From: a virus
Length of the DNA stretch: 64,000 nt
Reading direction: 5' to 3' (one strand)
Virus record (IMG/VR): IMGVR_UViG_3300013233_000195
Span: 36,624 to 100,623 of that record
In this document: positions 1-64,000 of the stretch, piece by piece
How positions within the stretch are numbered: position 1 is the stretch's first letter
Layout of the letters: each line of letters starts with the position of its first letter
Translations under genes and position numbers: made by a program
Notes under the pieces: model-generated
What the model was told of the DNA's origin: nothing
The model's database searches: none
Seen by the model: only the letters and a program-made list of their open reading frames with translations

Positions 1-426
1 ATCACATTCCTTCCGAGGAACAAGCTGCCTGGATTCACGCTGTGCTCAATGACGCTGGGCCAGATGGTGTAACAGTAAAACTCAAGAAAGAGGACGCCGA
101 GTGGCTGGCGAGACCGTGCTCCCGACATGGAAGGTACGCCTGCATGTTCCGCATCAAAGAAGCGGTGAAGCGAGCGCTGGACGCGAGTGATGAGTAGCGG
201 CGGGCGGAAGAAGCCGCCCTTCGTGCCGGACCAGGCCCTATTTACAGGGAGGAGCCTAATGAAAATAAGGAGGATTGGCATTTGGATGCACTAGACCATC
301 TAGCTATTGTGCTATATGGAAGGCCAGCTACTGCGAGAGAGTATTTGGGGGGATCTAATGCAAAGATTCTTGAAGACGCGGCGAAGATACTGGAAAGACT
401 TTTGTGTGAGCTAAAGGAGAAAGACA

Positions 427-636
427 ATGAGTAGTGGTGGAAGAAAGAAGCCGGTATTCCTCCCGAACCCAAGGCTGACGGTGGGCGAAGCAAGAGCCCT
501 TCGTAGTTCGAAGGTTATTATGGGGTGGGGGGATGTAATGAGGGTCCATGCCCCAAACTGTAGGTGCCCTGCGTGCCGTGGCATCCGCAAGCTCCGCGCC
601 GCGCTCAAGCGGATGGAAGAGGAGGAGAAGCCGTGA
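427..636 (+). CDS. Hypothetical small protein with HxxxCxCxxC motif
   Basis: ORF with upstream AAGGAG; its stop overlaps the next start. Confidence 0.55.
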   Translation: MSSGGRKKPVFLPNPRLTVGEARALRSSKVIMGWGDVMRVHAPNCRCPACRGIRKLRAALKRMEEEEKP

Positions 637-1016
637 AGATCGACCACCGCGAGCTGGAGCGCGACCTGGCCCGCAACCCGGCGGACTACGACGATGACAA
701 GGTGCAGACGCGAACCTGCCACTTAGCCAACCAGTACGGGCACGTCTTTGGAAAGGTGGTACTGGCTCCTGAATGCGGGAGCGACTTCTGTGATAGCTGC
801 GGCGATTGTTTGGGCTGTTCGCAAGCAGACGGTCCCTGCCTCGTGGACGAAGACGGGAACCACTTCTGGGTCCATTACAGCGACGACGTGGAGGCGTTGA
901 AAAAGTGGCTCGAAGAAAGGGAGGTGGACGAGGCGCACAGGGAAAAGCTGGTCGCCACCTGGAGTGATTTCGACCCACTCAAGCAGGCAGAGAAGGAGGA
1001 AAAAAACAATGAGTGA
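633..1016 (+). CDS. Hypothetical Cys-rich protein (GTG start at 633)
   Basis: GAGGAG upstream of GTG; CxxC-like cluster; coupled to neighbours. Confidence 0.65.
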   Translation: MKIDHRELERDLARNPADYDDDKVQTRTCHLANQYGHVFGKVVLAPECGSDFCDSCGDCLGCSQADGPCLVDEDGNHFWVHYSDDVEALKKWLEEREVDEAHREKLVATWSDFDPLKQAEKEEKNNE

Positions 1017-1414
1017 TCACAAGGGAGAAGTGGGAAGCCGACGTGTTCTACGAGGTCTGGAGGCTAGTGATGATTAACCTAGACGACAACCGCCGGACGG
1101 GGCGTACATCACGGATGCTCGCTGAGGCAGAACGCTTGGTTCGCGAGGAGGGCAAGCCTGTTCTAATTGTTGCGGCGAACTATGCTCAGTCCGAGGCCCT
1201 TCTCAAGCAGATTCCAAAGGATATTTCTGGTTCGATAGAAGTGCTTACTCTCCGAGAAGCGGCAACGCGGATCGACTTCGGCGAGGGCGATTGGCCCCGG
1301 ATGTGGGGTTTTTGTGTCTGCCTGGCAGATCACTACGCGACCGAGTTGTTTCTGGAGGAATGTGCTGGGTGGCTGATTGATCAGAGGAATCAGTGGGAAG
1401 CTGGAGGTGAGTGA
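1013..1414 (+). CDS. Hypothetical protein with P-loop-like RRTGRT motif
   Basis: Coupled ORF, SD AAGGAGG. Confidence 0.6.
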   Translation: MITREKWEADVFYEVWRLVMINLDDNRRTGRTSRMLAEAERLVREEGKPVLIVAANYAQSEALLKQIPKDISGSIEVLTLREAATRIDFGEGDWPRMWGFCVCLADHYATELFLEECAGWLIDQRNQWEAGGE

Positions 1415-2493
1415 TGCGAATTGAAGAGTTGCAGCTACACAACTTCCGCCGCTATGAAGCCGCTTTGTTCCGTTTCCACCCACAGTTCACAGTCCTCGTC
1501 GGTGACAACGGGAAGGGCAAGACAACGGTGCTTGATGCACTGGCGGTGCTGTTTGGCACCTACTTTCAGGGTTCGGGGATTGAGATAGGGCGACGAACAA
1601 TCCAGAAGTCAGACGCACGCTTCGTCGTACACGAAGTCGAGGGGCAGGTCTCGTTCGAGCCGCAACGCACGGTCTACCTCAAGGCGACGGTGGAAACCGG
1701 TGGCCGGTTGCTCACCTGGAGGCGAGATCTTGGAGATCGGGGCTCCAAGGCCCGAGAGCTTATTGAGTTGGGAGCGCAGCATCGCGATAGGGTCGCGGCG
1801 GGAGACTTCACCGACCTCCCGCTGATGCTCTACTATGGCTCGGGTCGGCTGTGGTGCCCTCACAAGGATGTGCAGCCCGACCGCCCAGGCTCTCGCCTGG
1901 ATGCATATCGCTTCAGCCTTGACCCCAAGTCCGACCACAAGGGCTTCGAGAGGTGGTTCAAGCGCCTCACATACGCCGCGCTTCAGAAGGGCACGGAAAG
2001 CCCGGCAATTGAGGCGGTCGCGCACGTCGTGAAGTCTTGCATCCCGGATGCACAATCTTTTTTCTTCGACACTGGTGGGGACCACATGGTCCTCTCCTTG
2101 GATGATGGGGAGTCGGTCCCTTTCGACAACCTCTCGGATGGCTTTCGGAACATGGTCGCGATGGTTGCGGACATCGCCCATCGTGCGAGCCGCCTCAACC
2201 CCCACCTCGGAGCGGACGCCCCCGCTCTCACGCGGGGGATTGTGCTCATCGACGAGATCGACCTCCATCTCCATCCGCGCTGGCAACGACGTGTCGTCCA
2301 CGACCTGAAGACCGCCTTCCCGGCACTCCAGTTCATCGCCACCACCCATTCGCCGTTCATCCTTCAATCTCTCAGTCCCGGCGAGGTCATCGACCTTGAT
2401 CTCGACACGAGCGCAGCCATCGTCAAGGCGACCCTGCCAGGAGCCGCGGCGCTGGCGAAGAAGGAGGCTATAAAAGATGAAAAGCGATCTTGA
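1411..2493 (+). CDS. AAA_21/ABC-type ATPase, PtuA (Septu/retron effector)-like, apparently C-terminally truncated
   Basis: Walker A GDNGKGKT, signature LSDG, Walker B/D-loop LIDEIDLHLHPRWQ, H-loop TTHSP. Confidence 0.85.
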   Translation: MMRIEELQLHNFRRYEAALFRFHPQFTVLVGDNGKGKTTVLDALAVLFGTYFQGSGIEIGRRTIQKSDARFVVHEVEGQVSFEPQRTVYLKATVETGGRLLTWRRDLGDRGSKARELIELGAQHRDRVAAGDFTDLPLMLYYGSGRLWCPHKDVQPDRPGSRLDAYRFSLDPKSDHKGFERWFKRLTYAALQKGTESPAIEAVAHVVKSCIPDAQSFFFDTGGDHMVLSLDDGESVPFDNLSDGFRNMVAMVADIAHRASRLNPHLGADAPALTRGIVLIDEIDLHLHPRWQRRVVHDLKTAFPALQFIATTHSPFILQSLSPGEVIDLDLDTSAAIVKATLPGAAALAKKEAIKDEKRS

Positions 2494-2776
2494 AATCCAC
2501 GAAGAATGTGCTAGAATTCAGGAACAACTAGAAAATCAGCGCGATGAGGCCATCGCTCGTGCAGACAGACTTGAACGGGAGCGAGCGGATGAGCGCGACC
2601 ATCCGTGGGCCGACTTTCTGGCCGCTAGGGTCCGGGCCATCAGATGGCTGCGCTCACAGAGGAAAACGAGCGGGGAAATCGCACAAGCGGTGTCACTGGA
2701 TGCTTCGCAGGTGTTTTCGATCCTGCTCAAGAGTGATATTCTGCCGGAGGAGACTCACATGGAGGAGAAGTCATGA
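2477..2776 (+). CDS. Hypothetical protein, possible C-terminal HTH
   Basis: Coupled ORF; SGEIAQAVSLDASQV resembles an HTH. Confidence 0.55.
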   Translation: MKSDLEIHEECARIQEQLENQRDEAIARADRLERERADERDHPWADFLAARVRAIRWLRSQRKTSGEIAQAVSLDASQVFSILLKSDILPEETHMEEKS

Positions 2777-3111
2777 AAGGACGTAGACCGTGGCGGCCTC
2801 ACCCAAAAGCTGATTCCTTGATTCTCGACGTTGACGGGCATGTTGTGTGCAAGGTCTCTCTGCCCACCGGACAACCAGCGAAGCCAATCCGGGACATGGT
2901 GGTGCGTGCGGTGAACCTTTATGAAAGAGTGCAAGGGACCCGAGAAGAGAGGCCAAGTGTTATACTTGCCGATGACAAGCCAAGGAAGGTTAACGTAGAT
3001 TGTCGGAAGTCTCGTACTCGTCATTCCCGGCAAGTCAGGAGACTTCCAAGATTTGTGCCGGATCGGTTTGCTAGCTCAAAGGGCCTCTGGACAAAAGGAG
3101 ATGCAAAATGA
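2773..3111 (+). CDS. Hypothetical protein
   Basis: ATGA overlap, SD GGAGG. Confidence 0.55.
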   Translation: MKGRRPWRPHPKADSLILDVDGHVVCKVSLPTGQPAKPIRDMVVRAVNLYERVQGTREERPSVILADDKPRKVNVDCRKSRTRHSRQVRRLPRFVPDRFASSKGLWTKGDAK

Positions 3112-3305
3112 AGTTCAAACCACTTACAAGACAGCAGTTAGAAACACTTAGAGATGATGATGGCATTGCAGTCTTTGAACCCGACACATGGCAAGTTGCT
3201 TGTACCGCTCTCTATTACCTGGACCTACTTTGCGATGCCACTATCCGGGCTGAGAGACTTGAACGGGAAATACAAGATTCCAATTCAGAAGAAGAAAATA
3301 AATGA
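3108..3305 (+). CDS. Hypothetical protein
   Basis: ATGA overlap, SD AAGGAG. Confidence 0.6.
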   Translation: MKFKPLTRQQLETLRDDDGIAVFEPDTWQVACTALYYLDLLCDATIRAERLEREIQDSNSEEENK

Positions 3306-3475
3306 GAAAATCAACAAAAGGTGTCTTTACAAAAGTCTTCTTTGCTGCCCTCTTTGCAATGGCAGGTGCTCAAGTCCTTGGAGTTCCTGCACAGTTGATT
3401 GCTGGAGGTGGACTAATTATTGCTGCCGCACTCTTCCTTGTGGTGGCTCTTGTAGACTTTCTTATTCCCCTTTAA
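3302..3475 (+). CDS. Small two-TM membrane protein (57 aa, not in ORF track)
   Basis: Manual translation MRKSTKGVFTKVFFAALFAMAGAQ...VDFLIPL; fills the gap with an ATGA overlap. Confidence 0.6.
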   Translation: MRKSTKGVFTKVFFAALFAMAGAQVLGVPAQLIAGGGLIIAAALFLVVALVDFLIPL

Positions 3476-3485
3476 GGAGAACACA

Positions 3486-4121
3486 ATGCAGTATCCAAAG
3501 ATTCAATCTGTTTGGAAAAGAGATCCAAAAACGCCCAAGTATCTTTTGGAAGGCCAGTGGACCACACCAGAATTCGAGTACCTTAAGGATCTCTTCTGGG
3601 AGTGGACGGAGAAGGTTGATGGAATGAATATCCGAGTCATCTGGGACAAGGATAGCCCCCAGCCACTTCGGTTCGCTGGTAGGACGGACAGAGCACAGAT
3701 CCCAACATTTCTACTAGACAAACTTTTTGAGTTGTTCCCACCAACTAAGTTTGCAGACTTTCCAGATCAGATTACTCTGTTTGGAGAAGGTTACGGTGAA
3801 AAGATTCAGAAGGGTGGGGGCAATTACGGCGAGCCTTCCTTTGTGCTTTTCGATGTTTTCTGTGGCATGTGGCTCAAAAGAGACAATGTTAATGACATCG
3901 CCGCAGTGCTAGGTATTCGATCTGTGCCAGTCGTAGGTTTTGGGACTCTTCCAGAACTGGTTAAGTATGCTGAAGCTGGTCCCGACTCATGCTGGGGAGA
4001 TTTCACTGCTGAAGGATTTGTTGCCCGCCCAACATTTGAGTTGCTTGACAGAAGAGGAAACAGAATCATCACAAAGATAAAGTACAAGGACTTTAATCAT
4101 GGAGATTCAAATGTCGTTTGA
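3486..4121 (+). CDS. ATP-dependent RNA ligase (Rnl2-like family)
   Basis: Motif I EKVDGMN, motif III FGEGYG, IIIa FVLFDV, IV EGFV, V KIK. Confidence 0.85.
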   Translation: MQYPKIQSVWKRDPKTPKYLLEGQWTTPEFEYLKDLFWEWTEKVDGMNIRVIWDKDSPQPLRFAGRTDRAQIPTFLLDKLFELFPPTKFADFPDQITLFGEGYGEKIQKGGGNYGEPSFVLFDVFCGMWLKRDNVNDIAAVLGIRSVPVVGFGTLPELVKYAEAGPDSCWGDFTAEGFVARPTFELLDRRGNRIITKIKYKDFNHGDSNVV

Positions 4122-4269
4122 TAGCGCTGTAAAGGTCTCTAGAATCATTATAACGGTTGCATCTGGTTTCACAGGCATCTTCCTCCTTGGAGCGGCCCCA
4201 AAAACCATTCTAGGTATCTTCCTGCTTGCTTATGCGTTTATCCGCATCATAGGAGATCTCTACTTATGA
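4111..4269 (+). CDS. Small two-TM membrane protein (52 aa, not in ORF track)
   Basis: Manual translation MSFDSAVKVSRIIITVASGFTGIFLLG...; SD GGAG. Confidence 0.5.
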   Translation: MSFDSAVKVSRIIITVASGFTGIFLLGAAPKTILGIFLLAYAFIRIIGDLYL

Positions 4270-4372
4270 AGACCAAAAAACCAACAATTCTAGACAATAA
4301 CAACCTTACTAGAAAAGAGCGTAAGGCGGTTATACGAGCACTTTATCAACTCATCCAAAACTTAGAGGATCA

Positions 4373-4702
4373 ATGGCAATTATGGAAAAGATGACAAGTA
4401 CACAAGAACAACCGACCACACTAAGACTTTGTCACCGCTCCGAAGCCCCCAAAACATCTTTGACTTTTGAGACCGCATTACCAGTCTACAACAAGCTCAA
4501 GCCATTTCTAGCCCTTCGTAAAAACCTTCTATTCCCAGGGCAGTTTAGATCAGCCGGAAAACATCGTTGTTTGGCAACCTCCGCAAGAATGTTTACCGAA
4601 GTCGTGTGGGCACCAAATCCAGCGCAAAAATACAGAAGGCTCAGATACGACGAGTTCTGCGCATACTACAACATTTACCCTTTCAATGGTCGTGAATTTT
4701 AA
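4373..4702 (+). CDS. Hypothetical protein
   Basis: ORF coupled to the MTase start (TAATG). Confidence 0.5.
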   Translation: MAIMEKMTSTQEQPTTLRLCHRSEAPKTSLTFETALPVYNKLKPFLALRKNLLFPGQFRSAGKHRCLATSARMFTEVVWAPNPAQKYRRLRYDEFCAYYNIYPFNGREF

Positions 4703-5394
4703 TGCTTACCGTAGGTTCCTGCTTTACTGGCATCGGTGGTATTGATATTGGGCTCTCACTAGCAGGGCTCAAAGTCCTTTGGCAGATTGAAATAGATCCC
4801 CAATGCCAAAGAATCCTAAAATCCCATTGGCCCATCACAACACTTTACAAGGATATTTGCAATGTTCCAAAGACAATCAAGCACGTTGACGTTATCACTG
4901 GAGGTATCCCCTGCCAACCCACAAGCCAAGCAGCCGCCAGAACCCACAGGGGGAAACATTGGATGTGGCCTCCCTTCTTCAACCTTATCAAAACTCTCAA
5001 ACCCAAATACGTTATCATTGAAAATCCCCAAAGTCTTCGCTTCCGTCAAAGAGGACTTGGCGAAATACTCCAAGACTTGGCCCAAATCGGGTATGATGCG
5101 GAATGGTCTGTGTTACGAGCTTCCGACATTGGAGCACCACACAGAAGAGCCCGAATATGGGTGGTTGCCCACCCCCACAGCAAAAGCAAACCAGACAGCA
5201 CCATCCATGCAGAAGCACCGCTCCTGTCGCAATTTACAAAGACTGTTCCCTGGCCCGATCCACCCAAACATATTCGAATGGCTTCTTGGGTTCCCCATAG
5301 ATATGACAGACTTAGAATGCTTGGAAACGCGGCCATGCCCGCCATGGCCCACACAATAGGAGAATACATTCTCAATCATAATGGAGAATCATGA
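4702..5394 (+). CDS. C5 cytosine DNA methyltransferase (alpha-like polypeptide)
   Basis: Motifs I FTGIGG, IV PCQ, VI ENP, VIII HRRARIW, X LGNA; no in-frame motif IX. Confidence 0.9.
   Translation: MLTVGSCFTGIGGIDIGLSLAGLKVLWQIEIDPQCQRILKSHWPITTLYKDICNVPKTIKHVDVITGGIPCQPTSQAAARTHRGKHWMWPPFFNLIKTLKPKYVIIENPQSLRFRQRGLGEILQDLAQIGYDAEWSVLRASDIGAPHRRARIWVVAHPHSKSKPDSTIHAEAPLLSQFTKTVPWPDPPKHIRMASWVPHRYDRLRMLGNAAMPAMAHTIGEYILNHNGES
4862..5359 (+). CDS. Alternative-frame MTase subunit (M.EcoHK31I beta-like) nested in the C5 MTase gene
   Basis: Open +1 frame with WPKSGMMRNG, WLPTP and motif IX-like IHPNIFEWLLGFPIDMT. Confidence 0.7.
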   Translation: MFQRQSSTLTLSLEVSPANPQAKQPPEPTGGNIGCGLPSSTLSKLSNPNTLSLKIPKVFASVKEDLAKYSKTWPKSGMMRNGLCYELPTLEHHTEEPEYGWLPTPTAKANQTAPSMQKHRSCRNLQRLFPGPIHPNIFEWLLGFPIDMTDLECLETRPCPPWPTQ

Positions 5395-5615
5395 AACCTT
5401 TTAGAATTGTCCACACAAAGGAAACCAATCATTATGAAATCCGTGAAATCGTCTATGACACAAACAAGAACATTGTAAACTCTTTTCCCACAATCCTTGT
5501 AGAAGCAACACAAGAAGAACTCTTACAAAAGGTTAAAGATATAATGGAAGCGTTCTCCTCCCCAGTTTTACACTCTTCACCACTACATAGACGTAGTAGG
5601 CTAAAAGAACACTAA
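5391..5615 (+). CDS. Hypothetical protein
   Basis: ATGA overlap, SD GGAG. Confidence 0.6.
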   Translation: MKPFRIVHTKETNHYEIREIVYDTNKNIVNSFPTILVEATQEELLQKVKDIMEAFSSPVLHSSPLHRRSRLKEH

Positions 5616-5657
5616 AGATACTGAGATAACCATTATCATCACACAAAGGATAATAAA

Positions 5658-5876
5658 ATGAGAACAAAACAAGATCAACTATGCCCGCGCTGTATGGGCA
5701 CAGGAACCTACATATTTCCAGGCGACTCGACCCCAACCTCCTGTGAGTGGTGCCATACCACTGGCAAGGTAGACCGGTACACAAAAGATAGGTGTATAGA
5801 GTTCTACAGACAACAGAAACAAAAGAAGCACATCTCCACCCTCCCAATCCATTTGAGGCCAGCACAGGGCAAATGA
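5658..5876 (+). CDS. Small protein with DnaJ-type CxxCxGxG zinc motifs
   Basis: CPRCMGTG and CEWCHTTG. Confidence 0.65.
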   Translation: MRTKQDQLCPRCMGTGTYIFPGDSTPTSCEWCHTTGKVDRYTKDRCIEFYRQQKQKKHISTLPIHLRPAQGK

Positions 5877-5931
5877 GGGGGACTACAAGCGATTCTCACA
5901 CAAGAGTTGAGCACAGGGAGTGGCCCCCGCT

Positions 5932-6070
5932 TGTGCTCGTTAGTATAACATACCATTTTTTTGAGCTAAATTTACATTGGCTAATTTTTTTTGAGCTTCT
6001 GTGCTCTCACCTGTGCTCTTTAGTGTAACATACCATTTTTTTGAGTCATTTTTATGGTGGCTATTTTTTA
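5932..6070. repeat. Imperfect AT-rich direct repeat, 80-bp period, at the convergence of + and - strand genes
   Basis: TGTGCTCKTTAGTRTAACATACCATTTTTTTGAG at 5932 and 6012. Confidence 0.8.
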
Positions 6071-6153
6071 GCTTAGTTCATGCCACCTTGAGATTTCCGA
6101 TTTTGGAGTAAAAGATATCTATATCTTTTTATCCGGAGTTGGACTGGCGGAAT

Positions 6154-6180
6154 GCCCCACGCGCGCGTTGCGCGTGGGGC
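6154..6180 (-). terminator. GC-rich hairpin downstream of 6191..6868
   Basis: GCCCCACGCGC...GCGCGTGGGGC; no clear U-tract. Confidence 0.45.
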
Positions 6181-6190
6181 CCGCCCCTAC

Positions 6191-6868
6191 CTACTCCGCG
6201 TCGTCGTCCGCGTCGTCGTCCGCGTCGTCGTCCGCGTCGTCGTCCGCGTCGTCGTCCGCGTCGATCAACGCGCGGACGGCCGATTCGGACGCATCCCGCT
6301 CCAGCGTATCAAGCTGGCGGGCCAGCGTTTCGTGATCGGCGATCACGCGTCCCAAAAGCGTGTCGTCGTCCCCAGTAGGACGTTCCAAGAGAGAACGAAC
6401 CCCGCGCAATGCCGACAGATAGAGTTTGTCATGATTCAGAACCGGATACCAGATAGACTTTTGAACCCCCTCCATCGCAAGCCGGGCCTCAGGCTTGTGG
6501 GCAAGGTGCGCAGGGAGTCCGGAAACAATCGCGGCTTGCGCCGTCCATCGGGCGGTTTTTCCCGCCGCGTGATAGGCGACTAGCCGACATTCTCGAAGTA
6601 CTGTATCGGCCTCTTTTCCACCTACCTTGTAGGCGTGAATCTCCACCTCCTGCCCCTTGGGTTTGCGTCCACGCCGCGTAGCTTTGCCTGATACTCCCTC
6701 CGCGATCTTTCGGATTGCGTCAAGGGGATCATCATCGGCCACCATTCCGAGAATCCCGACACCGGCCAAGCCAATCATGCCGACCAAGGTGCCAGCGTTG
6801 ACGACTTGCGCCACAAGCTCCAACGCGAGCAACGCAAGAGCAAAAACGAGGAGCCAAGAACTACGCAT
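6191..6868 (-). CDS. Membrane-anchored protein with acidic (ADDD)n C-terminal tail
   Basis: Two N-terminal hydrophobic segments; SD GGAAGG; GC-rich. Confidence 0.7.
   Translation of the reverse strand: MRSSWLLVFALALLALELVAQVVNAGTLVGMIGLAGVGILGMVADDDPLDAIRKIAEGVSGKATRRGRKPKGQEVEIHAYKVGGKEADTVLRECRLVAYHAAGKTARWTAQAAIVSGLPAHLAHKPEARLAMEGVQKSIWYPVLNHDKLYLSALRGVRSLLERPTGDDDTLLGRVIADHETLARQLDTLERDASESAVRALIDADDDADDDADDDADDDADDDAE
6197..6263. repeat. 12-bp tandem repeat CGCGTCGTCGTC x5.6
   Basis: Seen directly; encodes DADDDADDD... on the - strand. Confidence 0.95.
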
Positions 6869-6871
6869 AAC

Positions 6872-7033
6872 CTACCTTCCTTCCATGCGCCGACAATCGG
6901 CGCGCTTGCGGGCCCTCACGGTCCCTACGATAGGGACCATGAACAACCCGATCAATCCTAGCAGGCTACAACCCACTAGTGCCACGACTACGCCGCCCCT
7001 TGCGCCGTCGCCGTGGACTAGTGCATAGTCCAT
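6872..7033 (-). CDS. Small single-TM protein
   Basis: MDYALVHG... hydrophobic stretch then basic tail. Confidence 0.45.
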   Translation of the reverse strand: MDYALVHGDGARGGVVVALVGCSLLGLIGLFMVPIVGTVRARKRADCRRMEGR

Positions 7034-7307
7034 GCCAGACTCTATCCCGTTGATTTTCAACGACTTAGGTTTTCGCCGATCCGTCGATCCGTCAAGCCCA
7101 CCGACACCATCCCGACGGCCAAAACGGCGTAACTCGTTGTCACGTAAGGAGTTAGGCCATTTTCGACCAGCGTAAAGAATTCCGTCAACGGTAAAATCGA
7201 CCGAAACTCGGAAACGCCGAATTCAGCCCCTACAGGCCGAATACGCCCATTCTGCGGTAGGTCCAGAATTATCGAAAGATTCCGTCGATCTGGCCTAACT
7301 TGAGAAA

Positions 7308-7320
7308 AATCAACGGGTTA
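7308..7320 (+). promoter_or_regulatory. IHF-binding consensus site
   Basis: AATCAACGGGTTA matches WATCAANNNNTTR; near-matches at 7043-7067 and 7130-7154. Confidence 0.6.
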
Positions 7321-7356
7321 CGAGGTTCCAGGTTTCGGCTGGCGGATCGGACGGTT

Positions 7357-7441
7357 TGGCACGATTCTTGCTCAAATCTCGAGGGTTTTTTTTGGCACGA
7401 TTCTTGCTCTGGCACGATTCTTGCTCTGGCACGATTCTTGC
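7357..7441 (+). promoter_or_regulatory. Cluster of four sigma54 (RpoN) -24/-12 elements
   Basis: TGGCACGATTCTTGCT at 7357, 7393, 7410 and 7427 (last three in 17-bp tandem) = TGGCACG-N4-TTGC. Confidence 0.8.
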
Positions 7442-8035
7442 TCAACGGCCAAATGATAATAGATTCCCATTCTCAACCCCCCCCATGCTAAACATATCTA
7501 TAGTGTATTCTATACTGTATATTGCTTATCTTATTTCTAATCTTATATTCCAATCCAGTCTTCTAATATTCCAGCCAGTTATTAGTATTCTATTCCGATC
7601 TCCCCAATTTCTTGTTAGAATGGGGCCAAAATCGACTAGAATTTCTTATATTGATAGTATGAGCCCAATACAGTCAATATAGCGTTTTTCACCTCCCCAA
7701 AATGCGTATATTGATAGATAGCTGGGATTATTCCTAAAGGAAACGCACTTTAGCCTTTTCAGAACCGCTATAATCTTTGTATTTCACAGGGGATAATATC
7801 AGGCTAATAACAGTATTATTTATCGCCACAATCAACCGATTTCGGTTGCCATCGCCAGTAAGGCGTCTAGCTTGCGCTCTAAGCGATTTTCATCTTTGGG
7901 GATGCCTGGAGTACCCTATTCGACGATCGTCGATCCTGACGCAATTCAGGGCCGTTCCCGTCGATTCTCCGCCCGTGATCGGGACGCAATTCCCGATTCC
8001 GGGAATCTGGACGCGATACCACAATATGAATATAC

Positions 8036-8075
8036 AAAAAAAATAGGCGCTAGGAGGAATCCCCTAGCACCTATT
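8036..8075 (-). terminator. Intrinsic terminator
   Basis: Hairpin ATAGGCGCTAGG/CCTAGCACCTAT with A-run on + (U-tract on -). Confidence 0.8.
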
Positions 8076-8094
8076 ACTATAGAAGACTAGATTA

Positions 8095-8250
8095 CTAGTC
8101 TTCTATCCTCCTGTAGGAAAAGCACGCGCAAAGCTCCTCAGGATCATACGACTCTCTGTATCTCTTTGCAAGAGCCAGAGCTTCCCTGTGCGTGTCCACA
8201 ATCCCGATCCGGATTTCCCCATCTGGGACTTCCATATAGACTTCAATCAT
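8095..8250 (-). CDS. Hypothetical protein
   Basis: SD GGAGG, coupled. Confidence 0.55.
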   Translation of the reverse strand: MIEVYMEVPDGEIRIGIVDTHREALALAKRYRESYDPEELCACFSYRRIED

Positions 8251-8485
8251 CTTCTTCCTCCTCCAGAAGATCATGAACCGCCCCACAGTCTTCACAAATG
8301 GCACAAGTAATGCCATCTACGAGCCTTCCGCCGCACATACAATACCGGATGGTATTGCTATTCTCTTCGTCCAGTGCATTCCGAATTGAATGATTCAATT
8401 CGGAGAGCTTTTCTAGCCCCACAATATGGGCAGGAAGAATATACTCCTCTTCCTGCCCATAGGGGATTCCGGTTCCTTCAGCCAT
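8243..8485 (-). CDS. Hypothetical Zn-ribbon protein
   Basis: CxC...CxxC; SD GGAG. Confidence 0.55.
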   Translation of the reverse strand: MAEGTGIPYGQEEEYILPAHIVGLEKLSELNHSIRNALDEENSNTIRYCMCGGRLVDGITCAICEDCGAVHDLLEEEEDD

Positions 8486-8858
8486 TGTTATTCTCCAAAT
8501 CGTGAAGGAACGAGTCAACAACGTTTGCGGCCTTTTCTTCCACACCATATCTTTGCAGATACTCGTGGAGAATATGGTTGATAGAATCATCATCATCCAT
8601 ATCCATAAGCATGAAGAGGCTGTTTTCCAAATCGTCCTTCAATTCCGATTCTTCCAATTCTCCATGCTTATACGCTTCCCCGAGAAGATCCGCAAGGAAA
8701 TGGAAAGAACTAACGATGAGAGTCCGAAAAGTCTTATCGTCAATTCCACTATCTAGGCCAGCCTCATGCCCATTGTGAAGAAAACTCACAAAAGGCATGA
8801 GAGAACTTGTCAATTGGAGCCACAATCTTAGTGACTCCAAAGAATGATCTTTGTTCAT
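8478..8858 (-). CDS. Hypothetical acidic protein
   Basis: SD GGAGG, coupled. Confidence 0.6.
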   Translation of the reverse strand: MNKDHSLESLRLWLQLTSSLMPFVSFLHNGHEAGLDSGIDDKTFRTLIVSSFHFLADLLGEAYKHGELEESELKDDLENSLFMLMDMDDDDSINHILHEYLQRYGVEEKAANVVDSFLHDLENNNG

Positions 8859-9011
8859 TCTAAGCCTCCTTCCTTTCCTCCTGGAGAGCCACAATGATAT
8901 TCTGAGTGATAAGATCACACTCCTTATCACTAAGGACATCCTCATACGAATACAGCAGACTTTGCAAATCGCCCATAAACTGGGCGATTCTGAGAGACAG
9001 ATCCTGTTCCA

Positions 9012-9215
9012 TTACATATCCTCCCTGCGGCCATAAAGGCCCAAAAGAGTAAGAATGAGACTATCCACAACGTATCTAACGTCAGTGTTATCATGCTTGG
9101 CACACAGGTCCAGAAGACTAAGCACAATTTGAACAAGTCTTCCAGTAACAGGTTCACTATCAATGCTAATAGGAAGAGTCAGAGTATAGACTTCAGTCTT
9201 GGTGCGAAGCTCCAT
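9012..9215 (-). CDS. Hypothetical protein
   Basis: SD AGGAGGT before MELRTK. Confidence 0.55.
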   Translation of the reverse strand: MELRTKTEVYTLTLPISIDSEPVTGRLVQIVLSLLDLCAKHDNTDVRYVVDSLILTLLGLYGRREDM

Positions 9216-9346
9216 ATCTAACCTCCTATGGAAAGAGAAAAGAGAAAAAGTAATATCTAATAGGCTTTGCAAGCCTACGCTCCAAGTATCGACCCGGACC
9301 CGGGGGCCGGTCAAGCTTGTAAAAACTTTTTTACAATCGGCCCGGC

Positions 9347-9361
9347 TGGCACGATTCTTGC
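9347..9361 (+). promoter_or_regulatory. sigma54 -24/-12 element
   Basis: TGGCACGATTCTTGC; back-to-back with a weak - strand TTGACC-N18-GATACT promoter (9285-9314). Confidence 0.7.
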
Positions 9362-9445
9362 GGGGCCGGCCAGATGGCCTACTGAACAAACGTATAGTAA
9401 AATTTGAAAATCCTTTTTATTGATTGATTTTTTCCCCTTCCGCTG

Positions 9446-9626
9446 TTTATCTTATAATCTCTTTTATATCGCCTAGCTTATCTTATGGGGGATTTCTTAT
9501 CGGGTGTCTTATCTCTAATGAGGCTTCATATCGGCTATCTTATTCTATCATGCTTGACTCTTATCTTATCGGGGCTCTTATAGTGGTTTATATCTTATAA
9601 TGGAATTCTTATCGGGTGTCTTATAA
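9446..9626. repeat. Non-coding tract with about a dozen CTTAT pentamers
   Basis: Includes two copies of TTCTTATCGGGTGTCTTAT. Confidence 0.75.
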
Positions 9627-9627
9627 T

Positions 9628-9662
9628 AAAAAAGGGGATAAGAGCTTTCGCTCTTATCCCCT
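9628..9662 (-). terminator. Intrinsic terminator
   Basis: AGGGGATAAGAGC-TTTC-GCTCTTATCCCCT with A-run. Confidence 0.85.
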
Positions 9663-9683
9663 GTGAGAGAAGAAAGGCTTATA

Positions 9684-10115
9684 TTAGGAAAGCCTCTCCG
9701 CAAGATTGTTGAGATCCTCAAGCATTCCCTTCCCTTGCGTATTCGCAAGAATGGTGTTCATTTCCTGAGCATCGAAGTTTCCTTCACTATCAGTGAAGAG
9801 AAACATCGTAAGAGCAGTAGCAAAGGAAAGCTGAACGTTGAGAGGATTTCCTTCTTCATCCGGAAGAGTCTTTTGAATGACAGGAAAACGCTGTACGTTT
9901 CCCCTACCCTTGCCAGGAAACTTGATAGTAAGCTGCAAGGAAGGAATCTCTTCTCCTGTTTCCGTATCAGGCTTGGAAACAAGCTGAGCGGAAAGATACT
10001 TATGGGGCGATGGGTATTCCTTATGGACAGTGATATTGCTCTGTGATTCTGCCTTATGATTCTCGGGGACTTCAGGAATGAATCCCAGCATTGTAATTCC
10101 TTTCATTGTGTTCAT
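9684..10115 (-). CDS. Hypothetical protein
   Basis: 143-aa ORF followed by a terminator. Confidence 0.65.
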   Translation of the reverse strand: MNTMKGITMLGFIPEVPENHKAESQSNITVHKEYPSPHKYLSAQLVSKPDTETGEEIPSLQLTIKFPGKGRGNVQRFPVIQKTLPDEEGNPLNVQLSFATALTMFLFTDSEGNFDAQEMNTILANTQGKGMLEDLNNLAERLS

Positions 10116-10282
10116 TGTGTTGTGCTATGACCCTAATAGCTTGTGAAACCGTTTTACCATGCTTCACAAGGTATAAGAACATTGGACGCTTCTGGAGAAT
10201 GCTTTGTTTCTCTTTCATATCTTCCTTATGAGAAGAAGGGAAGAGACTGTATTTCTATAGAATTCCTCCTATTTTGAATTGA

Positions 10283-10447
10283 TTAGATATTCCTTGGATG
10301 CTGGGCGATCCAGCGTATGAATTCCGGAAGATTCTTATTCTTTGTTTTCCTTTTTGTTCCCTTTCGGAAACACTTAGCGGATTTGTGCGATGCGTGGGTG
10401 TATTTCAGGTTTCTATCTCTTTTGGACTTTTGCTGTCTTCTTTTCAT
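10283..10447 (-). CDS. Small basic hypothetical protein
   Basis: SD AAGGA. Confidence 0.4.
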   Translation of the reverse strand: MKRRQQKSKRDRNLKYTHASHKSAKCFRKGTKRKTKNKNLPEFIRWIAQHPRNI

Positions 10448-10598
10448 GATGTTCCTTCTGTCGTTGGAAATGACTCGAACAAAGGAAAATCCTTTCACCA
10501 AACTTATAGATGTGGTGTGTTGCGATGTTATCACAGCGGGAACAGTAGTATGTTCCATTGATCTTTGTGACTGGAGCTTGCCTTGTGTTGTATCTCAT
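10413..10598 (-). CDS. Small Zn-finger protein
   Basis: CxxC...CxxH; SD GGAGG. Confidence 0.5.
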   Translation of the reverse strand: MRYNTRQAPVTKINGTYYCSRCDNIATHHIYKFGERIFLCSSHFQRQKEHHEKKTAKVQKR

Positions 10599-11035
10599 TT
10601 CTCCTCCGCAGTAAGTATAAGTCTGATTGCCGCATTCCAATCTATTGCGTTTGATTCACACATTTTTCGGACAACTGGATTGAGCTTGAGAAACCCCTCA
10701 ATAAAGTGATATTGATCCTTTGTCTTGGTAAAGACCTCATCCCTGCAAAAGTGAAGGTGCAGGAAACTTCCAAAGAAATGAATTGAAATGGTCTCAAACA
10801 GAGAACTGTTATCTTCTTTCTCAGAGGGAAAGCAGACATTCTTTTTCAACCCCTTTCTAAGGTCAATTCTAAGGCCCTCTTCCATACCCTTTTCTTTGGG
10901 AAGCCTTACAAAGACCGTCCACTCACAAGCAATTGTTGGAAAGAACCTACTCTTTCCACCGAGAAAACACTCACAATCATAGAAGTCCAGAAGATCCCTG
11001 ACCACATTTAGCACCCATGCACCGCTGATAAGCAT
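10595..11035 (-). CDS. Hypothetical protein
   Basis: Coupled ORF. Confidence 0.55.
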   Translation of the reverse strand: MLISGAWVLNVVRDLLDFYDCECFLGGKSRFFPTIACEWTVFVRLPKEKGMEEGLRIDLRKGLKKNVCFPSEKEDNSSLFETISIHFFGSFLHLHFCRDEVFTKTKDQYHFIEGFLKLNPVVRKMCESNAIDWNAAIRLILTAEEK

Positions 11036-11340
11036 TATTCTTCTCCCTTTCTTGTGTCCACTGATTCGACTTGAAGCAGAGTTGGTGGCACAACCCAAAT
11101 CCCTTTTGTTTTGTCTTCCCTTACTTTGACGTTCTTGACACAAACCTTTATAACTGTCCCATGATAAACTTCCCTTCTCTTGTGAAGCCAAGAGACTCTT
11201 GAACCGACATGAATGGTCTCTCTTACTTTCTGAAGAGCCCTATCCTGGAGCAATTGATTGATTACAATTCTCTCGGATGGCAAGAGATTCTTTCCATGTT
11301 GCAGAATAATGGAATAAACCTCTGTGAAAGCGGTACTCAT
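11035..11340 (-). CDS. Hypothetical protein, SH3-like beta C-terminus
   Basis: SD GGAGG; VGSRVSW...GTVIKV. Confidence 0.6.
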   Translation of the reverse strand: MSTAFTEVYSIILQHGKNLLPSERIVINQLLQDRALQKVRETIHVGSRVSWLHKRREVYHGTVIKVCVKNVKVREDKTKGIWVVPPTLLQVESVDTRKGEE

Positions 11341-11443
11341 TACTTTCCTCCCCTACTGTGAAGGTTTGAAAAGAAGTTACTCCAGCCTCTTATGAGGAGA
11401 AGTATGACAAAAATGTAGATGGCAATGCCAAAAAGGAAGCGCA

Positions 11444-11737
11444 TTATACTTCTGCCTCCCTTGTGTTTTCGATATACTCTCTTGCCTCCTCAAGAGAGTA
11501 GAAGCAGTGAGAACGTGGATTTGTGGAACGGGATGGAAGAACTTCCCAAGTATTTCCGAAACACTCTAGGAAAGTTACTCCATAGAGCTGCTTTTTGGAG
11601 ATAGGACCAATTCCCGTTGAAATTTCATAAATAAGACGATAGGAAGCCTGCCCATACTCCACGATGTTTGGAGTCATCCAGTTTGTTTTTGGAAGTACAT
11701 GATTGAAGATTGCGCGAATTTCGCTGTTTGTCATCAT
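11444..11737 (-). CDS. Hypothetical protein, paralogue of 12958..13272
   Basis: Shared MTPxxVEY, IYExSxGxGPI and LYGVTFL. Confidence 0.7.
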   Translation of the reverse strand: MMTNSEIRAIFNHVLPKTNWMTPNIVEYGQASYRLIYEISTGIGPISKKQLYGVTFLECFGNTWEVLPSRSTNPRSHCFYSLEEAREYIENTREAEV

Positions 11738-12045
11738 TTCTTGCCTCCAAAGGTAGCCTGAAATTCTTCCAAAAAGCACTCCAAGCACTCAATTGCATCA
11801 TCAATCTCTGGAATCCGCAATCTTGAGGAATACTGCTTTTCGAAAATTACTGGGAGACATAGGCTGTACCGATAAACAGCCTCATTTCCCAAAAGGATCA
11901 TTGGAGGAGTTAGAAAACTCTCAATCTCTGGAGAGTACCAAGACTGTCCATTCTCTGTTCTCTTACGGATGTTCCGCAAGAGAACAAGCATCATTTCTAC
12001 CCTAAAACCAATTACTGCTCCCATCTCTGCCTTGAAGCTAATCAT
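11734..12045 (-). CDS. Hypothetical protein
   Basis: Coupled, SD GGAGG. Confidence 0.55.
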   Translation of the reverse strand: MISFKAEMGAVIGFRVEMMLVLLRNIRKRTENGQSWYSPEIESFLTPPMILLGNEAVYRYSLCLPVIFEKQYSSRLRIPEIDDAIECLECFLEEFQATFGGKK

Positions 12046-12365
12046 TATTCACCTCCCTTGATTATTCCTAGACTCTTGAGAAGTTGAATGTTCTCTGCGG
12101 AGAGTTGAGACATAATATCAATCTTTTCTCCGCGCTTCCTTGCTCTTTTCATGGGAATAACTGTCTTTCGTTCTTCCCTCCAAACAGTCTTTCCACTCTT
12201 GAGATAATAGATTCTCTGGCAGGAACTACAATACTTTGTATCACTCCCCTTTCTTACGGTTAGGCGTGAATGACAGGAAGGACAAAAGGTTTCTTTTGGC
12301 CTATTGTCCTTCAATCTTTCTGCTCTGCATTCTGGACACATGCAATTCGGACAATACATTTTCAC
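12045..12365 (-). CDS. Zn-finger hypothetical protein
   Basis: Several CxxC motifs; first gene after the promoter at 12402. Confidence 0.65.
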   Translation of the reverse strand: MKMYCPNCMCPECRAERLKDNRPKETFCPSCHSRLTVRKGSDTKYCSSCQRIYYLKSGKTVWREERKTVIPMKRARKRGEKIDIMSQLSAENIQLLKSLGIIKGGE

Positions 12366-12401
12366 TCTCCTTTCTCTTGGGGACTTTCCCCTAGCGCTTG
12401 C

Positions 12402-12430
12402 ATTATACCATGGCGAGACGTGGCTGTCAA
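12402..12430 (-). promoter_or_regulatory. Consensus sigma70 promoter
   Basis: TTGACA-N17-TATAAT with TGn extension. Confidence 0.85.
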
Positions 12431-12450
12431 GCCCGAAATTCGCCGGGTTT

Positions 12451-12465
12451 TGGCACGATTCTTGC
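12451..12465 (+). promoter_or_regulatory. sigma54 -24/-12 element
   Basis: TGGCACGATTCTTGC. Confidence 0.75.
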
Positions 12466-12564
12466 GGGGCCGGACAACCGTCGGTTTTCGCCTTTTCTTC
12501 AAACTTTCGGGATAAATTGAAACAAATGTTTTCACTTTTTTATATTTCCGCCATTATTGAGTTA

Positions 12565-12777
12565 CTATTTTGAAGATGATTCCTCATCCTCTACTTCAAT
12601 AACTACAGTAAAGAGGCTGCAACTATCGAAAGCAGACATATGAGCATCACCTTGTATTTGTGAGATTGAAATGATCTTTCCCTGTAGTCGGAGTGCATTG
12701 AGCATATCCTCAATTAATTTAGCCCGATCTTCAAAACCAAATCCAATCGTAAACTCTTCTACTTTCAGCTTACTCAT
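12565..12777 (-). CDS. Hypothetical protein
   Basis: SD GGAGG, coupled. Confidence 0.55.
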   Translation of the reverse strand: MSKLKVEEFTIGFGFEDRAKLIEDMLNALRLQGKIISISQIQGDAHMSAFDSCSLFTVVIEVEDEESSSK

Positions 12778-12958
12778 TTTTCCCCTCCTTTTCCACCTTC
12801 CTAGCTAATCTCCTCCGCCTTGACATTTCATTAGCCTTATTTCGGCAAGTAAAGCAGTATTTTGTGGTTACTAAGGGTGATTGTCCACACTGAATACAAC
12901 GCTTTTCTTTCTTACGCTTCAATTGCCAACGTCTTTGCCGAGAAACTTGCTTATCCAT
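12770..12958 (-). CDS. Small basic Zn-finger protein
   Basis: CIQCG...CFTC. Confidence 0.65.
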   Translation of the reverse strand: MDKQVSRQRRWQLKRKKEKRCIQCGQSPLVTTKYCFTCRNKANEMSRRRRLARKVEKEGKNE

Positions 12959-13272
12959 TATTCCTCCTTAGCGCTAGTGTGATTATTCTTGACTTCCTCA
13001 AGGTATTCTTTGGCCTCCTTTAGTGTAAGGAAGACTTGATCTTTTGAGAGGTCTCTATCATCCCATTCTCCCAATTCCCCCAAATGCAAGAAAGTTACCC
13101 CATAAAGAGTCTTATGGGTGATTGGTCCTTCGCCATAAGACAATTCATAGATGGTATCTGGAGTCAATTGTGCGTATTCGACTACTCCCGGTGTCATTAT
13201 GTTTCTTTGTCCATTGAATACCTCTGAGAAGATTTCCTCTATCTCTTGGCTTGACAGAGTCTTTGATAACAT
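12958..13272 (-). CDS. Hypothetical protein, paralogue of 11444..11737
   Basis: Shared motifs. Confidence 0.7.
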   Translation of the reverse strand: MLSKTLSSQEIEEIFSEVFNGQRNIMTPGVVEYAQLTPDTIYELSYGEGPITHKTLYGVTFLHLGELGEWDDRDLSKDQVFLTLKEAKEYLEEVKNNHTSAKEE

Positions 13273-13273
13273 A

Positions 13274-13492
13274 TTATCTCTCCTCTGGAAGAGCACTAGT
13301 AAGGACTTTGATCTCTTCAACGGACATATGCTGTTCCATCGCCATTTTCAAAACACTGCAAGTCTCCTTATGTTTGTAACAGTTACCAGCAAAGTAACCG
13401 CCCATGAAAAGCAGAGTGAAAGCCAGAAAAGAGATCCAGCCCCAAAGATATAGCTTATTATCACTGAGCTGTGGGTTTACTGCTCTTCTCAT
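13274..13492 (-). CDS. Single-TM hypothetical protein
   Basis: SD AGGAGG; hydrophobic segment. Confidence 0.55.
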   Translation of the reverse strand: MRRAVNPQLSDNKLYLWGWISFLAFTLLFMGGYFAGNCYKHKETCSVLKMAMEQHMSVEEIKVLTSALPEER

Positions 13493-13505
13493 TATTATTC
13501 CTCCT

Positions 13506-14045
13506 TTACATGCCCAGGTCATAGATGACTGGCGCTCTAGTATTACAAGAGATTCCACAATTTGTCACAGAACCCCATGAGAAGAAGACATCGTTGATAC
13601 CGTACTTCTCAGTGAGGCCCTTGACCAATTCCTTATCTTCATCCTCAAGACAAGCGTCATGATCAAGGGGGATGTATTCGCAAATTACAACGGGTTCAAC
13701 GAATTGTCGAGTGAATGAGCAACGCTTTGAAGGCGAAAAAGCGTAGAAAGTGGGAAAGTATGGTCTATCCTCATTATCAATATCATGCCATGCAGACCAC
13801 TCATTCTCCCCTTGAACCCCTATCTTGATTACAAAGCCAAACTCTGGAAAAGATAGGACATCTCGACTAGCATTGATCTCTCTGTGGTCTTTGAACGAGT
13901 ATTCCTGCCCATCAATGAAGATTCGAGGAGTCCTATAATCTACTTCATCCATCAACTCCTTTGACGTGGAAGCAGTCAATTCTCCCAATTGAAGCCGTTG
14001 AATAATAATAACCCGATGTCCGAGAACTTCAAAGGACTGAATCAT
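13506..14045 (-). CDS. Putative minimal protein-kinase-like protein
   Basis: VIKI (beta3 Lys), ENE (alphaC), D...TNCG and VIYDLG (DFG-like) in kinase order. Confidence 0.45.
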   Translation of the reverse strand: MIQSFEVLGHRVIIIQRLQLGELTASTSKELMDEVDYRTPRIFIDGQEYSFKDHREINASRDVLSFPEFGFVIKIGVQGENEWSAWHDIDNEDRPYFPTFYAFSPSKRCSFTRQFVEPVVICEYIPLDHDACLEDEDKELVKGLTEKYGINDVFFSWGSVTNCGISCNTRAPVIYDLGM

Positions 14046-14503
14046 TATCTTCCTCCCTCCATTTCTTCCAACCAATCCAAGAAGGCTTCAAGATACTCGA
14101 TCTTCCTATCGTAGTCGGTATCTCTAGCAGTAGCGTACTCATCAAGAGCACCGTAGCAAACCTCAAAGCAATGATGGTAATTAGGAGGAGTATACTTATC
14201 GCACTTGTGAAAAACACAATCACTGCAATAATTCCGGGCAAGCTTACAGTATGGGCAGGTAGACATTAGAAGGGTCAGAATTTGGTCAATATAGACTTCC
14301 TCCCCCCCGTCGTTAGGATCAATCTCTTTATCTCGGAGACTTTCGAGAAGATCCACGAGAATGTTCAATTTCTCCATCGTAAGAGTAAAGGCAATTCTCG
14401 CTCCTTCAATAGAAGTAGAAGAATAGCCTTCTGCTACAAAGTCACTTAGTTTGTCCAAATACGTACTCCACCGTTCCACAATCTCCGCATAAGATTGAAT
14501 CAT
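14045..14503 (-). CDS. Cys-rich hypothetical protein (tandem paralogue 1)
   Basis: LTMEKLNIL and MSTCPYCKL shared with the next gene. Confidence 0.75.
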   Translation of the reverse strand: MIQSYAEIVERWSTYLDKLSDFVAEGYSSTSIEGARIAFTLTMEKLNILVDLLESLRDKEIDPNDGGEEVYIDQILTLLMSTCPYCKLARNYCSDCVFHKCDKYTPPNYHHCFEVCYGALDEYATARDTDYDRKIEYLEAFLDWLEEMEGGR

Positions 14504-14988
14504 TCCTCTTCTCCTTCCTTTCCAAAGTGTTCTTCAAACCAATCCATGAAGGCTTCAAGATACTTGATTTTCCCTTGGAAGAAGTCATCATCCTTCAGGT
14601 TAGTATACTTATCAAGGGCACGACGGGATACTCGCAAACAGGGAGGAGGAAAGCCAGGCTCGTTTTTATGAAACCTGGAGAAGAGACAATCTTCACAGTA
14701 GCTGCCTGAGAGTTTACAGTAGGGGCAAGTTGACATTGAAAGACAAAGGATATTCTCAATATCCTCCCAAAGCTCAAACCCATTCTCATCTAGGGAATGA
14801 GGATCAACCTTGTAATCCCTAAGATCCTTGAGAAGATCCATGAGAATGTTCAATTTTTCCATTGTCAAACCGTAGGCAATATGCGCTCCACGAGAAGAAT
14901 TAGGTGGATAACCTTCACCACCAAAACTCTTCAATTCTTCTAAGAAAAGAGTCCAACGTTCTTCAATTGCCTCAAAAGAATCCATCAT
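14500..14988 (-). CDS. Cys-rich hypothetical protein (tandem paralogue 2)
   Basis: As above; SD AGGAGG. Confidence 0.75.
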   Translation of the reverse strand: MMDSFEAIEERWTLFLEELKSFGGEGYPPNSSRGAHIAYGLTMEKLNILMDLLKDLRDYKVDPHSLDENGFELWEDIENILCLSMSTCPYCKLSGSYCEDCLFSRFHKNEPGFPPPCLRVSRRALDKYTNLKDDDFFQGKIKYLEAFMDWFEEHFGKEGEEE

Positions 14989-15042
14989 ATCCTCCTAGAT
15001 GGAAGTTTTGGAGTGCTTGGGGACTTTCCCCTAGCGCCTATA

Positions 15043-15071
15043 ATTATACCACGGCGGAGATCGGGTGTCAA
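15043..15071 (-). promoter_or_regulatory. Consensus sigma70 promoter
   Basis: TTGACA-N17-TATAAT, TGn. Confidence 0.85.
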
Positions 15072-15091
15072 GCCCGAATTTCGCCGGGTTT

Positions 15092-15106
15092 TGGCACGAT
15101 TCTTGC
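15092..15106 (+). promoter_or_regulatory. sigma54 -24/-12 element
   Basis: TGGCACGATTCTTGC. Confidence 0.75.
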
Positions 15107-15126
15107 GAGGAGCCACAAGCGGAGAC

Positions 15127-15168
15127 AAAAAAATAGCCTAAAGGATATGGAAATCCTTTAGGCTATTA
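15127..15168 (-). terminator. Intrinsic terminator
   Basis: AATAGCCTAAAGGAT/ATCCTTTAGGCTATT with A-run. Confidence 0.85.
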
Positions 15169-15231
15169 TAAAACGAATATGTCAACCCCTTGCTGTTATA
15201 TTTCAGCGAAAGTTTCGACAACTTTGTAATG

Positions 15232-15678
15232 TTACTCTTTCTTCTTTTTCTCCTTCTTATCAGGAGGCTTGATACTAGCAACACCAATGGGAAGAGTCTT
15301 CAGAAGGCCATCTTGAAGATAGCGCTTTAGAATGTCATTAAGATCCTGGATAATCTTACTAAAGTAGGCATACTGTGCATCTCTGGAGTCTATTCCAGAG
15401 ATAACACAGTGTAAGAAGGTAAGGAAACCAAGAGAAGCTGAGAGGGTTACGTTTGATTGTGCAATAAGACTCGTAATCCAAGGTTCTCGTAACTCGGGAT
15501 TAGGAGTATCGGGACTTGGAGTAGTAGTCTCAACAAAATGGATAATGGCTTTCACTGTTTGAAGACACTCTTCAAGTGATTCTAAACGAATCTCTTGCTT
15601 CTGTGTCTCCTCATCCCTTAGCAGACGCATTATCATTAGTCTCCTTCTGTTCTTCCTTCCACAGGTAGAAGATTGCAA
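15232..15678 (-). CDS. Hypothetical protein (true start probably ~15636)
   Basis: ORF; SD AAGGAG near the internal Met. Confidence 0.55.
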   Translation of the reverse strand: MQSSTCGRKNRRRLMIMRLLRDEETQKQEIRLESLEECLQTVKAIIHFVETTTPSPDTPNPELREPWITSLIAQSNVTLSASLGFLTFLHCVISGIDSRDAQYAYFSKIIQDLNDILKRYLQDGLLKTLPIGVASIKPPDKKEKKKKE

Positions 15679-15943
15679 GAGTTAGAGCCCAAAGAGAGCC
15701 CCAATCCTTATCCCCTACCAGAGTCCTAATATCGGAGACATTCGTACCTGTTTTACAATATCCTACGGAAGCGTATTCGTGAACCTCATCTCCAAATCTA
15801 GCTAGAACAGAAATGTTAGGACTCTCTGGGCCAGCATCGCAAAGGTAAAAGTCATGCAGTTTATTCTTTGGTGAAGCAGAACCAAGGAACCTGCAACAAC
15901 CACAATGATGTACGAAAGTAGGCTTCCCTTGAACTTGTAGCAT
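15611..15943 (-). CDS. Hypothetical protein
   Basis: HxCxxCRFLG...DFYLC...ARFG motif. Confidence 0.6.
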   Translation of the reverse strand: MLQVQGKPTFVHHCGCCRFLGSASPKNKLHDFYLCDAGPESPNISVLARFGDEVHEYASVGYCKTGTNVSDIRTLVGDKDWGSLWALTLAIFYLWKEEQKETNDNASAKG

Positions 15944-15981
15944 GTCAACCCCCTACTGTTATATTTCAGGGAAAAATTGAG

Positions 15982-16608
15982 TTATTGGTGGATGTCGCAA
16001 GCTATGATGAGAGCATCGGAATGCTTTTCAAGGTAGCTAAAGTATTCCTCGCTCCAACCTTCCTGTGTTAAGAATAGGTCTCTGGAATGCCAAGTTCCCT
16101 TAAGATCAAGAAAAGCATAAGGTACTTGGAACTCCTTCTCCCTTGGAGAAAAGGCTAGAAGCTCTTGGATACTGCAAGTATTCCCCTTGAAAGCCCGATA
16201 CTTCTCTTTGAGGACTTCCCGCTTATCCTGCGGGAACAGATCATAAATGATGTCTTGCCATCTACCTCCAAAACCCCACCACTCCCACTTTCCATTGGGA
16301 TTAGCTGTGGTAGTATGAACCCCAGTACCATCACAATCAGCGCAGTTAGGATCGGGAAAACCCTTTTTAGGATCGTTTGCTACCGTAGTATCAATGAAAT
16401 CCCTACGCTCAATTGGATCATCAATGCCGGCTTCATTGCATTGAACAATCGCTTCACGAGTAGCCTCCCAGCCAACACAATAACACTTCGTATCATGCGG
16501 GGAGGAGAGATTTGCCTCATCAAAGGGATGAAGCCGATTCTCTACTTCCTCTTCAATCTGTGGGATTTCGATGTCTGATGGCAGAATGACATGAAGATAG
16601 TAGTGCAT
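15982..16608 (-). CDS. Conserved-looking phage hypothetical protein
   Basis: CxxCxGTG and NPNGKWEWWxFGGRW motifs. Confidence 0.7.
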   Translation of the reverse strand: MHYYLHVILPSDIEIPQIEEEVENRLHPFDEANLSSPHDTKCYCVGWEATREAIVQCNEAGIDDPIERRDFIDTTVANDPKKGFPDPNCADCDGTGVHTTTANPNGKWEWWGFGGRWQDIIYDLFPQDKREVLKEKYRAFKGNTCSIQELLAFSPREKEFQVPYAFLDLKGTWHSRDLFLTQEGWSEEYFSYLEKHSDALIIACDIHQ

Positions 16609-16796
16609 TATGCTTCCCCCTTTCCGCAAAGATCACAGATTCCAGGATGTTGGCCCATATAGATACTACAGTATTCCTCGCCCTTTTTGTTCTTAGGCCA
16701 GGGCTCTTTCCATTCTTGAATCTCTCGTTCGCAGGCTTCACAAACTTGAATGGTGTCGCCTGATGGAGTCTGGTAAGTAATCACTGAGATTGTCAT
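16608..16796 (-). CDS. Small Zn-binding hypothetical protein
   Basis: CEAC...CDLC; coupled. Confidence 0.6.
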   Translation of the reverse strand: MTISVITYQTPSGDTIQVCEACEREIQEWKEPWPKNKKGEEYCSIYMGQHPGICDLCGKGEA

Positions 16797-17197
16797 TACT
16801 TGTGCCCCTTCTTACTGTTCTTCTTAGCGGAGTTTGCCCTCATGGGAGCAAGACAAACGACCTTGACAGAACCATTACGCTTTCTTTCCTTCCTGGACAG
16901 TTCCCCAAAACGTGACATAGCCTCGTCAATATCCTCCTCGTCCATTCCAGACACCATAGTAGCAAGATAAAGACGAAAGGCTTCCTGCCACTGAATGGGC
17001 CTATCAACACCAGGCTTCACAAACGTAGGAGAGAAGACTCCTTGGGGAAAACGCTGTGTTTCATCTACTTCCGCATCGAGAGCATAGTGCATGTTCAGGA
17101 TCTCATCCTGGAGTCTGCGATAACCCTTTGCAGCGTCATCTCTCTCAATCTTAGTATAAAAGAGATCCCTGAGCATCTTCTGCGTGATCTTCCGCAT
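16796..17197 (-). CDS. Hypothetical protein
   Basis: SD AGGAGAAGG before MRKITQ. Confidence 0.55.
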   Translation of the reverse strand: MRKITQKMLRDLFYTKIERDDAAKGYRRLQDEILNMHYALDAEVDETQRFPQGVFSPTFVKPGVDRPIQWQEAFRLYLATMVSGMDEEDIDEAMSRFGELSRKERKRNGSVKVVCLAPMRANSAKKNSKKGHK

Positions 17198-17207
17198 TTT
17201 CCTTCTC

Positions 17208-17846
17208 CTAGTGAAGAGGGTAATCAACCCATGAAACCGAACGATCCCAGCAAGCGCGACAAGAGCCACAATTGTTGCCCTGTAGCCTTGCAGGGCACCT
17301 ATAAGTGTCCTTTGGCGCTTCACCCTTTGTAACGGTCGAAAAAGGGAGCTTGCGAAACCTCTTAGGCTTTTTATTGATAAAAGGCCCGCTTACTCTCACT
17401 ACTAGGTTCTTTGGCAGTCTTCCTCCTTCTTCATAGAATCTACGAAGAATGTCTGTTTGCCTTGTTGGCAGCCAATGCTTTACATTGGGAGTTCTCTTGC
17501 AGACTTCCACAATTCTACGAAAGTGTTGGAGACTCTGAAGATCTCCTGAATCATGCCAACGGAAGTAAGGATGCTTTTTGGCTCTCTTTCCAATAAGAGT
17601 TACCATTGCTTCAATCCACTTAGGACTTCCTAGCTTTGCATATCTACGGAAGTAAGCGCTTTTGGCTGAGGGATAGGTATAGTTCCCTCTATTGTTCGCA
17701 TAGCAGTGACCACAAACAGAGTTTGGAACACCCATCATCTTCTTGCCGAGCTTACAAGTGCTTACTGGAAGCCCAAAAGCGTATCCTGGCATCTTAGAGG
17801 GTTCGGAAAGCCCTCCAACGATTTCGTTTGCCATTTTGATATTCAT
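17208..17846 (-). CDS. Gp88-like (radical-SAM-related, Cys-rich) phage protein
   Basis: SKMPG, CxxCYA, FRWHDSGD, HWLPTR, CxxCRACW. Confidence 0.75.
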   Translation of the reverse strand: MNIKMANEIVGGLSEPSKMPGYAFGLPVSTCKLGKKMMGVPNSVCGHCYANNRGNYTYPSAKSAYFRRYAKLGSPKWIEAMVTLIGKRAKKHPYFRWHDSGDLQSLQHFRRIVEVCKRTPNVKHWLPTRQTDILRRFYEEGGRLPKNLVVRVSGPFINKKPKRFRKLPFSTVTKGEAPKDTYRCPARLQGNNCGSCRACWDRSVSWVDYPLH

Positions 17847-17998
17847 ACATTATGCTCCGTAGAATGAATGATTACCCATAGAAAGGCACCCATACAAAGA
17901 GCTGTGCAAAGATTAGACACTACCCCCAGCGAAAAAAGGTAAATAATGAAACCCGGAGCAATTGCAAATGTAGCGACTTTTTTGGTTCTATTATCCAT
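17843..17998 (-). CDS. Small two-TM protein
   Basis: SD GGAGG before MDNRTKK. Confidence 0.5.
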   Translation of the reverse strand: MDNRTKKVATFAIAPGFIIYLFSLGVVSNLCTALCMGAFLWVIIHSTEHNV

Positions 17999-18557
17999 TG
18001 TGTTCCCTCCGAATTCGGAAGGTATGGTCATTCTGGTCAAATGAGTCAAACTTGAGGAAAAACTGACTTTCAGAATCCTCTGTTAGTGCCTTGAGAATCT
18101 CCAAAGAAAGCGGATCTGGAGTCTCGTAAACAGGCTGTGCTAATGGAAAACCAAAGGGTCGAGAGAATCTCTCAATGGTAGCCCAGTTATGCCAATAAGA
18201 GTGCCCAGTTGACCAAAGATCCGTTATAAAGAATTCATTTACGGCCTCTGGAACAATACCCTGGACTGCAAAGAGAGGGAACATTGCCACCATCTCTGTG
18301 GGTTGGAGAACATGTCCTGGGAAGATCTCATTTCCAACAGAAATTGTCCTTACAATCTCTATAGTTTCCCCCTTGATTACAAGGTGTGACCCAGAGTCAT
18401 TATCATACAGCAAAGTTGGAAAACCCACAGGAGTCTTGAGAAGAATCTTAGGTCCAAAGTCTCTCAAAAACTCCGGTGGATTATCAAAATCCAGGAGAGG
18501 ATGAATTTGTGGACTAGTTAGCTTCATGCTCTTCTCCAAAGGAATAGGAGGGGGCAT
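17991..18557 (-). CDS. Hypothetical protein (start probably at MKLTSP)
   Basis: Long ORF. Confidence 0.6.
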   Translation of the reverse strand: MPPPIPLEKSMKLTSPQIHPLLDFDNPPEFLRDFGPKILLKTPVGFPTLLYDNDSGSHLVIKGETIEIVRTISVGNEIFPGHVLQPTEMVAMFPLFAVQGIVPEAVNEFFITDLWSTGHSYWHNWATIERFSRPFGFPLAQPVYETPDPLSLEILKALTEDSESQFFLKFDSFDQNDHTFRIRREHNG

Positions 18558-18572
18558 TAGCCCCCTCCTATT
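18543..18572 (-). terminator. Hairpin after the DUF932-like gene
   Basis: AATAGGAGGGGGC/GCCCCCTCCTATT. Confidence 0.65.
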
Positions 18573-18581
18573 CTCACTTGT

Positions 18582-19646
18582 TTAGACCAATGCCAAGATT
18601 GCGGAAGCCTTACGATCTAGGTCCGCTCGACTTCCAGCAAACTTGCTATTCTGAGAAAGTCGAGTCATAGCATCCACAACGGAGAAAGCACTGAATCGGT
18701 TAGAAGTCTCTTCAATAAGGTCTGTGACCATTTCCGAAGCCTTCTTCGAATACCCCTGCTTCTGGAGAAGCGTAAGAACCTCTTCCTTATAGCCCAGGTC
18801 AGTATTCTCAGCAGCCCGCATCTTTGTTACAAAAGCATCCTTGCGAAGGTCTGAGATCCTGATAAGATCCTCGACCATATAGCTGATATCGCTAAGGATT
18901 CTCTGTGAGTTTCCAACATGCCGACGGACAACCTGCTGAACCTCCGTAGCATCCCAAACAATATGGTTTGCACAGATGTACTGGTACCAGAAGGTCTCAA
19001 TACCAACAGAGCGAGAACCAACCTCTGAATTCCAAACAAAGAATCCAGGTGAGAACTCCTGGTTTTGTCCGCCAACATCAAGCTCTACACGAGTATCAGG
19101 ATCAACGAGAAACATGAACATATCCTGCTCACCCGTATAAAGCCCAGTAGCTCCATTAAACCCCTTCTTAGGAGGAGCATAATGAGGAGCGGCCTTTGAG
19201 ATTGCGTCCACAACCTGAGAATCCCAAATTCGGGAATACTTATTGCTTGTTACTGCTCGAAGCTGTGCGTCAGGCTTTCCCTCTTTCAGAGTTACAAGAG
19301 AACGAACTGAACCAGCAGCAGAAGCTCTCTGTGAAAACAGTTCATTCAAAGCCACTGCTGCCGTGTGAGAAGACAGCCGATTGATCGTTCTCTTCTCTGC
19401 TCCGGCCATTCTACAAAGCTGAGAGAATGCCCAGGAGTTGATTGAGTAGGTATTACTGGAAGTACAAAGATTCACAGTGAGAGTATTGGGATCTGACTCA
19501 AAAGAGAGCTGATTAGCAGGCACGGAGAACTCTCCACTATCGCTCATTCGTTCCAGACAAGCCCTGTGAAGACTGGGAATGTCTTCAAAAGTCTCATCTG
19601 CCTTACGACTGAAAAGCTGATGACTGGCCTTCAAAAGATTTGCCAT
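18582..19646 (-). CDS. DUF932/DUF945-like protein
   Basis: RAVTSxKYxRI, GFFVWNSEVG, CxNH and RRHVG motifs. Confidence 0.75.
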   Translation of the reverse strand: MANLLKASHQLFSRKADETFEDIPSLHRACLERMSDSGEFSVPANQLSFESDPNTLTVNLCTSSNTYSINSWAFSQLCRMAGAEKRTINRLSSHTAAVALNELFSQRASAAGSVRSLVTLKEGKPDAQLRAVTSNKYSRIWDSQVVDAISKAAPHYAPPKKGFNGATGLYTGEQDMFMFLVDPDTRVELDVGGQNQEFSPGFFVWNSEVGSRSVGIETFWYQYICANHIVWDATEVQQVVRRHVGNSQRILSDISYMVEDLIRISDLRKDAFVTKMRAAENTDLGYKEEVLTLLQKQGYSKKASEMVTDLIEETSNRFSAFSVVDAMTRLSQNSKFAGSRADLDRKASAILALV

Positions 19647-20017
19647 TTTCTTGGCTCCTGATTAAGAGTAGCCCTAGCCCGCCTAACTTGAGCGTGCAAC
19701 CAATCAATGAACTGGAGACAGTCATCTCGGTTTACATTAGCTCTTCCTCCTATATGCCATTCATAAGGCTCTAGGGACGCTTTCATACGAAACTGCTCCG
19801 GTGTTGGAAGCCCCGCAGCATACTTGCTTGTCTCCTTGTAATCGTAGAGAGTCCAAAGAGTCCCATCATCCCCACGAAGTACCCATTCTGTTGATACTTT
19901 GCCCCCATCTCCAGCACCATTTGGAGAACCTAATGCCACCACAAGCTCAGGATAGGTAGCTGAAAAGTAACCCTTTAGACAAGTGCCTTCAGGGCTATCA
20001 CTGATTACTGCATACAT
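19631..20017 (-). CDS. Phage hypothetical protein
   Basis: GKVSTEW, TLYDYK, WHIGG motifs; SD GGAGG. Confidence 0.65.
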   Translation of the reverse strand: MYAVISDSPEGTCLKGYFSATYPELVVALGSPNGAGDGGKVSTEWVLRGDDGTLWTLYDYKETSKYAAGLPTPEQFRMKASLEPYEWHIGGRANVNRDDCLQFIDWLHAQVRRARATLNQEPRKWQIF

Positions 20018-20044
20018 AAGCAATCCTCCCATGCCAACGTCGTG

Positions 20045-20153
20045 TCATGACGGGATTGACCCACCAAGGGAAAAGGTCGGATTGTTCCCGACAATCTACC
20101 CTGTATCATGACGGGATTGACCCACCAAGGGATAAGGCCGGATTGTTCCCGAC
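20045..20153. repeat. Two near-identical 48-bp direct repeats in a 5' leader
   Basis: TCATGACGGGATTGACCCACCAAGGGAWAAGGYCGGATTGTTCCCGAC at 20045 and 20106. Confidence 0.9.
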
Positions 20154-20160
20154 GGCCAAC

Positions 20161-20189
20161 ATTATAGCACGGCGGAGCGGGGCCGTCAA
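20161..20189 (-). promoter_or_regulatory. sigma70 promoter
   Basis: TTGACG-N17-TATAAT, TGn. Confidence 0.8.
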
Positions 20190-20219
20190 GGAAAAAATCG
20201 TCAACCCCCCGTCAACCCC

Positions 20220-20447
20220 TCACTCGCAGGAGTCTGGTCTTGTAAAATAGTAGTAAAAATCATGTTGATTGGTATAAACGTCGCAAGTGCAAGGTACTGC
20301 ATGCGTTCTATTATATCTCTCAAAAAATTGCTCGTTGAAATCCTGATTGTAGAGACTATGATCGGGGAAAATACACTTTACTACATCACTGCAAGCAGAG
20401 AGGAGAAGAACAGCACAAAGAATAACCGCAGACCAAAGGTAACGCAT
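20220..20447 (-). CDS. Small lipoprotein
   Basis: Signal peptide with lipobox LSAC. Confidence 0.65.
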   Translation of the reverse strand: MRYLWSAVILCAVLLLSACSDVVKCIFPDHSLYNQDFNEQFFERYNRTHAVPCTCDVYTNQHDFYYYFTRPDSCE

Positions 20448-20457
20448 GGTAAACCTC

Positions 20458-21543
20458 CTAGAATGGGGGACGAACTGCCATAGCCTTCCGAATAGTCAAT
20501 CCCAGGTAGTAGTCGCTATCATGGTGTGTCCTAGCCTTTCCGTGTGAGTAATTCCACAGGATTGTGGCTATCTCAGCTACAGTGAAGCGATTTTTAGCTA
20601 GGAAGGCAGCTAAAGCGTAGTCAAGACCTGAACGAGAGTGATCTGCTTTCTGCGTTGTATTCCCAAGCCACAGTTGGCGCACTCTTTCATTACGAAGTAG
20701 CTCTAAAGAGAACCTAGCAGGAAGCTGTGCTTCCTTATAATCTCCCAGAGTAAAGTCAACTCCCTCAATAGTACGAAAGTTACTACTCTGTATATTTTCA
20801 ACAGAGATTTTGGTAACTTCATCCATCATGAGAGAAAGTCTACCATCCCAAGGTTGAAGGATCTTAGCCATTCTGTGGGGGCGCTCTGGAGTATTCTCTC
20901 CTTTGATGCAGAGAGTCCCAGGAATCTTTACAATTCGGGCAAGATCGTAGACATTATCAATATTAATCCTAAACTTATGTTCCCACTTACTTCTTAGCTG
21001 ATCCTCCCACACCATTAACTGTTTGGTAATCTCTTCTCTCTTATTGGGTTCAATCTTGTAATGATGCACAGGGAACCAGGGATAGGCTCCATTTCCAGAG
21101 CTAATAATGGGATTGTTCTCATCCTTGGCAATCTCTTGAGCAGCTCTAATTGCCTGTAGGTGCTCTGCTTCTGTTGCCGCACAATTTCCACAGTTGGGCC
21201 TTTTGGCATCTATGTCAAGAGACAGGTTAGAAATCCACTCAATGTCAGTAGAACGTCCTCCCCGGCAAATGTCTTCCTTATGGAAGGAAATCCTATTTCT
21301 TAGATTGGGAGTGACAATAGCCTTTGGTCTTGCATTTCTTCCTGCGTAGAGATTATACTTTCCAGCAAGCTCTGCTAGAGCATCTACAAAAGCATCTTCG
21401 GACACAAAGAAACCCAACCCAATGTGTGGGCCAAAGCGCTCCTTTGGATTGATTGCTCGGACCTCTGTACATGACTGTGGGAGTTCATGGTGTCCCAAGA
21501 GCTTCCAAAAGGCTCTGACATCCTTTTCATTAAACTTTTCCAT
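20458..21543 (-). CDS. Primase-like protein (AEP/RepB'-type with helical C-terminal domain)
   Basis: LDIDA, SSGNG, RIVKIPGT, DxSRSGxDYAL. Confidence 0.65.
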   Translation of the reverse strand: MEKFNEKDVRAFWKLLGHHELPQSCTEVRAINPKERFGPHIGLGFFVSEDAFVDALAELAGKYNLYAGRNARPKAIVTPNLRNRISFHKEDICRGGRSTDIEWISNLSLDIDAKRPNCGNCAATEAEHLQAIRAAQEIAKDENNPIISSGNGAYPWFPVHHYKIEPNKREEITKQLMVWEDQLRSKWEHKFRINIDNVYDLARIVKIPGTLCIKGENTPERPHRMAKILQPWDGRLSLMMDEVTKISVENIQSSNFRTIEGVDFTLGDYKEAQLPARFSLELLRNERVRQLWLGNTTQKADHSRSGLDYALAAFLAKNRFTVAEIATILWNYSHGKARTHHDSDYYLGLTIRKAMAVRPPF

Positions 21544-22027
21544 GTTTAGCCCTTGTTATATCCTTCCCACGAAACTCAACCCCATACGTTTGATAGGCTT
21601 CTTTCAGCTCTTTTGCTTTTTCGGTTCCCATAAAGTATCTAACTAGCTTGAGATAGGTTGCCGCAAACTCTCGACCATGCCAGCTAGCTTTAGCTGGTCT
21701 AATAGTATGCGCTATCTCCTCCAAAAGCACGCCAATACGCCGAAACTCTCTAGGAGCCTTTATATAGAACCCTGTAATGGGATTCCAACCACCTTCTGCA
21801 CTCTGCCTCCCCCTACCATCATGTACCTTAATTTTCAGACTTTTGTAGGGGCAGAGGTTTTTGAGAAACCAGGGACTCGTTGTCACAAGGTCTACGAAGT
21901 CTTGACATACTTGAACAGAGACAAATTCGGGGAGATCTCTAAAAAGATGAAAAGTAACATTCTGTGCCTCATAAAACTTATCTCTCTGGTAATCCCTGTA
22001 AGTGTTCGAAAATGGACTCTTTCTCAT
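21530..22027 (-). CDS. Zincin/SprT-like metalloprotease-fold protein with EExxH variant
   Basis: LLEEIAH...HGREF. Confidence 0.55.
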   Translation of the reverse strand: MRKSPFSNTYRDYQRDKFYEAQNVTFHLFRDLPEFVSVQVCQDFVDLVTTSPWFLKNLCPYKSLKIKVHDGRGRQSAEGGWNPITGFYIKAPREFRRIGVLLEEIAHTIRPAKASWHGREFAATYLKLVRYFMGTEKAKELKEAYQTYGVEFRGKDITRAKHGKV

Positions 22028-22045
22028 AGCCTCCCCTATTTATTT

Positions 22046-22120
22046 TGGTGTCCTGCATGGGAATCGAACCCATTTCTGGGGGTTGAAGGCCCCCGATCCT
22101 AACCAATAGACGAGCAGGAC
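22046..22120 (-). tRNA. tRNA-Glu(TTC)
   Basis: Cloverleaf, encoded CCA. Confidence 0.92.
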
Positions 22121-22344
22121 TATACACCTTTGCTATTTTCTTCTTTATCAATCCAATTTCCAATGTCTTGCAAAAGGGACGCACCGACAACAACGCAACC
22201 CCAGTAGAAGAAAAAGAAGGAGAAGAAAACTCCCAGAAAAGCTAAGACACCAACTTTTGATAAAATCAGTGGTAGAGAATACTTCACCAGGCAGAAAGCA
22301 CTCACAAGAAATGTGAGTATCTTTGCAACAATCTTTCTGGTCAT
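22120..22344 (-). CDS. Two-TM hypothetical protein
   Basis: Hydrophobic ORF downstream of a promoter. Confidence 0.5.
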   Translation of the reverse strand: MTRKIVAKILTFLVSAFCLVKYSLPLILSKVGVLAFLGVFFSFFFFYWGCVVVGASLLQDIGNWIDKEENSKGV

Positions 22345-22395
22345 CTCCGCCCCCCTTTACTATGTTGGGGGAACTGGATTCTCTCCAGTCCCCCC

Positions 22396-22424
22396 ATTCT
22401 ACCACATCCAGAGCAGGATGTCAA
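22396..22424 (-). promoter_or_regulatory. sigma70 promoter
   Basis: TTGACA-N17-TAGAAT, TGn; hairpin at 22366-22396 just downstream. Confidence 0.7.
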
Positions 22425-22431
22425 GGAAAAA

Positions 22432-23247
22432 TTACCAACCCAGGTCGATCCCCGCCGTTAGGAGAGTCAAAGCCTGTACCTGCTCAGTCTCCAGCCGGTC
22501 ATACCTTACTCTCAGATCTAGATCAAGAGAAAGATACTTCACTAGAGCATACTCAAAGTCCATCTCTCCCTCAACCACGGAGTCGGCGAAATCTTCGTCC
22601 ACAGGGTAGAAGAGTTCAAGAGAACGGTTAAGAGTTAAGTTCTCCCACCAAGTAGGCAGAACACTTGTGGAAGACAGAAGAATCCCATAATCATTCCTTG
22701 GAGAGCTTTCTCCTGTGAAAACGGGATAATCTGAAACCGTTCGACGGTAGCGGAAGCCTAGCTCGTTGAACCCATTGTCATTCTGGACCTGATAAGCAAA
22801 ATCTGAGTCCAGGGTGTAAGGGTCAAAAGGCTCCACTACTTGCGTTCCATCGGCCTTGAAAACATTATCAATGCCTGTGGTGCCCCGAACGCGGGCAAGA
22901 ACGAAAGAGTTGCTTGTGGAGTCTCCTAGCGCCCTTCCAAGCGAAACAGCAAGCCTACCTCGGTTTAGAAATGGGTTCCGGTCCTCATTCTTACCATCGT
23001 GAGCACCATACTCCACGTCAATGGAGTAAAGGGTCTGTAGACCAATAAAGGTGAGAAAATCAACCTGATTCTGAAGTTGAAGTTCTCCGCGATAGGTGTA
23101 CTGCTCCTGGCCACCGCGTGCCCAGTTGTCATTGAAACTAGCCATACCCTGAAGTTCTACATCTCCTGCCGCGAAGGCACCTGTTGCCCAGCATACAATA
23201 GCTGAGGTCAAGGCACCTAGAATGAACCACTTGATCTTATTCTTCAT
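22432..23247 (-). CDS. Secreted outer-membrane beta-barrel-like protein (DUF481-like)
   Basis: Signal peptide (AFA), alternating beta-strand pattern, C-terminal aromatic beta-signal GIDLGW. Confidence 0.6.
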   Translation of the reverse strand: MKNKIKWFILGALTSAIVCWATGAFAAGDVELQGMASFNDNWARGGQEQYTYRGELQLQNQVDFLTFIGLQTLYSIDVEYGAHDGKNEDRNPFLNRGRLAVSLGRALGDSTSNSFVLARVRGTTGIDNVFKADGTQVVEPFDPYTLDSDFAYQVQNDNGFNELGFRYRRTVSDYPVFTGESSPRNDYGILLSSTSVLPTWWENLTLNRSLELFYPVDEDFADSVVEGEMDFEYALVKYLSLDLDLRVRYDRLETEQVQALTLLTAGIDLGW

Positions 23248-23808
23248 TTATTCCCTCCATAAAAGTCGGGGATTGATTGCTACGTTGTTGTCCAAAACCT
23301 CGTAATGCAAATGGTAGCCCCTGGCGTTGCCGGTATTTCCAACAGTTCCAAGTATATCCCCTTGAACTACTTCTTTGCCCTTATAGACATTTGTTCTGTC
23401 TAGATGGGCGTATACTGTCGCAAGACCATTCTGGTGATCTACACAGACAGTATTTCCATATCCAGGGTAATAGCCTACCTCAGTCACAACTCCTGTTGCG
23501 GTGACTTTGATGGGAGTTCCCCATGGAGAAGCAAGATCAATCCCGGTATGATCTCTGGTTCTTAGTTTCCCAAACCCCGCACTTACTGGACCGGGAACAG
23601 GCGGAGAAAGGGGAAGATGAGAAATAGACTTTTCTATGTCATATTCCACCCCCTGCATTGACTCAGTATTTTCTTTGAGTTGGAAGACCTCCTGCTCTAG
23701 GATAGTTACCCTCTGTGAGAGATCCTCTATATGGGACATGAAAAACCCAGCCCCAACAAAAAGTCCCCATGCAATAGCACAGAGGATGATAGCAAAGGTG
23801 TATCGCAT
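23248..23808 (-). CDS. M23 family peptidase with N-terminal TM
   Basis: HTGID, YAHL, HLHYEV. Confidence 0.9.
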   Translation of the reverse strand: MRYTFAIILCAIAWGLFVGAGFFMSHIEDLSQRVTILEQEVFQLKENTESMQGVEYDIEKSISHLPLSPPVPGPVSAGFGKLRTRDHTGIDLASPWGTPIKVTATGVVTEVGYYPGYGNTVCVDHQNGLATVYAHLDRTNVYKGKEVVQGDILGTVGNTGNARGYHLHYEVLDNNVAINPRLLWRE

Positions 23809-23829
23809 TGCTTTGCCCCCAATAAAAAG

Positions 23830-23905
23830 TGGAAGCCCCGGTGGGATTCGAACCCACGGCTTGCTCATTAGAAGTGAGCCACTCTGTCCACTGAGTTACG
23901 GGGCC
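23830..23905 (-). tRNA. tRNA-Arg(TCT)
   Basis: Cloverleaf, CCA. Confidence 0.92.
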
Positions 23906-23910
23906 TCTTA

Positions 23911-24279
23911 TTATTCTGACTCTTCTGCCCAGAAGTGAAGGATTCCGCCACCATCGAGCAAGAAGAAGGCGTCTTGTCCTTGTTTGTATACCGCTGTAAC
24001 CTTTCGCACGGGATTAAACTCATAGGGCTCAAGTCCATCCATATCCGAAGCATTCAGAGACCAGTGAACTAGCTCATCGTCAACTTCTTCCCCACCAAAC
24101 ACTCGAAAAGTGTCTTGTGAGGCAAAGGACATCATAAGGGTCTTCTGAGAAACCCTGGAGATCATCTGGATTTCTTGATTGACAAAGTAACCCAGTCCCT
24201 GGGCATTGGAACTCTCCGGCCAATCTACAAGAGTTGATCCAGTATCCATCTGAAAGCCAATGTGAGCTAGCATTGTCAT
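23911..24279 (-). CDS. Hypothetical protein
   Basis: SD AAGGAG; fits between tRNAs. Confidence 0.6.
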   Translation of the reverse strand: MTMLAHIGFQMDTGSTLVDWPESSNAQGLGYFVNQEIQMISRVSQKTLMMSFASQDTFRVFGGEEVDDELVHWSLNASDMDGLEPYEFNPVRKVTAVYKQGQDAFFLLDGGGILHFWAEESE

Positions 24280-24292
24280 CTCCTTTTAGTAG

Positions 24293-24368
24293 TGGCACCC
24301 CCGGCAGGAATCAAACCCGCATCTTCACGGTTCGTAGCCGTGTGCCTTGTTCATTAGACCACAGGGGC
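24293..24368 (-). tRNA. tRNA-Arg(ACG)
   Basis: Cloverleaf, CCA; T-loop variant TTTGATT. Confidence 0.88.
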
Positions 24369-24369
24369 A

Positions 24370-24732
24370 TTATAGCTTTTTGTACTCTTCCAGCGTTAGG
24401 GCATTGCTGGCTCCACTAGGGAAATGCCCCTCCATCATACGCAAGAACTCGGGGAGAGTAGGAACCGGAATCTCTTTCCACAGTTCAACTCCTTGATGGA
24501 ATCCTAGCCTCCAAAACCGAACCTTGTTGCCTCTCCGTTGCCACCGATAGCAAGGTCTGCCAAAATAACGGACATCTTCAAACTCTCTGATAGCAACCCT
24601 CTCAGTAGGGTATTGGGGGTCTCTTCCCCCCCACCTTACAGAAGGCTTTTTTTGCTTCGCTTTTCTATCCGCTACCTTCTTTTGCTGTCTACCTCTTTTT
24701 TTAGCAGCTTCATAGGGAAGGCTAGAATTCAT
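24370..24732 (-). CDS. Basic hypothetical protein
   Basis: SD AAGGAG; between tRNAs. Confidence 0.6.
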   Translation of the reverse strand: MNSSLPYEAAKKRGRQQKKVADRKAKQKKPSVRWGGRDPQYPTERVAIREFEDVRYFGRPCYRWQRRGNKVRFWRLGFHQGVELWKEIPVPTLPEFLRMMEGHFPSGASNALTLEEYKKL

Positions 24733-24747
24733 CTTCTTCTCCTTATG

Positions 24748-24826
24748 TGGCGCACGGTATGGGATTTGAACCCACGATCACTGGATTGACAGTCCAGGGC
24801 CTTAGACCAGACTAGACTAACCGTGC
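24748..24826 (-). tRNA. tRNA-Asp(GTC)
   Basis: Cloverleaf, CCA. Confidence 0.92.
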
Positions 24827-25404
24827 ATATTCTTTTTCAATAGTCTGCGTGTACAGTTTACTTGCCACTTTGCCTCTGCCCACCTTACTGACTCTCTCCG
24901 CGCATAAGAGAGGATGTTTTCAGCAAGGTCATAACAGGCTTTCGTTGTGTTTATTGCAGTAATAAGAGTAATCTGCTCTACTGCATTGGGGAGCAAGCGA
25001 AATAGTAAGTTCCTGTAGTTTTTAAGTTCTTTATCTGTGATCTCCCCAGCAATCCACCGTCGCTTTACCTTTATGGCCTCTTTGATCCCTCTGGCCTCGT
25101 CTATTACAAGCTCAAAAGATCTAGCCCAAACAGCGCGTTCCATAAAACGACAGCCAAGCTCATGCAGCAGAGGAGCCGGAATCAGTTTTGGGCGTAGTAC
25201 CACCCAAAGCAGGTCTGCATACCATTCCTCATCTCGTCTATTTGTAGGAACTACCAAGATTCTCGGATTCAGTAGATCTTGTGCTGTCCAGAACTTTTTA
25301 CTCTTAAGCAGTTCCCGTACCCGCCTCCGTGGATATCTGTAACACGGTCTCCAAGAAATGATATCTTCAGCCGTTACACGAAAAGACTTTTCATCAAAAG
25401 ACAT
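24817..25404 (-). CDS. Hypothetical protein
   Basis: 195-aa ORF, SD AGGAG. Confidence 0.65.
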   Translation of the reverse strand: MSFDEKSFRVTAEDIISWRPCYRYPRRRVRELLKSKKFWTAQDLLNPRILVVPTNRRDEEWYADLLWVVLRPKLIPAPLLHELGCRFMERAVWARSFELVIDEARGIKEAIKVKRRWIAGEITDKELKNYRNLLFRLLPNAVEQITLITAINTTKACYDLAENILSYARRESVRWAEAKWQVNCTRRLLKKNMHG

Positions 25405-25405
25405 T

Positions 25406-26179
25406 TTAGGCTCCTGAATCTTCTTGTTGGGGCCAGTTAAGATATGCTACATGAGTAGTTCTTCGTCTTACGCCTCCAGTTCTGATCCCCTTTGCCATTG
25501 TGGGCGCAAGGGAAATCCAATCTAGATTCCAGAGGCTGTCTGCATTATCTCCATAAGTGAAGATTACTGGAATACCTTTCTCCCCACAGGTTGAAATGAG
25601 TTTGTCAACTTGACTCTTAATATGACTATACTTATTGCCTCTGTTCTTACTTGAGTAGCCCCTAGTTCCATGATAAGGAGGATCTAGAAATACAAGATCT
25701 CCTGGTTGTGGATCATAGGTGCCAGCCGAGCCACGAACGACAATAAGATCCTTTAACCGTGGAAGTGCTCGAATGGTTTTCTCAACTGGAAGATTGTGCT
25801 GTGGGTAAATCTTCCAAGAGGAAAGCTGACCAACTACGAAACTTGTAACATTAACACGGATATAAGCCTGCTCCCCAGGAGAGAGATTTGGAATCTCTCG
25901 AACATCGGTCTTGGGTTTGGCCTGTTTAACTATTTTATCCAATTCCCAAAGTCTCTTGGGAGTTATATGAGCTAAGGCCAGCCACAGTTGAACAACTGGT
26001 ATGGATGTATCTAACCCAAAGCCCGGTAAACCAGAGTTCAACCAATATGCTCCAGAGCCAAGAAAAGGCTCTACTACTATTCTAGTGCCTGATGGCGGAT
26101 CTCGGAGAAGTTTAAGAACTCTCGTTTTCGATCCTTGATATCTGAACAGTTTGAGAGGCTTCCCATCAGGTAGCTTCAT
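25406..26179 (-). CDS. DNA adenine methyltransferase (Dam/D12-like)
   Basis: YQGSK, EPFLGSG, DPPY. Confidence 0.85.
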   Translation of the reverse strand: MKLPDGKPLKLFRYQGSKTRVLKLLRDPPSGTRIVVEPFLGSGAYWLNSGLPGFGLDTSIPVVQLWLALAHITPKRLWELDKIVKQAKPKTDVREIPNLSPGEQAYIRVNVTSFVVGQLSSWKIYPQHNLPVEKTIRALPRLKDLIVVRGSAGTYDPQPGDLVFLDPPYHGTRGYSSKNRGNKYSHIKSQVDKLISTCGEKGIPVIFTYGDNADSLWNLDWISLAPTMAKGIRTGGVRRRTTHVAYLNWPQQEDSGA

Positions 26180-26382
26180 TACTTGGCCTCTGAAGTTACA
26201 GCAGACTCCTTCGCCCACTCACTTTCTAGGATCTCTTCAATGTTGTCAATTGCTAGAGCAAACGTATCTATCATGGCAGCGTCCTCAAGAGAGTATTGGG
26301 CATGATCCTCAAAAAAGCCATACACTTCTTGCAAATTCCCTAAAGCCCTGGACAGACGAAAACGGATGTTTGAAGGCATCAT
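26179..26382 (-). CDS. Hypothetical protein
   Basis: Coupled ORF. Confidence 0.5.
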   Translation of the reverse strand: MMPSNIRFRLSRALGNLQEVYGFFEDHAQYSLEDAAMIDTFALAIDNIEEILESEWAKESAVTSEAK

Positions 26383-26391
26383 AGCTTTCCC

Positions 26392-26583
26392 CTACTTTGT
26401 TAGAGTACGAGCAGGCATTACTCGGTTACGACGGCGAGTAGCCCTCCACAACTCTCTAGCAGCCCTCTCAGTCATTCCATTGAACTTCATCAAATGATGG
26501 ACCTTATGCTTCTCAAGAACGCCCTCAGTCTTGTACTTCTCCCGAGAAGGCTTCTTGTTACTCCCTCTTCCCTTCTTAGCCAT
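26392..26583 (-). CDS. Small basic protein
   Basis: SD AGGAG. Confidence 0.6.
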   Translation of the reverse strand: MAKKGRGSNKKPSREKYKTEGVLEKHKVHHLMKFNGMTERAARELWRATRRRNRVMPARTLTK

Positions 26584-26602
26584 TGGCTTTCTCCTAAAAG
26601 GT

Positions 26603-26681
26603 TGGTGGAGGCGGTGGGATTCGAACCCACATCTTCAACGGCTTAAAAGGCCGGTACTCTGCGCAATTGAGTTACGCCTCC
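26603..26681 (-). tRNA. tRNA-Lys(TTT)
   Basis: Cloverleaf, CCA. Confidence 0.9.
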
Positions 26682-26687
26682 AATTTT

Positions 26688-26763
26688 TGGAACCCCCAAC
26701 AGGATTTGAACCTGTATCCTCTGCTTAGGAGGCAGGAGCACTATCCCCTTGTGCTATGGGGGC
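26688..26763 (-). tRNA. tRNA-Arg(CCT)
   Basis: Cloverleaf, CCA. Confidence 0.9.
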
Positions 26764-26791
26764 TTGAGCCTATTGAGCCGTTCGTGCGCCC

Positions 26792-26820
26792 ATTATACCA
26801 CGACGGGAGGGGGGAGTCAA
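26792..26820 (-). promoter_or_regulatory. sigma70 promoter
   Basis: TTGACT-N17-TATAAT, TGn. Confidence 0.8.
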
Positions 26821-26855
26821 GCAAAAAAGCGTCAACCCCCCTCCCGGTTGTGACT

Positions 26856-26932
26856 TGGTGGCCTCCCTCGGACTCGAACCGAGATCTTTTCGGTTAAGGG
26901 CCGAAATCTTTGCGCAATTAAGTTAGAAGGCC
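26856..26932 (-). tRNA. tRNA-Lys(CTT)
   Basis: Cloverleaf, CCA. Confidence 0.88.
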
Positions 26933-26938
26933 AAAATA

Positions 26939-27026
26939 TGGCGGAAGGTGAGAGGTTCGAACTCTCGCTGGTGTTACCCAGGCTACAGTTTAGCAAACTG
27001 ACGCCTTTCCACTCGGCCAACCTTCC
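26939..27026 (-). tRNA. tRNA-Ser(GCT)
   Basis: Long variable arm, CCA. Confidence 0.92.
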
Positions 27027-27030
27027 AAGA

Positions 27031-27118
27031 TGGCGGAAGAGGAGGGATTCGAACCCCCACAGGTGTTACCCCGACTACTGGGTTCAAGCCAGCTACATTA
27101 CCGTTCTGTCACTCTTCC
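27031..27118 (-). tRNA. tRNA-Ser(TGA)
   Basis: Long variable arm, CCA. Confidence 0.92.
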
Positions 27119-27206
27119 TGGCGGTAGAGGTAGGATTCGAACCTACGGAGCTATTACACTCACCTATTTTCGAGATAGGCGCATTAATCCTCTCTGCCAC
27201 TCTACC
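27119..27206 (-). tRNA. tRNA-Ser(CGA)
   Basis: Long variable arm, CCA. Confidence 0.92.
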
Positions 27207-27957
27207 TAATACTTTCCATCCAAGTTTCTAAATCTACTTCCCAGTCTTCCTTTTGACTAAACAAAAGATTAGCATTTGGAGCCTGATTCTTGAGAAAGGG
27301 TGTATTCTTCCAAAGAATTAAGCCTTTCTTCTTTAATGCCGCCGCCGCATGATACAGGCCAGAGTCATTTGCTATGATGCCTTGGCAACCAGCGATCTCC
27401 GCAAGACAAGCTCGTATATTTCCAATGTGTGTTGGGGCAATAATATCATTGTCCAACATCCCATCTTGAGCCCGCCTAAGATCGTTGAGGCTGCCCACAA
27501 AATGAACAGCTAATCCTTTACGACGACAGAGTTCTGCTGCCTTTAGGTAAATCTTAGGACCAGGATCTTTGGAGAGTACATAGTTTACTCTCTCCAAGCC
27601 AGAACCACGAACGAAAACGATGTAATCTCGTTCTTCGATTGGCTCTACACAATCTACATAGGTCCATGGAGGATTCTCCTTATCAGGAGGACCAAAAGTC
27701 TCCCAAAGATACCTCCAATCTTCTATGTCCGTTCTTCGTGTGATGCTATCAGAAGTAAACTTCAATTCTCCTTCTGGCTCATCAATTCGGCGGATAAAAG
27801 GACAGTCCAAAAAGCACAACTTTACATATTGCTTCGTAAAGAGTAATGGGACTGGTTCACCAATTACCCGCGATAATCCTTGAATTGCTGGAGTACAGTT
27901 AATGAAGTTGCCTAATGCCCAACTTTTATGTTGGAGGACATAGAAATCACTGTCCAT
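27202..27957 (-). CDS. Glycosyltransferase family 9 (heptosyltransferase-like)
   Basis: ALGNFINCTPAI N-terminus and ANDSGLYHAAAAL motif. Confidence 0.75.
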   Translation of the reverse strand: MDSDFYVLQHKSWALGNFINCTPAIQGLSRVIGEPVPLLFTKQYVKLCFLDCPFIRRIDEPEGELKFTSDSITRRTDIEDWRYLWETFGPPDKENPPWTYVDCVEPIEERDYIVFVRGSGLERVNYVLSKDPGPKIYLKAAELCRRKGLAVHFVGSLNDLRRAQDGMLDNDIIAPTHIGNIRACLAEIAGCQGIIANDSGLYHAAAALKKKGLILWKNTPFLKNQAPNANLLFSQKEDWEVDLETWMESIR

Positions 27958-28654
27958 TAGCTCTCTCCTGGAGTTTGTGATAGAGTTCAAAGGTAGCAGT
28001 TTTAGCCATTCGATTTCTCGTTCTATACCATCTTGGATTGATGAAGTCTCTATCTAACTCTGCTCCAGCAAACTCCTGCAAATGATCTAGTTGTGAAGAT
28101 CTAGACAGTAGCTCCTTGTACTCTACAAAGCAGTATCTCTCGGGTTCTTCATCTGCCTCAACAAGCAAAAAAGCATATAGCTCGTTCCAGAACCTCTCAA
28201 GCTGCTGCCTGCTCGGTCCCGCTGCCCACTTTACCGTGTTAGTGATTGCTTCTGGAGGATAGCGAAAGACCACCACAAATCCAACTTTAACTCCTTTGCT
28301 CTGAAAAACCTGATCCCATGCTCTATGCGTTGCTGAACTTCTTGGATCTTTGTAGGCAAAGGGGGGGTGACACCACTTCTCCATCTCTTGTGTATGGGAC
28401 TTTGAGATTTTCTCTATGGGGGTAAACCCCTTTACCATTTGAGATCTCCAGGCTACATCCTTATGGCCTCCTAGCAGAGCCCCATTCAAGGTTACAAAGT
28501 CCAAGTCCTCATACAGTCCTTGGGGATTTCTTTGTGTAGGTGGTATTAGGTTTTCTCCTTGGAACCAACTCTTTCTAAAGAGCCCCGAGGTCATAGATGT
28601 GCCACTACCATCGTAGCCCAGAATCAAAAGGGACTTTTGTTGTTTATCCTTCAC
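27947..28654 (-). CDS. Sulfotransferase-family protein
   Basis: ILGxxxSGTS, NPxGxYE, KDPR, FRYP, VEYxEL. Confidence 0.75.
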   Translation of the reverse strand: MKDKQQKSLLILGYDGSGTSMTSGLFRKSWFQGENLIPPTQRNPQGLYEDLDFVTLNGALLGGHKDVAWRSQMVKGFTPIEKISKSHTQEMEKWCHPPFAYKDPRSSATHRAWDQVFQSKGVKVGFVVVFRYPPEAITNTVKWAAGPSRQQLERFWNELYAFLLVEADEEPERYCFVEYKELLSRSSQLDHLQEFAGAELDRDFINPRWYRTRNRMAKTATFELYHKLQERANGQ

Positions 28655-29270
28655 CAGTCTTTATTCTCCACAGCATCGCTGAGTTAGTGCTTCTTCCTTC
28701 CTTGGGAACATGGGTTCTATGAGCAAAGGCATAAACCTCAAAGTTTTCCTCTACTAGTCTATCATAGTCATCTAAAGATCGTCCAACGCAGTTAGCCGAT
28801 CTTGCTCTTGTGTCAGTACACTCATAGATGAAGAGCCAAAGTGGGTGACTTTGTGCCATCCAAGCAAGGATCTTGGAAACACCTTCATCACTATTATGCT
28901 GCAAAACATTGGCTGTGAAGACCATATCCACATCCCAAAAGGGGGCTGGTGGAACCGTTGTCACAATCTCTCTTGGATAGTCTTTTGGAAACTCTGAGTA
29001 GTCCACCACATCTACACCTTGATAGTGCGCAGGGTGGAATAAAGAGCACATTCGACCAGTACCACAGCCAAAGTCTAAGACTTGCAGCTTTCGATTCCGA
29101 ACCTTCTTAGGGAGCATATCTCGGATAAACTCCCTCTTTGTCTGAACTACTTTGTGCTGCTCTTCTATAGAGTCTGCACAGTGTCCAACAGACTGTTCAC
29201 CAAGTTTAGTGTATTGTTGTTGCCAATACTCTACAACTTCCTTAGGTGATATACCCATCTTCTCTCCCAT
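28644..29270 (-). CDS. Class I SAM-dependent methyltransferase
   Basis: VLDFGCGTGR, GVD, VLQH. Confidence 0.85.
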   Translation of the reverse strand: MGEKMGISPKEVVEYWQQQYTKLGEQSVGHCADSIEEQHKVVQTKREFIRDMLPKKVRNRKLQVLDFGCGTGRMCSLFHPAHYQGVDVVDYSEFPKDYPREIVTTVPPAPFWDVDMVFTANVLQHNSDEGVSKILAWMAQSHPLWLFIYECTDTRARSANCVGRSLDDYDRLVEENFEVYAFAHRTHVPKEGRSTNSAMLWRIKTGEG

Positions 29271-29271
29271 A

Positions 29272-29588
29272 TGGTGGAGGTGGCGGGTATCGAGCCCGCG
29301 TCCATCAGCGAATCAACATTAGACTCTACATGCTTTTGCTTGGATTTCTAAGCTCCAAGCAGCTTGGCACCGGAGTTAGTTAAACAGCAACCTCGGAAAA
29401 CTGTGGTTCCGGTTCATGCGACACTCTTTCTCCCTCGAAACCGGGAAGAGAGGAGAAGAATGCTCCAACTTCAGTGAGTTGAAGGGTTACAATAGCTTCG
29501 TCAGTTATTGTGTTTGTTTTGGTCTTTTACGCAGCACCCTGCGGCATGCACTAATGATTACTTCCCTGTGTCGAATCCATTCACCCCC
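29272..29588 (-). ncRNA. ssrA: tmRNA
   Basis: 5' GGGGGTGAATGGATTCGAC; 3' GGACGCGGGCTCGATACCCGCCACCTCCACCA; G3.U70; GCATG helix; ATAACT resume signal before the tag ORF at 29502-29380. Confidence 0.92.
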
Positions 29589-29784
29589 GTTGTTCTAAGA
29601 ATTTCCGTTCCTTTTCCGCTAGAATTCTGTGATGTTCGTCAAACCACTTATCTCGTAGCTCTTGTGAGATTGCGCCCATAGAGTACCAGTATTCAACTGT
29701 CCCAATGGACATCTTTTTGAGTAGTTTCCAGTCACAGGCTGGACAACGGCCTAGCCAATGACCCTGTGAACCATCACAATCCAT
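29581..29784 (-). CDS. Hypothetical protein
   Basis: SD GGAGGT; stop overlaps the tmRNA 5' end. Confidence 0.55.
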   Translation of the reverse strand: MDCDGSQGHWLGRCPACDWKLLKKMSIGTVEYWYSMGAISQELRDKWFDEHHRILAEKERKFLEQRG

Positions 29785-29798
29785 AATACCTCCAAGTT

Positions 29799-29886
29799 TG
29801 GTGCCGGAAGCGGGATTCGAACCCGCACGCCCCAATGGGACAGAGGATTTTAAGTCCCCCCGGTCTACCTATTCCACCATTCCGGC
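29799..29886 (-). tRNA. tRNA-Leu(TAA)
   Basis: Long variable arm, CCA. Confidence 0.92.
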
Positions 29887-29889
29887 ACT

Positions 29890-29963
29890 TGGCTGGGCTG
29901 AGAGGAATCGAACCTCTGAAGGGTGGTTCAGAGCCACCCATTTTACCACTAAATTACAGCCCA
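29890..29963 (-). tRNA. tRNA-Gln(CTG)
   Basis: Cloverleaf, U1-A72, CCA. Confidence 0.92.
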
Positions 29964-29970
29964 ACATAAT

Positions 29971-30046
29971 TGGCAGGTCGCGTAGGATTCGAACCCACAT
30001 CTTCTGGTTTTGGAGACCAGCATCTTCCCGGTTAGACCAGCGACCT
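29971..30046 (-). tRNA. tRNA-Trp(CCA)
   Basis: Cloverleaf, CCA. Confidence 0.92.
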
Positions 30047-30048
30047 AT

Positions 30049-30135
30049 TGGTGCCCCAAGAGGGACTCGAACCCTCACGCCACTAGGACAACAGTTTCTA
30101 AGACTGTCGCGTCTGCCTTATTCCGCCATCGGGGC
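30049..30135 (-). tRNA. tRNA-Leu(TAG)
   Basis: Long variable arm, CCA. Confidence 0.92.
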
Positions 30136-30333
30136 ATCTAGTTCTACAAGTTTCTTGGTTTTCTCCTCAGGGCATTCTTCTACTCTGAATCGAGTTTTGC
30201 AGTGTAAGCATGTTGCAAACGTGGTATGCTCATGGGGCCACCTGGTATGGACGAGCTTGAAATACTTCCCCCAGCAGTAGGGACATAGTATGGCGCGGCC
30301 CCCAGGATCATTGGTAATAACGTCCACAGCCAT
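30118..30333 (-). CDS. Zn-ribbon protein
   Basis: CPYC...CLHC; similar to the adjacent ORF. Confidence 0.55.
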   Translation of the reverse strand: MAVDVITNDPGGRAILCPYCWGKYFKLVHTRWPHEHTTFATCLHCKTRFRVEECPEEKTKKLVELDAPMAE

Positions 30334-30549
30334 TTACTTTATCTCCTTAGTAGGAGGTACAATGCAAGTTAGTCCTCTAAGTTCTTTCTCATAGTCATAA
30401 TCTAATCTGAACTTTGCCTTACACTTTATACAAGTAACTTGAAAGGCTCCATTGATCTTTCTCTTTGAGGCTTTGAACCTGTCATTATCACAGAAGCGGC
30501 AGAGGAGAGGAAGCCCCTCTGCTCCATTAGTAAGAGTTAGAATGTACAA
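30334..30549 (-). CDS. Zn-ribbon protein
   Basis: CRFC...CIKC; SD AAGGAG. Confidence 0.55.
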   Translation of the reverse strand: MYILTLTNGAEGLPLLCRFCDNDRFKASKRKINGAFQVTCIKCKAKFRLDYDYEKELRGLTCIVPPTKEIK

Positions 30550-30566
30550 CTTCTACTCCTTTTAGT

Positions 30567-30649
30567 TGGTGCCCAAGGTGGGATTCGAACCCACACGCCC
30601 GAAGGCGCGGTTTTTGAGACCGCTGTGTATGCCATTCCACCACTTGGGC
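30567..30649 (-). tRNA. tRNA-Leu(CAA)
   Basis: Long variable arm, CCA. Confidence 0.92.
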
Positions 30650-30681
30650 ACTTGTAAATACATCCCTGTTCTCTCCCCCCG

Positions 30682-30863
30682 CAGACAGAGATAGAGGGAG
30701 AAACCTCCTGCACCACGCAGCGGTTCAGGCTGTCTGTCCTATGTGAACCGCCTCCTCGGGACATGTTGTGGGGAGGGGCAGAACGGGGTCTCCAAAGTCC
30801 CCTTTTTGCTGAAGTCCGAGTTGGAGAAGGGACAACAGCCTTTTCTAACCCCTACCCCGTCTG
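30682..30863 (-). ncRNA. Candidate rod-shaped ncRNA, 6S-like
   Basis: 5'/3' closing helix plus nested helices found by hand; CCTGAACC-N7-GGTGCAGG hairpin; no credible ORF. Confidence 0.45.
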
Positions 30864-30864
30864 T

Positions 30865-30940
30865 TGGTGCCGTGTGCGGGGTTTGAACCCGCGTCGCAGG
30901 GTTGAGAACCCTACATCCTATCCGACTAGACGAACACGGC
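30865..30940 (-). tRNA. tRNA-Glu(CTC)
   Basis: Cloverleaf, CCA. Confidence 0.92.
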
Positions 30941-30941
30941 A

Positions 30942-31017
30942 TGGTGGCTGTGGGAGGAATCGAACCCCCATTTTCTGGGTGTAAACCAGAAGCCTTAGGC
31001 CATTAGACTACACAGCC
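30942..31017 (-). tRNA. tRNA-Val(TAC)
   Basis: Cloverleaf, CCA. Confidence 0.92.
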
Positions 31018-31022
31018 ATAAT

Positions 31023-31100
31023 TGGTAGTGCCGGTAGGATTTGAACCCACGACCAATGGCATATAAGGCCACCACTCTGACCAGACTGAGTTACGGCACC
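31023..31100 (-). tRNA. tRNA-Ile(TAT)
   Basis: Loop CT-TAT-AT, A73, CCA. Confidence 0.85.
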
Positions 31101-31108
31101 AGGTATTG

Positions 31109-31196
31109 TGGCGGTAGGTGTGAGATTCGAACTCACGGCGCTGTTACACGCTCACGCTTTCCAGACGTGTGCATTAGTCCACTCTGCCAACCTACC
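31109..31196 (-). tRNA. tRNA-Ser(GGA)
   Basis: Long variable arm, CCA. Confidence 0.92.
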
Positions 31197-31201
31197 GAAA
31201 A

Positions 31202-31279
31202 TGGTCTCCAAGGCGGGATTCGAACCCGCGACCCCCCGGTCCCAAGCCGGGCGCTCTGGCCATTCTGAGCTACTCGGAG
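31202..31279 (-). tRNA. tRNA-Pro(TGG)
   Basis: C1-G72, CCA. Confidence 0.92.
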
Positions 31280-31280
31280 A

Positions 31281-31427
31281 TTATCTCTTCTTCTTCCTGC
31301 GTCTTGTTGCCGCAGCCTTCTTGGCCGCTTTCTTCCTCTTCTTCTTTGTTTCTTTTGCCCAACGCTTTGCAATGTCGGGATGAAACTTCCATAGAAAGCG
31401 CCTTTGCTTATCGCTCTTGAATGGCAA
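31281..31427 (-). CDS. Small very basic protein (MPFKSDKQRR...)
   Basis: TTG start after AAGGAGG; K/R/A-rich tail. Confidence 0.6.
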   Translation of the reverse strand: MPFKSDKQRRFLWKFHPDIAKRWAKETKKKRKKAAKKAAATRRRKKKR

Positions 31428-31440
31428 CGCAACCGCCTCC

Positions 31441-31950
31441 TTATGACTTCTTGGCCTTTCCTCGCACACGCTGTAACTTGATGCGCCCACAATCAATCTC
31501 AAAATGGCGGGCAACAGCAGTTACATATAGTTTCTTTGCCTTAGCTTCGCGCATAAGATTAACTCGCCTCTTACGAGAAGATCCCCAAAAGATGTCATTG
31601 TCGCCATCTTCTTTGTCATGTTCTTTGTAGAATAGCAAAGAAACCAGACCACCGGGCATAACTCGTATACTATGCTCTTTACTATGCCAAGCGGCCAAGT
31701 GCTTATAGTCACTTGTCCAATATGATTCTGCTGGTACAAAGCGACTAAGCACTGTGCAGATCACTGCTAAGGCTTCTCGCAAAGAAGCTCTATATCGAAG
31801 GCCCTCCTCATCCTCAATAATAGCTCTCCGAGTTGGAAGAGACCAATTAAGCCCTTGTTCAATCTTCAGAGCGAGTCTTTTGGCTTCGGCTGAATCTATG
31901 TTGAGTTTAGCCACCTTAGTGTTCCTTTGTAAAGTCCGTTGGGAGAGCAC
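31441..31950 (-). CDS. Hypothetical protein (start probably at GTG ~31914)
   Basis: Long ORF. Confidence 0.55.
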   Translation of the reverse strand: MLSQRTLQRNTKVAKLNIDSAEAKRLALKIEQGLNWSLPTRRAIIEDEEGLRYRASLREALAVICTVLSRFVPAESYWTSDYKHLAAWHSKEHSIRVMPGGLVSLLFYKEHDKEDGDNDIFWGSSRKRRVNLMREAKAKKLYVTAVARHFEIDCGRIKLQRVRGKAKKS

Positions 31951-32002
31951 AGTCGCACTAACGCCAAGAACGCTTAAAAGGGTAACTGTGCTCTCCCGCC
32001 AA

Positions 32003-32076
32003 TGGTGGCTGTGGGTGGACTCAAACCACCTTAGTCGGCTTATGAAACCAATGCCCTATCTATAGACGACACAGCC
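32003..32076 (-). tRNA. tRNA-Met/Ile2(CAT), elongator type
   Basis: Loop TT-CAT-AA, CCA; T-loop variant. Confidence 0.8.
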
Positions 32077-32078
32077 TT

Positions 32079-32155
32079 TGGGAGCGGGAGTGGGAGTCGA
32101 ACCCACGATCTCTGGCACATGAAACCAGCGAGGACGGCCTCTCCTCCATCCCGCA
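32079..32155 (-). tRNA. tRNA-Met(CAT), initiator-like
   Basis: 1:72 mismatch, GCGGGA/TCCCGC acceptor; lacks the three G-C anticodon-stem pairs. Confidence 0.75.
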
Positions 32156-32158
32156 ACT

Positions 32159-32359
32159 CTATTGTTCTAAAACCCGAACATTGAAGCCCAAGCCAACCTT
32201 CATTCCAAGAATGCTTTTCTTAGAAGCCTCAGCGTAGCTTGTGAACTTTTGAGCGTCCTCCTTATCATGTACAAACATTCTACCATCCCAAAAAGCTATT
32301 GGAAACCAACCTATCTTCTTAGGGTAGTTATAATGCTTTTCCAGTACGATATAGAACAC
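32159..32359 (-). CDS. Hypothetical protein
   Basis: First ORF after the promoter at 32399. Confidence 0.5.
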   Translation of the reverse strand: MFYIVLEKHYNYPKKIGWFPIAFWDGRMFVHDKEDAQKFTSYAEASKKSILGMKVGLGFNVRVLEQ

Positions 32360-32398
32360 TCAGTCACCCCCGAGGGGAGAGCCCCCACCGACGCGAGC

Positions 32399-32427
32399 AT
32401 TATACCACGCCGCCGCTCCGGTGTCAA
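32399..32427 (-). promoter_or_regulatory. Consensus sigma70 promoter
   Basis: TTGACA-N17-TATAAT, TGn. Confidence 0.85.
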
Positions 32428-32434
32428 GGGAAAA

Positions 32435-32710
32435 TCACAGGCCGCCGAGGGTGCGCAGCTCCTCGTCGATCTCGTGGAGTTCTTTTACCGCCCATTGGCG
32501 ATCAAGGAGAACAAGACCAATTTCAAAGAGTTCAGAGCGAGTCATCGGCCTTTCTCCAGCCTCTTTGCGCTTTTCATTCTCCTCTTTCAACTTCTGAACC
32601 AACCGGAACATGACCGGAGCAAATGGCTGGTGTATATACACCGAGTATTGTCCATAGAACATGTCCTTGTTGGACTTTAGCCGGATCTTTCTAGTCACCG
32701 TATCCTCCAA
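32435..32710 (-). CDS. Hypothetical protein
   Basis: SD GGAGG (likely GTG start). Confidence 0.55.
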   Translation of the reverse strand: MEDTVTRKIRLKSNKDMFYGQYSVYIHQPFAPVMFRLVQKLKEENEKRKEAGERPMTRSELFEIGLVLLDRQWAVKELHEIDEELRTLGGL

Positions 32711-32711
32711 G

Positions 32712-32785
32712 TGGAGCGGGCTATGGGATTCGAACCCATATGAACGGGGTGGAAACCCGACATGTTGCCATTACATCAAGCCCGC
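32712..32785 (-). tRNA. tRNA-Gly(TCC)
   Basis: GCG/CGC, U73, CCA. Confidence 0.92.
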
Positions 32786-32792
32786 AATGATT

Positions 32793-32896
32793 GAGAAGCA
32801 TTGTAGTAGTGGGATTCGAACCCACACAACCACCAACTACATCTTTTGGGTTGCAACTTGGTTTCCCTTCCAACTTGGGATACTACGATACTTCTC
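32793..32896 (-). ncRNA. tRNA-like RNA with extended 16-bp terminal stem, 21-nt anticodon loop and no CCA
   Basis: D-arm TCCC/GGGA, stem ACCAA/TTGGT, perfect T-arm GTGGG-TTCGAAT-CCCAC. Confidence 0.7.
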
Positions 32897-32899
32897 CGT

Positions 32900-32973
32900 T
32901 GGAGCAGCAGATGGGAATCGAACCCATGTACCTCCGTTAGTAACGGAGGATTCTACCACTGAATTACTACTGC
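32900..32973 (-). tRNA. Short-variable-loop tRNA with anticodon ACT (Thr/Gly-like body)
   Basis: Cloverleaf; loop TT-ACT-AA; G1-C72, C2-G71, U73, CCA. Confidence 0.8.
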
Positions 32974-33000
32974 GAATATGTTAAGCCAAAGTGTGTGAGT

Positions 33001-33102
33001 TTACAAATACTCCTCAGGATCACCCTTACAGCTAGAGTCAAAGGAATCAGGAGAACAGAAAAGTTCATACAGAAACAGAAAGAAGCCCGAAGAAAGAAAC
33101 AT
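33001..33102 (-). CDS. 33-aa small ORF (not in ORF track)
   Basis: AGGAGG then ATG; MFLSSGFFLFLYELFCSPDSFDSSCKGDPEEYL. Confidence 0.4.
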   Translation of the reverse strand: MFLSSGFFLFLYELFCSPDSFDSSCKGDPEEYL

Positions 33103-33131
33103 TGGAAACCCTCCTATCTTTTTAGAGACAT

Positions 33132-33208
33132 TGGGGCGACGGGTGGGACTTGAACCCACTCAGTCCGGGTCACAGCCGGAGGGACTAACCAGTTATCCTA
33201 CCGCCGCC
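33132..33208 (-). tRNA. tRNA-His(GTG)
   Basis: G-1:C73, CCA. Confidence 0.92.
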
Positions 33209-33218
33209 ATTATTCTGT

Positions 33219-33294
33219 GGAGAGCGCCTTCTCTGTTAGACCATCGGTGAACGATCAACCCCACCTTACGGGATTTGAACCCACATCTCTCTCC
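33219..33294 (-). ncRNA. Circularly permuted tRNA mimic (T-arm, closed acceptor, D-arm; YrlA Y-RNA-like topology)
   Basis: GGAGAG-AGAT-[GTGGG TTCAAAT CCCGT]-[GGTGGG..TTCACC]-TG-[GTCT..AGGC]-G-CTCTCC. Confidence 0.65.
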
Positions 33295-33298
33295 GTGC

Positions 33299-33373
33299 TG
33301 GCTGCTAGGGTGGGATTTGAACCCACACTTTGACGATTAACAGTCGCCAGCTCTACCATTAAGCTACCTAGCA
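33299..33373 (-). tRNA. tRNA-Asn(GTT)
   Basis: Cloverleaf, CCA. Confidence 0.92.
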
Positions 33374-33377
33374 ATTT

Positions 33378-33453
33378 TGGTGGACGAGGGAAGATTTGGA
33401 CTTCCGACCACCGACGTATCAGATCGGCACTCTGACCCCTGAGTTACTCGTCC
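33378..33453 (-). tRNA. tRNA-Ile(GAT)
   Basis: Cloverleaf, CCA; T-loop variant TCCAAAT. Confidence 0.85.
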
Positions 33454-33653
33454 ACATTTTTACTATAGTCTTCAACAACTCGAATGGAAACCTTCACAAC
33501 TCCCTTTCGAGTGAGGGGAGGAGGAATGTCTCCCTTTTCTCGAAAGATCCTCAAACTAAGTCCAGGAGTACGATAGAAGAATCCAAACTCTTGCTTAGAA
33601 ACGTATCCTACTGAGTCAAGAATTTCCGATGTTGTGTTGTCCTGATCTATCAT
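33444..33653 (-). CDS. Hypothetical protein
   Basis: SD GAGGAG before MIDQDN. Confidence 0.5.
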   Translation of the reverse strand: MIDQDNTTSEILDSVGYVSKQEFGFFYRTPGLSLRIFREKGDIPPPLTRKGVVKVSIRVVEDYSKNVDE

Positions 33654-33669
33654 TCTTATCTCCTCAAAG

Positions 33670-33746
33670 TGGAAGGGGTGGTCGGATTCGAACCGACGAT
33701 TGCGAGGTTCAAAGCCTCGTGTCTTTGTCCACTTGACGACACCCCT
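33670..33746 (-). tRNA. tRNA-Gln(TTG)
   Basis: Cloverleaf, CCA. Confidence 0.88.
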
Positions 33747-33749
33747 GTT

Positions 33750-33825
33750 TGGTGGACGGGGCGGGATTCGAACCCGCATTTCACGGCTTGCAAGGCCGGT
33801 GTGTTCCCATTACCACTACTCGCCC
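33750..33825 (-). tRNA. tRNA-Ala(TGC)
   Basis: G3.U70, CCA. Confidence 0.92.
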
Positions 33826-33829
33826 AAAA

Positions 33830-33904
33830 TGGTGACTTCCCTGGGACTTGAACCCAGCCTGCGGGGGCTTCAACCCCGTGCTCTACCAGATGAGCTAGGA
33901 AGTC
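33830..33904 (-). tRNA. tRNA-Phe(GAA)
   Basis: Cloverleaf, CCA. Confidence 0.9.
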
Positions 33905-33912
33905 AGTTTTTC

Positions 33913-33987
33913 TGGAGCCCTGCCTCGGATTCGAACCGAGATCTCCCACCTTACAAGAGTGGTATCATGCCATTAGACCAACAGGGC
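33913..33987 (-). tRNA. tRNA-Thr(TGT)
   Basis: Cloverleaf, CCA. Confidence 0.92.
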
Positions 33988-33991
33988 AAAC

Positions 33992-34067
33992 TGGAGCTAC
34001 CGGCGTGATTCGAACACGCATCTCCTGTCTTACGAGAACAGTATCTTACCCATTAGACTACGGTAGC
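33992..34067 (-). tRNA. tRNA-Thr(CGT)
   Basis: Cloverleaf, CCA. Confidence 0.9.
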
Positions 34068-34068
34068 A

Positions 34069-34143
34069 TGGAGCCGAAGAGCGGACTCGAACCGCTATCT
34101 CTTCCGTACCAAGGAAGGCTCTTGCCCTTAGAGCTACTCCGGC
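34069..34143 (-). tRNA. tRNA-Thr(GGT)
   Basis: Cloverleaf, CCA. Confidence 0.9.
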
Positions 34144-34144
34144 A

Positions 34145-34219
34145 TGGAGTCCGTGGGAGGATTCGAACCTCCGCATAGGTGGGTTGCAGCCACCCGCTTT
34201 GCCACTTAGCTACACGGAC
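34145..34219 (-). tRNA. tRNA-Cys(GCA)
   Basis: U73, CCA. Confidence 0.92.
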
Positions 34220-34555
34220 CTATGTAATCGTATAAACTGCAAACTCAATCAGAAGCTCAAAGACCTTGGCCTCCACAAACTCTGGGAGATAGGGAATGTC
34301 AATGAGACGATTCACTGCCTCCACAGCAACCTTCTTCTTATCCGCGCTAGTCCAGTTGCCCACTTCATCGGCAACTCGCTCAACCACATCGACTACTCCA
34401 AGGACAGCGGAAAAGATCACGCGCATGGAGTCAAGACTCCAACCGGACATACCGTGCAATTGAGTATTAACAGTAGACAACTCCTCAAGAATCAAGTCTA
34501 CCGCCGTATCTGGAGTAACTCCTTGGTAATCGGGAAGATCATTTGCTTTGACCAT
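34220..34555 (-). CDS. Hypothetical protein
   Basis: SD AAGGAGG; IDIPYLPEFVEAK motif. Confidence 0.7.
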   Translation of the reverse strand: MVKANDLPDYQGVTPDTAVDLILEELSTVNTQLHGMSGWSLDSMRVIFSAVLGVVDVVERVADEVGNWTSADKKKVAVEAVNRLIDIPYLPEFVEAKVFELLIEFAVYTIT

Positions 34556-34577
34556 CTAACGCCTCCTTGTTAGAAAA

Positions 34578-34668
34578 TGGTGGCAGGGGAAGGATTTGAA
34601 CCTTCGATGTTCAGCACATGGGCACCTGTTTTACAGACAGGCTCGTTCAACCGCTCCGACACCCTGCC
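34578..34668 (-). tRNA. tRNA-Tyr(GTA)
   Basis: Long variable arm, CCA. Confidence 0.92.
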
Positions 34669-34680
34669 AAGAGTGTTCCT

Positions 34681-36330
34681 CTACTCTGCGTATAGTATAC
34701 CATACAATTGCTCTTTTGTCAAGACCTTTATTTTGAATCCTGCCTCGGATTCGTAGGTTCGCTTGCGGGCCTGGGAGTGCTTCTCCAGAAGTCCTGGGTG
34801 AGAACCTCCCCCTAAGTCCATGAAATCATAGAAGATAGCGGAACTGCCCCGGAGCGTCCGCCCGATCTTTTGAAGGACTGTCTTGCCCGATTTTCCTCCT
34901 GCGGCATTGATAGCAACATCAAGTTCCGGCAGGTCAAAACCTTCGCCAAGCAATGTAGTGACCAAAACCCTTAGTTTGCCCCTTCTGAAATCCTCAATCA
35001 ATTGATTTCTTTTGGCCCTTACTTGTGTGCCATAGGCCCCCTCAGCATAAGCTGAGAAACTAGTAATCTCCTCAATTTGCTGTTTTACTCGATCTACCAA
35101 AACGAGAACCCGGTGGCCCATTTCCGCATGAGCATCTGCAATCTGCGCAATTAGCTGATTCCGGTCTGTATTCCCCTCAATGCCCAGCTTTCTACAAATC
35201 TGAAACCATTCTCCACCAGAGAGCCTTGCCCTGTGCTTCCTCTTAGCAACTCTATCAGCCTCCGCCTTAATCTTTGCAAAGGGAGAGTCGATCTCAATTA
35301 ATCGCACATCAGGAGCTGCGAGGTATCCCTCTTCAATCAGTTCACTAGCGCTTTTCTTATGAAGAACTGGCCCCGTAGCAGCTTCAAGTAGGAATGATGG
35401 TTCTTTAGTAGAGTCATCATAATCATCTCTTAGTGTCGCTGTAAGACCAATTCGATAAGGAGCAGCGATAGCACCTGCGATAAGATACCAAGTATTAGGC
35501 TGTCCATATGTTTTGATCGTTCTATTGCCAACTCGTCGCTTTCTCATACCTCTGCCAACATGGTGGCACTCATCAAGGATTAGTAGCTTGTACTTGTCGG
35601 CTACTTGTCTAATGAAGTCATCTGGAGCAGACTTATACATAAGCCACAAGGAGTCGGCAGTAGAAATAAGAATATCTCGGTCAAGCTCCTTCCAGCCCCC
35701 ACCAAATCGACCAACTTTATTATCTCCAAAGCAGTCTCGCAATACTTGCGAGGTTTGCTTTAATAGTTCCAAGTTTGGCACTAAGTACAGTGTTGGAAGA
35801 CAAAGTTCTCCAATAAGCATTGTAGCTAGAAAGGTTTTGCCTGCTCCCGTCGCATGGAGGACAATACCACAGCGTTCGCTTAGAATGGACTCTAATGCCT
35901 CCTGCTGATAAGGTCTTGGCACTAACTCTGTAGAAGGCATAAGGTCAACTCTGTATGAGTCTACATCCTCTCGACGTTCCGCTACACAAAACTTAGGCCC
36001 CGAAAGAGGCTGTCCCATCATCCCCTTACCAAGAATGTAGAGACCGGGGGGAAAGAACTGTTCTTCACCGTTCTCAGGATAACCTGCCCAAGCGGGCTTT
36101 TCAGGATCAAGGGGATCTTCTAACTCCCGAACCACTTGGGGTAGCAAGCCAATTGGAAATACATCGTCTGCGAAGAGACAATGTGTGACATAAACCTCCT
36201 GAACCTCTCCCCCCACCCTTCTATAGGTATTTGTCCCGTAAGTGCAGAGTTCTCTTATTCTCTTTTTAAAGGCTGTATCGTCTGTTTGTACTAATACCTG
36301 ATTCTCAAAGATCAGCAGGTCTCGGTGCAT
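34681..36330 (-). CDS. Superfamily 2 DNA helicase (UvsW/XPB-like)
   Basis: PRPYQ, ATGAGKT, DECHH, GLTAT, EGFDLP, QKIGRTLR. Confidence 0.92.
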   Translation of the reverse strand: MHRDLLIFENQVLVQTDDTAFKKRIRELCTYGTNTYRRVGGEVQEVYVTHCLFADDVFPIGLLPQVVRELEDPLDPEKPAWAGYPENGEEQFFPPGLYILGKGMMGQPLSGPKFCVAERREDVDSYRVDLMPSTELVPRPYQQEALESILSERCGIVLHATGAGKTFLATMLIGELCLPTLYLVPNLELLKQTSQVLRDCFGDNKVGRFGGGWKELDRDILISTADSLWLMYKSAPDDFIRQVADKYKLLILDECHHVGRGMRKRRVGNRTIKTYGQPNTWYLIAGAIAAPYRIGLTATLRDDYDDSTKEPSFLLEAATGPVLHKKSASELIEEGYLAAPDVRLIEIDSPFAKIKAEADRVAKRKHRARLSGGEWFQICRKLGIEGNTDRNQLIAQIADAHAEMGHRVLVLVDRVKQQIEEITSFSAYAEGAYGTQVRAKRNQLIEDFRRGKLRVLVTTLLGEGFDLPELDVAINAAGGKSGKTVLQKIGRTLRGSSAIFYDFMDLGGGSHPGLLEKHSQARKRTYESEAGFKIKVLTKEQLYGILYAE

Positions 36331-36369
36331 AAGTGGCTCCTTTGAATGGCGTAGCGGTCAACGGTCGGC

Positions 36370-36398
36370 ATTGTACCACGACGGCGGAGCGATGTCAA
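36370..36398 (-). promoter_or_regulatory. sigma70 promoter
   Basis: TTGACA-N17-TACAAT, TGn. Confidence 0.8.
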
Positions 36399-36418
36399 GC
36401 ACTTTTTTCCCTTCCTTG

Positions 36419-37201
36419 TTAGGGCAGCTTGACGGCTCGGAACGAGGCTTTCGACCGCAGCCGGGAGTAGTTCCGGGGGGGCACGATGTCAAGCCTCGAC
36501 ACGTCATCCTCGGGATTGCTTCTGTCGGAAGCTCCCTTGAAAATAAAGTTATCTACCCAATAAGAGCCCCCACTACCCGATGCGATTGAAGTAGGACCAA
36601 ACTCCACTTTCTTCATTCCTTCATTAGTTGTACCCTTTACGGTCCACAGGGAGAAGGCGGTTTCTCCATTGATCCACACAGCCATTCCCCCATCACCATC
36701 AATGGCATCATAGTTTGACCGCCACTGAACTTCTATTTGGTAAAAGACATTTCTCTTCAATACTGGGCGATCTGTTACTACAGATGGGTAGTTTTGCCAT
36801 GTACTACCTTTCAGACGGGAGTATACGCGAATCGTGCCATCACTATGCCCATAAAGGCGAAGGAGGGCTTTTGCCGATCCAGAAGCATTTTTCATCCTTA
36901 GAATGTTGAAGTAACCACCAGAAGCCAGGGTGAAGGTAGAGCCAAGTTTAATAGCGAAACGCATGAAGATTAGATCTGCGTCGGTACTAAACTCTGTCGT
37001 TGCATCTTCTCCAACATAGGTAGCACTCGTATCATTGATATCAAATTGCAAGGAGCGATTTGTCTTACCTCCCCACATGAACACATCCTTTGCAGTTGAG
37101 TTGTCAGAGATAGCAGTAGTACCTGGAACACTGTTAATGCCCCAATCTTGTGTGTATTCTGTATCTGTATTAGTAATTCTTGTAAAAGCTACTCTAGTCA
37201 T
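36419..37201 (-). CDS. Tail-associated LamG/lyase-like beta-sandwich protein
   Basis: YQIEVQW, VWING, YWVDNF pattern; last gene of the tail operon. Confidence 0.55.
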   Translation of the reverse strand: MTRVAFTRITNTDTEYTQDWGINSVPGTTAISDNSTAKDVFMWGGKTNRSLQFDINDTSATYVGEDATTEFSTDADLIFMRFAIKLGSTFTLASGGYFNILRMKNASGSAKALLRLYGHSDGTIRVYSRLKGSTWQNYPSVVTDRPVLKRNVFYQIEVQWRSNYDAIDGDGGMAVWINGETAFSLWTVKGTTNEGMKKVEFGPTSIASGSGGSYWVDNFIFKGASDRSNPEDDVSRLDIVPPRNYSRLRSKASFRAVKLP

Positions 37202-40200
37202 TAGATCCCCTCAATTGTTCTGAGAGTGAAGGTTGATGTGCCTCTAGAGAGATTATGAACAATCTTCTTTGGGTAGCCGGTTACTGCGTTGTTTTCAAAG
37301 CCTGAGAACATCACAGGATCTACAATCTTGAGCTGTGTAGCCGCCCCATTCTCATCAAGAATGCCCAACCAAGGAAGAAGGGGAGTTGTAACCTTTAGCT
37401 CTAAGTGTGGCTCATAGAGAGCATCTGCAATGTCTGTGGCTAAGTCCTTTGCCTGTGTATAATAAATGAACTTATTATTGACCTTTAGCTCCTTTTCACC
37501 ATACCTACTAATACTAGTAGAACGGATAACGGACACTCTATTGAAGTCTTGCTGGTTTAGTTCCACACCTGGGAAGGTTAGACTAACTCTATCTCCCTCT
37601 TTCCATAGAAGTTTTGCATCCTGAATAACTCCGTTTTCATCTCTTGGACCGGGGAACTTAATATAGGCTCCACTCTCCCCAAGAGGGTAGAAGGCATCAT
37701 AGGCCCCCAGATGAATGAAGGGCTCAATTGATATTGGTCCCTCACTAAGTGAGACATTATCAAGGAGTGCCACTGGTCCCAAGTGGCTTTCACGGAGAAC
37801 TGCAATGCGGATTTCAACTCGCACATTTCGAGTAGTTCCCGAAGCCTGTGTTGTAAATTGCCCCTGAAGGCGAGTCCAACGCCCCTGAATAGAATGAGAA
37901 GTGAGAGCATAAGAAGCCCCATTATCAATATCATAAATAGCTATAGAGAGGACACCACCGGGGTCATTCGGAGGAGTGTTTGTAGTTCCTGGTTGAGTAA
38001 CTATTTTACTCCAGAAACTCCAAGAGTGTAATGTGTTAGAAGCAACAACAACATCTTGACGAACATATCCAAAAGATAAACCACTGGTGTAAAATGCCTG
38101 CATTTGTAGACTATTTCGACCATTAATAAAATCTTCCGTATTTGCAGTTAGGAGAACACTACTATGGTCCGTCCATCCCACAAACTCAAAGTTAGTTGAA
38201 TCTCTTCCTTGAGAATACTCCATTACTGGATTCTCAATAAAGTTTCCAACTTCCCCACTCCAGCCAGATGACCCCTCAACAACCTCAATGAGATCTCCCT
38301 GTGCAAAGGTGTCCGTAAATGCAGAAGAAATCTCCACCTGATTTAGTGTGATTTGCGCGTCTGTGGGTGTTGTTTTAACAGTAGCAGTAGCAGTAACCTC
38401 GCTATCTCCAACAGTTTTGTGGGCTTTAAGAGCATCTCCCCTAGCTATAGACTCTACTCCTGAAGAAAGTGTTACTGTTGTTCCTCCGGTATAAGCACTT
38501 CCAAAACTTGTAGACCAGCTCACATCATGCTGTAAAAATTCAAAGAGTGGCGAGTCAAGAGATTGCTCCCTTGAAGATGAAACATATCCCCCCTGACTAC
38601 ACTTCAGTTCTATTGCCATTTTTCTTCGGTTATCCTGAGTTAATTCCACCTCAACCTGATCAAGACTGCCTTCTTCGTCAGATCTAGGCTTTGCTAGAAC
38701 TTCTCCTGAGGGCTCGCCTAATAGTGTACCATAGGGTGTAACAGTAATTTTGTTCTTAATCTCCGTATAACCAAAAGTTTCTGTGAGGTCTACTAACAAA
38801 TCTGTTGTATTGACTCCATTACTATAAGAGCCTATTGTGTAGGTTGGTGAAGCAGTCTCAGGTCGTGGGACTACAAAGAAGTCTCCGTTGGCATCGAAAC
38901 CTCCTACATGATTTGTAGGAGCCACCAACTGGCTAATTGCTTGCCATTTGTTCATTCCAGAGAACTCTGCAAGAGGCACGCGATCAGCCAAGTAAGAGTC
39001 GTACTTGAATAGCCTCCAATTTCCCATTGTGAAGTTCTGCTCATCCTCTTGGTGAGTAGCATACCTGTTTGGTGTAGGACTCGTAATACCCCACAAGATG
39101 GTAGATCCTGCCCGAGTGTCTTCATCAAGAGCTAGTGTTGGCGTTGCAAGATATAGGTCTGTAAAATCTGCGATAGTACCATCACTAAGAATCTGTGGCG
39201 CTGGATAAGGAGGAAGGCCGTTCGCAGGCCAAGTCCACTTATAGAGTTTACCAGAACCACCCTCCATAAAGTAAACATCTCTAGCAGAGCTATAGTCATC
39301 AGTACCCGTATAAGCACTTGTGATTCCATAGAAGGGAAATGGCCCACGAATAATCGTATAAGAAGAGCCCATCCAGTCAGGCCCAACCTGGACCTCTAAA
39401 CCAAAAGGATTTCCAGTATTAAGTTCTTGTCTAAAGAAGGTAGAAGTTAGAAAGCGTAAGCCCGACATACCTGTTACATAGTAGGGGGCTCCAGCCTCAA
39501 GAAATGATTGTCCTGAGTTTGCGTTCCAGCGAGCACCACTTAAATAACCCAGAGAGTAGGAGTAATAAGCACCATATTGTACACTTTCTACAGGCGGAGA
39601 AACAAGATTTGCGTCTTGATCTAATCTGACAACTCCATATAGGAAGATATAGTCGGTTCCTAGAATCTGAGTAGCAACCATAGCCATTGGGTCTGGTTCA
39701 GCAGCATGAGAAGCTGCGCCCATATAGCTTGGAAGATCACCAATTTTCACGGAGGAGCCGGAGCCCGCAGCGGTCGCTGGCACATCCCAGCGGTATAGTT
39801 CATATTTTTTCCCATAAGGAGTTGAAGTATCATCAACAAAACGAGTATAAAGAATGTAACCTTTCCCATTTGTTCCCTGGGAGGGATAGAAAGCAACCGC
39901 ACCTCTTTGCCCCTCAGAAAAGCGAAGACCCATTTCTGGAGCAGTCATTGAGTTCCCATAGTTTCTTGTAGAAAATCCCTCAAAGTATCCCTTAGGAGCA
40001 TACGTGGGCAAAACCTGCCATAGAGGATCTTGAGCAGGAACAGTATCATCTCCAGTTGTACTAACCATGTCTCCCTGATTCCAGTCCTGCAAACTCCGTA
40101 GCTGAATTTCTGGATTCATGTCTAGGGATGAGTTATCCTTTGCATACTCGTAGTCTAACCACTGTCTATAGGGCAGAGCTAAGTTCTCCCCCGAACGATA

Positions 40201-41346
40201 TATCCATGAGAGCCCAGTCTCCGACCAATGGTTCCCCCAAATAAATGCACCACCGGACAGATTAGTTGTTGTGCCACAATCTCGATAAGAGAATAGTCCT
40301 GGAAAGTAGTTTCCTAAACTCCCATTGGAGGAAAGTGTGGTTCCATCATAAGTATAAACATAGGCAAGAACATTCCTATCCGGCTGAGTAAAATTCTTAC
40401 CTACGGGAGCATCAGTAACGAGTAAGTGCAGCCAGCCAGTCGCCTGATTTAGCCACATTCTCGTGATGTGATAGTTAGCATGAGTTGTTCCTACCTTGGT
40501 ATACTTGTCCAACGAAGGCTGATAGTACCACAACTCCTCACCACAGCCAATCCATAGAGCAGTTGTAGAGCCCACAGTTCCCCACACACAGGCTTCGGGG
40601 ATCTTTCTAAGCTGATTCCACTTAGTTCCATCCCACTCAGGAGGAGTTCCCAGAGAGGAGATTCGGAAAGAGCCATCCGCAGTGGGTGTTTCTAGAGCAA
40701 CTGGTATGTTGTATGTTGTTGGTAAAACTCCCGAAGAGTCTCCAAAGTCTGTTGCGAGGAGCTTCTTAATAAGAGCACTCCTTGAGACCATTTCCCACCA
40801 GTCTCTACCATCCTTGACGCTCTCTGCCTGCCCCTCCTGGAGCTTCCAAGCTAGTGACTTTAACTTGAACGTCACCTTTTGATTCTTTCTTTGGAAGGAA
40901 ACGTCCTTAATGACTACCGTAGCCATTGGCAGGTGCTCTGGAGATCCTCCTTGCGTTGGATACACCTTGAGCACTATACGGAGCTTTCTATTTGCCCAGT
41001 TAATCATTGTTCCAGTGATAGTAGTTCCAAAGACTGGAGTAGAGTTATCTACAGTCTTTAATCCAGAAGGCAAGGGAAGGGTAGTGAAGAACCCCGAGCT
41101 ATTGTTAAAGGTTAACGAAGAAGTGGAGCTGAGGAAGGTTCCGCTTGTTCCTCCTCTACCAACGGTCTTTTCAACTGCATGTGTGACGGAACCAATTCTT
41201 TGTGCAAGATCCCTTCCCTTGTTTTCTAGATAGTCTGTAAGATCTACCCAGGCTCCATTATCGTCCTCAATCCACACCATGGGAACATAGGAAGCCTTAC
41301 GACTTTCAAAGTCTGCTTTTAGCTGGTCAGATGCTGTAACTGACAT
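37201..41346 (-). CDS. Large tail tip/baseplate hub protein with carbohydrate-binding-like insert
   Basis: 1381 aa downstream of the TMP; SISRYGEK hub-like motif; W/F-rich CBM-like segment. Confidence 0.7.
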   Translation of the reverse strand: MSVTASDQLKADFESRKASYVPMVWIEDDNGAWVDLTDYLENKGRDLAQRIGSVTHAVEKTVGRGGTSGTFLSSTSSLTFNNSSGFFTTLPLPSGLKTVDNSTPVFGTTITGTMINWANRKLRIVLKVYPTQGGSPEHLPMATVVIKDVSFQRKNQKVTFKLKSLAWKLQEGQAESVKDGRDWWEMVSRSALIKKLLATDFGDSSGVLPTTYNIPVALETPTADGSFRISSLGTPPEWDGTKWNQLRKIPEACVWGTVGSTTALWIGCGEELWYYQPSLDKYTKVGTTHANYHITRMWLNQATGWLHLLVTDAPVGKNFTQPDRNVLAYVYTYDGTTLSSNGSLGNYFPGLFSYRDCGTTTNLSGGAFIWGNHWSETGLSWIYRSGENLALPYRQWLDYEYAKDNSSLDMNPEIQLRSLQDWNQGDMVSTTGDDTVPAQDPLWQVLPTYAPKGYFEGFSTRNYGNSMTAPEMGLRFSEGQRGAVAFYPSQGTNGKGYILYTRFVDDTSTPYGKKYELYRWDVPATAAGSGSSVKIGDLPSYMGAASHAAEPDPMAMVATQILGTDYIFLYGVVRLDQDANLVSPPVESVQYGAYYSYSLGYLSGARWNANSGQSFLEAGAPYYVTGMSGLRFLTSTFFRQELNTGNPFGLEVQVGPDWMGSSYTIIRGPFPFYGITSAYTGTDDYSSARDVYFMEGGSGKLYKWTWPANGLPPYPAPQILSDGTIADFTDLYLATPTLALDEDTRAGSTILWGITSPTPNRYATHQEDEQNFTMGNWRLFKYDSYLADRVPLAEFSGMNKWQAISQLVAPTNHVGGFDANGDFFVVPRPETASPTYTIGSYSNGVNTTDLLVDLTETFGYTEIKNKITVTPYGTLLGEPSGEVLAKPRSDEEGSLDQVEVELTQDNRRKMAIELKCSQGGYVSSSREQSLDSPLFEFLQHDVSWSTSFGSAYTGGTTVTLSSGVESIARGDALKAHKTVGDSEVTATATVKTTPTDAQITLNQVEISSAFTDTFAQGDLIEVVEGSSGWSGEVGNFIENPVMEYSQGRDSTNFEFVGWTDHSSVLLTANTEDFINGRNSLQMQAFYTSGLSFGYVRQDVVVASNTLHSWSFWSKIVTQPGTTNTPPNDPGGVLSIAIYDIDNGASYALTSHSIQGRWTRLQGQFTTQASGTTRNVRVEIRIAVLRESHLGPVALLDNVSLSEGPISIEPFIHLGAYDAFYPLGESGAYIKFPGPRDENGVIQDAKLLWKEGDRVSLTFPGVELNQQDFNRVSVIRSTSISRYGEKELKVNNKFIYYTQAKDLATDIADALYEPHLELKVTTPLLPWLGILDENGAATQLKIVDPVMFSGFENNAVTGYPKKIVHNLSRGTSTFTLRTIEGI

Positions 41347-41358
41347 AATTCATCTCCC

Positions 41359-42837
41359 CTATGGGATTGCCGAGATAAAGGTAAGTGTTACGTTTGTCTT
41401 ATCTAAGTCTGCTGCAAGGTTCTTTGATCTGCTTCCAATGATAAGGTTTCCAATGAGCACAGGAGGAACTCCGACAAGATAAGGATGAAGAGTTAGCATG
41501 TGCCCTCTTCGTTGCCAATCAAGGAGTCTCTCTAGTGCTCGATACATGCTGTTTGGGATGTATGCAAAGGTAGCAGAGAGCTGAACAAAGTTTTGTCTTC
41601 CAGGATCTCCAAGAGAGGAGAATGCTCTTAGCGTTCGATCCCCTAGAGCCAGGATTTTGTTATTGTCTATATAGGTGAACTGAATAGAGTTGACCTGTGG
41701 ATACTCAGGAAACTCGTAGTAACCTTTATACTTCACAAGAGGACTTCCTACAGGGTAGTCGTGACTGCCCAACCCACCATTGGTATTCCCAAATGTGATC
41801 TCTCCAGTTGTGTTATTTATCGCTGTTATTGTCCTTCGCTCGCCCCAATTAGAGGAACCTACCGGAGACCCACTTATCATAGACAAGTACACATCGTCGT
41901 TTACAGCGAACTCCTGTGGATCAAAGACTGTAAATACCGAGAAGGAGCCTGATGTTGGCTTTGCAACAGCAGTATAGGCTTCTACACCAGTAGCATGTTC
42001 AGCCCATACTTGTCCGAGAAGAAGCTGCCCACTCAGACTTCCTCCTGCTGTCGCTAAAATCAGTTGATGGGGAGTTAAGGAGGGGATATAGTCCCCACTA
42101 GACTCCATAACAGATGTAGTCGTGGCCCGTGTCCAAGGAGTAACAGTAGCTCCATCTGTGTCATAATCATGAAGAGACGGAGCTGATCCTGTCCCATAGT
42201 TTGAAGCAGAATCCAGAACATGGTTTCGTCCAGTTACCCCTCCCGATGGATAAAGAGTCCAACCATCTCCAGATAGTGGAGAAGAGTTGTACCAACCCCA
42301 GTAAACACCACAGCGGTAGATTCTATGAATTCTAAGAGACTCGTCTCTACAGCGAACAGACACATTTCCTGATGAAGCGGACAAAGTATATGCTTGAAAA
42401 TATGGTGAAAATGGACCTCCCATAGACGCTTTTGCATGATAGCTGTCTTCTGGGGTGATACCTTTTGGTATTAGAGTGCTCAGTGAAGAGGTTGCATAAC
42501 CAGCGGCTTGATTAGAACCGTAGCAATACACTACATCTCCACTAGCAAAAGCAGAGCCGAGAGTAGCATCAAGAGTTACCAAGTCTGTAGAGGTGTCTAC
42601 AGAGACTACATATCGAACAATGTTAGTGCCTGCTGCGGAGGAGTCTGTGCTGGGACCAATATGAACAGCGTCACCAATACGCAAGTTCTCTGTGCTGCTG
42701 CCCGACAGATCTATAATGTTTGTTGCTGCTGTATGTGCTCCACTTAAGGTTGTAGCAATCCGCCATCCCTCTTGTGGGATACTGTTTGCCATATTTATGG
42801 CAACTCCCATTTCCCACAGTTTGTATGAAGTGGACAT
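41359..42837 (-). CDS. Distal tail (Dit-like) protein, paralogue 2
   Basis: Shares EHAxGV, GYYEFxEYP and WQxRGxxLTxHP with 42840..44255. Confidence 0.6.
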   Translation of the reverse strand: MSTSYKLWEMGVAINMANSIPQEGWRIATTLSGAHTAATNIIDLSGSSTENLRIGDAVHIGPSTDSSAAGTNIVRYVVSVDTSTDLVTLDATLGSAFASGDVVYCYGSNQAAGYATSSLSTLIPKGITPEDSYHAKASMGGPFSPYFQAYTLSASSGNVSVRCRDESLRIHRIYRCGVYWGWYNSSPLSGDGWTLYPSGGVTGRNHVLDSASNYGTGSAPSLHDYDTDGATVTPWTRATTTSVMESSGDYIPSLTPHQLILATAGGSLSGQLLLGQVWAEHATGVEAYTAVAKPTSGSFSVFTVFDPQEFAVNDDVYLSMISGSPVGSSNWGERRTITAINNTTGEITFGNTNGGLGSHDYPVGSPLVKYKGYYEFPEYPQVNSIQFTYIDNNKILALGDRTLRAFSSLGDPGRQNFVQLSATFAYIPNSMYRALERLLDWQRRGHMLTLHPYLVGVPPVLIGNLIIGSRSKNLAADLDKTNVTLTFISAIP

Positions 42838-42839
42838 GT

Positions 42840-44255
42840 CTACACCATCTCTCTAAAGGAGAAATTGAAACTTGTTTTTCCAGTATGCCAAGATGGCCCC
42901 TTTTTAATACCTGAGAGAAACATCTTCCCAACCATAACTTGTGGATACTCCGCGACAAAGGGATGGAAGGTTAGGAGATTGCCTCGATCTTGCCAAGCCT
43001 TTAGATCTAAGAGCCTCAAATACATGTCTTCAGGGACATCTTGGAAATAGCATGAGAATGTTCCCTTTTTAGTCCTCTCCAACTCATCATAGTTGCCCAG
43101 CAAACGTCGTGTTCCACTTCCAAGAACTATCTGCTTTGGGTCAGTCAACTGGTATGATAATGAGCCCATCATAGGGTATTCGGTAAACTCATAGTAACCA
43201 CCATTGATAGCAAAAACTGGAGCGTTTACCAAATAAGTGTTAGTTGGAGCAGAAGTAAGAACAATTGTATTGCTGTCAGGTATACTACTAATTGTAAGCC
43301 TTTCCGCTGCCTTGTTCTTATCACTAAATAGCCAAACTTCGTCTGCTGCTGAAAAGTTTGAGGAGTCCCACACATCAAGAGTCATGCCCGTTGTGAGGGG
43401 AGTTCTTAGTCCCGTCTTCTCTTTTGTCACTCCCAGCGCGTGTTCAAAGATTACTGCACCAAGATGTGCATAGTAGTCTGCTGTATCCCCAGTATCATAT
43501 ACACGAACATTCACATAGGCCCACGAAGAATCAGTTATCTCGGCAAGAAAGTCTTGTGGACGTGCTGCCATAGCTTCAACACGATTGAATAAGTCTCCTA
43601 GCAGCCTACCGGACCCAGATGTTGAAGACAGAGAAAACATGTCTCTGCCTGCACCTAAGTTTCCTAGCTGACAAACTATGACGGAGCCAGCATTACCAAC
43701 AGTATTTACATACCCATTAATCAACATTGTAGCTCGGTATTGAGCATAGTATATATCATTCAAGTCTATGTGATGCTTGATGCCTGCAAGGGTTTTATAG
43801 AATCGGAAAAGGGCTCCACCAGATTGCCTTCCTCTCACTCCACCAGCCCACAGGGAGGTTGCTGGGTCCATTCCAAGAAACTCTGTCTCTTGTGTGGAGT
43901 CATATTCAATCCAACCAGCGGGACGATAGGAACCCACCAGAGTTACAGTATCGCCGGAATTATAGGAATATGACAACACAGAGTCAAGAGTTACTGAAGT
44001 TCCCGATACTGCAGAGACCTTCCTAGTTTCTTGCTTCCCTGTATAGGCGGAACTAGTATTAGAGCTAGCTCCAATAACCACCTTATCTTGGATTCCACCA
44101 TATTTTGAGAAATCTGTTTCATTGATAGTGATGATGTCCGTTCCAGCAGTTATGTTAGCACTAAGAGTGAAAGTGCTAACTTCCTTCTTAGCGAAGTTCC
44201 AGTTCTCTAGAGGAAGCCACACTCCCATTTGAAAGTATCCATTTGCTGCGGACAT
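42840..44255 (-). CDS. Distal tail (Dit-like) protein, paralogue 1
   Basis: Immediately after the TMP; shared motifs. Confidence 0.6.
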   Translation of the reverse strand: MSAANGYFQMGVWLPLENWNFAKKEVSTFTLSANITAGTDIITINETDFSKYGGIQDKVVIGASSNTSSAYTGKQETRKVSAVSGTSVTLDSVLSYSYNSGDTVTLVGSYRPAGWIEYDSTQETEFLGMDPATSLWAGGVRGRQSGGALFRFYKTLAGIKHHIDLNDIYYAQYRATMLINGYVNTVGNAGSVIVCQLGNLGAGRDMFSLSSTSGSGRLLGDLFNRVEAMAARPQDFLAEITDSSWAYVNVRVYDTGDTADYYAHLGAVIFEHALGVTKEKTGLRTPLTTGMTLDVWDSSNFSAADEVWLFSDKNKAAERLTISSIPDSNTIVLTSAPTNTYLVNAPVFAINGGYYEFTEYPMMGSLSYQLTDPKQIVLGSGTRRLLGNYDELERTKKGTFSCYFQDVPEDMYLRLLDLKAWQDRGNLLTFHPFVAEYPQVMVGKMFLSGIKKGPSWHTGKTSFNFSFREMV

Positions 44256-44268
44256 ACTCTAGCCCCCT

Positions 44269-47200
44269 TTAGCTAGAAGCGGGAATATCTACCTTCTCCA
44301 GAGTGATCGAGCCATCATCCAGCGCATCCTGAATAGCATCTACGGTAACGGTTCCAATAGCCTCCTGAGCAGCCTCAATACTATCTGGACCTATTACAAG
44401 CGTTTCAGCATCAAAGTTCACTGTAGGCTGCACAAAGACATTGATAGGCTGTCCTACTGTAGTCACTCCCAATGTCGTTCTTTCAGCTCCAGAGCCCTTT
44501 GTTCCCCCACTTCCAGTTCCAGTATCTTGATTGTCTTGCTTTGTAATGTCATTCATAGCATTCTCAGCACCCGTACTTGCCATAGCGGCAACAGGAGCCG
44601 CAACTAGAGACACGGCTGCGTAACGAGCAGCAGATGCAGCGTGGGTAGCAGCAGCCCCAAAAGCCTTTGGATCTCCCATAATACCTTTTGCAAGGGCTGC
44701 CAGAGCTTCAGCAGCTTGAACAGCGGCTTGAGTTTCAGCATAATCTCGAATTGAAGCTATTGCTGAAGCAGCCCAACTCTTCCACACAGCCTTCCAAATC
44801 TGGTTTAGTGTAGCACTAGACCTGATCTGGTGCTTTGTCCACTTATTGAAGATTGTGTTCATTGTCTTGAAAGCTGCACCAAATCCATCTGCCATCGCCT
44901 GCTGACCATTTAGATGAAACTCAAAGTAGGCTTGATCATAAGCTGTGCGCTCATCAATAGCTGCTGCATGAATATCTTTAATTTCATCCTCGGAGTCAGA
45001 GATAGCGCTCGTCAAAGTATTTATCCGATCCGTCAACGCCTGTGGTGTGGGAACTCCAAGCCAGTTTAGAGATACTACTTCACGAGAAAGGGAAGTCTTT
45101 TCTACTTCTAGCTTATGCCTGATCTCCTCTTGTGCCTTCACGGCGGCATTTTCAGCGTCTGTAATGGATTGTCTTCCCTCATCACGCTGATGCACACGGT
45201 GAGCACCACGAGCACTGGTGGCGGCCCCCTGACCAGCACTATGAACTTGATCTAGCAATTGCTGACGCTTTTTCTCTGCATTATACTGACGGTCTGCTTC
45301 TCTAATGATTTGGTCTACATGGCTCTTTTGCTCCTTTAGCAACTTCTCATGTGCTTTCCTCTCATCTTCAAGCAGCTTATCGTTGTGTTCCCTCTTTAAC
45401 CTTTCTGTTTCCGCATCATGTTCATTAGTTATGTATGTGATCTTGTCATTTGCATCATTAATGAGCCTCTCTAATTCAGCATACTGCGCCTGATCGACTG
45501 CGTTCATATCATCCTTATGTACTTCCTTTTTCTGCTCTTCCCATTGTGCTATTTGTTCCTGTAGTGGTCTCATCTTACTCTCAAAGGCAAACTTACGAGC
45601 TAGCATGTCTGCTTCAAAATCTTTGCCCTGATTACGAAGATGGAGAACTTGTGCATCTTCGTACATCTTCTCTAACTTAGCTAGCCACTTCTTTACTGCC
45701 TCAGTAATGTCCTGGATCTTCTTAGACCAATCTTCAACCTCTTCTTGATTCTGCTTCTTACCATTTTCAACTCGTTCAATACCAAGAAGGTACATAAGGT
45801 GATTTATCCTCTTAAGTTCTTTATAATTTTCATTTGCTGCCTTTATGTGTCTTGACTTAACTTCTTCATCGCTTATCCTGCGATGGCTAATCGAAATTGC
45901 TGACCGTGCCATAGAACGAAGTGTTGAAGCAGAAATGCCAGCTACAGTATCATTACGAGTTCTCCTTTCGAGTTCCTGTTGCTGTGTAAGTGCGTGTTCT
46001 GCATTATCAGCATTTTCTTGGGCCTGGGTAGCCTCCTCATTAAGCTGTTCCGCAATGGCAGTACGAAGGGCAAGGACTGCATTAAGCTGATCTGCTAAGT
46101 TCTTAGCACTTTCATACTGGTGAACAAGTGCTGGATCTAGCTTTTGAAACTCTAAATCAGTTAATTTACTAAGTGCAGAGTCAAATTGTTCGACTTCTTC
46201 TCGAAGGGCCTTTTCTCGATATGCAGGCAAACCTGTAGCGCTCCCAGTAATTGGGGGCACAGCACTTATTGATCCTGGAGGTATGGTGCCCAATTGAGTA
46301 GGAGGCCCCCCGAATGGCTTGGGAGGTACACCGGACATTGCCCGAGCCTCCCTCTGCTTCTTCATATATTCATCAATAGCATTAGCAGCATCCTCAAGAT
46401 GCTGAACGATGCCCTGGTGCTGTAAATCCTCTAGAAGTTTTGCTAAATTCTCTCTTTCCTCATTAATCCTCTTAGCTCCAATACCAAAGGTCTCATAGAG
46501 AGCCTTGTTCAGTCCGGTAAAATTCTTAAGAATTGGAAGGCCATTTCTAAATGTGTCAATCAAGAAGGAAACTGCAAAGATTACACCCATCAGAGCCATT
46601 GGATTAAACGCAATCTTCTGCACAGCGGCAAAGATCTTAGACTCTGTGATTAGCGTTCGATAGATTTGACGTAACTTAGTCATAGCTCTTGTGCGCAGAG
46701 GTATATAGTTCATTTCCTCTTTTATTAGATTAACACGTTGTTGTGCTAGAGCTACACCCTCCCTAGCAGCACCTACCTTTGCTTGTGCAGCAGCCGAAGG
46801 CCCTGCCGTAGCAGCCATAACCCCTCTTGCCTCAGAAGATATTGGCCCAGCAGCCCCAACAAAGAGGGAGGCTTTAGCTGCACCCCTACGACCCGCCGAT
46901 ATAGTGGCACTACGCTCCGCAAGAGCCAACTGCTCCTCAGCCTTATTTAAGTTTGCAACTCGAAGTTCTAGTTCTTGTTGCATTGCCCTGTTAATGTTGT
47001 CTTCATTGGCTAACTTAGCTGCTGCCATTGTGCCTTCAGTTTCCTGCTTTAGTGCGATCTGCTCCAGCATATCACTGTTCATTGCCAGCTCTTGTTTATT
47101 CTTAGCTACAGCCTGACCCGCATTAGCTATTTGAACTTTATAAGATGCAGCAAGAACCTTCTTCTTCTTGGCAAGTAAAGTTATCTCCCTTTCAGCGGTG

Positions 47201-48741
47201 GCAGCATGTCTCTTGCCCCTTCGAGCAAGATTTCTAGCATTATGAGCCTCCTCAGCAAATGCTAAGTTTGCCACTTCTCTCTCGGCCTTAAGAGCAACAA
47301 TTGCCTCCCCTTGTGCTGAGGCCGATGCACCATCAATCTGTTGCAACTGAGTAGCTGCTGTCATCTGAGCCCTATACATACCCTCAGAAGCAACCTTTCT
47401 TTCCTTAATAAGCGCTATATTCTTTGTCGCTTGAGCTTGCTCCTGCTGTCCCCTAGCAAGTTGCTTCTGAGAAGCAGCCTCCTGTGCAACAATAGTCTCC
47501 TGAGTTGCAACAGCCTCCTTCTGGAGAGTCTCATACAGACCCGTAAGCTCCTTGTTAGACGCTTCCAACCCAATTAATAACTTTTGTCTATTAGCAGTGT
47601 CCACCGCACTGAAATCACTTGCTAACTTAGCTGCAGCAACTTTGGAGATTTTATTTAGAAGGGCAAAGATAATAACTAGATCAAACAAGGAAGAAGGATC
47701 AAAGCCTTTAAAGATTTTACTAAGAGAGTCACCAAGGCCCGCAGCCACAGCTCCAAATTGCTTAAACTTTCCAATAAGAGCATCAATCTGAGTAGACATA
47801 CCCGTAGAGATAGCAGCTTGATTCTCTCTAGCCCAGACACCTAGAGCCTTAGCAGAGTCCCAAATGGATGTGTTCAGAACGGTCATTGCGGGCTGTAGAC
47901 CTTCACCAATAGCAGCTCTGGATTCAAAGATTTGAACCTTCATAGCCTGTAGCTGTCCAGAGAAGTTTCCTGCCATCCTAGCTGCATCTCCATGGTAAAT
48001 TGCTGCTAGTTTAATTAATCCGTTAGCAACTGCAAGATTCTTCTCATATTCAGAGATCTCATTCTTAGTCTTACCAACAGTCTTAAGGTAGTCCTTGAGA
48101 ATAAGATCCAGGTTCTTTGTAATACCTGCATTATCAACCATGATGGACTGGAAGTTCTTGAATCCCTGAGAAGCGCCAACAATAGCCTCTCCCATTGCTA
48201 GCGTTCCTTGGCGGTTGAATGCTGCCGAGTCCTTGAAAGCATTCATTAGCTCAACCGCTTTGTCCAAACCGATGTGAGTGGCTAGAATGTTCTTCAAGCC
48301 CGCTGCGGCTTCTGTAATAGTAATCAGCCCATCTGCTGCAAGAGCCCTTGCCGCCATTTGTGCCTCTTGCATACTTTCTCTCATAGCCACAGCTACAGAA
48401 CTAAGACCCATCATAGCATTCTGCATTTGGACTGCTGCATTGACAAAGTTTTTTGCCATAAGGGCAATGGGTGCGGTCATCGTAGCTATAGTAAATCGGA
48501 GTAGCAGCAAACGGTTACGGATAACTCCAGTATACCTCTGCATACCCTTAGTATTCAGACGCATTCTCTTAGAGAAATCATTTAGCTTTCGCTCAATGCG
48601 CTCAAGTTCTGAAACACTCTTACTAGCATAGCCTGCTGTCGCCCTCTCTGCCTGAGACAGAGAGCGCTGTAAAGGCCTAGCATCGCCCTCAAAGACCATA
48701 GCTGCACGAAGCTGTCCACTTGTTAGTGGCAATTTGTTCAC
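44269..48741 (-). CDS. Tail tape measure protein
   Basis: 1490 aa, Ala-rich coiled coil, DNAGITKNL motif; follows the chaperones. Confidence 0.92.
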   Translation of the reverse strand: MNKLPLTSGQLRAAMVFEGDARPLQRSLSQAERATAGYASKSVSELERIERKLNDFSKRMRLNTKGMQRYTGVIRNRLLLLRFTIATMTAPIALMAKNFVNAAVQMQNAMMGLSSVAVAMRESMQEAQMAARALAADGLITITEAAAGLKNILATHIGLDKAVELMNAFKDSAAFNRQGTLAMGEAIVGASQGFKNFQSIMVDNAGITKNLDLILKDYLKTVGKTKNEISEYEKNLAVANGLIKLAAIYHGDAARMAGNFSGQLQAMKVQIFESRAAIGEGLQPAMTVLNTSIWDSAKALGVWARENQAAISTGMSTQIDALIGKFKQFGAVAAGLGDSLSKIFKGFDPSSLFDLVIIFALLNKISKVAAAKLASDFSAVDTANRQKLLIGLEASNKELTGLYETLQKEAVATQETIVAQEAASQKQLARGQQEQAQATKNIALIKERKVASEGMYRAQMTAATQLQQIDGASASAQGEAIVALKAEREVANLAFAEEAHNARNLARRGKRHAATAEREITLLAKKKKVLAASYKVQIANAGQAVAKNKQELAMNSDMLEQIALKQETEGTMAAAKLANEDNINRAMQQELELRVANLNKAEEQLALAERSATISAGRRGAAKASLFVGAAGPISSEARGVMAATAGPSAAAQAKVGAAREGVALAQQRVNLIKEEMNYIPLRTRAMTKLRQIYRTLITESKIFAAVQKIAFNPMALMGVIFAVSFLIDTFRNGLPILKNFTGLNKALYETFGIGAKRINEERENLAKLLEDLQHQGIVQHLEDAANAIDEYMKKQREARAMSGVPPKPFGGPPTQLGTIPPGSISAVPPITGSATGLPAYREKALREEVEQFDSALSKLTDLEFQKLDPALVHQYESAKNLADQLNAVLALRTAIAEQLNEEATQAQENADNAEHALTQQQELERRTRNDTVAGISASTLRSMARSAISISHRRISDEEVKSRHIKAANENYKELKRINHLMYLLGIERVENGKKQNQEEVEDWSKKIQDITEAVKKWLAKLEKMYEDAQVLHLRNQGKDFEADMLARKFAFESKMRPLQEQIAQWEEQKKEVHKDDMNAVDQAQYAELERLINDANDKITYITNEHDAETERLKREHNDKLLEDERKAHEKLLKEQKSHVDQIIREADRQYNAEKKRQQLLDQVHSAGQGAATSARGAHRVHQRDEGRQSITDAENAAVKAQEEIRHKLEVEKTSLSREVVSLNWLGVPTPQALTDRINTLTSAISDSEDEIKDIHAAAIDERTAYDQAYFEFHLNGQQAMADGFGAAFKTMNTIFNKWTKHQIRSSATLNQIWKAVWKSWAASAIASIRDYAETQAAVQAAEALAALAKGIMGDPKAFGAAATHAASAARYAAVSLVAAPVAAMASTGAENAMNDITKQDNQDTGTGSGGTKGSGAERTTLGVTTVGQPINVFVQPTVNFDAETLVIGPDSIEAAQEAIGTVTVDAIQDALDDGSITLEKVDIPASS

Positions 48742-48751
48742 CTACTTCTGT

Positions 48752-49363
48752 TTACTTCTTGAACTTCTTGCGAGCTTCTTCAAGAGACTGTCTCTCTGCT
48801 CTCGCTCGTTCTCCTCTGATAATGTCAAACATGTCAAGGACATACTGAGGTTGGTCCCAGATGCCGCCGGATTCCGGTAGTGTGTGATATGTACTTGCTG
48901 TTGTTTCCAAGTTCATGTAGTACAGGGAAACTTGATCTATTACTGCCTCTCCACAGAGTTGGGGAAAGTGAGCCTTGTGAACATCGAACAGAGACCAGTC
49001 TGGATAGAAGTTATCTCGCAACTCCGCTAGAACCTCAAGAAACTCCTCCTTCGTGGAGATCTTCTGAACAGTGTATGTCCCCGTAGGTCTATGAGTGTTC
49101 TCATCGTGGTCAGGGACACGAAGTAGAAAGAGATTCTGCTCCCAGTCCATGTCATTGCTGTCTTCATAATCATGCCTATGAAGAAGACACTGACGAGTTT
49201 TCCAGAACTGGTTTCTATTTAGTTCACAGTTGGCACAATTATACTTCTTTCTTCTTTCTACTTTGCCTACCTTCCAATGGTGCCACGCTGCCGAGTATTC
49301 TAGTTGCTGCTTCACTTTTGGAAGACATCGAAGAAATCTCATTGGCAAAGGACAACATAGCAT
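48752..49363 (-). CDS. Tail assembly chaperone, frameshifted C-terminal part (gpT-like)
   Basis: Overlaps the upstream chaperone in the +1 frame; LPxxGGIWDQP motif. Confidence 0.7.
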   Translation of the reverse strand: MLCCPLPMRFLRCLPKVKQQLEYSAAWHHWKVGKVERRKKYNCANCELNRNQFWKTRQCLLHRHDYEDSNDMDWEQNLFLLRVPDHDENTHRPTGTYTVQKISTKEEFLEVLAELRDNFYPDWSLFDVHKAHFPQLCGEAVIDQVSLYYMNLETTASTYHTLPESGGIWDQPQYVLDMFDIIRGERARAERQSLEEARKKFKK

Positions 49364-49721
49364 TGAAGGCTTCCACAGAGAGGTGATCTAGAACATCTAG
49401 CTTACCCTCAACATCATCCTCTTCAATGGTAACTCCCTGCCCACTCTCATAGGCTTCTGGAGTAGGAAACCAATTTTCAATCTTGACAATGATTCGCAAC
49501 CACTCATTATCATCAGCCTTATTCAGCCGACCAGGGATAAACTCTCTCTGACCACCACGGCCCTCCTTAGAGGCATGAGTATAGTCTCTAAGAGTGAGAT
49601 TTGCCTGTCGGGCTGTCTTTGGACGAATGTAGAAGCGTGTTTGCTTGCTCTTGTCCGTAAGCTCTCGATCAGAATCAGAAATCCAAACTCGAATGTCCCT
49701 CTGAGGATCAACACCAATCAT
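49239..49721 (-). CDS. Tail assembly chaperone (gpG-like)
   Basis: Position between tube genes and TMP. Confidence 0.7.
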   Translation of the reverse strand: MIGVDPQRDIRVWISDSDRELTDKSKQTRFYIRPKTARQANLTLRDYTHASKEGRGGQREFIPGRLNKADDNEWLRIIVKIENWFPTPEAYESGQGVTIEEDDVEGKLDVLDHLSVEAFNAMLSFANEISSMSSKSEAATRILGSVAPLEGRQSRKKKEV

Positions 49722-49740
49722 CTAGTTACCCTTCCTTTCT

Positions 49741-51258
49741 TTACCACGACCTATCAAAGCCATCAGAAAGTTCAATTCTGATAGGCTCCTTGGTCGTAAT
49801 TACATAGTCTCCTGAAGTAGAAGTTGGGTTGGAGTCCACAACGATTGTGGTATCCTCACGAACTTCGATAATCCTCCGTTCCTCTCCATTTTCAGCAAAC
49901 TGGATTGTATCCCCGTAATGAGGATAACCAACGTAAGAGCCCCCGCTACCACCAGCATCCATTGTGTCTACCCAGCTAGTACCAGACCCGGTAACAACTG
50001 CGGAAGCAATGCTGGAGATGCTTCCAGTATCGAAACGATACCCCGACACACTGAAAGGCAGTTCCCAACCAACCTCATCATCGCCAAGGTTCAAGTTTGC
50101 ACCCGTATACCTAAGATATGCAGCAATTGAGAACACACCGCTAGACCAATTAGCATTTGCATGATACCAAGGCCAGATCGCATCACCCCACCAGATGTAG
50201 AACGGAGTGATCCTCTGGGAAAGGAATCTGTTCAGTGGAGACATACCACCTACTGTAGCTGTTGCTGTAGTTAGTCTTGGATCAAACGGGATCGTGATTG
50301 ATCCTTCACCCGTGTAGTCTCCTGTCAAGAAACTTCTTACCAGCCCATTGTTGTAAAACTGTGCCTTCAAGTTGTTTGCAATGGTAATTGAAAACGCCTT
50401 GAGATCAATCATGGCACCAATTCCATAGTAGACACCACTAGTTGAGACATCTGCGGAGGAAGTCAGTGTGATAGAAGTATCACCACCACCCACGGAAGCA
50501 ATTTGATACTTTCTAAAAGTTGAGTTAGCTGTGTCATAGAACCACAGGTAGTCTCCTGCTGAGACATTATCCGTCCAGAAAGTGCCTGTTCCAGTAACCG
50601 CCGTTCCACCAGAACTGGTTTCAATTGTGCCCGAGTTGTAGATGTTTCCCAGTACAACGTGAGAATTCTTGAACAACAGAGGAGCTACTGACGATGGAGT
50701 GAAGTCATCACTACCAACGTCATAATCTGTTTCTAGATCATAACCTCGCAGTGTTGCAGTTGCCTTTAAGGCTCCTCCAATCTCTCCACCTAATTCTACA
50801 GATTCAGCAACTCCACCAACCAAGCGATGGCTAGCCGAAGTTCCTGACGGATGAATTTGCTTACAAAAAGAGAGCCATGTTTCTGTGTTCACATCTCCCG
50901 AAGTGGGTGGAACAAACTTCTTTTCAAAGATAGAGGCTGTTGCACCTTCAGTAGTACCGGCTTGAAAGAGTGAATACAAGAGCTCTGCTAGTGTCTCCAC
51001 ATTAGCCTCAAACTCAATAGGCGCACTAGGAGACTTCTGTGCTTGCTGATATTCTCTTCCACTACCTGACCACCGTTCCGCGAGTCCTGTTGCTTTAGCA
51101 GTATCAATAACCTCCTGCCCTGGATCAATTTCTGGAGTCCCTGTTAGGAGGATTCCAGCCTTGCCCGACGCAACTCCATCATTGCTTGACGATGCCGTAG
51201 CCATCGCCGTTTGTGGGGCAAGTCTGTATCTGATAAATGCTACTGTTCTAAGAGACAT
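49741..51258 (-). CDS. Tail tube-like protein, paralogue 3 (with inserted beta domains)
   Basis: Shares DPGQ, LFQxG, FSITIxNN and IELxDGxDR with the other two. Confidence 0.7.
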   Translation of the reverse strand: MSLRTVAFIRYRLAPQTAMATASSSNDGVASGKAGILLTGTPEIDPGQEVIDTAKATGLAERWSGSGREYQQAQKSPSAPIEFEANVETLAELLYSLFQAGTTEGATASIFEKKFVPPTSGDVNTETWLSFCKQIHPSGTSASHRLVGGVAESVELGGEIGGALKATATLRGYDLETDYDVGSDDFTPSSVAPLLFKNSHVVLGNIYNSGTIETSSGGTAVTGTGTFWTDNVSAGDYLWFYDTANSTFRKYQIASVGGGDTSITLTSSADVSTSGVYYGIGAMIDLKAFSITIANNLKAQFYNNGLVRSFLTGDYTGEGSITIPFDPRLTTATATVGGMSPLNRFLSQRITPFYIWWGDAIWPWYHANANWSSGVFSIAAYLRYTGANLNLGDDEVGWELPFSVSGYRFDTGSISSIASAVVTGSGTSWVDTMDAGGSGGSYVGYPHYGDTIQFAENGEERRIIEVREDTTIVVDSNPTSTSGDYVITTKEPIRIELSDGFDRSW

Positions 51259-51276
51259 TCATGTCACCTCCAAAGA

Positions 51277-52863
51277 TTAATTAGGGATTCCTCGATCCAC
51301 GCCGTCTGCAATTCGAATCGTTGCAGATCGTGGACTTCCAAGGTAAATATCATCAACATAGAGTGTTGCCGCAGCCGAGATACTTATTCGGAGAACCAGA
51401 GAGCCTGAGATTGAGGGAGCCTTAGTCCATCCTTGATAGTGTCTCCATTTGCTAGAAGTAGTTCCAGAAATTGTTAGACCAAGCCCAGAAATATAGGCAG
51501 CATCAGCATAACCGTTTATGATGACTGAGCCTGAGTTGGAGTCAACTCGATACCAAAAGCTGCAATAGATTAAAGCATACTGGGGGAAGTCTGTAGCTGA
51601 GTAAGAGCTACCGCTAGTCACAGTACCCACACCAGTAGCAACAACCTTAAGAGATTGAGAGCCCTCATGGACAATTGTGCCCTCCTTACTAGATGTTGCT
51701 AGGCCACCATCAGTCCAGTTACTTACTCCTGATAGTTCGCAGTTTCCATCTGCGATATTGTTAACTTCACCAGCAGTTCCTGTGAATGTGATCTCATTCA
51801 TAATCTCGTTATCACCAGACATTGCAAAGCTGGTAATTCTTCCATGAGCAGATAATAGAACATCTCCAGCAGAAAGGAACTCTGAGCCACCAGAGTCCCC
51901 GCTAGCCCGAGTAAGAGTTAGTGGAGAAGCTGTGCTAACATTTGTAAGAATGAGAAGAACCTCATTTCCTGAAACCATATTATTCAGGAATGTGCTGTTA
52001 GCCATTACAGAGAGATCTTGAGGGAAGGTGCAGGTACACTCTACATCAAACTTCCCAAGTACCCACGATTGGATCGAAGAGTTATTGTACACCCTTCCCA
52101 CTGCATTATTGCTAATCTTAATGGACCAGGACTCCAAGTTTACTTGTGTTTCAGACGAACTCACTGCATCAGCAATCACCGCGACAAGATCACTGGTAAG
52201 AAGTGGTGTCTTATCAGCGTAGGTGACAGCCGTTCCACCCATGTCGAAGGCGTCTGTAGCAGAAGCCCCAGCCAACTCAACAGACAGCTTCACAGCCTTT
52301 CCAGACTCACCACTGATTGTTAAGGATGTCACCACAGCTCCATCCATCTTGTGAGAGTTGGCTGAGTTCGTGGACATGACTCTGCCCAACGTTGCAAAGA
52401 ACTCTGCCTCAGCCCCACTAATGCCAGAGCCACTATCCCACTCCACAGGGGGCTTACAGAACTTTTCAAACGGAGTTGCATCTGCCTCAGACATTCCACT
52501 TTGATAGAGCAAGTGAAGCCAGAAAGGCAAAGTGTAAGCATCGGCGTCCATGCTCAGTGTAATTGTTGGCTTTAGTACAACTTGGGGGCTACTTAGCCAA
52601 CTCGTCGAACCATCTGGAAGAAATTCTCTTCCAGCACCTGTCCACCTTTGAGCAAGACCAGTTACTTTCTGCTCATCAGTAAGTTCAGGAGCAAAGGAGA
52701 GAGCAGGGTCACTTGTCACCATCAGTCCGTAGTCTCTTGCTGTTGCATCATCTTGGGGGTCCATTGAGGAGTCTGTAGGTGTAAAGCTAGTAATTGTCGT
52801 TGTTGCGCCCGTACTCTGTCCAGCGACAATAAGCTGCTCTGCAAACTTAGGTCTAATTGCCAT
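51277..52863 (-). CDS. Tail tube-like protein, paralogue 2 (with CBM-like insert)
   Basis: Shared motifs; C-terminus IADGVDR. Confidence 0.7.
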   Translation of the reverse strand: MAIRPKFAEQLIVAGQSTGATTTITSFTPTDSSMDPQDDATARDYGLMVTSDPALSFAPELTDEQKVTGLAQRWTGAGREFLPDGSTSWLSSPQVVLKPTITLSMDADAYTLPFWLHLLYQSGMSEADATPFEKFCKPPVEWDSGSGISGAEAEFFATLGRVMSTNSANSHKMDGAVVTSLTISGESGKAVKLSVELAGASATDAFDMGGTAVTYADKTPLLTSDLVAVIADAVSSSETQVNLESWSIKISNNAVGRVYNNSSIQSWVLGKFDVECTCTFPQDLSVMANSTFLNNMVSGNEVLLILTNVSTASPLTLTRASGDSGGSEFLSAGDVLLSAHGRITSFAMSGDNEIMNEITFTGTAGEVNNIADGNCELSGVSNWTDGGLATSSKEGTIVHEGSQSLKVVATGVGTVTSGSSYSATDFPQYALIYCSFWYRVDSNSGSVIINGYADAAYISGLGLTISGTTSSKWRHYQGWTKAPSISGSLVLRISISAAATLYVDDIYLGSPRSATIRIADGVDRGIPN

Positions 52864-52877
52864 ACTGAATCACCACC

Positions 52878-53933
52878 TTAAGGAATGTGTCTGTCAATAC
52901 CATCGGCCAATTCGATAGTAATTACATTGTTAGTACCATCGTAGGCACCTATGAAGGAGACCTCAGAAACGGTCTCGGGATCGTTAGTAACGCTTAGATC
53001 GCTGGTGCGAACATTCGCCGTGACCTTTAAATCCCCCGCAGAAGCAACTGGAGAGGTATTGTAGAACACAAAGGTCTTATCTGCACCATTTAGAAAATCA
53101 TCTAGCTGTTGGTTTGCTCCAATTGTTGAAGCATCCCAAAGAACCTTGAAGTTCCCCTCCACTTCAATCATACCTAATACAAAGCGTTGAGGATTCTTGC
53201 TATCATAGTGTCCATAGGTCGCATTATTCTTAACAGTAATACTAAAATCTGAGCACTTGAAAGCTGTTCCACCGAGTTCAAAGGTGAAATCTTGGTGCAT
53301 CAAAGGGACTTGATTTGTATACATATACCGCTGACTACCTGAGTCATGGTTCCAGCTATTGGTGAATACTGTGCCAATCAACTCCGAGGAAGCCTTGACT
53401 GCCTCTCCTTGAGCTGCAGAAAGGGTCATGCTACGACAGATTGCTCCATCAATTCTAAAGTTATCGCTTGAAGTCGAATCCAGAATCATACCTAAACTCA
53501 ACCAGATTTCCTCATAATTTGATAGGCCTTCAAAGTCTTGCGCTGTATAGACGGTGTATGTCTTTACATATGGAGAAGAAGCAGCTTCGGAAGCTCCTAC
53601 TTGAAATAGAGTCCACAGTGGTACAGCAAGATTGAAAGTAGAGGCTTCCCAAGGCCAGGTAGTTACCGGATCTCGTGTCCCAATCTGAAACTCACCGCCA
53701 ACCTCACCAGCAACTCGGAATGGCAATCCTTCAGTCAGTCTTGTATCAACAATGTTTTGCCCAGGATCAAGCACAGGGTAATCTGTTAGGGGGATTGCAT
53801 TCCTTCCCACATCTAAGCCTAGATAGCTACTCTCACTTGTTCCACTAGCCCCCTCAAAGGAAGCCGCCGTTGTTGCTCCTACAGTCTGACCATTGAAAGC
53901 ATAGATAATATGCTCCTTGGTTAGCTGTGTCAT
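52878..53933 (-). CDS. Major tail tube protein
   Basis: Position; core version of the paralogue family, ends IELADGIDR. Confidence 0.75.
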   Translation of the reverse strand: MTQLTKEHIIYAFNGQTVGATTAASFEGASGTSESSYLGLDVGRNAIPLTDYPVLDPGQNIVDTRLTEGLPFRVAGEVGGEFQIGTRDPVTTWPWEASTFNLAVPLWTLFQVGASEAASSPYVKTYTVYTAQDFEGLSNYEEIWLSLGMILDSTSSDNFRIDGAICRSMTLSAAQGEAVKASSELIGTVFTNSWNHDSGSQRYMYTNQVPLMHQDFTFELGGTAFKCSDFSITVKNNATYGHYDSKNPQRFVLGMIEVEGNFKVLWDASTIGANQQLDDFLNGADKTFVFYNTSPVASAGDLKVTANVRTSDLSVTNDPETVSEVSFIGAYDGTNNVITIELADGIDRHIP

Positions 53934-54262
53934 TAGTCCTCACGCTCCTTTACTGCTTCCTTTGTAGTATTAATCATAATCTTACTCTTAGCCTTCTTTG
54001 AGACCCTCTTCTTAGTCGGTATTTTGTGCCTCAAATCGCCGAACTCTTCCAAGGGAGTTGTACCCATCGTATGAGGAACAACATTCTTCTTTGCAAGTTC
54101 AACCTTTTCCAGTTCTAGGACGTTGTACTCATGCAACACCTGTTCTGGAACTTCTACAGCCTTTCCCCTTCGTAATGCTAGATACTTCTCCTTTTCCTCA
54201 AGACACTTGGGGCGTCTTGACCGGGGAAGTCTTGCTCCCTTCTTTAACCGAACCATTACCAT
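53933..54262 (-). CDS. Basic hypothetical protein
   Basis: SD AAGGAGG; coupled to the tube gene. Confidence 0.6.
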   Translation of the reverse strand: MVMVRLKKGARLPRSRRPKCLEEKEKYLALRRGKAVEVPEQVLHEYNVLELEKVELAKKNVVPHTMGTTPLEEFGDLRHKIPTKKRVSKKAKSKIMINTTKEAVKERED

Positions 54263-54276
54263 TTGTGCTCGCCTCC

Positions 54277-56076
54277 TTATAGGCCGCCACCTTGACGAAT
54301 CTGAATGTCAACCTTTCCATGATTTGGGGCAACTCCAGTAAGCCCAAAGGCATTTGTCCCGAGTGCCCAGAAGTAATATGTTCCTGCCCACAGTGGGTAA
54401 ACTGTAACATAATAGCCAAAACCTGTATGATCCGAGGCCATATTGGGATATTCATTCTGAGGAACAAAGTTTCCCGACGTGTAAGGATATAAAAGATCAA
54501 CCCCATCTCGAATGTTCCCAGGAATCAAATAGTGGGCTCCTGTTGCACCATCAATGCCCATCCAAGGAGCGAAAGCATCTGTATTCAGAATTACCCAGCC
54601 ATTGGTGGGCATTGGACTACCATCTTGATACTGAGCATTATATAACGCTCTAAATGATCCCGTAGGACTGGTTTCTGAAGAGTCTTGAATAAAGCTCGAT
54701 GTTTGATTCACTATCCTTGGATACTCTACTGAGTCTGTAAGCTGTCCAAGCTCATCTTTTGTAATGTTACCAAAGTTTTTGTCTCTAGCTGTAAGTGTTA
54801 CATACAGATTAGGATCTCCACTGTGTGCATAGGTGGGTGGAGTGCTTTGACCTGCCCCATAAGTGACATCTGCTGCTGGAAGGGGAGTAATACCTCCACT
54901 ATCCATCGTATGCGCTGTTGTATATCCCGACTCACTATTATCTATGAAAGGCCAATCCCACCAACCACTCTGTGTATAACTACCTAAATCAACATCGTAA
55001 GTAAACACACTATGCAATGCACACTCACTAGGAAGATCTGTTGTGAATGTTCCACTAACCTTTAGAGAACCCTGATTTGAGTCATCCCCCTCATCAGCAG
55101 TAACACTTATAGATACACCGCTAAATGCCACTGTGTCACTGTCTTGAAGAGGCTCATTTCTAAATCTATGATTCTGAGTAATCATTTTTATCTCAGTAGC
55201 ATAGAGATAGGTTCTTTCTCCCTGCACAGCGGAACCATAGGTAATGGTTTCTACTCGTGAGTTCCAGCAAGCAGCTACTCCACCCGAAGGCCACTGGAAG
55301 TTTGCTTGAAGAACATCTTTAATGTCCTCTACAATACCCAAGTGGGTTTGGAGAGAAGTAACAGAGTTTGTCAGATGACTCCACAAGATAACCGAGACGG
55401 GACGATCAATGTTTTCCAGTCCAGTAAGTCTGTAATTGTATTGATCCTCTTCAACGGCTACAGAGATAGCAGGGAATCTTGGAATAGGTTCTATTGTCTG
55501 CTTTGTCCAGAAGTTAACTTCCGCTGAGACGGTAGCATCTGCTTGCAGAGCCGCCGAAACCAGGTCCAAGACATCCGTAGCTGCTGTCTTTGCCCAGGTT
55601 GCATTAACCGTTCGTACTGGTCGATCCTCTCGGCTAGTAACCACGATGGGAAGAACAACATGCTGTATTCCTTTGCTTCTAAAGGGAGGATCTTCTCCAA
55701 AAGTTGCTGCTTCTTTTGTAAGATCAAAAGACTTTTCAGTCCCACTCCGTGCTAGTGTGTAGTTCTCATGTAGAATATCTGAGATAGAGTCTGCAAGAGC
55801 CATTGAGTCTGTTGCCGCTGTTTGAAAAGGAATCTTTTCAGTATATACATGGATGTCAACGGCTCTATTAACATCGTAGGTTAGACCACTAAATCTTGCC
55901 CCAATTGTTTCCTCTCTAGGAATAACAAAAATAGCTGGGAAGACCGGCTGCTTAGTAAGAACTCCCCGTTTGAATGTCTTTATAGATTCCAGCCTTTCTC
56001 CGGTTCCAGACTCATCAACAAGTGTACTCTTGATTGTATCTATCAGTTCCCACATGGTAGTGTAAAATGCAGACAT
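54277..56076 (-). CDS. Tail terminator-like protein with two tandem domains plus C-terminal extension
   Basis: Two FPAIxV-containing repeats; position. Confidence 0.55.
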   Translation of the reverse strand: MSAFYTTMWELIDTIKSTLVDESGTGERLESIKTFKRGVLTKQPVFPAIFVIPREETIGARFSGLTYDVNRAVDIHVYTEKIPFQTAATDSMALADSISDILHENYTLARSGTEKSFDLTKEAATFGEDPPFRSKGIQHVVLPIVVTSREDRPVRTVNATWAKTAATDVLDLVSAALQADATVSAEVNFWTKQTIEPIPRFPAISVAVEEDQYNYRLTGLENIDRPVSVILWSHLTNSVTSLQTHLGIVEDIKDVLQANFQWPSGGVAACWNSRVETITYGSAVQGERTYLYATEIKMITQNHRFRNEPLQDSDTVAFSGVSISVTADEGDDSNQGSLKVSGTFTTDLPSECALHSVFTYDVDLGSYTQSGWWDWPFIDNSESGYTTAHTMDSGGITPLPAADVTYGAGQSTPPTYAHSGDPNLYVTLTARDKNFGNITKDELGQLTDSVEYPRIVNQTSSFIQDSSETSPTGSFRALYNAQYQDGSPMPTNGWVILNTDAFAPWMGIDGATGAHYLIPGNIRDGVDLLYPYTSGNFVPQNEYPNMASDHTGFGYYVTVYPLWAGTYYFWALGTNAFGLTGVAPNHGKVDIQIRQGGGL

Positions 56077-57116
56077 TAGTAATCAACTCTCACTTCGCAT
56101 GCAAGGGTTATCAAAGAGGAGTAGAGAGTATCTCTCTTTCCATCTGCTGAGTAAGCCCCATGATCTACCCGAGGTATCCACGAGTCCACACACAACCCAC
56201 CCCAGCCATAGTTCTGAAATAACACATCTCGAACTTGCTCAACCCGACTAAGGTGTTGAGTTAGGGAAGACTGCGTTGGCAACATCTGACTCCACACAAT
56301 CAACTGCACAGCGACAACGCGAGATTCCCAACCAGTATGTCTAATCTGCTCAACTTCCTCCATCCCCATTGTCAGCGCAGGATATTTTGAAATCGGAGGA
56401 ATGTTCTGCTTTTCAAAAGTTTTGAAAACAGATGACAGCGTTGAATCTCCACTAATAGTAGTATAGATAGCGTCTAGAAGAGGTTTTACTCCTCCGCTTT
56501 GCCACGTTGTACTCTGTGTGATAACTGCTGGCAAATCTAGAAAGGTCTTGATGACAATTGGAATTTCAACACTCTGTAGTCCTTGTGCTCTCTCAGGATT
56601 GATAGGCCCTAGAGCAGCATTTCCAATATGTACGGTCAAAGCCTTATCTACATAGTCAACATTTTCTGTTGTTGTATTATCCAGTGTATGGTCTAGCAAC
56701 TTTGGATTCCAATTTATGATGTCTTGGAGGCTCTCCCACAGAGTAATTCCAGAGCGCATGGTCGAGCTTATTGGAACTCCCTTAGTATACAAGTTTGCCT
56801 GTAAGGAGTAGTTAGCCGTATACCTTCCCAAACCACCAGAAGGCTGCTGATACTCCTCGTAAAGGGGCACAAGGACAACTGTGGGAAACACAGCTAGTTT
56901 GGCTGATGGAGCTAAACTTAGCTTTTGTATTCCACTGAGGGCTCTTCCAGATTGTTTAAAATAGGTCAAAACATTCTTAAAGGTTGTCATCATATCAGAA
57001 AGGTTCTCCCGATATGGACGATTCTGTACTGACACTTCAGTTCCTCCAATGATTGTGGCTTTTGCCATTTGTGCTGCTTCAATGTGTGGGGCTTTGGGAT
57101 AGAGCAGTTGCTCCAA
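56076..57116 (-). CDS. Tail terminator/completion-like protein with two tandem domains
   Basis: FPTVVLVP and YPALTM repeats, similar to the previous gene. Confidence 0.55.
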   Translation of the reverse strand: MEQLLYPKAPHIEAAQMAKATIIGGTEVSVQNRPYRENLSDMMTTFKNVLTYFKQSGRALSGIQKLSLAPSAKLAVFPTVVLVPLYEEYQQPSGGLGRYTANYSLQANLYTKGVPISSTMRSGITLWESLQDIINWNPKLLDHTLDNTTTENVDYVDKALTVHIGNAALGPINPERAQGLQSVEIPIVIKTFLDLPAVITQSTTWQSGGVKPLLDAIYTTISGDSTLSSVFKTFEKQNIPPISKYPALTMGMEEVEQIRHTGWESRVVAVQLIVWSQMLPTQSSLTQHLSRVEQVRDVLFQNYGWGGLCVDSWIPRVDHGAYSADGKRDTLYSSLITLACEVRVDY

Positions 57117-57212
57117 TAGAGGCTTTTACAGATAAAAGAACTACAGAGAGTTCTTTCTAAGAGGGGTGCGAGCTTAACTCGGAATACTACGTTACAACTT
57201 GAAAGAGCCTTG

Positions 57213-57980
57213 TTACTTATTGAATTTTCCGGTTGGGCGATACTTGCCCTTACCTCCTTTGAGAGACTTACCAAAATTACTGGTAGATCTTACATTTCCA
57301 CGCCGACCTCCACCAGACTTTGAACCTTTGGATAGCTTATTTCGTTTTGCTACTTGCTCTACAGCGCTTTCCATATATTCTCTGGCTAGACGCTTGAGTT
57401 TTGTGTTCAGAACGCCCGAGAAGGCTATGAAGGGTCTTGCAGGCACCACAAAGTGAGCAGCCTTGACCTTCTTCTTATACCCTTCTGGATAATGCTTCCA
57501 TCGAGGAAGCCTCATTGCCCGCTTCCCACGCATTGTAATTGCTGGTCGAGTTCCAGAGAAACCAAAGTTGTGCAATTGAGCTAAATCAATTACTCCTGTT
57601 TTTGTCTTTGCTAATACTGACATTCCAAAAGTTAATGTCTGAGCCGTAATTTTTAGAATGTTTCCTGGAGAGCCAATATGACCTGCTCGATAAAGTCTTC
57701 CAGAAGTTCCCCAAAGCTGTTTCTTAGGAGCTGGATAACCATGCATTTCTTTGTGTCTTACAGTTCTGAGTGTCAAGCGGTGCCAAGAACCACCGCGAAC
57801 TGGGTTAGTCTGATTTCTAAATGACCTTAGAGTGTTTTCTTCAAAGAGCTTTGCAGCCTGCTTGAAAAAAGGACGTAAGTTTTTAGACATAGAACGAAGA
57901 GTTCGAATCAAGTCATAAAAAGCGTCATCGTACAGCGTAACTTTAATTTGAACAAGATTATCTTTCGCCGGAGTTGTCAT
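57213..57980 (-). CDS. Virion morphogenesis / tail completion protein (Mu gpG, P2 S-like)
   Basis: F..Q.NP..W, HNFG, PARPFI. Confidence 0.8.
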   Translation of the reverse strand: MTTPAKDNLVQIKVTLYDDAFYDLIRTLRSMSKNLRPFFKQAAKLFEENTLRSFRNQTNPVRGGSWHRLTLRTVRHKEMHGYPAPKKQLWGTSGRLYRAGHIGSPGNILKITAQTLTFGMSVLAKTKTGVIDLAQLHNFGFSGTRPAITMRGKRAMRLPRWKHYPEGYKKKVKAAHFVVPARPFIAFSGVLNTKLKRLAREYMESAVEQVAKRNKLSKGSKSGGGRRGNVRSTSNFGKSLKGGKGKYRPTGKFNK

Positions 57981-58766
57981 TTACCACCACGGAGATAACA
58001 TCCCGCCGAAGAACATATTAGCTACATTGTTCCCCGGTGTCCTATGGAAGCTCACAAGTTCTGTATTATCATAAGGAGTCACATCATTTCCAAACATGTC
58101 AATGTGCCAAGTGCTAGGAATTGGGGCAATGTCTCTCGCAGGTCTAGATGTTAACTCTGCTTTGCCCTCAATGATAAGATTGAGAAGTTCCATTCCACGA
58201 TCATAGAATGTATTTCCTGCATCAGCCTCATTAGGCTGCTGCTGATTAAACACAGTATTTACAAGATGTCCACCAGTCAGCAGATTTGAAATTGGGATTA
58301 ATGAGGGCTGAGTATTGAACGTGTCTATGTAGAAAACATCTCCAGCTACAGCCGCTCCAGAAGACCATGCCGATGCCGTTCCATCAATGGAAAGAACTCC
58401 ATTGGTAGAAGTATAAGAAGTTGAAACCGTCCCAGTCCCCTGCGTACCACTCAAAGAACCACTTACCGAGAAAGAAGTTGTATCTGTAAAGGTTATTGTC
58501 CAAGTTTCTGTTATGGCATCTGCCGTGATACTAGCAGCTTCAAGCACCTTTGTTCCACTGTTTGCCGCTGGATTCCAGCCCACAAGGAAGGGTGTGGAAA
58601 GGAGAGCAGACAGCCCATACTTTTCACCCAAAGCAAGCTCAATAACCCCCTTAGCATGGAGCAGATGAGGAGTTAGCTCTGTATTAGATCGAACTGAGGA
58701 GTCAATAGACTGATCCAGTTCCCTTGCTCCCTGTGGGGTTGAGTAGAACTGTGTTGTAAAGCTCAT
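57981..58766 (-). CDS. Head-tail adaptor-like protein with inserted beta domain
   Basis: YST N-terminus, LxxIxxGK C-terminal motif, position. Confidence 0.55.
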   Translation of the reverse strand: MSFTTQFYSTPQGARELDQSIDSSVRSNTELTPHLLHAKGVIELALGEKYGLSALLSTPFLVGWNPAANSGTKVLEAASITADAITETWTITFTDTTSFSVSGSLSGTQGTGTVSTSYTSTNGVLSIDGTASAWSSGAAVAGDVFYIDTFNTQPSLIPISNLLTGGHLVNTVFNQQQPNEADAGNTFYDRGMELLNLIIEGKAELTSRPARDIAPIPSTWHIDMFGNDVTPYDNTELVSFHRTPGNNVANMFFGGMLSPWW

Positions 58767-58786
58767 TGAACTCCTCCTTCACTAGT

Positions 58787-58815
58787 AGTATACCACAACG
58801 CCAAGATTTTGTCAA
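58787..58815 (-). promoter_or_regulatory. sigma70 promoter for the neck/tail operon
   Basis: TTGACA-N17-TATACT, TGn. Confidence 0.75.
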
Positions 58816-58821
58816 GTAAAA

Positions 58822-59292
58822 TTATTTCCTTGGACGCTTGCGGGTACTGACCTTCGTAGACTTGATCTTAATTTCCTTCTGAGGTCTTTTAACTACTGAC
58901 ATCTCATTAAAAGTGGACTTCAAAACCCTTTTCTTTGGATCTAGCTTTAGAGTAGCAATTCCCTTACGGCGAAAGGCCCCAAGGATTAGACGGTTTGCCG
59001 TAGATCGTTGTTTAATTTCATTATGATTATTGAAAAGGGTCTCAGCAGCAAGAGATACAAGAACAGGCCACGGTTTCGTTCCATGTTGTACAATGGCCTC
59101 ATCCGTAACATCATCAGCATGAATTGCCAACCTCTCAGACCGCTGGCGTTTAATTGTAGAGTTCATTTGCTGCCGACCCTTGTTGGCAAGATATAATGCA
59201 ATTGCAGAAACAACCGCACTAAGAATCTTGCCAAAAACAGCGCTCCCGGTTAGTAGTTCAAACATTTTTGTCTCCTCTTTTAAGAAACTCAT
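58822..59292 (-). CDS. Holin-like single-TM protein
   Basis: N-terminal TM, basic C-terminus, next to the amidase. Confidence 0.45.
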   Translation of the reverse strand: MSFLKEETKMFELLTGSAVFGKILSAVVSAIALYLANKGRQQMNSTIKRQRSERLAIHADDVTDEAIVQHGTKPWPVLVSLAAETLFNNHNEIKQRSTANRLILGAFRRKGIATLKLDPKKRVLKSTFNEMSVVKRPQKEIKIKSTKVSTRKRPRK

Positions 59293-59839
59293 TCAGTCCT
59301 AGCATAATTCCGATTGAGGCTAGAATGAGATCAAATGAGTCATCAAGGTACTGAGAGTCCTCAAGACTTGTAATGAATCCAAGCTCCACAAGAGCAATAG
59401 GAATTTGTGGGGCTGTTTCTTTTAGAACCCATAGATTCTTTCGTTTCTTAGTTCGCCGTACCTTGATAGGCACGATGCTCTTCAGCCCTGCTAGTAAGTC
59501 CTTAGCAAGCTGCTTATGAGAGTCTTGATAGTATAGAACCTCAATCCCATGTGCTTGTGAGTTAACAAAAGCATTTGCATGAACTGAGAGAGCTACATCA
59601 GGCTTCAGAGTGTTTATCAGCTTAGTCCTTGTCTTGAGAGGACCACCAAGTACCCATGTTTCAGCGCCACAAGCTCCAAGAATCCATCGCAGATTGTGAG
59701 CCACCTCAGCAGTAATGTCACCCTCAACAAGTTCTCCCCAAGTTGCCCCCGAGTCTTTGCCAAGATGTCCAGCTAACAGGACAATTTTTTTCCCTCGAAG
59801 GTAATTGATAGGAGTTCGCTTACTGTTGGCTATGACCAT
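59258..59839 (-). CDS. Endolysin, N-acetylmuramoyl-L-alanine amidase (Amidase_3)
   Basis: AGHLGKDSGA, E, SVHANA, LVELGFI. Confidence 0.92.
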   Translation of the reverse strand: MVIANSKRTPINYLRGKKIVLLAGHLGKDSGATWGELVEGDITAEVAHNLRWILGACGAETWVLGGPLKTRTKLINTLKPDVALSVHANAFVNSQAHGIEVLYYQDSHKQLAKDLLAGLKSIVPIKVRRTKKRKNLWVLKETAPQIPIALVELGFITSLEDSQYLDDSFDLILASIGIMLGLNEFLKRGDKNV

Positions 59840-60155
59840 CTTGTTTTATTAGCTCCAGGATTAGAGAGTTGTTTCTAGTTAACTCATCCTCAATACTACC
59901 TAGCCGTTGCTCCAGTCCCTGTTGAAAAATGTTGAAGGTTTCTAAGTTTACACTTGCTCTAGCATTGGCAGCCAACTCTTCCCTAGTAACATAATTTGAA
60001 GAGGTATTTATATCAAAACCAAATGAGCGATCTCGAACTTCCAATACCCCCAGAATTGAGACAACAAGAGCAAGAATACCAATAATCACCTTCAGTCCAC
60101 TCGTGTTTTTACAGTCATTATCATTTGCCAAGTCACCCACCTCTTTCATTTTCAC
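59820..60155 (-). CDS. Membrane protein of the lysis cassette (holin/spanin-like)
   Basis: One TM plus coiled coil. Confidence 0.45.
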   Translation of the reverse strand: MKMKEVGDLANDNDCKNTSGLKVIIGILALVVSILGVLEVRDRSFGFDINTSSNYVTREELAANARASVNLETFNIFQQGLEQRLGSIEDELTRNNSLILELIKQDGHSQQ

Positions 60156-60221
60156 TTCCCAAGATTAAAGTAGTTAGATGCCAAGGCAAATTAGTAGCCA
60201 CTGCATCTGTCCAAGTTGTGT

Positions 60222-60253
60222 GAGTAGGGACAGTCCGAAGACTGTCCCTACTC
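60222..60253 (-). terminator. Strong hairpin after the major capsid gene
   Basis: GAGTAGGGACAGTC-CGAA-GACTGTCCCTACTC (UUCG loop on -). Confidence 0.75.
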
Positions 60254-60267
60254 TAATCAGTGGCTCT

Positions 60268-61449
60268 TTACGCCACATCAGCCATAGCAACATAGCCAAA
60301 GTGAAGTGGAGCGCAACCACCCATGTACGAGATCTTAAATCTGCGCACAATGTCAGAAGCGAAAGCAGACTCAGAGTTGTTGGTCTGCACTTCCACTCGT
60401 GGCTTCCACACCCACTGCCAGCGTGTCTGCTTCGCAGGATCACCAAGGTAGTAATCCTTTGGAGTAGGATTCACCTGATCTAGATAAGGTGAGGAGAACA
60501 CTCGGTACTTGTTACGGAATGTGTTGATTGCCCAATCAGCCGAATTGGACACACGATCTGTACCGATGACCTGATCTGCTGTGGTCTCAAGAGTTGCAGG
60601 AACCATTAGAATGTGAGGGTTCACAAACATATAGTCCCCACGCTCATCAACCATCTTGGCTAGCAGCACTCTTAGAGCATCAACACCAGCGAAAGCAAGT
60701 GCTCCCGCAGAAGTGGTGAGGTTAGCAGCAGCATATCCGCCACCAGTGAGCTTACCATACCAAGTAGCATGGGTAGCAGCATACATAGCCCGAGCAGTAC
60801 CATCAATCTTGAATGTTTGCTGTGTAGCCAAACCACTAGCGTTTACTGCCTGATCGGTTACAACTTCAACAATCCACCTGTGGCGATGAAGACCAATCTT
60901 CTCTCCAAGCTGAGATGCACGACGAACGATAGTTCCCCTGTCATCAAACAAGATAGCTTCCTTGGTAAGAGAAATTACCTCTCCGAACTTGTAGTTCTTG
61001 ATGTTGACAGTCTTCTCACCGATGTGTACTTCTTGATAAGCCTCATGCTCTTCAACACGAGTTAGGTTTGGAGCAGGCTCAATACCCGCAACGTCGTCCG
61101 ACTTGTGTGTCGAGGTCGTTTCGTGTACAAGCTGCTCTGCGCCGTTCAAACCATATTCATAAGCTGGAAGCATCTCAGAGCTAATTAGCTTTGACGTAAT
61201 GTATGGGAACTCACTAGCTCCTACAGCTTGAGCAATGCGCTCAGTGTTGTCAAGATCAAGCGCGTCTAGTTGCTGATCTGGATTGACAAAGGTGTCAAAC
61301 ATCTCTCTTAGAGAGAAGTCCATTGCCTTTGCCTTACCGGATGCCAGGAGCTTGCTGATCTGCCTTGCGGCAAGTCTGCGAGCCTTGGCAGAGTCAGTAC
61401 CAGTCTCTGCTTGAAATTGCTCAACAAGATTAGCAGTTCTATAAACCAT
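60268..61449 (-). CDS. Major capsid protein (HK97 fold, Mu gpT-like)
   Basis: KFGEVISLTKEAILFDD, PxILMVP, SPYL; position. Confidence 0.88.
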   Translation of the reverse strand: MVYRTANLVEQFQAETGTDSAKARRLAARQISKLLASGKAKAMDFSLREMFDTFVNPDQQLDALDLDNTERIAQAVGASEFPYITSKLISSEMLPAYEYGLNGAEQLVHETTSTHKSDDVAGIEPAPNLTRVEEHEAYQEVHIGEKTVNIKNYKFGEVISLTKEAILFDDRGTIVRRASQLGEKIGLHRHRWIVEVVTDQAVNASGLATQQTFKIDGTARAMYAATHATWYGKLTGGGYAAANLTTSAGALAFAGVDALRVLLAKMVDERGDYMFVNPHILMVPATLETTADQVIGTDRVSNSADWAINTFRNKYRVFSSPYLDQVNPTPKDYYLGDPAKQTRWQWVWKPRVEVQTNNSESAFASDIVRRFKISYMGGCAPLHFGYVAMADVA

Positions 61450-61474
61450 CTATTTACACCTCCCTTATCATCTA

Positions 61475-61948
61475 TTAAGTGGATGCTAGACCCCAGAAGT
61501 GGGCAGCATAGACGTTACCCAGTAGGGGAACGTTGAAGTAAACCAATCCATAGCCAGCAGCATCGAAGCGTTGGTAGGCCCAAGCAACGGTATCTGTTGG
61601 ATCTGGTGAAAGAACCCATTCGGTTCCATTGTCTCCCGATTGATACTCACAGATTGCTCCAGGATCACATGCTGCATCAACCTTGACGCGCATGACACCC
61701 TCAAGGGCCACAATTAGATTGTCGCTCTCAGCAGCAGCCAGACTTAGATAGCCCATAGCCACTCCGGCAAACTCAGTGCTTTCAGCTTGCGCATCCATTA
61801 CATCGAGTCCGGTATCTGTAGTATTCCAAATAACTAGATCACCATAGGTAACTTCCACAGCGGTATCAGTAAGACCACAAGGTAGTTCTGCGGTTTGATA
61901 AGGCATTGGATTGTACACCAAGGTAATGCTAGACTTTGTATTAGCCAT
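61475..61948 (-). CDS. Head decoration/cement protein
   Basis: GDLV, FAGVA motifs; between protease and MCP. Confidence 0.65.
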   Translation of the reverse strand: MANTKSSITLVYNPMPYQTAELPCGLTDTAVEVTYGDLVIWNTTDTGLDVMDAQAESTEFAGVAMGYLSLAAAESDNLIVALEGVMRVKVDAACDPGAICEYQSGDNGTEWVLSPDPTDTVAWAYQRFDAAGYGLVYFNVPLLGNVYAAHFWGLAST

Positions 61949-61977
61949 TCATTTTCACCTTCCCTTCTTGGACCTAA

Positions 61978-63132
61978 TTAGTCAGCTTGCAAAATGTCTA
62001 GAGCGGCCTCCGTACTTAGCAGACCAGCTCTCTTCTGTGTTTCCTCCTTCTCGTTCTCGGAAACACCCATACCCTCGACCTTCCCCTTATCATTATCAGA
62101 CTTCTCAGTCTTTAGCGACTGTAGAAACTTAGCCTGCTCCTTCACAGCAGCCTTAACAGCCACTTCGTCACGACTAAGATCCCATAGAGACTCCATAATA
62201 ATCTTTGGAAGATCGGTGTCAATCTTGGCTTCCTTCAACTGAGCCACAACAAACTCCTTGCGCTCATGGAGAGCCTGAACACTCTCAAGCTCCTTCACAG
62301 CCTTCTCCGCATCCTCTGCACGTTCTTGGAGAGACTTGTTATCCTCCTCCAACTTGGAGATCTTCTCAGTAACCTCCTGTGCAGTGGTAGCGGAAGCGAC
62401 TAGCTCCTGGGCAAGAGTCTTGCCCTCCTCTGTCGAGGTAAGCCACTCATACACTTCTTGTCTTGTCATTTTTGCACCCCCCTCATTTTCTGAATTTTGA
62501 AGTTCTAAACGCTCTCTAATACGTGAAACTCCTGAAGTCGTCCACGATGCTTCAGGAGACCAGGATTCACTCGCCTTCACATTGTCAATTCCCCCACCAG
62601 CGGCGGGATAATCCACAAAGTCGGTTGAACGATACTTGAGAATCTCACGGATTGCAATGCCCCTCTGGTCCCCCTCTTCTTTTGGCTCAACCTTCGCAAA
62701 AAGGTCCACACTCACACCAAGACCTGAGAAAGATTCTCCATCAGCCACAGAGGCTTGGGCTCTCTTGAACATTGCATTTCCAAGTGCATCATCAATGAAA
62801 TATGCTTGTCCCTTTACAACACCATCAGGCTCCACCCAGGCTTTCACAGATGCAACCCAGTCAAGCACACTGCGGGGTGGCAGAGGGCCGGATGGCCTGT
62901 CCGCAACCACATGGTCAACATACATCTTGTCCCGACCTTCGTTGATCTTTTCAGCCACAGATGCAGTAATTTCTTTATCCCAGTAAACTCCATTTTTGGA
63001 CCAACCAGGACGGAGAATTGTAATTTTAGCGGACTTTTGACCATTTTCCTCTTGAACTTCTTGAAGTTCAATATCTTCACCAAAATGACACTCTTGAATT
63101 GCCATTTCCATTGTGTTTGCCATATTTTTCAT
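61978..63132 (-). CDS. Prohead protease-scaffold fusion
   Basis: GWSKNG, YVDH, GVS, SxDFVDxPAAGG; coiled-coil C-terminus. Confidence 0.85.
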   Translation of the reverse strand: MKNMANTMEMAIQECHFGEDIELQEVQEENGQKSAKITILRPGWSKNGVYWDKEITASVAEKINEGRDKMYVDHVVADRPSGPLPPRSVLDWVASVKAWVEPDGVVKGQAYFIDDALGNAMFKRAQASVADGESFSGLGVSVDLFAKVEPKEEGDQRGIAIREILKYRSTDFVDYPAAGGGIDNVKASESWSPEASWTTSGVSRIRERLELQNSENEGGAKMTRQEVYEWLTSTEEGKTLAQELVASATTAQEVTEKISKLEEDNKSLQERAEDAEKAVKELESVQALHERKEFVVAQLKEAKIDTDLPKIIMESLWDLSRDEVAVKAAVKEQAKFLQSLKTEKSDNDKGKVEGMGVSENEKEETQKRAGLLSTEAALDILQAD

Positions 63133-63145
63133 TCACCCCCTAAAA

Positions 63146-63637
63146 TCAATACAGTGTATCTCCATTGTCCACAGGAATTGGCTCAAAGTACTCAATCTCT
63201 GGACTTCTGCGGAAAAAGAGGCAGGACACTGGACCGCTGTTCATGGAGTCCTGCGGTTGACTCAGCCGCACCTGTGGTAGACTGCACACACCAGTTCCGG
63301 TCACATCGCGCATAGTAGCAAAAACACAGGGGCTCTTGCACAGCACGGTCGTGCCTGGTCCTGTTGGTGCTGTCATTTCAACAGCCTCATTTATTTCATT
63401 TTGTTTGATTTTTGATGTTTTCTGGTGGGATTTTGCTGAGATTTTTTCCACAGCGGAGTGGAGAATTTCCACAAACTGGGGAGATTTCATTTTGGCTTCA
63501 CTGACCTGATTGCACAGGAGATCAGCAATTTCAGATGCTGCTCTATCTCGCTGATAAGCTGTCAGAGCGCTTGAATCCGCTTCAAGCATCTGCACAGCTT
63601 TCAACCTGATTTTTTGCCGTAAGTCTAATGAACCCAT
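63146..63637 (-). CDS. Hypothetical protein
   Basis: SD GGAGGT before M(L)MGSLD. Confidence 0.55.
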   Translation of the reverse strand: MGSLDLRQKIRLKAVQMLEADSSALTAYQRDRAASEIADLLCNQVSEAKMKSPQFVEILHSAVEKISAKSHQKTSKIKQNEINEAVEMTAPTGPGTTVLCKSPCVFATMRDVTGTGVCSLPQVRLSQPQDSMNSGPVSCLFFRRSPEIEYFEPIPVDNGDTLY

Positions 63638-63702
63638 AAGCATACCTCCACAGACATAGTGAAAAATCACAAGCGTAAAAAGTACCCCAACCTGTTGAGA
63701 CT

Positions 63703-63875
63703 TCCCCGACTCAAGACTAGTATACCACACTTCGGCTGTTTTGTCAAGGGGTAAAGATTTTCCACCCCACAGGCAGAGCCATTCCTGCCCGACATCCCAC
63801 AACCACCGCAGAGAGTCCCCCGACTCAAGTGAATTATACCACAAGTTGCCCAGTTTGTCAAGGGGTAAAGATTCC
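63703..63875 (-). promoter_or_regulatory. Duplicated promoter cassette: two sigma70 promoters 114 bp apart
   Basis: TTGACA-N17-TATACT (63719-63747) and TTGACA-N17-TATAAT (63833-63861); shared flanks CCCCGACTCAAG and GTCAAGGGGTAAAGATT. Confidence 0.8.
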
Positions 63876-64000
63876 ACAGGCATAATTCCACTCCTGTGCC
63901 CTCCTAACCCACACAAACAGCTTGTTCCCAAGACCCCAGGAAGCCGCCGAAGGCGAGCTTCCCACCCCCGGCGAGCCGAAGGCGAAGCCGTGGGGTGAAT

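Follow-up and report, generated by a model that had tools for sequence, protein, structure and literature searches.

Transcription by the sigma-54 polymerase is seen as a bacterial affair of stress, nitrogen and motility genes, and the transcription programmes of phages are explained by sigma-70, by sigma factors and polymerases of phage origin and by factors that modify the host polymerase. The closed complex at a sigma-54 promoter is stable as long as no AAA+ activator intervenes. Divergent sigma-70/sigma-54 promoter pairs of the pspF-pspA type serve genes on both sides, with the activator binding between the promoters. Furthermore, antisense RNAs to early genes are known from the phages lambda (oop) and P22 (sar), which originate from single sigma-70 promoters and are one defined short RNA each. 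The -24/-12 consensus of sigma-54 is TGGCA(T/C)(G/A)nnnnTTGC(A) (PMC11704786). Intragenic and antisense sigma-54 sites of Escherichia coli and Salmonella bind the holoenzyme, serve no adjacent gene, are mostly silent and have been discussed in terms of antisense action or interference (PMC4591121; PMC3844500). Many such sites exist in E. coli, for which interference from active antisense sigma-54 promoters was left open (PMC4591121).

Seven identical boxes of this type were found in a 64-kb window (the whole stretch of DNA that was analysed) of a viral record, that of a large uncultured phage. They share with bacterial sigma-54 promoters such as glnAp2 and pspA the identical recognition sequence, GG-N10-GC, and an IHF-type match lies upstream of a four-box array. 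Unlike these promoters, however, they serve no gene, come with no activator gene that could be found and no clear enhancer, include tandem overlapping copies and are all antisense to the local genes. In E. coli and Salmonella the sites are degenerate, dispersed within coding sequences and in many cases only weakly bound; the phage boxes, by contrast, are seven identical perfect copies, all intergenic and clearly under selection. As in pairs of the pspF-pspA type, sigma-70 and sigma-54 promoters stand back-to-back within about 100 bp, but in the phage the sigma-54 side points at the tail of a different operon. As with oop and sar, a convergent promoter 3' of an early transcription unit would give complementary RNA; in contrast to them, four units and sigma-54 boxes would be involved and no defined RNA end is present. 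A literature search found neither a published phage study using sigma-54 boxes in this way nor a paper on phage sigma-54 box arrays, in agreement with the original prediction, which regarded the architecture as not described.

Seven identical boxes and the sigma-54 consensus

The original prediction had reported seven identical RpoN -24/-12 elements on the plus strand, and this description stands. An exact-match search of the window returned TGGCACGATTCTTGC at 7357, 7393, 7410, 7427, 9347, 12451 and 15092, always on the plus strand, against a mean of 0.14 copies in shuffled sequence (seven copies were reached in 0/100 shuffles). Box 1 (7357..7371, predicted start near 7383) and boxes 2-4 (7393..7441), three exact copies of TGGCACGATTCTTGC plus TC with the 17-bp period already described, form the array. 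The dispersed boxes 5 (9347..9361), 6 (12451..12465) and 7 (15092..15106) are likewise exact matches, with predicted starts near 9373, 12477 and 15118. Variants of TGGCACGATTCTTGC with one or two mismatches were not found. The genome-wide motif scan suggested earlier was run on the whole 100,623-bp viral record and gave no further copy; the sole other perfect-core box has a different N4 and lies outside the window, inside an ORF of the plus-strand arm (genome position 20919).

All seven boxes match 11/11 core positions, with GG-N10-GC spacing between the -24 GG and the -12 GC. In addition, TGGCACGATTCTTGC is what a position-by-position consensus gives for 362 boxes at 110 other viral loci, a set picked without regard to N4, in which the commonest N4 is ATTC (37/362). 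The base after TTGC (-11) is T in the array copies and G in the three dispersed copies, which are very GC-rich from -11 to -1; A or T directly follows TTGC in 79% of the 362 other viral boxes. As far as can be read from the DNA, the seven 15-mers are predicted high-affinity sites (-24/-12 elements) for the host sigma-54 RNA polymerase, and sigma-54 would be expected to bind them.

Two boxes belong to a duplicated promoter cassette on the minus strand, of which copy 1 (12376..12480) aligns with copy 2 (15016..15121). Each consists of the box, a 20-bp linker, the -35, a spacer, the -10 and a conserved 22-nt leader hairpin segment, which bears out the earlier description of a repeated cassette with a box 20 bp from a divergent perfect -35. 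Identities between the copies are 15/15 in the box, 19/20 in the linker, 6/6 in the -35 and 22/22 in the leader segment, and 9/17 in the sigma-70 spacer and 11/30 in the flank. Box, linker and -35 together are thus kept at 40/41 positions, with neutral positions 37-53% identical, and the box at 9347 keeps 15/15 within otherwise unalignable DNA. Judged by these alignments, the boxes are under purifying selection. That box, linker and -35 are tightly conserved as a unit would be expected of a coupling to the sigma-70 promoter just as much as of an independent antisense promoter.

The identity of all 15 positions in seven copies, even in the N4, which sigma-54 reads only weakly, would also suit an operator of a phage-encoded DNA-binding protein, i.e. 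a repressor or activator of early sigma-70 promoters whose site resembles or mimics a sigma-54 site. At two perfect sigma-70 promoters the box occupies about -56 to -70, a classical activator position, and the neighbouring proteins are orphans to which the homology comparison assigned no function; neither an HTH nor a regulator family turned up among them. An operator is nevertheless improbable: the 15-mer is asymmetric and not a dyad, an 11/11 core match has a chance probability of ~2e-7, the conserved stretch and the sigma-54 element have exactly the same limits, and the distance to the -35 varies (20, 32 or ~170 bp). Moreover, many viral contigs with the same 15-mer as box consensus share no detectable proteins with this phage, which points to a conserved host factor.

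Operons, promoters and terminators around the boxes

The gene map agrees with the claim that the boxes are intergenic and on the plus strand, with all local genes on the other. From 6.19 kb rightwards all genes are on the minus strand, most of them with AGGAG or GGAGG before the ATG, and the plus-strand genes end at 5876, the two gene arms converging near 5.9 kb. Four consecutive minus-strand operons of small genes are each followed, 26-600 nt beyond the 3' end, by a box that points back into the tail. An intrinsic terminator (15132..15167, minus strand) ends the operon to which 15678-15232 belongs; box 7 is 26 nt away from this terminator (19-26 nt from its T run), and 20 bp separate the box from the -35 of the perfect sigma-70 promoter P15071 (15043..15071, minus strand; 12/12, TTGACA-N17-TATAAT with TG extension), which drives the genes 14988 to 12565. 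Box 6 is found 86 nt beyond the stop of this operon. Its distance to the -35 of P12430 (12402..12430, minus strand) is again 20 bp; this promoter is of the same 12/12 TTGACA-N17-TATAAT type with TG extension and drives the genes 12359 to 9684 (operon 12365-9684). Box 5 follows 272 nt beyond the intrinsic terminator of the latter operon (9633..9662, minus strand) and precedes the -35 of the promoter that comes next on the minus strand by 32 bp. This promoter (9285..9337) is of a weaker sigma-70 type (9/12, TTGACC-N18-GATACT), has an A/T dyad resembling an UP element (9318-9337) and drives the genes 9215 to 8095, an operon that is ended by an intrinsic terminator with a 15-bp stem and a T run (8042..8075, minus strand).

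Because the nearest sigma-70 candidate of the four-box array is weak (9/12) and ~170 bp away, the pairing with sigma-70 promoters, originally claimed for all boxes, is true for three of the four loci. The uniform strand is weak evidence, since it concerns 3-4 independent loci only, two of them duplicates (p about 0.06-0.12). A same-strand downstream gene, as expected of a sigma-54-dependent promoter, is absent at all seven boxes, and no plus-strand ORF with a ribosome site (Shine-Dalgarno) was found downstream of any of them; the earlier view that no ORF is served therefore holds.

The closeness of box 7 to a strong terminator also fits a roadblock or insulator, in which a stable closed complex past the terminator would stop read-through into the next promoter. 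The order of terminator, box and sigma-70 promoter recurs in another viral contig (L112), and box 6 follows the 14988-12565 operon, which has no terminator. However, strong terminators already stand in the other three of the four gaps, and terminator adjacency is not enriched at other viral boxes (3/128 versus 26/1800 controls). In E. coli, roadblock repression by bound sigma-54 holoenzyme was tested and none was found (3/85 genes, p=0.47) (PMC4591121). Roadblocks or insulators seem quite improbable, and the E. coli data disfavour a pure roadblock role.

Downstream of the array extends a gene-free stretch of 0.6 kb (7453..8041) with an AT-rich valley (28% GC at 7500-7599), in which no Rfam match was found. 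As RNA, these 589 nt fold better on the plus strand (z -3.0, 0/100 shuffles) than on the minus strand (z -1.3), which is weak evidence for an antisense promoter. Directly downstream of box 5 lies an AT-rich stretch with iteron-like repeats (TCTTATCGGGTGTCTTAT, 31-nt period; 9395..9625). Transcription fired from the boxes into such AT-rich, iteron-bearing DNA could activate or prime a replication origin. An unrelated contig family (L019, L075, L096) shows the same succession of box, AT-rich stretch and repeats (TTGTGACTGC), and perfect DnaA-box words are found near boxes in L018 and L087. Boxes 6 and 7, however, have no such DNA downstream, the convergence of the gene arms is more like a terminus than an origin, and no initiator gene was identified in the 100.6-kb record; an origin function is very improbable. 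A role of the boxes as anchors for genome entry is not supported.

The IHF site that had been placed before the array is present as a pattern, a match to WATCAANNNNTTR at 7308..7320 (plus strand), 37 bp ahead of box 1; with three matches in the window versus ~2 expected by chance, the placement is no more than suggestive. CCGTCGAT words have three occurrences, solely at 7081-7958, and possible dyads also lie around the array. Apart from these no convincing upstream activator site was found, and nothing comparable to the IHF- or CCGTCGAT-like signals was detected at the dispersed boxes.

The same box in other viral contigs

Other viral contigs contain 134 exact matches to the box, 73 of which lie outside any frame of at least 100 codons, compared to 23% of control positions (p=3.5e-15). 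Intergenic matches face a co-oriented downstream gene in 45 cases versus 16 (p=3e-4), an example being a box ahead of terS-terL. Since the box elsewhere mostly faces a co-oriented gene, it is normally a working promoter, and for this reason an antisense promoter is the most economical of the options offered by the original prediction.

Box arrays were defined as groups of at least two perfect-core boxes that fall within ~40 bp of gene-free sequence, in viral contigs without sigma-54 and bEBP genes, a class to which the array at 7357-7441 belongs. IMG/VR contains at least 119 such arrays versus ~0.3 expected by chance, which confirms that sigma-54 box arrays are widespread in viral contigs; none were found in 406 bacterial genomes, although the two figures are no true rate comparison. 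The arrays of other uncultured phage contigs are alike in their perfect-core boxes, gene-free gaps, tandem or facing pairs and lack of a sigma-54 or bEBP gene. Most of them, however, have varied N4, boxes running in both directions or towards genes, and a preference for 26-bp spacing, whereas this phage has identical copies on one strand, dispersed over 8 kb, with a 17-bp array period.

Possible antisense promoters or docking sites

The favoured reading is that the seven boxes are enhancer-dependent antisense (convergent) promoters, to which a probability of roughly 40% is assigned. This is proposed because the box is the consensus, is constrained and acts promoter-like elsewhere, and because four consecutive operons each have a tail-facing box that serves no plus-strand ORF. 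As long as no activator ATPase is active, the boxes would hold the polymerase in the closed complex. Once an activator acts, either a host bEBP or a protein from the unsequenced ~60% of the phage genome, non-coding transcripts would start ~12 nt past TTGC and read antisense through the operon whose end the box faces, having first crossed an AT-rich, repeat-bearing, gene-free stretch at two loci. The operons could in this way be damped or shut off by transcriptional interference or RNA pairing.

Several observations speak against such promoters. The GC-rich -11 to -1 region of the three dispersed boxes may hinder melting, and boxes 2-4, spaced at 17 bp, cannot all be in use at the same time. 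Besides the want of a convincing upstream activator site, the search for a bEBP gene that had been suggested earlier was run on the 100.6-kb record (~37% of the estimated genome) and found none: PF00158 and PF14532 were not detected there, the AAA-like matches are DnaB and an SMC/SbcC-like protein only, and no AAA+ activator is among them. Sigma54_DBD was not found in the phage record either.

A possible but doubtful alternative is that the boxes are docking sites that never fire, where sigma-54 or its holoenzyme would be held on phage DNA as it replicates. As decoys, they would drain the small host sigma-54 pool and silence the host sigma-54 regulons, and the sponge of the original prediction is neither favoured nor disfavoured; with a parked polymerase, they would modulate the sigma-70 promoter 20-32 bp away via overlapping upstream contacts. 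A perfect consensus means maximal affinity and not tunable strength, overlapping tandem copies raise occupancy and not output, and the GC-rich start regions, the missing served gene and activator (100.6-kb record) and the single conserved block of box, linker and -35 are in line with docking. Back-to-back strong sigma-70 promoters are also enriched beside the box in other viral contigs (9/130 versus 33/3600 control positions, p=1e-5), including the same 20-bp/N17 geometry in the unrelated contig L016. Furthermore, repression by sigma-54 is reported for sites that overlap a second promoter, and no transcription is seen from most of the sites it occupies (PMC4591121). On the other hand, orientation should be irrelevant for a decoy, yet all copies are on one strand, and seven sites per genome are few compared to the arrays of 11-25 boxes in some other contigs. 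With ~82 bp between the two predicted starts both polymerases could probably bind together, and the box elsewhere mostly faces genes.

Tentatively, the boxes could be part of a widespread, undescribed capture of the host sigma-54 polymerase by phages, either as decoys that silence host stress and defence regulons or as sites fired by a still-unknown phage activator replacing bacterial enhancer-binding proteins; here the second form would be a programmed antisense shut-off of early operons. If phages keep perfect sigma-54 sites under selection, infecting phages draw on the host sigma-54 polymerase or target it. Such sites bracket early operons in antisense here and elsewhere precede packaging genes or form dense arrays. 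Phage development would then be linked to the state of the host enhancer-binding proteins, rpoN mutants should alter infection and thus offer a simple genetic handle, and activators of a new kind may be revealed.

No close relatives of the phage were found. The sigma-54 readings presuppose a host with rpoN. The best named homologues of one phage gene belong to Planctomycetota, Pirellulales and Gemmatimonadaceae MAGs (42-45% identity).

Seven identical boxes in a large phage

The 15-mer TGGCACGATTCTTGC, here called the box, occurs in seven exact copies in the window, four of them forming an array at 7357-7441 (starts 7357, 7393, 7410 and 7427) and three being dispersed (9347, 12451 and 15092). 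Copies, coordinates, plus-strand orientation and the location of the genes on the minus strand were all correct in the original prediction. Seven copies were reached in none of 100 dinucleotide-preserving shuffles, and the rest of the 100,623-bp record holds no further copy. Variants with one or two mismatches are absent from the window, and a scan tolerating two core mismatches gave 11 extra matches against 7.6 per shuffle. Since this is background only, the element is all-or-none, with seven perfect copies and no intermediates. The only other box of the record with a perfect core has a different variable middle (N4), TGGCACGTTAATTGC, and lies outside the window (G000:C1:20919-20933, plus strand), in sense orientation inside a 367-aa open reading frame of the plus arm.

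The box agrees with the sigma-54 consensus TGGCA(T/C)(G/A)nnnnTTGC(A) (PMC11704786) at 11 of 11 informative positions and has the obligatory GG-N10-GC spacing; the chance that a repeated 15-mer matches all eleven positions is about 2e-7. In addition, the limits of conservation are exactly those of a sigma-54 element, while the flanks vary between loci. Judged from the sequence, the sigma-54 holoenzyme probably binds these predicted sites, provided that the host has rpoN. That the box is instead an operator for a phage protein is improbable, because its match to the sigma-54 consensus would then be an implausible coincidence.

The record has a CheckV completeness of 37%, and its rightmost 64 kb make up the window; it belongs to a large phage without close relatives. 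None were found by megablast against isolated phages or by capsid and early-protein pattern scans of IMG/VR; tblastn gave distant matches only, and just seven capsid relatives (36-41% identity) are known from these searches. The plus arm, on which DnaB and an SbcC-like gene are located, extends to 5876, and the minus arm, which includes the capsid, tail and helicase genes, spans the DNA between 64 kb and 6191; 35 tRNA genes lie at 22-34.7 kb. Small proteins with no Pfam or PHROG match fill the final 14 kb of this minus arm, and most of their genes show AGGAG/GGAGG followed by ATG. Neither a sigma-70-family factor nor an HU/IHF gene was found in the phage record. The host is indicated neither by a captured defence ATPase, which is spread over many phyla, nor by a DUF932 protein with homologues of mixed names.

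Where the two gene arms converge, a pair of direct repeats, each 67 nt long and 79% identical to the other, occupies 5923-6069, adjoined by GC-rich palindromes at 6141-6186. The orphan gene 6191-6868 (minus strand, GC 55-73%) adjoins the array and encodes a 225-aa protein whose N-terminus is hydrophobic and whose C-terminal tail, (DDDA)n, is made by perfect 12-bp repeats. At the search lengths used, 5.8 billion proteins yielded no homologue.

The box in other viral contigs

Sigma-54 promoters as well as silent or antisense sigma-54 sites are already known in bacteria. No publication on phage genomes was found that describes sigma-54 boxes. The nearest report is a 2026 preprint on the T4-like AAA+ protein Htm, proposed to resemble an enhancer-binding activator of sigma-54 polymerase (bEBP) without the GAFTGA loop and speculated to act on this polymerase. 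Box arrays exceed chance by far in viral contigs, with at least 119 tandem pairs where chance would give about 0.3; no such pair was found in 406 bacterial genomes searched.

Among the matches listed in a scan of IMG/VR for the exact 15-mer there were 134 in 120 loci. Of these listed matches, 73 of 134 lie outside any 100-codon open frame (control positions 23%, p=3.5e-15), and the intergenic ones face a co-oriented downstream gene in 45 cases versus 16 (p=3e-4). The box is found within 1-4 kb of terminase genes in 28 loci, again among the matches listed. Apart from two small proteins with one family, the contigs of these matches have no detectable proteins in common with this phage. In a second sample of 110 viral loci, for which two perfect-core boxes close together were the sole criterion, ATTC was the commonest N4 (37/362 boxes) and A-T-T-C the position-wise consensus. 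A large family of viral boxes therefore has the box of this phage as its consensus. This accounts for the invariant N4 with no need of a second factor, and indicates a conserved host protein, namely sigma-54. Within this family the phage represents a distinct variant, as its copies are identical, on one strand and all antisense.

The spacing of boxes was surveyed in loci L008-L127 and L167 onward. The favoured spacing is 26 bp (24-28) in same-strand pairs, which also form smaller groups at 37-41 and 16-19 bp, and 18-19 bp with a gap of 3-4 bp in facing pairs. Two holoenzymes could not occupy adjacent sites at once at these preferred spacings. One contig family (L019, L025, L037, L075, L096, L119) carries a repeated module in which a perfect sigma-70 promoter precedes a predicted short hairpin-rich transcript; a sigma-54 box stands back-to-back at 41-45 bp, and after the box come AT-rich DNA and TTGTGACTGC repeats. 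In L018, L087 and L102, boxes or facing box pairs have perfect DnaA-box words TGTGGATAA no more than about 100 bp away. Furthermore, genes for homologues of a GP88-family protein (PF17338, viruses only), encoded in the window at 17208-17846 (minus strand), directly adjoin an exact box in six other contigs (L008, L016, L023, L059, L087, L116). The protein has the conserved motifs CX13CX2C and KCxxCxxC, and its AlphaFold model (pLDDT 71) found no match in the PDB. As a candidate activator GP88 was rejected, the Cys motifs seeming to resemble those of a metal or Fe-S enzyme and not an AAA+ ATPase.

Operon units, cassettes and selection

The small minus-strand genes fall into units that have promoters and terminators of their own, and four consecutive operons each have a box at their tail. 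Unit A comprises the sigma-70 promoter P9314, genes 9215-8095 and a terminator at 8075-8042, the box following 601 nt past the 3' end. In unit B (P12430, genes 12359-9684, terminator 9662-9633) this distance is 272 nt, in unit C (P15071, genes 14988-12565, no terminator) 86 nt, and in unit D, ending with gene 15678-15232 and a terminator at 15167-15132, only 26 nt. All of these boxes are oriented to transcribe back into the unit just ended. The proposed pairing with sigma-70 promoters holds for three of four loci, where the box stands back-to-back with the promoter of the next unit, 20 bp (twice) or 32 bp upstream of its -35; at the array the sole candidate scores 9/12 and is about 170 bp distant. 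Of the three box-adjacent promoters, two match TTGACA-N17-TATAAT perfectly and carry a TG extension. Eight near-perfect minus-strand sigma-70 promoters (36398, 34722, 32427, 26820, 22424, 20189, 15071, 12430) share a TG-extended -10 and GC-rich spacers; six of them have no sigma-54 box and a T-rich stretch ahead of the -35 instead.

The cassettes at 12376-12480 and 15016-15121, each consisting of box, linker, sigma-70 promoter and leader segment, are old duplicates. Decay is seen in the flank beyond the box (11/30 identical), the sigma-70 spacer (9/17) and the DNA after the leader (2/10), whereas box (15/15), linker (19/20), -35 (6/6) and leader hairpin segment (22/22) were kept. The sole linker change affects the central base of a small dyad. 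Box, linker and -35 thus act as one constrained block. The box at 9347 is likewise intact (15/15), although the surrounding DNA hardly aligns. Boxes kept amid decayed DNA must be maintained by selection. Hairpins in the box flanks were rejected by eye because the arms are not complementary. The 22-nt leader segment (12376-12397 and 15016-15037), identical in both cassettes, forms the hairpin GGGGACTTTCCCC just past the predicted sigma-70 start, and a related sequence is part of the terminator 8042-8075.

Polymerase might dock at the boxes without firing, either as a decoy for a small sigma-54 pool or parked so that it modulates the adjacent sigma-70 promoter. The perfect consensus, the overlap of copies spaced by 17 bp and the constraint from box to -35 speak for this possible, though rather unlikely, explanation. 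So does the enrichment of strong back-to-back sigma-70 promoters beside the box in other viral contigs (9/130 vs 33/3600, p=1e-5), which spans at least four lineages and includes L016 with identical 20-bp/N17 geometry. A pure roadblock by bound polymerase is disfavoured and very unlikely, since such sites had no effect when tested in E. coli (PMC4591121) and terminator adjacency as a general feature of viral boxes was rejected (3/128 vs 1.4% of controls).

Possible antisense transcription and the DNA beside the boxes

In other phages the same box mostly lies ahead of genes, so that the simplest reading is that of real enhancer-dependent promoters, whose products here would be non-coding; no plus-strand open reading frame with a ribosome-binding site was found downstream of any of the seven. 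We give a probability of roughly 40% to such promoters damping the early units by convergent transcription in the presence of an activator. Starts are predicted near 7383-7453, 9373, 12477 and 15118, i.e. 12 nt past GC, corresponding to 19 bp past the motif centre (convention of PMC4591121). From these starts, RNA antisense to units A to D would be made, at two loci only after the polymerase has crossed gene-free, AT-rich, repeat-bearing DNA. The 589 nt after the array fold better as plus strand (z -3.0, 0/100 shuffles) than as minus strand (z -1.3), which weakly supports antisense promoters. GC-rich DNA after TTGC in the three dispersed copies speaks against firing, and the orientation argument is based on only three or four independent loci. 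Two further points against this reading are that no activator domain was found in the record (37% of the genome) and no clear enhancer.

Direct repeats resembling iterons, TCTTATCGGGTGTCTTAT (three to four copies with a period of 31 nt), at 9448-9625, with an adjoining stretch of 30% GC, are placed between a terminator and the 9347 box and might serve as an origin or as an array bound by a regulator. Activation of an origin by the boxes, a very unlikely explanation, fits two loci and does not fit the cassettes.

The 0.6 kb gene-free stretch 7453-8041 has an AT-rich valley with short repeats (7497-7546) and a GC-rich half where the repeat GACGCAATTC occurs twice. In 5-17 kb, Rfam gave no match that reached or approached gathering score. 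Upstream of the array, a 27-nt inverted repeat (7043-7069/7294-7320, 78% complementary) encloses 224 nt. Its right arm contains the IHF consensus predicted at 7308-7320; the pattern is indeed present, and the window contains three matches to it against an expectation of about two. All three occurrences of the word CCGTCGAT in the window (7081, 7282, 7958) fall within 900 bp around the array.

What the first reader, a model, noticed from the sequence alone, without database searches (positions are those of the whole stretch)
32793..32896. CCA-less tRNA mimic with sealed 16-bp acceptor extension and enlarged anticodon loop
Seen: canonical D- and T-arms (an intact elbow), but the acceptor continues into a 16-bp helix (one mismatch, one G.U) with no CCA. 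The anticodon stem holds 21 nt beginning GT-TGC-AA. Every true tRNA here encodes CCA, and the extra pairing argues against simple decay. Inference: a non-chargeable decoy for tRNA-targeting toxins or nucleases, or a precursor with a 14-nt mini-intron.
Basis: partly seen in the sequence, partly recalled or inferred. Interest (0 to 1): 0.7.

Follow-up and report, generated by a model that had tools for sequence, protein, structure and literature searches.

The report
Sealed, non-decoding phage tRNA look-alike
Among the 35 tRNA genes of an uncultured large phage sits one RNA gene that folds like a tRNA, but its two ends are locked together in a long helix and a 21-base loop replaces the anticodon loop, so it most likely imitates tRNA and does not decode; no relative was found anywhere, so its job is untested.

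Summary
On the minus strand, 32793-32896 fills the spacer between tRNA(ACU) and tRNA-Gly. It folds into a cloverleaf with a textbook T arm, a GG-containing D arm and a 5-bp anticodon stem that closes 21 nt. The acceptor helix runs on for 9 more leader/trailer pairs: 16 positions, one C.A mismatch exactly at 1:72, one G.U, no CCA. All 35 real tRNAs encode CCA and have at most 2 such pairs; chance of nine is about 1e-4.

Rfam scores it 28.7 bits as tRNA (cut-off 29) and ARAGORN skips it. It lies inside a promoter-driven polycistronic tRNA operon.

The mini-intron reading is disfavoured. There is no bulge-helix-bulge and no splicing endonuclease was found. Either spliced anticodon (UGC or UGU) is already in the array, and Ala and Thr identity pairs are absent.

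The decoy reading is untested. No homologue exists in any collection searched, and the phage's nearest proteins are 34-41% identical, so covariation cannot be assessed.

Best reading (about 50%): a selected, exonuclease-resistant, non-chargeable tRNA mimic. Its topology is that of Deinococcus Yrn1, but no Ro60 gene or Y-RNA motif was found. Main rival: a dead tRNA.

Unchecked notes of this scan describe similar sealed tRNA look-alikes in other phages.

The parts
32888..32896 (-). 5' (leader) strand of the 9-bp helix that extends the acceptor stem, GAGAAGUAU; U at -1
   Evidence: pair probabilities 0.96-1.0
32881..32887 (-). acceptor 5' strand: C1 (mismatched with A72) followed by GUAGUA
32865..32880 (-). 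U8 and the D arm CCC-AAGUUGGAA-GGG (A14, G18G19 and A21 present; position 9 absent)
   Evidence: alignment to RF00005; (0.72)
32832..32862 (-). anticodon-arm substitute: 5-bp stem ACCAA/UUGGU closing 21 nt; it can extend by UUGCA/UGUAG after a bulged G to a rod of about 10 bp with a 10-nt loop ACCCAAAAGA
   Evidence: about 0.5
32826..32831 (-). variable region GGUUGU (GGUUG could alternatively pair with CAACC of the big loop)
   Evidence: the alternative pairing is read from the sequence and is not significant
32809..32825 (-). T arm GUGGG-UUCGAAU-CCCAC, canonical; 18-19 nt identical to the T arms of tRNA-Leu(CAA) and tRNA-Lys(UUU) of the same array
32802..32808 (-). acceptor 3' strand UACUAC followed by A72
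32793..32801 (-). A73 and the trailer strand of the extension, AUGCUUCUC; UGC stands where CCA would be
32900..32973 (-). upstream neighbour, the unusual short-arm tRNA with anticodon ACU; its CCA is only 3 nt (ACG) from the sealed helix
32712..32785 (-). downstream neighbour tRNA-Gly(UCC), 7 nt (AAUCAUU) after the sealed helix; RNase P cleavage at its 5' end would set the element's 3' end (inference)
34694..34722 (-). sigma-70-type promoter (11 of 12, TG extension) ahead of tRNA-Tyr, the likely start of the polycistronic transcript that contains the element; the next perfect promoter is at 32399-32427, downstream of the element

Best explanation
It is a real, tRNA-derived small RNA gene, a tRNA mimic, and neither a working tRNA nor debris.

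Shown: it is placed so that it is transcribed as part of the phage's polycistronic tRNA operon. It folds into a cloverleaf with an intact D-loop/T-loop elbow. Its 5' and 3' ends are locked into a continuous 16-position helix that stacks on the T stem. A longer irregular hairpin replaces the anticodon stem-loop.

Inferred: processing of the flanking tRNAs (RNase P at the 5' end of tRNA-Gly, then 3' exonucleases trimming back to the duplex) releases an RNA of about 105-115 nt. Its base-paired ends protect it from exonucleases. They also hinder RNase P, which needs a single-stranded leader, and they block CCA addition and aminoacylation. The RNA would therefore persist as an uncharged, non-decoding tRNA-shaped molecule that offers its elbow, and perhaps its special hairpin loop, to a tRNA-binding factor of host or phage, acting as a partner RNA, sponge or decoy. 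The identity of that factor is unknown.
For: 1. The structure is far beyond chance.
- The 9 extra contiguous leader:trailer pairs have P about 1.2e-4, and the 35 true tRNAs have at most 2.
- 33 of 34 helix positions are standard pairs, and the one mismatch sits exactly at 1:72.
- The fold z-score is -3.55, and the fold persists with both neighbours attached.

2. The tRNA core is intact. The T loop is perfect and G18G19, A14, A21 and U8 are present. Rfam tRNA gives 28.7 bits despite a 29-nt insertion state.

3. This is not how decay looks. CCA is gone and the flanks have become complementary, yet no stem has picked up mismatches. There is no close paralogue in the array from which it could be a recent copy.

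4. It fills an otherwise tight spacer in a compact array and lies between promoters on the tRNA strand.

5. The design has a precedent. D. radiodurans Yrn1 also has its end helix at the acceptor position and a 5-bp 'anticodon arm' between the D-like and T arms (Chen et al. 2014, PMC4201824).

6. The phage invests in tRNA biology: 35 tRNAs, a tmRNA and an RtcB ligase.
Against: - No homologue was found, so there is no covariation or conservation evidence at all.
- There are no expression data.
- The anticodon-arm substitute is only about 50% populated in the predicted ensemble.
- No candidate partner protein was found. No TROVE/Ro60 gene was detected in the 100-kb record and no vWA domain in the roughly 50 ORFs scanned, and the small neighbouring ORFs are uninformative.
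- A single orphan copy is also what a dying gene looks like.
Confidence: 0.5

Rival explanations
1. It is a dead tRNA gene. An old tRNA copy suffered an insertion in its anticodon loop and lost its CCA. The flanking complementarity is a leftover of another element or an accident, and the RNA has no function.
For: - It is an orphan, with no homologue in any collection.
- ARAGORN does not call it, and its Rfam score is just under the cut-off.
- Pseudo-tRNAs are reported in other phage arrays, for example one in XacN1 (PMC5852040).
- A 17-nt internal near-repeat (13 of 17 identical, D arm against anticodon arm) hints at slippage.
Against: - Nine perfect extra pairs in the exact coaxial register have P about 1e-4.
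- All other stems are free of mismatches and the elbow nucleotides are intact.
- Removing either copy of the internal repeat does not restore a normal tRNA.
- The repeat is not significant in itself (P about 0.07).
Confidence: 0.22
2. It is a processing or punctuation element. The tRNA-shaped fold with a long duplex serves only in cis. It would direct or delay endonuclease cuts (RNase P, RNase III or RNase E) in the polycistronic transcript, for example controlling 3' maturation of the odd tRNA(ACU), whose CCA lies 3 nt from the helix.
For: - Only 3 nt separate the upstream CCA from the helix, and 7 nt separate the helix from tRNA-Gly.
- The helix plus the T stem give about 21 stacked pairs, near the length of an RNase III substrate (established knowledge).
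- U at -1 and the C.A opening sit exactly 12 bp from the T loop, where RNase P measures its cleavage site (sequence plus established knowledge).
Against: - The other 34 junctions of the array manage without such an element.
- A full D arm and an elaborate anticodon-arm hairpin are not needed for punctuation.
Confidence: 0.1
3. It is a Y RNA of the Yrn1 type. The sealed end helix docks a Ro60/Rsr-like ring protein of phage or host, and the tRNA-like module recruits or regulates a nuclease or the repair ligase.
For: - Its topology matches the published description of Yrn1 (PMC4201824).
- The 5' strand contains GGAGAAG, one mismatch from the Y-RNA motif GNCGAAN0-1G.
- The phage encodes RtcB, which shares an operon with rsr and yrlA in Salmonella (PMC7790460 abstract).
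- A second tRNA-like spacer, 33208-33298, begins with the same ACGGAGA directly after a CCA.
- The record is estimated to be only 37% complete.
Against: - There is no TROVE match in the 100 kb and no vWA or Ro60-like hit among about 50 ORFs.
- The mismatch falls on the conserved C of the motif.
- The Rfam YrlA hit is 19.8 bits against a cut-off of 69. It is the dimeric-tRNA artefact that Chen et al. warn about: the T arm of tRNA(ACU) joined to the D arm of the element.
- The neighbouring spacer is not YrlA by Rfam, and its fold is not better than shuffles.
- The ACAGCAA 'handle' named in earlier notes of this scan is absent here.
Confidence: 0.1
4. It is a genuine tRNA precursor: a CCA-less gene whose 14-nt insert is removed and rejoined (RtcB) and whose trailer is cut by RNase Z before CCA addition, giving tRNA-Ala(UGC) or tRNA-Thr(UGU).
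For:
- The phage encodes an RtcB ligase.
- U74 follows the discriminator, as RNase Z substrates often have (established knowledge).
Against: - There is no bulge-helix-bulge, and the ARAGORN call puts the intron at a non-canonical position with a shifted, mismatched acceptor.
- No splicing endonuclease was found and no CCA-adding enzyme in the record.
- Both possible anticodons are already served by normal tRNAs.
- U3-A70 rules out Ala identity, and C1.A72 with G2-C71 rules out Thr identity, whereas the real Ala tRNA has G3.U70 and the real Thr tRNAs have G1, C2.
- 14 nt is far too short for a group I intron.
- No such splicing is known in bacteria (established knowledge).
Confidence: 0.04

Closest known systems
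Canonical bacterial or phage tRNA (Rfam RF00005)
   Same: Four-arm cloverleaf in the normal order. The T arm is perfect, and G18G19, A14, A21 and U8 are present. The acceptor plus T stem stack is 7 + 5 bp. It is located in a tRNA operon. It scores 28.7 bits.
   Different: 21 nt stand where a 7-nt anticodon loop belongs. There is no CCA, while all 35 neighbours encode it. The acceptor helix is prolonged by 9 leader:trailer pairs. It has a C1.A72 mismatch and an AU-rich acceptor. It scores below the Rfam cut-off and ARAGORN does not call it.
Deinococcus radiodurans Yrn1 (Y RNA bound by Rsr/Ro60; Chen et al. 2014, PMC4201824)
   Same: A non-permuted tRNA-like module: the helix formed by the RNA's two ends occupies the acceptor position, a 5-bp 'anticodon arm' lies between the D-like and T arms, and it is co-transcribed with a tRNA.
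   Different: No Ro60 gene was found, and the conserved Ro60-binding sequence is not present (GGAGAAG against GNCGAAN0-1G). Here the D arm is complete, whereas Yrn1's is doubtful. There is no sequence similarity that a search could detect.
YrlA (Rfam RF02553), the tRNA-like Y RNA of Salmonella, Mycobacterium and mycobacteriophages
   Same: A tRNA mimic with D and T arms that cannot decode, and it is known in phages.
   Different: YrlA is circularly permuted (T arm, closed acceptor hairpin, D arm), with its ends at the anticodon position, and it lies within 4 kb of rsr. This element has the normal order. It scores 19.8 bits against a cut-off of 69, and only through an artefactual alignment across two adjacent genes.
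Archaeal or eukaryotic intron-containing pre-tRNAs
   Same: Extra nucleotides in the anticodon arm that pair with the anticodon region, and an RtcB-type ligase encoded by the same genome.
   Different: No bulge-helix-bulge and no endonuclease were found. The context is bacterial-type (tmRNA, sigma-70 promoters). The spliced product would be redundant and would lack identity elements.

Membership tests
tRNA (RF00005) | Score at or above the Rfam gathering threshold (29 bits) | tested here: not met
   28.7 bits, E = 1.9e-4 on the 171-nt stretch; absent from the gathering-threshold list; not called by ARAGORN at default settings
tRNA (RF00005) | 7-nt anticodon loop on a 5-bp stem | tested here: not met
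   The 5-bp stem encloses 21 nt
tRNA (RF00005) | Single-stranded 3' end NCCA, encoded or addable | tested here: not met
   A73 is followed by UGC, and positions 73-81 pair with the leader. Whether cellular enzymes open and remodel the end could not be tested.
tRNA (RF00005) | D-loop/T-loop elbow nucleotides (G18G19, U54U55C56, A58, A14, U8) | tested here: met
   Alignment to the Rfam consensus
YrlA (RF02553) | Covariance-model score at or above 69 bits, with the permuted order T arm, acceptor hairpin, D arm | tested here: not met
   19.8 bits; the alignment joins the T arm of tRNA(ACU) to the D arm of the element, the false-positive type described in PMC4201824
Bacterial Y RNAs (YrlA, YrlB, Yrn1) | GNCGAAN0-1G (Ro60-contact) motif near the 5' end | tested here: not met
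   Only GGAGAAG is present, with a mismatch at the C
Bacterial Y RNAs (YrlA, YrlB, Yrn1) | Encoded within about 4 kb of a Ro60/Rsr (TROVE) gene on the same strand | tested here: not met
   No TROVE match at E <= 0.1 in the whole 100,623-bp record, and none among about 50 ORFs scanned. The record is estimated to be 37% complete, so absence from the phage is not shown.
Yrn1-type topology | End helix at the acceptor position, with D-like arm, 5-bp anticodon-like arm and T arm in the normal order | tested here: met
   The fold compared with the description in PMC4201824. This is a resemblance of design, not homology.
Intron-containing tRNA (bulge-helix-bulge type) | Two 3-nt bulges separated by a 4-bp helix at the exon-intron borders | tested here: not met
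   The arm has a single 1-nt bulge
Intron-containing tRNA (bulge-helix-bulge type) | A splicing endonuclease is available | tested here: not met
   PF01974 is absent from the record. The host is unknown.
Intron-containing tRNA (any type) | The spliced product is a plausible tRNA with an identity set matching its anticodon | tested here: not met
   UGC would need G3.U70 and UGU would need G1-C72 and C2-G71. The element has C1.A72, G2-C71 and U3-A70.

The most novel reading that the evidence does not exclude
The element is a purpose-built tRNA decoy or partner RNA. It would be a nuclease-proof, uncharged tRNA body, made in quantity from the tRNA operon, that captures a host tRNA-directed defence enzyme or a tRNA elbow-binding factor. 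It might act as one unit with the adjacent abnormal tRNA(ACU), to which it may stay joined. Together with the similar sealed look-alikes that other (unchecked) notes of this scan report in unrelated phages, it would point to an undescribed, repeatedly invented class of phage counter-defence RNAs.
Probability: 0.15. Interest if true: 0.75.

Novelty: new variant of a known kind. Interest (0 to 1): 0.4.

Why it matters
Phage tRNA arrays are usually read as codon-supply or as replacements for tRNAs cut by host defences. A structurally maintained array member that cannot decode or be charged would show that these arrays also carry tRNA-shaped regulatory or decoy RNAs. tRNA mimics with sealed ends are so far documented experimentally only as Ro60 partners (Y RNAs). 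An example with no Ro60 gene found in the sequenced part of the genome would widen that picture and give a simple, testable object of about 110 nt. Because the element is an orphan with no expression or conservation data, its present weight is modest.

Tried and rejected
Homologue searches, all empty or chance only:
- blastn of the locus against 50,697 phage records.
- Four exact or gapped patterns in IMG/VR: the D arm with the anticodon stem, the D arm plus T loop with long spacing, the anticodon arm of tRNA(ACU), and the 18-nt big-loop core.
- Two metagenome scans.
- One scan of GTDB genomes.
- The five 18- or 19-mer hits have no tRNA-like context by model R1 or ARAGORN.

Synteny route:
- The nearest relatives of the helicase next to the array are 34% identical, and those of the capsid protein 41%.
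- The helicase as a single query found nothing in IMG/VR.
- A capsid alignment found three IMG/VR contigs at 31-35% identity. They carry no tRNAs and no R1 match.
- tRNA-block and tmRNA blastn against phages gave only single-tRNA similarities.

Other checks:
- There is no paralogue in the phage's own record, and no parent tRNA is evident in the array.
- Rejected the Rfam YrlA hit as an artefact.
- Rejected a regulatory-seed idea: the complement of the loop has no better-than-chance targets in the window.
- The ACAGCAA handle of earlier notes is absent.
- The 8-nt palindrome GUUGCAAC (P about 0.21) and the 17-nt internal near-repeat (P about 0.07) are not significant.
- The shared ACGGAGAR start of two spacers occurs 8 times in the window against 3.4 expected, so it is a weak lead.
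- The small neighbouring ORFs gave nothing in Pfam, PHROGs or the ESM Atlas.

Full report
**What is there**

The window is part of a 100,623-bp IMG/VR virus record that CheckV estimates to be 37% complete. Between 22046 and 34668 it carries 35 tRNA genes on the minus strand, and a tmRNA at 29272-29588.

The finding occupies the 114-nt spacer between the CCA of an unusual tRNA with anticodon ACU (32900-32973) and tRNA-Gly(UCC) (32712-32785). Three nt (ACG) precede it and seven (AAUCAUU) follow it.

- **Extension helix.** GAGAAGUAU pairs with AUGCUUCUC: nine pairs, one U.G.
- **Acceptor stem.** A C.A mismatch falls precisely at tRNA position 1:72, followed by six pairs (GUAGUA/UACUAC).
- **D arm.** CCC-AAGUUGGAA-GGG, with A14, G18G19 and A21.
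- **Anticodon stem.** The 5-bp stem ACCAA/UUGGU encloses 21 nt that begin GUUGCAA.
- **Variable region.** 5-6 nt.
- **T arm.** A textbook GUGGG-UUCGAAU-CCCAC.
- **3' end.** After A73 comes UGC, not CCA.

**Is it more than chance?**

- The minimum-energy fold (-37.8 kcal/mol) has z = -3.55, and no shuffle of 200 does as well.
- Folded together with both neighbouring tRNAs, the extension and acceptor pairs keep probabilities of 0.88-1.0, the T arm 0.96, the D arm 0.72 and the anticodon-arm substitute about 0.5.
- All 35 genuine tRNAs end in an encoded CCA. None has more than two contiguous pairs between leader and trailer.
- With the local base composition, nine in the fixed coaxial register have a probability of 1.2e-4.
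- Rfam's tRNA model gives 28.7 bits, a hair under its 29-bit cut-off, even though it has to skip a 29-nt insertion. ARAGORN does not call the element at default settings.

The 21-nt 'loop' can form five more pairs (UUGCA/UGUAG, two G.U) beyond a bulged G, giving a rod of about 10 bp with a 10-nt loop. The D arm lacks position 9 and has only three firm pairs.

**Transcription context**

A strong sigma-70-type promoter (11 of 12, with a TG extension) lies at 34722-34694 on the minus strand, just ahead of tRNA-Tyr. The next perfect promoter (12 of 12) is at 32427-32399, downstream of the element and of the small ORF that follows tRNA-Gly. No convincing promoter or terminator lies in between on that strand. 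The element is therefore placed to be transcribed within the polycistronic tRNA RNA. That it is actually made is an inference.

**Testing the mini-intron reading**

It does so only by putting the intron at a non-canonical place and using a shifted acceptor with mismatches. Depending on which 14 nt are removed, the loop becomes GUUGCAA/G (anticodon UGC, Ala) or GUUGUAG (UGU, Thr).

- Both anticodons are already provided by normal tRNAs in the array.
- The real tRNA-Ala has G3.U70 and the three Thr tRNAs begin G1, C2. The element has C1.A72, G2-C71 and U3-A70.
- The arm has one single-base bulge and no bulge-helix-bulge.
- No tRNA-intron endonuclease domain is found in the record, and no CCA-adding enzyme.
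- 14 nt cannot be a group I intron.

The phage does encode an RtcB ligase (record 33216-34472, outside the window). RtcB is common in large phages as a tRNA-repair enzyme (PMC7824862) and does not single out this element. I rate the precursor reading at about 4%.

**Testing Y-RNA membership**

Rfam reports a weak YrlA hit (19.8 bits, cut-off 69) over 32830-32930. The alignment joins the T arm of tRNA(ACU) to the D arm of the element. This is the dimeric-tRNA false positive that Chen et al. 2014 warn of (PMC4201824).

YrlA is circularly permuted and this element is not. The same paper, however, describes D. radiodurans Yrn1 as having the opposite orientation. There the helix formed by the two RNA ends is in the acceptor position, and a 5-bp 'anticodon arm' lies between the D-like and T arms. 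That is the topology seen here.

The defining features of Y RNAs fail or could not be shown.
- The 5' strand has GGAGAAG, not GNCGAAN0-1G.
- No TROVE domain is found in the 100 kb.
- Pfam scans of about 50 ORFs found DnaB, PolA fused to UDG, RecA, SbcCD-like proteins, portal, ribonucleotide reductase, ClpP, ThyX, IMPDH, glycosyltransferases, methyltransferases, an M23 peptidase, capsid and tail tube. They found nothing Ro60- or vWA-like.

It is not YrlA by Rfam, its fold is no better than shuffles, and the motif is only mildly enriched in the window (8 against 3.4 expected).

So the element works like, at most, a Yrn1-type RNA. Membership is not supported.

**Search for relatives**

This would have been the decisive test, and it failed for lack of material.
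- The locus has no blastn match among 50,697 phage records.
- Patterns from the D arm, the long arm, the big loop and the neighbouring tRNA(ACU) found nothing, or only chance 18- to 19-mers without tRNA context, in IMG/VR, JGI metagenomes and GTDB genomes.
- A single-sequence covariance model (R1) finds no second copy in the phage.
- The phage itself is isolated. The best helicase relative among 5.8 billion proteins is 34% identical and the best capsid relative 41%.
- The three IMG/VR contigs recovered with a capsid alignment (31-35% identity) have no tRNA genes at all.

So neither compensatory changes nor decay can be demonstrated.

**Most likely mechanism**

The pattern is not that of simple decay. 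The CCA has been replaced, and nine flanking positions on each side are mutually complementary. Yet 33 of 34 helix positions are standard pairs and every elbow nucleotide is intact. No close parent copy exists in the array.

I therefore favour (about 50%) a selected, tRNA-derived mimic. The following steps are inferred from established enzymology.
- RNase P cleavage at tRNA-Gly defines a 3' tail, which exonucleases trim back to the duplex.
- The paired leader, which RNase P and its protein subunit need single-stranded, hinders 5' cleavage. The paired 3' end cannot receive CCA or an amino acid.
- The product is a stable, uncharged, non-decoding tRNA body. It displays the elbow that RNase P, TruB, TrmA, T-boxes and other factors recognise, and a distinctive hairpin.

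What it binds is unknown.

It is noteworthy that U(-1) and the C.A opening lie exactly 12 bp from the T loop, the distance at which RNase P cuts. Controlled opening at that point, or RNase III cleavage of the roughly 21-bp stacked helix, cannot be excluded. This underlies the processing-element rival (about 10%). A plain pseudogene remains the main rival (about 22%).

**Relation to earlier notes of this scan**

Unchecked notes report sealed-end tRNA look-alikes in other phages. One is a tRNA-Leu-shaped RNA with a 17-bp sealed stem and an insert in the anticodon, also without relatives. Others are families on an 'ACAGCAA handle' next to Ro60-like genes. I tested only the handle, and it is absent here. 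No look-alike of this locus exists in the scan's index. These notes suggest the design recurs, but they are leads, not evidence.

**Verdict**

This is a real and unusual sequence feature: a sealed, non-decoding tRNA look-alike in a phage tRNA operon. It is a new variant of the known kind 'tRNA mimic RNA'. There is no family membership, no relatives and no functional evidence. Interest is moderate (0.4).

Noticed in passing
window 32900-32973 (-) with 32786-32899: The abnormal short-arm tRNA with anticodon ACU lies only 3 nt upstream of the sealed helix. The 3' strand of its anticodon stem (ACGGAGG) repeats the ACGGAG that opens the element, so its 5' stem strand could alternatively pair with the element's leader. 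With so short a single-stranded gap the two may stay joined as one RNA of about 190 nt.
   Followed up: partly
window 33208-33298 (-): A second structured spacer begins ACGGAGAG directly after the CCA of tRNA-Asn, like the element's ACGGAGAA after the CCA of tRNA(ACU). It has a T-arm-like hairpin and a GGAGAG/CUCUCC closing stem. It is not YrlA by Rfam, and its fold energy equals that of shuffles.
   Followed up: partly
window 32832-32879 (-): An internal tandem near-repeat of 17 nt: CCAAGUUGGAAGGGAAA (D arm) followed by CCAAGUUGCAACCCAAA (anticodon arm). 13 of 17 positions are identical and all four differences are G to C. There is also an 8-nt palindrome GUUGCAAC, and CAACC can pair with the variable-region GGUUG (a possible pseudoknot). 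None of these is statistically significant alone.
   Followed up: partly
window 26764-26855 (-): This 92-nt spacer between tRNA-Lys(CUU) and tRNA-Arg(CCU) holds a GC-rich hairpin (GGGAGGGGGG...CCCCCCUCCC) that overlaps a consensus promoter, TTGACT-17-TATAAT. It looks like an internal terminator/promoter unit inside the array.
   Followed up: no
window 32974-33131 (-): The spacer upstream of tRNA(ACU) has AGGAGG followed by an ATG and an open frame of about 33 codons rich in Phe, Leu and Ser. It may encode a small hydrophobic peptide inside the tRNA operon (read).
   Followed up: no
record G000:33216-34472 (+), about 2.2 kb before the window start (L009:15216-16472): An RtcB-family RNA ligase gene (180 and 61 bits for the two parts of one open frame). 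This is a tRNA-repair function in the same phage as the large tRNA array.
   Followed up: partly
L009:3727-7065 (+), record 21727-25065: A class II ribonucleotide reductase of 1112 aa carries a LAGLIDADG-type insertion around residues 475-542, probably an intein or homing-endonuclease insert. DNA polymerase A (L008:4040-6709) is fused to an N-terminal uracil-DNA-glycosylase-family domain.
   Followed up: no
window 32435-32710 (-): A small basic ORF with a strong GGAGGA ribosome-binding site begins directly after the CCA of tRNA-Gly and is co-transcribed with the element. There are only faint ESM Atlas leads to TraM or ribbon-helix-helix DNA binders and no family match.
   Followed up: partly
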